Part shown: in pieces, positions 1-5,605 of the stretch
Layout of the letters: each line of letters opens with the position of its first letter
Numbering within the stretch: position 1 is the first letter of the stretch
Virus record (IMG/VR): IMGVR_UViG_3300035492_000268
Span: 1-5,605 of that record
Direction: 5' to 3' (one strand)
Length of the DNA: 5,605 nucleotides
Origin: a virus
The notes under the pieces: model-generated
Database searches by the model: none
Told to the model about the DNA's origin: nothing
What the model saw: only the letters and a program-made list of their open reading frames with translations
Program-made: the position numbers and the translations under genes

Positions 1-127
1 GGATGATCAAGTAACACGCTGATCTGGGGCCTCCGGGCCCCTTTTTTTTTGAGGGTTCCCCGTCCATGGAACAGTTGTATCTGCTTGCGATGTTTTGCGT
101 TGGCGCTGCCTCTGCGTTTCTCGTTTT
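1..127. repeat. Terminal direct repeat, copy 1 (identical to 5479-5605)
   Basis: A base-by-base comparison of 1-127 with 5479-5605 shows identity, including the T9 run. It contains the last 4 codons plus stop of the coat gene (3-14), the terminator, and the start of the 24-aa mini-ORF. Confidence 0.97.
26..50 (+). terminator. Rho-independent terminator downstream of the major coat gene (first copy)
   Basis: Perfect 6-bp GC stem GGGGCC (26-31) / GGCCCC (36-41) with loop TCCG, followed directly by T9 (42-50). It lies 12 nt after the coat gene stop codon. Confidence 0.85.
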
Positions 128-140
128 CAGTGGGTGGTGA
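66..140 (+). CDS. Hypothetical 24-aa hydrophobic mini-protein (MEQLYLLAMFCVGAASAFLVFSGW), possible minor virion or membrane protein
   Basis: ATG at 66 is preceded by GAGGG (51-55). The product is almost entirely one hydrophobic helix. Its TGA (138-140) lies 2 nt before the ATG of the pIII-like gene, and its last codons carry that gene's SD-like GGTGGTGA. It is too short for statistical support. Confidence 0.3.
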   Translation: MEQLYLLAMFCVGAASAFLVFSGW

Positions 141-142
141 CC

Positions 143-1618
143 ATGCGGTTCGCTCTGCTGTTGCTCACGTTTATGGCCGCGCCTGTATTCGCTGTGGACT
201 ACTACTGGCAGGTCCAGGGTGTTAGTGGTCAGTTCCCGTCCGCAATGGAGGCGTGCCGCGCCGCCTATCCTGCGCCCGTAGTCGGCAAATATGAGACCGC
301 GACACTCGATGGTTTTTCCGATGATCCCGGCTCGTCGAACCCGTCGTATTTCCAGTGCGACATCAAACACACCTCCAACACCAATTTGTGGGAACCCTAT
401 TACACCTACGTCCCGCTGTATCGCTGGGGTGACGGCTGTCCTGCAGGAACCACATACGACGAGCAAACCGGTGGGTGCCCGGTTACTAGCGAGCCAAACG
501 GCGAGGCCTGCGAAATTGAGGGTCAAACGCCGCTGACGGGGTTCGGATTCATTCGTGACGCATCAGGGCAGTGCGTCGATTACGCGCGGGCCGATCTGCC
601 CAGTCAGTGCCGTGCGCTCGCCAATACGTCGGGGTTCACCGACGTGCGCGTCGATTTCGATTCGGACGGCAACCCGCAAACACCCCCTCCAATGGACGTC
701 GGCGGCTGTGCCGGTCAGGTGGTGACGGTTGAACATTGCGAAATGGCCCCTCAGCGCTGCCAGAACGGTTTGTGCATGCAATCGAGCAGCAATCGGTGCC
801 GCGTCGCTGTTTCGTTCAACGGGGAGGTCGCGGGCGATTCGTCGCCGCTGGTGATCAAGGGGCAGGACGGCTCCGAAGAGGGCATTTGCCCTCCGGGCGA
901 AAACTGCGATCCAGAACCCGCGCCCGTCCAGAAAGAAGAGCAGCCGTGCAATTACGTTGAGGACGGCGAGGGCCGCATGGTCTGTTCGGCAACAAAATGG
1001 ACGGCAGAACCGGGTCAGCAATCGTGCGGAACAGTCAACGGCAAATTCGATTGCTACGGTCGTGCGCCAACGTCGAACGGCATTCAGATCGACACCAAAA
1101 TCGAAACGAAACCGAACGCTACGGGTGGCACGACCACCACGAAAACCGACACCCACACGCAAACAATTTGCACGGGGGCGAACTCGTGCACGACCACGAC
1201 CACGGTTACTGTCAACCGCACGGACAAAAACGCTGCCGGCGAAACGACAGGCCAGTCCAGCACCTGTACCGGCCCAAAATGCGCAGGTACTGGCAAAACG
1301 GACTCTGACGGTGATGGGCTTGAGGATGAACCGGACGAACCGGGGTTCGTTCCGCCCGAGGCCGGCGACGAGGTGGGGGGATTTGGCGAATCCGCTCAGG
1401 AGTTTATGACGCGGCTCGAATCCGCTCCAATCGTTTCGGGCGTCTCTGGCATCAGTGTTCCGGGCGGCGGGTCATGTTCATTCCCGAGCGCTCAAACGGC
1501 CATTGGCACGATCTCTATGGATTCGTTTTGCGATCTCGCGTCGGTGCTCGACAACCTGCGCGGCGTGTTTCTCGCCGTCTGGGCGCTCGCGGCTGTGCGC
1601 GTTCTGATGTCTGCGTAA
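143..1618 (+). CDS. pIII-like minor coat / host-adsorption protein (491 aa precursor)
   Basis: The ORF is open from 95. I prefer ATG 143 (SD-like GGTGGTGA at 133-140) because it yields a canonical signal peptide, MRFALLLLTFMAAPVFA|VD. The mature protein has 24 Cys by my count and a Thr-rich linker (about 1118-1300). It also has an acidic DSDGDGLEDEPD motif (1301-1336) and a C-terminal hydrophobic anchor GVFLAVWALAAVRVLMSA. It sits between the coat terminator and the pVI/pI-like genes. Confidence 0.8.
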   Translation: MRFALLLLTFMAAPVFAVDYYWQVQGVSGQFPSAMEACRAAYPAPVVGKYETATLDGFSDDPGSSNPSYFQCDIKHTSNTNLWEPYYTYVPLYRWGDGCPAGTTYDEQTGGCPVTSEPNGEACEIEGQTPLTGFGFIRDASGQCVDYARADLPSQCRALANTSGFTDVRVDFDSDGNPQTPPPMDVGGCAGQVVTVEHCEMAPQRCQNGLCMQSSSNRCRVAVSFNGEVAGDSSPLVIKGQDGSEEGICPPGENCDPEPAPVQKEEQPCNYVEDGEGRMVCSATKWTAEPGQQSCGTVNGKFDCYGRAPTSNGIQIDTKIETKPNATGGTTTTKTDTHTQTICTGANSCTTTTTVTVNRTDKNAAGETTGQSSTCTGPKCAGTGKTDSDGDGLEDEPDEPGFVPPEAGDEVGGFGESAQEFMTRLESAPIVSGVSGISVPGGGSCSFPSAQTAIGTISMDSFCDLASVLDNLRGVFLAVWALAAVRVLMSA

Positions 1619-1630
1619 TGGGGGTGTGAC

Positions 1631-1906
1631 GTGGGTGAAATGCTGTCTGATTTCGCAAAATGGCTGGCCGACCTGCTGCTCTGGGTGCCGCGCAAGCTCT
1701 GGGCTGAACTGCTAGACGGTTTGGCGTCCATCGTCGAGGCGATCCCTGTGCCTGATTTCGTTTCGACGGCGCAGTCGGCGTTTGCCTCTATACCGTCGAG
1801 CGTGTTGTTTTTCGCTGACAAATTCGCGGTCGCTGAGGGTGTTGCGATGATTCTCGCCGCCTACGGACTGCGGTTTGTCATCCGCCGTATTCCGCTGATT
1901 GGGTGA
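1631..1906 (+). CDS. pVI-like small membrane / minor coat protein (91 aa)
   Basis: GTG at 1631 lies 6 nt after GGGGG (1620-1624); ATG 1640 is an alternative start. The protein has amphipathic or hydrophobic helices (LADLLLWV, GVAMILAAYGLRFVI) and a basic C-terminus. Size and position between the pIII-like and pI-like genes match gVI of filamentous phages. I expect a DUF2523-type hit but did not test this. Confidence 0.7.
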   Translation: MGEMLSDFAKWLADLLLWVPRKLWAELLDGLASIVEAIPVPDFVSTAQSAFASIPSSVLFFADKFAVAEGVAMILAAYGLRFVIRRIPLIG

Positions 1907-1909
1907 CGT

Positions 1910-3112
1910 ATGGCGATCGACGCATATACCGGCCTGCCGCGTAGCGGCAAATCGTATTCGGTCATCAAAAACGTGGTGTTGCCATCGCTGCGCGAGGGTC
2001 GCCATGTGTACACCAACATTCCGTTGACGGACGTTCTCACCGGCGAGTTTCCGGACCAGTGCCACCAGCTCGGGTCGGACTGGTTCACTGATAAAGAGCT
2101 TTTCCAGAAAATGCCGCACGGGGCTGTTGTCGTTCTGGACGAACTCTGGCGACGCTGGCCGGCTGGCATGAAGGCGAATGCCGTTCCGTTCGAAGATAAG
2201 GAATTTTTGGCAGAGCACGGCCACTTGGTTGACGAGAACGGCAAAACCACTCGCGTGGTGCTCGTGACGCAGGATTTGGCTCAGATCGCCAGTTTCGCCC
2301 GGCAGCTGGTGGCGATGACATATCGCACGACGAAACTCGACGCCGTGGGTGCCAAAAACCGTTTCCGGGTTGACGTTTATCAGGGGGCTGTCACGGGGCA
2401 GAAACCCCCGGCTGCGCAGCTGATCCGCTCTACGTTTGATCAATACGAAGAGTCGGTTTACCGCTATTACCGCAGCAGCACCAAATCTCAGACCGGCGAC
2501 GTGGGTGACGAATCTCGGGCGGACAAACGAGCGAACATTTGGCGGTCGCCGTTCATCATTTTTTCGATGGTCGCACCTGTCCTGCTGATCCCGTTGTTGC
2601 TGTGGTATATCTCGGGCCTGTTCAGTTCAGGCATTGGCGTTGCTGACAAGGCGTCGGCGGCGTCGTCTCACGAATCGGAGTTGGTAAACCCACCACCGCC
2701 ATCGGCCCAGCCGATACCGCAGCCAGCGGTTCAGGTCGTTGAGGTTCCTCGCGGGCCGGTCGAGTCTGGCATCTGGCGCGTTGTCGGTTCCATTCAGCGT
2801 GATGTGCCAGACGCTCACGCCATGGGCGATCAGGTAATTTTGAGGTCTGTTTACGGTGCCCTGCGATACGTCGCCACGACCGACTGCGACCAGTATCAGG
2901 ACGGGATCAATTGGACGTGCGAGATCGACGGCCAACTGGTCACACCCTGGACGGGAAACGGGTCATCAACGGGTTGGGCATCTGACGGAACGCAACTGGT
3001 TGCCAGGACTGCCAGCGTTGCGAGCGGAGCGACCAACGTCGGCAGCACTGGCAACCATAGCGCACCGCCGTCCTCCGCTCCGGTAAACCCTGCCCCGCCC
3101 GGAGTGCTCTAA
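1910..3112 (+). CDS. Zot / pI-like phage assembly P-loop ATPase (400 aa)
   Basis: N-terminal Walker A GLPRSGKS (1931-1954) and Walker B-like VVVLDE (2126-2143). A single TM helix FIIFSMVAPVLLIPLLLWYISGLF (2552-2623) is followed by a tail of about 160 aa with Pro-rich stretches (NPPPPSAQPIPQP). This is the architecture of the Zot family (PF05707). Confidence 0.93.
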   Translation: MAIDAYTGLPRSGKSYSVIKNVVLPSLREGRHVYTNIPLTDVLTGEFPDQCHQLGSDWFTDKELFQKMPHGAVVVLDELWRRWPAGMKANAVPFEDKEFLAEHGHLVDENGKTTRVVLVTQDLAQIASFARQLVAMTYRTTKLDAVGAKNRFRVDVYQGAVTGQKPPAAQLIRSTFDQYEESVYRYYRSSTKSQTGDVGDESRADKRANIWRSPFIIFSMVAPVLLIPLLLWYISGLFSSGIGVADKASAASSHESELVNPPPPSAQPIPQPAVQVVEVPRGPVESGIWRVVGSIQRDVPDAHAMGDQVILRSVYGALRYVATTDCDQYQDGINWTCEIDGQLVTPWTGNGSSTGWASDGTQLVARTASVASGATNVGSTGNHSAPPSSAPVNPAPPGVL

Positions 3113-3121
3113 TGCGATATG

Positions 3122-3307
3122 AGGGTCGCTAATGCTCATACATTCGGATTGGCTGAGAGTTTCCACGGAGTTGCGTATTCTCACGCTTCTTCTTCTGCGT
3201 TCATCCCCGCTTGATCTCTCGTCGAGTCAAGGGGCTGACCGGAGGCCGCAGCCACCGACACGCTTTATCGTCGGTGGACCGGGTGAGGATCAGAGCGTAG
3301 CGACCCT
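3122..3307. repeat. Long-range inverted repeat closing an intergenic structural domain
   Basis: AGGGTCGCTA (3122-3131) is the exact reverse complement of TAGCGACCCT (3298-3307). The pairing extends across a small bulge to GCTC (3134-3137) / GAGC (3293-3296). The enclosed segment contains two further hairpins. Confidence 0.5.
3252..3277. other. Perfect 8-bp stem hairpin in the intergenic region
   Basis: CCACCGAC (3252-3259) / GTCGGTGG (3270-3277) with the 10-nt loop ACGCTTTATC. It is a candidate ori or packaging hairpin in the ssDNA form. Confidence 0.5.
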
Positions 3308-3428
3308 TGACCCTCCCCGACCCGCTTAACCTCCGCTAGGGAGAGCAGGGGACGCCTTTCCCCCTGCGCTCCCGCCGCGTCGCAAGCGAGACCCGCCGGA
3401 GGCGCTTTTCGCCTTTGTGTTGCCTTTT

Positions 3429-3449
3429 CTACTCCGCGCGAGTAGTTTT
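3429..3449 (+). terminator. Weak terminator-like hairpin upstream of rep
   Basis: CTACTC (3429-3434) / GAGTAG (3440-3445) with loop CGCGC, followed by TTTT (3446-3449). The stem is short and the T-tract modest. An A8 run follows at 3459-3466. Confidence 0.3.
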
Positions 3450-3542
3450 CTCGGGACGAAAAAAAACGCGCCACCCCGTTCCCAGCAGATAGCGCGCTCT
3501 CTAGACAAGACGCAGGATAGATAGGAACGGCGGACGGCGCAA

Positions 3543-4553
3543 GTGCCACTTGCAACGGAACCCGCACCTGTGTCGTACATTCCCCCGCTTTCCCCGCTCG
3601 ATTTCCTGTCGCGCGATCAGCTCCGCCAATATGTTGCCAATCGTCGGGCTGACGCGATCAGCCGCGAAGCGGCGCAAGCGCCCGAAGGGCGCGGGCTTGT
3701 CCATATAAAAACAACTGGAACGCCCGTTAAAAAAACGCCCACGATCTGCCAGCGGCCGAGCTGTGAAACCGGAGTGCCGCAGCCGCATGAGTGGGGCTGC
3801 AGCATTCCGACCAAAACGTGGCCGGTCGACGAAAACGCCATCGAGATTGACCAACAGGCTATGCGCCTGCGCCGCCTGAAAAAAAACGTGATCACGACGG
3901 CTCGCATGCACTCCAGGGCGATGCAAAATCGCCAGCACCACGCGCTCATGGTCACGCTGACCTATCGGCCCGGTGTCGACTGGCAGCCTGAGCATGTTTC
4001 CGAGTACATCCGGCGCGTGCGGCAGTGGTACAAGCGCAAGGGGCATGTGGTCCGTTACGTCTGGGTTCTGGAGCTCACCAAAGCGGGGCGCCCGCATTAC
4101 CATTGCCTGTTCTGGCACCCTGCCGGCCGTGGCCTCTCCATGCCGAAAGCGGATCGTCGCGGCTGGTGGCCACACGGCATGACTCGCACCGAACGTGCAC
4201 GGAACGCGGTGGGATATCTGGCCAAATATGCGTCGAAAGGGACGGACGATGTGATGCCGAAAGGGGCTCGGCTTTACGGCGTCGGCGGCCTGTCCATGGC
4301 TCACCGTCTCGAACGTGCGTGGTGGAACCTCCCGGTCACGGTGCGTCGTTGGGGATTTCCTGCTGACCGTTGGCGGCGATCGTCTGGTGGCGGCTGGGTC
4401 TGCCGGGCGACCGGCGAGCACCGCGACCCGTGCTGGCGGGTGATTCTGCACGGATATCGGGTATTCGTCGTTCCACGTCAGCAACCCACGCGGTCACCAT
4501 TTGATGAACTGCTGTCATCATTGGCGTGCCCGTGGCAACGCATGCCAATTTGA
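3543..4553 (+). CDS. Rolling-circle replication initiator, HUH superfamily with a two-tyrosine motif (up to 336 aa)
   Basis: Motif 1 is MVTLTY (3948-3965). Motif 2 is HYH in RPHYHCLFW (4095-4103). Motif 3 is VGYLAKYASK, with Tyr codons at 4215-4217 and 4227-4229. The start is uncertain. The ORF opens at GTG 3543 with only a weak SD, the first in-frame ATG is at 3861, and others lie at 3906 and 3921. Confidence 0.88.
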   Translation: MPLATEPAPVSYIPPLSPLDFLSRDQLRQYVANRRADAISREAAQAPEGRGLVHIKTTGTPVKKTPTICQRPSCETGVPQPHEWGCSIPTKTWPVDENAIEIDQQAMRLRRLKKNVITTARMHSRAMQNRQHHALMVTLTYRPGVDWQPEHVSEYIRRVRQWYKRKGHVVRYVWVLELTKAGRPHYHCLFWHPAGRGLSMPKADRRGWWPHGMTRTERARNAVGYLAKYASKGTDDVMPKGARLYGVGGLSMAHRLERAWWNLPVTVRRWGFPADRWRRSSGGGWVCRATGEHRDPCWRVILHGYRVFVVPRQQPTRSPFDELLSSLACPWQRMPI

Positions 4554-4596
4554 ATCGCCGGTGCAGATCATCGTCGTCGAGTTTCAGTGATTTCAT
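4336..4596 (-). CDS. Ribbon-helix-helix (Arc/CopG/MetJ-type) transcriptional regulator, putative phage repressor (86 aa)
   Basis: The N-terminus MKSLKLDDDDLHRRFKLACVATGTPMMTAVHQMVTAWVAD fits the RHH pattern: a short beta strand, helix A, a G-x turn and helix B. A strong SD, GAGGGGGG, lies 3 nt before the ATG (complement of 4594-4596). It is divergent from the structural operon promoter. The C-terminal half is low complexity and antisense to rep. Confidence 0.7.
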   Translation of the reverse strand: MKSLKLDDDDLHRRFKLACVATGTPMMTAVHQMVTAWVADVERRIPDIRAESPASTGRGARRSPGRPSRHQTIAANGQQEIPNDAP

Positions 4597-4609
4597 GGGC
4601 CCCCCTCTG

Positions 4610-4624
4610 CTGAACTCTGTTCAG
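4610..4624. promoter_or_regulatory. Palindromic candidate operator in the leader of the RHH gene
   Basis: CTGAAC-TCT-GTTCAG (4610-4624) lies 14 nt upstream of the RHH start codon on the minus strand. A third GTTCA half-site is at 4659-4663. Confidence 0.4.
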
Positions 4625-4670
4625 TGTGGGCGATTTTTTGACCGGGATCACACGAAAAGTTCACAAGTGT

Positions 4671-4710
4671 AAAAAAAGAGTTGACACTTCGTTTCGGGGC
4701 GTTCTACTTT
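4671..4710 (+). promoter_or_regulatory. Candidate sigma70-type promoter of the ssDNA-binding/coat operon
   Basis: Consensus -35 TTGACA (4681-4686) is preceded by an A7 UP-like tract (4671-4677). Candidate -10 elements are TACTTT (4705-4710, 18-nt spacer) or CTACTT (17-nt spacer). It lies about 55 nt upstream of the ssDNA-binding gene start. Confidence 0.5.
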
Positions 4711-4718
4711 TCGCCCCG
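4695..4718. promoter_or_regulatory. GC-rich inverted repeat bracketing the putative -10
   Basis: CGGGGCG (4695-4701) / CGCCCCG (4712-4718) has a 10-nt loop containing TTCTACTTTT. It could be an operator, or an attenuator for read-through from rep. Confidence 0.35.
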
Positions 4719-4743
4719 TTGCAATTTCTACTCTGCTCAAAAT

Positions 4744-4753
4744 TCACATGTGA
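4744..4753. promoter_or_regulatory. Perfect 10-bp palindrome overlapping the ribosome-binding site of the ssDNA-binding gene
   Basis: TCACATGTGA (4744-4753) overlaps GAGG (4752-4755). TCACA half-sites also occur at 4648-4652 and 4661-4665. Confidence 0.4.
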
Positions 4754-4764
4754 GGTTTTCCACA

Positions 4765-5046
4765 ATGCCACGAATTGAAATCGAGTCCACGCAGATCAAG
4801 GAGCGGTCGGGTAAATCCGAACGTACCGGCCGTGAATACAACATCCGCGAGCAGCAGGCGCTCCTGTTCAAGGCAGGCTCTCGCTATCCCGACAAAATCA
4901 AAATTACGCTCGACGAGGATGCTCGCCCGTACCCGGTCGGCGTTTATGAACTCGATGACGAGTCGTTCTACCCGTCTCGTTACGGCAGCCTCGAGGTTCG
5001 CCCCGTGCTGGTCCCGGTGGCGGCAGCCGTTAAGGCCGCGTCGTGA
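4765..5046 (+). CDS. pV-like single-stranded DNA-binding protein (93 aa)
   Basis: I chose ATG 4765, which has GAGG 9 nt upstream, over the ORF-track TTG at 4681, which coincides with the -35 box. The product is small and beta-rich, and resembles the Pf3/Ff gene V type: IEIESTQIKERSGKSERTGREYNIREQQALLF...PYPVGVYELDDESFYPSRYGSLEVRP. It lies directly after rep and before the coat module. Confidence 0.78.
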   Translation: MPRIEIESTQIKERSGKSERTGREYNIREQQALLFKAGSRYPDKIKITLDEDARPYPVGVYELDDESFYPSRYGSLEVRPVLVPVAAAVKAAS

Positions 5047-5132
5047 TGTGGGCCGCGACCATCAATCTTGCGATCTGGGTCGGCGTCTGTTTCGTCGTCT
5101 GCGTCGTCGTGCGTGATTGGGCGCGGTCATGA
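5046..5132 (+). CDS. 28-aa hydrophobic mini-protein, pVII/pIX-like candidate (MWAATINLAIWVGVCFVVCVVVRDWARS)
   Basis: Its ATG overlaps the upstream TGA (TGATG at 5044-5048), and AAGG lies 10 nt upstream. It has a single TM helix and a basic tail. Its stop overlaps the next start as ATGA (5129-5132). Size and position match the small minor coat genes of filamentous phages. Confidence 0.5.
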   Translation: MWAATINLAIWVGVCFVVCVVVRDWARS

Positions 5133-5353
5133 GTTCCGGCGTTCTGCGTTGTGATGGTGACGTTCTCGTCGCCACCGACGGTGCGCCATTGTGTTCAGGG
5201 GCGTGGGTACTCGTTCCCGTTCCCGAACCGTTCACCGTCGAGGCGCTCGACCCGTCGCAAATGGCGGATGCGTTTTCGGCGGGGTTCGTAATTGTGGGCA
5301 CCTGCTGGGCTGTTGGCTGGGCTGCTCGCGCACTTCTTTCGATGATCAAATGA
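5129..5353 (+). CDS. 74-aa membrane protein with a coat-like C-terminal anchor
   Basis: ATG 5129 is translationally coupled to the preceding mini-ORF. The N-terminal part has two Cys (CDGDVLVATDGAPLC). The C-terminus has the TM helix FSAGFVIVGTCWAVGWAA and a basic tail ending ARALLSMIK, close to the coat C-terminus ARKLLGMIK. Confidence 0.62.
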   Translation: MSSGVLRCDGDVLVATDGAPLCSGAWVLVPVPEPFTVEALDPSQMADAFSAGFVIVGTCWAVGWAARALLSMIK

Positions 5354-5363
5354 GGTTCAGACC

Positions 5364-5492
5364 ATGGATGCAATCGTCTCTGCTGTTAGCGTCACCGACG
5401 TCGTTACTGGCATCGGCTCCATCGCCGCTGTTATCGCTCTGGCTCTCGTCGCCCGCATGGGTGCACGCAAGTTGCTCGGGATGATCAAGTAA
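5364..5492 (+). CDS. Major coat protein, pVIII-like, 42 aa with no signal peptide (MDAIVSAVSVTDVVTGIGSIAAVIALALVARMGARKLLGMIK)
   Basis: It is below the ORF-track size cutoff. GAGG (5352-5355) lies 8 nt before ATG 5364. The product has the classical tripartite coat design: an acidic N-terminus (D2, D12), a hydrophobic core, and a basic C-terminus (R31, R35, K36, K42). It is followed by the strongest terminator in the genome. In lacking a leader peptide it resembles the Pf3 coat. Confidence 0.82.
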   Translation: MDAIVSAVSVTDVVTGIGSIAAVIALALVARMGARKLLGMIK

Positions 5493-5605
5493 CACGCTGA
5501 TCTGGGGCCTCCGGGCCCCTTTTTTTTTGAGGGTTCCCCGTCCATGGAACAGTTGTATCTGCTTGCGATGTTTTGCGTTGGCGCTGCCTCTGCGTTTCTC
5601 GTTTT
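5479..5605. repeat. Terminal direct repeat, copy 2 (identical to 1-127)
   Basis: Same comparison as for copy 1. The offset of 5,478 bp defines the genome unit length. Confidence 0.97.
5504..5528 (+). terminator. Rho-independent terminator downstream of the major coat gene (copy next to the intact gene)
   Basis: Same GGGGCC-TCCG-GGCCCC-T9 element, 12 nt after the TAA at 5490-5492. A strong terminator after the coat gene is the classical Ff-type arrangement. Confidence 0.85.

Follow-up and report, generated by a model that had tools for sequence, protein, structure and literature searches.

The genomes of the Inoviridae range from 5.5 to 10.6 kb according to the ICTV (PMC8491893). The cultured Tubulavirales/Inoviridae phages nearest to the structural and assembly module described here, 36-2 (OR621019) and PMBT54 (OR047306), both infect Pseudomonas and share with it the order G5P, gp7-like protein, coat, terminator, 24-25-aa micro-ORF, CoaA, gp6-like protein and Zot; PMBT54 likewise has a minus-strand ribbon-helix-helix (RHH) gene overlapping the 3′ end of Rep. 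The Rep family of the locus (PF23343) is that of the Xanthomonas phages Cf1c, XacF1, Xf409, phiLf and phiXv2, where Rep is also paired with a gene-V-type ssDNA-binding protein. These Xanthomonas phages integrate at dif through the host XerCD, and the coat of Pf3 is inserted into the inner membrane through YidC, independently of Sec.

The stretch analysed here (the window, 5,605 nt) very probably consists of the whole genome (5,478 nt) of an uncultivated phage of the Inoviridae, followed by a 127-nt assembler overlap, the host being most probably a gammaproteobacterium of the Pseudomonas group. No nucleotide match to any deposited phage was found. The phage was previously undeposited, yet it is fairly ordinary: thousands of such filamentous phage genomes, some of them smaller, are present in public metagenomes. 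The virion and replication genes all share one strand and follow the canonical order, from Rep through G5P, the small virion protein, the coat, the terminator, the micro-ORF, pIII and pVI to pI; the features are as follows:

1..127 (copy at 5479-5605), no strand: terminal redundancy by exact identity, an assembler (k=127) circularisation overlap
26..49, + strand: Rho-independent terminator after the coat gene (GGGGCC-TCCG-GGCCCC, then T9), the top terminator-like site in the scan
66..140, + strand: 24-aa hydrophobic micro-ORF (MEQLYLLAMFCVGAASAFLVFSGW), conserved in position
143..1618, + strand: pIII/CoaA-like adsorption protein, 491 aa (phrog_815, E=6e-18; phrog_4352)
1631..1906, + strand: pVI-like minor coat protein, 91 aa, or 88 aa from the ATG at 1640 (phrog_974, E=7e-21)
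1910..3112, + strand: pI/Zot morphogenesis ATPase, 400 aa (PF05707 Zot, E=2.5e-22; phrog_197, E=1.4e-67)
3113..3418, + strand: variable intergenic segment, with an unrelated 1,361-nt segment in the sister L002
3419..3503, + strand: origin-like element, conserved upstream of Rep
3570..4553, + strand: rolling-circle replication initiator (HUH Rep), 327 aa, GTG start (PF23343 REP_ORF2-G2P, E=4e-34; phrog_2969, E=1e-46)
4336..4596, - strand: RHH regulator, 86 aa (PF09274 ParG, E=3.6e-5, above the curated cut-off; RHH_10, E=6e-5)
4597..4764, no strand: AT-richer divergent control region in the RHH-G5P gap, with the lowest G+C in the window (0.52)
4765..5046, + strand: gene-V-type ssDNA-binding protein (G5P), 93 aa (PF02303 Phage_DNA_bind, E=1.2e-17; phrog_1199, E=8e-23)
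5129..5353, + strand: gp7-like minor virion protein, 74 aa, with a C-terminal transmembrane helix (phrog_4800, E=1.6e-16)
5364..5492, across the 5478/1 junction, + strand: major coat protein, 42 aa, without signal peptide (Pf3-like leaderless; PF25631, phrog_2186)

Circularity and size of the genome

Bases 1-127 and 5479-5605 are identical, 127 nt being the longest exact terminal overlap, and the non-redundant unit is 5,478 bp (G+C 59.5%). The overlap takes in the final 14 nt of the coat gene, the terminator (second copy at 5504-5527) and sequence of the micro-ORF, and ends 16 nt before the start of pIII. L001, a Logan contig from a separate assembly (SRR11791770_8900), is 100% identical to window 1177-5605 and continues into 128-141, so that it crosses the junction, runs 14 nt past the overlap and reproduces a total of 4,443 nt at 100%. 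The uncultivated sister (L002/L003/L004; ENA ERZ27271674 k141_144600, Logan SRR6439514) was assembled, as L002, with MEGAHIT k141; it carries a 141-nt overlap of its own, is permuted differently and is colinear through the window's 5478/1 junction. Terminal overlaps of k size also occur in related JGI contigs (127 nt in L011 and L006; 121 nt in L018-L020). The overlap does not act like a biological repeat, and all data fit an assembler circularisation overlap, upholding the closed circle with assembler redundancy that an earlier note on this DNA had proposed. The same note placed the genome at the lower edge of inovirus sizes, which is right against the formal range and beside Pf3 (5,833 nt), and called it near-minimal, which was overstated: the cultured Ralstonia phage PE226 has 5,475 nt, and closed circular relatives with full gene sets are smaller (L011, 5,336 bp; L018/L019, 4,895 bp, from two samples in different permutations; L020, 4,663 bp).

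A circular assembly would look alike for an episome, a virion and a tandem prophage, because an array of at least two head-to-tail chromosomal copies would be collapsed by the de Bruijn graph into the same circle, with no free circle in the cells. Among the relatives, arrays of this kind are frequent. The tandem integration of inoviruses reported by Roux et al. (PMC6813254) fits such an array, as do two identical units of a relative about 7.5 kb apart in Pseudomonas sp. NPDC077649, arrays of several inoviruses in P. anguilliseptica CP156749 and an 18.5-kb metagenome contig with three units. We nevertheless consider an array unlikely here, since neither the window nor L001 carries a host flank, no integrase or dif-like site (attP) was found in the 5,478-bp unit, and active inoviruses make circular replicative forms and virions anyway, so that both states can coexist. 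An array would, moreover, leave the sequence and gene content of the unit the same.

Virion and assembly genes

The family matches of the encoded proteins bear out the claim of a full replication, structural and assembly set with a regulator. The 42-aa coat is acidic at the N-terminus, hydrophobic in its core and basic at the C-terminus, and has no possible leader because of an in-frame stop upstream. It matches PF25631 (Inovirus_capsid) at E=3.7e-5, below the curated cut-off, and phrog_2186 at E=2.3e-7, where the alignment falls on the mature part of the 80-residue profile; compared to L002, it is 100% identical in amino acids and 94.6% in nucleotides. In all relatives, the coat gene is likewise followed by a hairpin with a T-run. 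The 74-aa protein upstream is 49% identical (E=8e-22) to the 'tail virion protein gp7-like' of 36-2, and ends in a sequence (ARALLSMIK) similar to the C-terminus of the coat (ARKLLGMIK).

The micro-ORF, which terminates 2 nt ahead of the pIII ATG, is kept at the same position in L002, L005, L011, L012, L013, L015, 36-2 and PMBT54, and probably encodes a minor virion protein of the pVII/pIX type whose translation is coupled to that of pIII. Four synonymous codon changes and one V to I change separate it from the L002 copy, the counterpart in PE226 has 19 aa and is ended by an in-frame TGA, and RSS1 has an analogous 26-aa ORF6, which is annotated. The micro-ORF lacks annotation in the 36-2 and PMBT54 records.

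The pIII-like protein has a signal peptide (MRFALLLLTFMAAPVFA), an N-terminal domain that is variable (aa 23-120), linkers rich in Thr and Gly, and a hydrophobic anchor at the C-terminus; it is 30% identical to that of L002 over aa 23-120 and 98% over aa 121-491. Its gene is syntenic with CoaA of 36-2 and PMBT54, and homologs were found in Pseudomonadaceae genomes. The pVI-like gene is syntenic with the gp6-like gene of 36-2, its product matching DUF2523 at E=1.3e-3, below the cut-off. In pI/Zot, a Walker A motif (GLPRSGKS, aa 8-15) is followed by a transmembrane segment (about aa 225-247) and a periplasmic C-terminal part. This protein is 40.5% identical to its counterpart in Pseudomonas phage 36-2 and 37.6% to that of PMBT54, and has more than 360 homologs, the named ones all from Pseudomonas. 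Gene by gene, identity to L002 is 92-97% in nucleotides and 96-100% in amino acids, which indicates that the genes are real and under purifying selection.

Replication module, origin-like element and control region

Between Zot and Rep, the right part of the variable segment (about 3213-3418) is GC-rich, conserved and non-coding, with hairpins at 3252-3277, 3339-3373 and 3397-3417, and is a candidate packaging signal and/or minus-strand origin. Positions 3213-3530 are about 83-84% identical to L025 and L027, whereas the neighbouring Rep CDS is 68-72% identical. A 65-aa ORF at 3132-3329 is probably not a gene, as its frame is not conserved and it has no family match.

This segment also bears on whether the phage might be a defective, helper-dependent deletion derivative (miniphage or satellite) of the sister. 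The two share the replication module, RHH gene, micro-ORF and coat, with 94-97% nucleotide identity over all core genes; L002, which is 95% identical, is a 6,506-bp circle that has, between Zot and the origin, a segment of 1,361 nt with three ORFs in place of window 3117-3418, so that the window unit is 1,028 bp shorter. We judge this origin very unlikely: the core genes are all intact and under purifying selection, the conserved cis-elements are all present, and the difference is a replacement and not a clean deletion, the window's 302 nt holding the element shared with L025 and L027. Furthermore, the extra ORFs of L002 have no phage-core family match, and several samples contain closed circles of smaller relatives that have this core set.

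The origin-like element consists of GTTGCCTTTTCTAC, a small hairpin with a T(A/T)(C/G)TTT loop, and GGACGAAAAAAAACGCGC..CCCC..CCAGCAG. It occurs once per genome, on the + strand, and is kept ahead of Rep among phages with Rep identities of 53-68%, the conservation beginning at 3419; in IMG/VR it was found in only four contigs, each encoding this Rep. The hairpin appears in seven of eight single folds and is weak, RNAalifold gave no alignment-wide consensus fold, and a search of more distant Rep loci did not recover the motif at the stringency applied. We propose the element as a candidate plus-strand origin, with a Rep nick predicted near its 5′ edge from the positions of breakpoints only.

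These breakpoints come from the comparisons with L002 and with L023/L024, which have 3418/3419 in common. From position 3419, where the origin-like element also starts, to 5135, the window is 93% identical to L023/L024, whose structural genes differ, and the closest relatives of the structural module carry a Phage_CRI Rep and a PF17878 ssDNA-binding protein instead. The genome is a mosaic, in which a Pseudomonas-type structural and assembly module is joined to an exchangeable replication module (3419-5135). That this mosaic is an assembly chimera of two co-occurring inoviruses joined via a shared repeat is conceivable, because graph assemblers mis-join where near-identical modules are shared and this highly modular clade has 93-98% identical modules across different phages in the same kind of sample, but it is extremely improbable, given that the Logan assembly of SRR11791770 spans 3419, 5135 and the closing junction within its 4,443 nt at 100%, and that L002, L003 and L004 show the same module pairing in other samples.

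The Rep of this module contains the HUH motif (H176-Y177-H178), motif 1 (T129-L-T-Y132) and the catalytic Y216-x-x-K219-Y220, the HUH and YxxKY residues being invariant in an alignment of 22 Reps. The GTG start is conserved, and a 1-nt indel that precedes it, at 3561, fixes the position of the start. The G5P is 100% identical in amino acids to that of L002. The RHH gene is antisense to the last 72 or so Rep codons (218-nt overlap) and divergent from the G5P/structural operon. In the ten relatives with this Rep family that were examined, it is present, starts 43-73 nt past the Rep stop (43-46 nt in most) and encodes 83-100 aa, counted from a conserved K[ST]LKL start; PMBT54 ORF2 (MatP_C, an RHH) and a 63-aa NikA-like ORF of L013 occupy the same position. 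The control region, which contains inverted repeats (4623-4642/4669-4688 and 4665-4673/4681-4689) and a TTGACA at 4681-4686, is presumed to be the promoter/operator; no site passed in a sigma-70 consensus scan of the window.

By analogy with Ff, Pf and CTXphi, pIII would bind a pilus or receptor, and the entering + strand would be converted to the double-stranded replicative form. Rep would then nick the + strand in the conserved element from 3419 and drive rolling-circle replication, the progeny ssDNA being coated by G5P. The leaderless coat may enter the inner membrane without Sec, in the manner of Pf3, and extrusion through a host secretin would be powered by pI/Zot, and the filament would be capped by the small hydrophobic proteins together with pIII/pVI. 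The RHH protein may repress the divergent promoter region (4597-4764), and the phage probably persists as an episome, or as tandem arrays formed by a route that is not phage-encoded.

Host and comparison with known phages

The host had been described as unreadable from the sequence, which is too pessimistic. Among the homologs that derive from isolates, those of Zot are 44-58% identical and those of pIII 30-43% (over most of its length), and all come from Pseudomonas or close kin (Ectopseudomonas, Phytopseudomonas and Azotobacter); the sole other named match is a partial one to pIII, on a short contig that binning assigned to a Novosphingobium MAG. A single scan of a genome collection gave only one match, a Methylococcaceae MAG at 41%, and Rep homologs are spread across several proteobacterial genera. 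A Pseudomonas-type host is therefore most likely, as judged from homologs that are only 30-58% identical. The G+C content of 59.5% is compatible with a host of this group.

Despite their shared gene order, 36-2 and PMBT54 have no nucleotide similarity to the window, and differ from it in their larger genomes (7.1-7.3 kb), their 76-aa coats with a leader, and their replication proteins (390 and 424 aa), which gave no tblastn match to the window Rep. PMBT54 also encodes its own PilQ-like secretin, whereas no secretin was found in the 5,478-bp unit. The Reps of the Xanthomonas phages are about 43% identical to that of the window over 63% of the protein, with the first 100 or so residues unaligned, and the structural genes are unrelated at this level. 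PE226 (NC_015297, Parhipatevirus) is alike in its circular genome of nearly the same size, with nine annotated ORFs, no annotated integrase and an unannotated micro-ORF immediately before the pIII-like gene, but it belongs to another lineage (the Zot matches in Ralstonia phages show about 23% identity), with Rep last in the order and a 69-aa coat. Pf3 (NC_001418, Tertilicivirus) is absent from the Zot matches at E<=1e-5 and differs in its replication genes and in having no micro-ORF before the pIII-like gene; it is alike in its small genome and Pseudomonas host, and its leaderless coat (44 aa, compared to 42 aa in the window) has the same acidic, hydrophobic and basic layout.

Gene content and circular closure

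The non-redundant unit is 5,478 bp long with 59.5% G+C and carries nine credible genes: the - strand encodes one, and the other eight run in canonical order along the + strand. The nine assigned genes occupy 86% of the genome, and T exceeds A on the coding strand (21.6% versus 18.7%), a bias in keeping with packaging of positive-sense ssDNA into flexible filaments and non-lytic extrusion, as in Inoviridae. Their Pfam and PHROGs matches bear out the description, in an earlier note made from the sequence alone, of a full replication, structural and assembly set plus a regulator.

Features of the window (coordinates, strand, assignment, support)
66-140, +, 24-aa hydrophobic micro-ORF, conserved position
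143-1618, +, pIII/CoaA-like adsorption protein with signal peptide, Thr/Gly-rich linkers and C-terminal anchor (phrog_815, 6e-18)
1631-1906, +, pVI-like protein (phrog_974, 7e-21)
1910-3112, +, pI/Zot ATPase (PF05707, 2.5e-22; phrog_197, 1.4e-67)
3570-4553, +, HUH Rep (PF23343, 4e-34)
4336-4596, -, ribbon-helix-helix (RHH) protein (ParG, 3.6e-5, above the curated cut-off)
4765-5046, +, gene-V-type ssDNA-binding protein, G5P (PF02303, 1.2e-17)
5129-5353, +, 74-aa gp7-like protein (phrog_4800; 49% to a protein of Pseudomonas phage 36-2)
5364-5492, +, 42-aa coat protein (PF25631, E=3.7e-5, below cut-off; phrog_2186, 2.3e-7)

Positions 1-127 and 5479-5605 of the 5,605-bp JGI/IMG source contig are identical, and 127 nt is its longest exact terminal overlap. 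Since this overlap begins within the coat gene, spans the coat terminator and the micro-ORF and ends 16 nt before the pIII start, it follows no natural repeat boundary. When SPAdes-type assemblers or MEGAHIT close a cycle, the contig retains a redundancy of k bases, and related JGI contigs likewise carry k-sized overlaps (127 or 121 nt). The Logan contig L001 (4,443 bp; run SRR11791770) is 100% identical to window 1177-5605 and then continues into window 128-141, past the overlap. The uncultivated sister phage L002, assembled by another program at k141 with its own 141-nt overlap and a 6,506-bp unit, has a different permutation and is colinear across the window junction. L001, L002 and the k-sized overlaps of the related contigs thus show that both window ends are contiguous in nature, confirming the earlier proposal of one closed circle plus assembler redundancy. 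However, relatives occur in tandem prophage arrays, in isolate genomes and in one 18.5-kb contig (L023), and a tandem array would assemble as a cycle too, so that the assembly establishes that the unit is closed, but not that it is an episome.

These arrays hold two to four inovirus units head to tail, some identical and some different, and were seen in L023 (JGI 3300035491), in P. anguilliseptica CP156749 (L015/L016) and in Pseudomonas sp. NPDC077649 (L005). In L023, two adjacent units have structural modules 98% identical and unrelated replication modules; in part, this array could reflect the route that the assembler took across shared repeats.

Compared with L002, each gene is 92-97% identical at the nucleotide level but 96-100% at the amino acid level, indicating purifying selection. 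A defective miniphage or satellite was rejected, as no core gene is missing or damaged and such selection acts on all of them. The coat ORF cannot be extended upstream, and so the coat is made without a leader. The gp7-like protein and the coat have similar C-termini (...GWAARALLSMIK and ...VARMGARKLLGMIK, respectively), a resemblance hinting that they may be paralogs or may share a mode of DNA contact. A strong terminator lies 3' of the coat gene (26-49), no promoter passed a sigma-70 scan, and an Rfam search of the genome (E<=1) gave no match; no secretin gene was found with Pfam or PHROGs.

The micro-ORF is conserved clade-wide, lying downstream of the coat terminator and stopping 0-4 nt short of the pIII start, with the consensus M-[ED]-Q-[LV]-[WY]..F..G...A..F.GW. 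Its counterparts in 36-2 (L021, 4034-4111), Pseudomonas phage PMBT54 (L022, 2660-2734) and Ralstonia phage PE226 (L104, about 1107-1166, with an in-frame TGA ahead of the final GW) are unannotated in the GenBank records. In RSS1, an analogous ORF of 26 aa that abuts the pIII-like gene is annotated as ORF6, and the micro-ORF is absent from Pf3 and from the 4,895-bp circle L019.

Replication module and candidate origin

The Rep start was placed at GTG 3570 and not at 3543: the 327-aa frame is conserved, a 1-nt indel separates the window from L002 at 3561, and the longer 336-aa ORF was rejected. The motifs TLTY, HYH and YxxKY are invariant in an alignment of 22 Reps. A minus-strand RHH ORF is present in 10/10 relatives examined with this Rep family, beginning 43-73 nt past the Rep stop (43-46 nt in most), encoding 83-100 aa and conserving the N-terminal motif K[ST]LKL[DE][DE][DE]LH..[FL]K. 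RHH genes also occupy the same position in PMBT54 (MatP_C) and in the related genome L013 (NikA-like). Judged by its sequence conservation, the RHH gene is real. It is antisense to the last ~72 Rep codons over 218 nt, and as this overlap is kept in all ten relatives, both of its strands are protein-coding; on the opposite strand, the conserved RHH tail faces the invariant GGGW region of Rep.

In public gene calls for several GC-rich contigs, long antisense ORFs were chosen over the true Rep or gp7-like genes (L002 2877-3506 and the related L011 5216-5461, both - strand), and intact Rep appears absent in the precomputed annotation. A replication-module swap in L002 was rejected, as alignment recovered an intact Rep, 98.5% identical, where the gene caller had picked antisense ORFs.

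Between pI and Rep, positions 3213-3530 are about 83-84% identical to the related contigs L025 and L027, compared to 68-72% for the adjacent Rep coding sequence, and hence hold constrained cis-elements. Within this stretch, an element from 3419 reads GTTGCYTTTTCTAC, about 25 nt, GGACGAAAAAAAACGCGC, CCCC and TACCAGCAG. It is present in a single copy per genome on the + strand, is conserved upstream of Rep across phages whose Reps share 53-68% identity and was found in only four contigs among 2.9 million in IMG/VR, all four of which encode this Rep. In 7/8 single-sequence DNA folds, its conserved TACTTT-type motif lies in the loop of a short hairpin of weak energy; the stem sequence varies between phages, and RNAalifold found no common stem in the element. 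From these features, we infer that the 3419 element is the plus-strand origin. Upstream, a 65-aa ORF (3132-3329) was rejected as a gene, its DNA being conserved but not its reading frame, and it had no PADLOC or Pfam match.

Only two large differences separate the window from L002, namely 3117-3418 and the pIII N-terminal domain. The first is replaced in L002 by 1,361 nt with three ORFs. In comparison with L023 and the related L024, window 3419-5135 is 93% identical, whereas their coat, pIII, pVI and Zot genes differ. In both comparisons, the breakpoint lies at 3418/3419, where the origin-like element begins, and within L023 one left-hand sequence adjoins two different replication modules. In its closest relatives (L011, L013, L005 and L015), the structural module is accompanied by a Phage_CRI Rep and a PF17878 ssDNA-binding protein. 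These breakpoints and module comparisons indicate that 3419-5135, comprising the putative origin, Rep, antisense RHH, control region and G5P, behaves as an exchangeable cassette.

These independent breakpoints correspond to positions at L002 2750/2751 and at L023 9850/9851 and 2941/2942, and two alternative conserved left-hand elements are found upstream of the origin-like element, one in the window and the related L025, L026 and L027, the other in L002, L023 (twice) and L017. The 1.36-kb cargo of L002 (1390-2750) encodes 77 aa (+), 58 aa (+) and 143 aa (-), of which the last two share the motif RGRP....AM(S/T).AE.QR..RER; these ORFs had no PADLOC match and only two weak Pfam matches (E=0.05-0.12, below cut-off). 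At the other difference, aa 23-120 of pIII (window 209-490) are 30% identical to L002 5018-5269, while the rest of pIII is 98% identical, which suggests a host-range swap of the presumed receptor-binding domain.

Inoviruses are modular and recombinogenic (Roux et al., PMC6813254). It is conceivable, although we consider it rather doubtful, that the coinciding 3418/3419 breakpoints (against L002, against L023/L024 and a third inside the L023 array) mark the Rep nick site, and that the clade swaps whole replication cassettes (origin, Rep, antisense RHH and G5P) by origin-to-origin rolling-circle read-through between phages lying side by side in tandem prophage arrays. A hybrid-virion mechanism is known for CTXphi/RS1, and if the cassette-swap reading were true, a mechanism of this type would be a general engine of inovirus mosaicism.

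While the gene set, gene order, motifs and conserved cis-elements are read directly, the life cycle is modelled on the biology of Ff, Pf3 and CTXphi. By analogy, pIII would bind a pilus or receptor, and the entering genome would be converted to the replicative form, which Rep would nick near 3419 for rolling-circle synthesis. G5P would then sequester the DNA, the leaderless coat would insert Sec-independently, and pI would drive extrusion through a host secretin, and RHH would repress the divergent control region 4597-4764.

Host and genome size

All named Zot homologs (44-58% identity) are from Pseudomonas or Phytopseudomonas, and the named pIII homologs are from Ectopseudomonas, Pseudomonas and Azotobacter, the sole exception being a partial match on a short contig that binning had placed in a Novosphingobium MAG. 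P. aeruginosa and P. carnis/lactis are the hosts of the nearest cultured phages. Rep homologs come from scattered taxa and do not identify the host, and a genome-collection scan with a single Zot protein query matched only a Methylococcaceae MAG (41%). Contrary to the earlier view that the host cannot be read from the sequence, the Zot and pIII homologs and the nearest cultured phages point to Pseudomonadaceae, which we regard as the probable host family.

According to the ICTV, Inoviridae genomes span 5.5-10.6 kb and encode 7-15 proteins (PMC8491893); PE226 has 5,475 nt and Pf3 5,833 nt, compared to the 5,478 bp found here. Closed relatives measure 5,336 bp (L011), 5,636 bp (L006) and 5,659 bp (L013/L014, two independent assemblies). 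Two circles with the Rep family of the window, L018 and L019, are 4,895 bp long and identical in sequence, though they come from two samples and are permuted differently; L020, also with this Rep family, closes at 4,663 bp. All three have Rep, G5P, coat, pIII-like, pVI-like and Zot genes. Hence, the window lies at the family's formal lower size limit, as had been noted, yet not near the real minimum, because PE226 and smaller closed relatives exist, and the description as near-minimal has to be dropped.

The closed circles well under 5.5 kb also include L031 (4,612 bp); the full core gene set is found in L018-L020 and L011. L020 differs from L019 by a deletion directly after Zot. The 4,459-bp circle L030 was dropped as a size comparator, as its pIII reading frame looks broken.

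Classification and comparison with known inoviruses

The pI/Zot-type morphogenesis ATPase (FtsK-HerA superfamily) with a transmembrane segment is the only universal inovirus marker (Roux et al. 2019, PMC6813254). The Zot protein of the window matches PF05707 well above cut-off as well as phrog_197, and a Walker A motif (GLPRSGKS) and a hydrophobic segment around aa 225-247 can be read from its sequence. Like other Inoviridae (Tubulavirales), the genome encodes short (30-90 aa) single-TM structural proteins including the major coat, here the 42-aa coat and 74-aa gp7-like protein together with the 24-aa micro-ORF product, with one hydrophobic stretch apiece. It pairs an HUH Rep (PF23343, with the invariant HYH and YxxKY) with a gene-V-type ssDNA-binding protein (PF02303), and its core genes follow a conserved order on one strand of a circle at the lower bound in size.

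The ICTV species criterion is at least 95% DNA identity (quoted in PMC6813254), and megablast and blastn searches with the complete unit found neither a classified species at that level nor any other match among 50,697 phage records; the best deposited-phage protein matches are 40-43% identical. Only the uncultivated L002 reaches about 95% identity in the shared regions (94-97% across the shared core genes). With no nucleotide match among deposited phages and an uncultivated phage as the only close relative, the window therefore represents a new uncultivated species-level lineage.

In summary, the window belongs to a well-known kind of virus; the earlier observation is confirmed and its interpretation supported, with three corrections concerning minimal size, host and tandem arrays. 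Existing knowledge of inoviruses is unchanged, since a 2019 paper (PMC6813254) had already reported more than 10,000 inovirus-like sequences and 922 circular contigs, and complete relatives of smaller size are known. What the window contributes is a complete genome with clear limits from a large clade of very small (4.7-6.5 kb) Pseudomonas-associated filamentous phages, which is almost uncultured and has no member in the deposited phage collections. With nine genes, a clearly bounded replication cassette and a candidate origin but neither integration nor secretin functions, it is a compact reference and so might be used as a minimal chassis, or as a test case, for Pseudomonas phage display or delivery vectors. 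Among the by-products, three are of most use: the replication cassette, now delimited and with a candidate origin; the antisense RHH gene, which is conserved; and the pre-pIII micro-ORF, which most annotations lack.

Inoviruses integrating through XerCD/dif (CTXphi, Cf1c/XacF1 type) have a dif-like attP, whereas none was detectable here: the best match to a 28-nt gammaproteobacterial dif, a query that a very divergent site could escape, had 14 mismatches, no better than shuffled sequence, and the 15-nt XacF1-type dif core had no match in the genome. Temperate inoviruses of the Pf4/Pf5 type carry an integrase, in contrast to the window, where no tyrosine or serine recombinase family matched any ORF of 30 aa or more in Pfam and PHROGs. 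The 42-aa coat is leaderless, as in Pf3, whereas 36-2 and PMBT54 encode 76-aa coat precursors.

Follow-up and report, generated by a model that had tools for sequence, protein, structure and literature searches.

The DNA analysed here, a stretch of 5,605 nt from virus record IMGVR_UViG_3300035492_000268 that we call the window, begins with 127 bases that recur exactly at its end. The repeated unit is therefore a circle of 5,478 nt with 59.5% G+C, and the window is the complete circular genome of an uncultured filamentous phage (inovirus). Its plus-strand ORFs are all inovirus core genes. The gene of interest, which encodes a ribbon-helix-helix (RHH) protein, is located on the minus strand between rep and gene V, and its transcription leads away from gene V and enters rep at the 3' end. 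The genes and the translation signal of the RHH gene are the following.

143-1618, plus strand: pIII-like protein
1631-1906, plus strand: pVI
1910-3112, plus strand: Zot/pI assembly protein, the only NTPase among the ORFs of the genome
3543-4553, plus strand: rep, rolling-circle initiator (PF23343 REP_ORF2-G2P, E=4e-34), convergent with the RHH gene
4336-4596, minus strand: complete RHH ORF, 86 aa plus stop (stop codon 4336-4338, ATG 4594-4596)
4600-4608, minus strand: Shine-Dalgarno sequence AGAGGGGGG, 3 nt before the RHH ATG, as read from the sequence
4765-5046, plus strand: gene V (pV), ssDNA-binding protein (PF02303, E=1.2e-17), which heads the operon divergent from the RHH gene
plus strand, listed without coordinates: two small ORFs
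5364-5492, plus strand: major coat protein, with a strong terminator directly after it

The boundaries proposed in the initial annotation (an ATG-initiated ORF of 86 aa at 4336-4596 on the minus strand and rep at 3543-4553) were found to be correct, as were the Rep tail that it quoted and the overlap of 218 nt (4336-4553, about 72 rep codons). The 14 codons that it placed outside rep correspond to 43 nt (14 codons plus 1 nt), and its distance of 41 nt between the rep stop codon and the start is off by at most 1, since 40 bases separate the rep stop from the ATG. It had also described this ORF as the only credible minus-strand gene, which agrees with our finding that no other minus-strand ORF in the window matches any family. 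The RHH protein is the sole DNA-binding candidate in the genome.

Among named phages the closest are Cf1c, XacF1, Xf109 and phiLf, all filamentous phages of Xanthomonas, whose Rep proteins are ~43% identical to that of the window over residues ~100-315. A megablast search of the genome against deposited phages gave no match at the nucleotide level, and neither the Rfam scan nor the tRNA scan of the window returned anything.

Assignment of the protein to the RHH superfamily

The regions of the two overlapping proteins that are referred to throughout are defined as follows.

4459-4596, minus strand: RHH domain, aa 1-46 (extended/beta segment aa 2-8, helix A 9-22, helix B from 26)
4336-4458, minus strand: RHH C-terminal tail, aa 47-86, antisense to conserved Rep residues 265-305
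4488-4553, plus strand: Rep C-terminal extension, residues ~316-336 plus stop, antisense to the RHH helices

The 86-aa product had been proposed to be an RHH protein, and our profile searches uphold this assignment. Pfam ParG (PF09274) matches aa 8-40 with 24.3 bits against a gathering score of 21.4, RHH_10 scores just under its threshold, and the two matches together fall on aa 4-46. With a profile of the RHH family, ParG of TP228 (1p94) was retrieved from the PDB with E=3.9e-5, query aa 8-40 aligning with ParG 42-74, and 7 of 9 lineage domains independently matched ParG with E<=0.01. The AF2 monomer model has aa 1-8 extended, helices at 9-22 and 26-51, and disorder over aa 52-86; the pLDDT is ~93 over aa 11-40 and < 50 in the C-terminal tail. 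Foldseek comparison of the model with the PDB returned RHH proteins nearly throughout (CopA_SO, MazE6, AtaR, Arc, NikR, TacA), with TM up to 0.79 over 44-46 columns and E-values that are not significant, the domain being so small. The N-terminal beta-strand and two helices in ~45 residues that characterize the RHH (MetJ/Arc) superfamily are thus found both by the profiles and in the AF2 model, and together they indicate that the ORF encodes a genuine small RHH DNA-binding protein.

An exhaustive HMMER search of 1.84 billion representatives with the RHH profile gave only 10 clusters below 1e-10; ~100 remote matches, mostly proteins of 45-70 aa, covered only profile positions 1-46. The functional part of the protein is its first ~46 residues. 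Among PHROGs the only match was a weak one (phrog_1016, E=0.05), and NCBIfam gave no match for the RHH or Rep protein of the window, with two RHH relatives scoring far below the cutoff. A tblastn search with the RHH protein against deposited phages and a scan of the genome collection with the RHH alignment both found nothing.

Because the best profile and PDB matches are ParG, and weak tblastn matches in plasmids fall on genes annotated as ParG, the protein could be thought of as a ParG-type centromere-binding adaptor that aids segregation of the episomal replicative form. No ParA/ParF-type partner is present among the ORFs of the 5.5-kb genome, however, and the RHH domain begins at residue 1-2, so that the ~30-aa N-terminal tail that stimulates ParF is missing; moreover, the similarity spans only the two helices common to many RHH proteins. 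With both the N-terminal tail and the ParA partner absent, we rejected a partition role as very unlikely. Many of the Foldseek neighbours (CopA_SO, MazE6, AtaR, TacA) are antitoxins, and an N-terminal DNA-binding domain followed by a disordered tail is a layout that would fit an RHH-type antitoxin with a toxin-binding tail. The tail is nevertheless unconserved and of variable length, and there is no co-oriented downstream gene; the minus strand past 4336 is antisense rep, with no ORF that matches a family. An antitoxin that lacks a toxin partner was rejected as more improbable still.

Conservation of the RHH gene among related phages

Homologs of the RHH protein were found only in the closest Rep clade, with Rep identity of at least 53%, in a sample made up of viral, metagenomic and read-assembly contigs and one contig from an NCBI MAG assembly. 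They represent about ten lineages (window/L001/L004; L002; L003; L009; L012 and its family; L014; L015; L017; L142; L144). Both ORFs are open in all of these, the RHH gene is convergent with rep in every one, and the antisense phase is always the same: the first codon positions of the two genes face each other, and Rep positions 3 and 2 stand opposite RHH positions 2 and 3, respectively. In most lineages the distance from the rep stop to the RHH start is 43-46 nt; it is 76 nt in L017 and 94-96 nt in L142. A GAGG/GGAG-type motif precedes the start in almost all lineages, with no more than AAGGG in L014. The position of the RHH stop shifts, which gives proteins of 62-114 aa and overlaps of 95-302 nt. 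Gene calling went wrong in at least one relative, where rep was overlooked or broken up into false antisense ORFs.

Such conservation bears on whether 4336-4596 is a gene or merely an antisense frame left open by chance in G+C-rich sequence. When the Rep protein was held fixed and its synonymous codons were shuffled, the antisense frame remained open in 8% of trials for the 72 overlap codons and in 12% for the 40 RHH-tail codons. An open overlap of this length falls short of significance (p=0.08), so the length of the RHH ORF alone is not evidence of a gene. The window also contains further long antisense ORFs: an 87-codon open run just upstream in the same phase, and, in another phase, a 327-aa ORF without a family match that is broken in a 97%-identical relative. 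Chance does not, however, account for the RHH/ParG profile matches, for a start that is conserved with a Shine-Dalgarno-like motif in nearly every lineage, for the third-position substitution bias in the part of the RHH gene outside rep (see below), or for the 31 (L142) and 25 (L017) RHH codons that lie outside rep and are still conserved. We therefore consider a chance frame to be refuted by the comparative data and attach almost no weight to it. The profile matches, the retention of ORF, phase and ribosome-binding site in about ten lineages and the codon-position pattern indicate that this is a real gene.

The gene appears to travel with its neighbors. The window and L005 are 97-99% identical in rep, the RHH gene and gene V, compared with only 27% in Zot, and have unrelated coat genes. 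The three genes thus move as one module between morphogenesis modules, which places the RHH gene in the replication and regulation module. In the more distant relatives L024, L034 and L055 the slot between rep and gene V is occupied by a minus-strand HTH_3 gene. Relative to L144, the single 1.3-kb metagenomic contig L013 has a clean deletion of 131 nt that removes RHH codons 1 to ~25, the ribosome-binding site and upstream DNA; it stops exactly at the TTGACA block and leaves the promoter-like region of gene V intact. This is what a repressor-less variant would be expected to look like.

Constraint on the two frames of the overlap

In the phase described above the wobble position of each gene faces position 2 of the other, so the position that varies reveals which frame is under selection. 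We calculated nucleotide diversity at codon positions 1/2/3 for eight lineages.

Rep-only control, Rep frame: 0.17 / 0.13 / 0.61
RHH aa 2-14, outside rep, RHH frame: 0.23 / 0.18 / 0.64
RHH aa 31-46, RHH frame: 0.22 / 0.39 / 0.21, with no free codon position in this zone (4459-4506, opposite Rep 306-321), which appears constrained in both frames
RHH aa 47-86, RHH frame: about 0.2 / 0.47-0.57 / about 0.2
Last ~15 Rep codons, Rep frame: 0.54-0.56 at position 2 (the RHH wobble), 0.32-0.42 at position 3

Over RHH aa 47-86 diversity peaks at RHH position 2, the Rep wobble, and hence the Rep frame sets the pattern there; the last ~15 Rep codons vary most at Rep position 2, and hence the RHH frame sets the pattern in that part. 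The dominant frame switches near 4490-4505, with Rep dominant upstream and RHH downstream. Substitution densities, pooled from within-family pairs with one pair per family, were as follows.

Rep-only: 14.2%, 74/83 at Rep position 3
RHH tail against Rep: 14.9%, 52/71 at Rep position 3
RHH domain against the end of Rep, 4459-4553: 8.5% (Fisher p=0.01 against Rep-only), no clear position bias
RHH-only: 15.3%, 18/25 at RHH position 3 (chi-square p=1e-4)

The initial annotation had suggested that, if both are expressed, each gene constrains the other. This is upheld in part at most: the substitution density falls over 4459-4553 alone, and across the overlap as a whole the suggestion fails; purifying selection on both frames does not extend throughout it. 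Rep-synonymous change over the RHH tail was not reduced in 3 of 4 families. It was low in the window family only (1/120 against 11/145, p=0.014), and either recent recombination or a local effect would explain this. Because the suppression is seen in the window family and not in the three others we do not generalize it, although it means that the RHH tail may not be wholly neutral in that family.

The earlier suspicion that the Arg/Pro/Gly-rich second half of the protein may be a by-product of the overlap was borne out: this half is predicted to be disordered, the total length of the protein ranges over 62-114 aa, and the tail varies at RHH position 2. The RHH tail thus appears to be passenger sequence of variable length. 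A similar case can be made for the end of Rep. Alignments with the Xanthomonas phage Reps and with PHROG 2969 end at residues 308-316, the Rep of Xf109 itself ends near the equivalent of these residues and abuts gene V, and Rep stops 9 codons earlier in L017 and ~17 codons earlier in L142. By these comparisons, the last ~20 Rep residues are a lineage-specific extension that the Xanthomonas phage Reps lack. As read from the sequence, the conserved Rep residues P-F-D (319-321) within it face RHH residues H31 to M33 and a portion of V34. Q32-M33 is invariant and largely determines F320 and the bases on either side, so the conservation of P-F-D may come from the other strand.

Since the RHH tail and the C-terminal end of Rep are both add-ons, core sequence would lie against core sequence over only ~30-50 nt, and the dual-coding aspect of the locus is weaker than the length of the overlap suggests. 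For annotation, the lesson is that passenger tails can make up most of an antisense overlap that is both long and conserved, and that conserved motifs such as PGRPSRHQT..ANGQQE in the RHH tail or P-F-D in the Rep tail can merely mirror selection on the opposite strand.

The region between the RHH gene and gene V

The RHH gene is adjacent to and divergent from the operon that it would control (RHH start 4596, gene V start 4765). The features of the region between the two starts are listed below.

4597-4764, no strand assigned: 168 bp from the RHH start to gene V, presumed to hold divergent promoters and operators and possibly an origin element
4610-4624, no strand assigned: inverted repeat CTGAAC-tct-GTTCAG in the RHH leader
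4695-4718, plus strand: hairpin CGGGGCG / TTCTACTTTT / CGCCCCG that carries the conserved TTCTACT (fold of -16.1 kcal/mol, z=-4.5)

The region has a conserved architecture: TGAC-N39-TGAC, an A-tract at 4671-4677, TTGACA at 4681-4686 and, after 16 nt, TCTACT at 4703-4708. The TTCTACT motif of the hairpin recurs at 4726-4732. Nearly all lineages have a motif with the TCTAC core in this intergenic region, with 3-4 copies in L014/L015; L017 has no clear copy. A sigma-70 consensus scan of both strands over 3000-5605 detected no promoter, and hand-picked -35/-10 candidates for an RHH promoter were dropped because they are not conserved across lineages. The RHH leader stem-loop at 4590-4645 is no more stable than shuffled sequences (z=-0.2 to -0.5).

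Motif and repeat searches of 4597-4764 identified no operator. The inverted repeat at 4610-4624 is kept in L004 by a double change (CTGAGC...GCTCAG) and is not conserved outside the window family. The repeats TTCACAAGTG / TTCACATGTG (4660, 4743) and CTCTGYTSA (4605, 4615, 4731) are likewise confined to the window family. As L002, L003 and L009 have the identical KSLKLD beta-strand, none of these repeats can be called the operator.

Prediction of function

We consider it probable that the RHH protein represses transcription as a dimer, at the 168 bp that separate its own start from gene V. The protein would dimerize, forming the two-stranded antiparallel ribbon with which RHH homodimers read the major groove, and bind one or more candidate operators within 4597-4764, and once bound it would repress both its own promoter and the rightward promoter of the operon that runs from gene V to the coat gene. 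Repression of this kind would set the levels of ssDNA accumulation and virion production, much as the repressor or immunity factor of a temperate or chronic inovirus does. The context that we count in favor of this role is the lack of any other DNA-binding candidate in the genome, the HTH_3 gene in the same slot of L024, L034 and L055, the deletion in L013, and the module formed by rep, the RHH gene and gene V. On this evidence, which is one of sequence and gene context, the label "repressor" is plausible.

Several observations were counted against the repressor model. The searches yielded neither an operator nor a sigma-70 consensus promoter, the intergenic repeats are not conserved across lineages with the same beta-strand residues, the deletion in L013 is known from one metagenomic contig, and ParG, the closest characterized relative, is a partition protein as well as a repressor.

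The comparative data lead us to infer that compaction of a 60% G+C genome gave rise to the 218-nt overlap as a by-product, with each gene reading on to the first stop in the antisense strand of the other. As passengers, the last ~20 Rep residues would then ride on the RHH helices and the RHH tail on conserved Rep sequence. Antisense interference through convergent transcription over rep may come on top of this.

An unlikely, though not negligible, reading is that replication, and not the structural operon, is the main target of the RHH protein, of its mRNA or of both, in the manner of copy-number control by CopG and RNA II in rolling-circle plasmids. The protein would bind near the TTCTACT hairpin and iterons, a possible plus-strand origin, or at the rep promoter, and the RHH transcript, with no terminator over ~600 nt, would act as a cis-antisense RNA and as a collision partner for rep. 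It fits this reading that Rep is a rolling-circle initiator, that rep and the RHH gene travel together and that the convergent overlap is at least 95 nt in every lineage. Past the RHH stop the only terminator-like site on the minus strand is at 3740-3718; the hairpin at 4695-4718 bears a conserved motif, and a similar motif is found near 3427, upstream of rep. The overlap nonetheless ranges in extent over 95-302 nt, and the greater part of its length evolves as though a single frame were of consequence. In addition, TTCTACT is kept in the RHH-deleted L013 and the TCTAC core persists where the beta-strand residues differ, a pattern more in keeping with a Rep site or a -10 element than with an RHH operator.

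A combination of the two roles is more doubtful still. The RHH transcript would both encode the repressor and serve as an unterminated cis-antisense RNA or collision partner against rep, with the tail of the window family gaining a selected function. If this were true, the level of the Rep initiator would be coupled inversely to expression of the repressor, in a one-gene version of CopG plus RNA II copy control held in place by the conserved convergent overlap.

With the protein read as a repressor, as we favor, a likely regulator has been identified for a clade of uncultured inoviruses that are without the usual HTH repressor module, and the junction of rep and gene V is a slot for the insertion of unrelated regulators, RHH or HTH.

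Comparison with known systems

No published account of an inovirus with a ParG-like RHH gene converging on rep turned up in our full-text literature searches. Besides its part in partition, ParG is a transcriptional autorepressor. ParG of TP228 is the best sequence match of the phage protein (1p94; PF09274), both are RHH proteins, and helices A and B align over aa 8-40. The phage protein differs in that it lacks the N-terminal flexible tail, a gene for a ParF/ParA partner and recognized centromere repeats; its disordered tail is C-terminal and unselected, and its setting is a phage and not a plasmid partition cassette. With two defining features of ParG failing, we do not file the phage protein as a ParG, although by sequence it is ParG-like.

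Arc and Mnt, from the immI region of phage P22, are RHH repressors that act at divergent promoters. Like them, the protein described here is a small phage RHH protein encoded beside a short divergently transcribed region, and Arc is among its fold matches; there is, however, no detectable sequence relationship beyond the fold, and here the phage is a filamentous ssDNA phage with operators that are only putative. In the rolling-circle plasmid pMV158, CopG is encoded upstream of repB and co-transcribed with it, and there is an antisense RNA II. The likeness consists in a small RHH regulator linked to a rolling-circle Rep gene, with antisense transcription against rep possible; the phage gene, in contrast, is downstream of rep and convergent with it, and an antisense effect is only putative.

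Within inoviruses, the HTH repressors of integrative members (the Cf1cp8-like XRE protein of Xf109 and RstR of CTXphi) are also small regulators on the strand opposite to the core genes and are likely the functional analogue of the RHH protein, with an HTH fold in place of the RHH fold. RstR is divergent from rstA. In Xf109 the regulator is upstream of rep, and rep abuts gene V directly. ORF13 of the Pseudomonas inovirus PMBT54 is likewise a predicted RHH regulator in an inovirus, described in excerpts of its report as omega-like and proposed to take part in episome maintenance or copy control (PMC10534721). It differs in belonging to the omega RHH subfamily, and the same excerpts report no overlap with rep (PMC10534721). 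Overall, the protein most resembles the small RHH repressors of phages and plasmids (Arc/Mnt, CopG, omega).

Genome completeness and modular exchange

Positions 1-127 of the window are identical to 5479-5605, and this 127-nt redundancy at the termini indicates that the window is a whole circular inovirus genome of 5,478 nt. The major coat gene is directly followed by a terminator, as is likewise the case in the Ff phages:

5504-5519, second copy at 25-40: strong intrinsic terminator with the stem-loop GGGGCC-tccg-GGCCCC and a T9 run behind it

When the whole locus was compared with that of the related contig L005, the rep, ribbon-helix-helix (RHH) and gene V proteins were found to be 97-99% identical; for Zot the figure was just 27%, and the genes for pIII, pVI and pVIII were unrelated. 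In L003, a relative with a Rep only 64% identical to that of the window, the structural genes were 40-76% identical. Judged by these identities, the relationship between the L005 and window loci is one of modular mosaicism.

Variation in the rep-gene V slot

A natural deletion of 131 nt, known from one short metagenomic contig (L013, 760-870, compared on the reverse strand with the RHH-bearing relative L144), removes the N-terminus of the RHH gene together with its upstream region and alters the final Rep residues. It spares gene V as well as the TTGACA...TTCTACTTT block. Three related inoviruses, with Rep proteins 41-47% identical, carry an HTH_3-type gene in the same slot:

L024, about 1811-2209, minus strand
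L034, about 3255-3600, minus strand
L055, 1044-1418, minus strand

All three genes encode a hydrophobic C-terminal stretch, and that of L024 overlaps the end of rep by about 100 nt.

Antisense reading frames within rep

The following candidate was rejected as a gene:

3501-4484, minus strand: antisense ORF of 327 aa inside rep

It has no family match and is split in a 97% relative, and is an artefact of G+C composition. The public gene calls for L003 (3837-4926) omit rep entirely and place two antisense ORFs of 55 and 137 aa within it, adjoining the RHH gene, an annotation error that results from the rep/RHH overlap.

Non-coding regions flanking rep

Three features were recorded on the two sides of rep:

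3113-3542: non-coding region of 430 nt, 5' of rep, with several hairpins
3397-3417 and 3429-3445: terminator-like sites among these hairpins
4695-4718: stable hairpin (z=-4.5), CGGGGCG / TTCTACTTTT / CGCCCCG

Searches of 3113-3542 for Rfam families and tRNAs gave zero matches. Parts of the region seem to be conserved in L002 and L003, as judged by the resemblance of ORF translations, and it may accommodate an origin, a packaging signal or an attachment site.

The motif inside the 4695-4718 hairpin recurs at 4726-4732, has a similar counterpart at about 3427-3445, is present in the RHH-gene V intergenic region in nearly every lineage, and is iterated 3-4 times in the relatives L014 and L015. 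The stem is not preserved in L001, a 97% relative. In shape the hairpin resembles the nick hairpin of the f1 origin, but it may just as well serve as the gene V promoter's -10 region.
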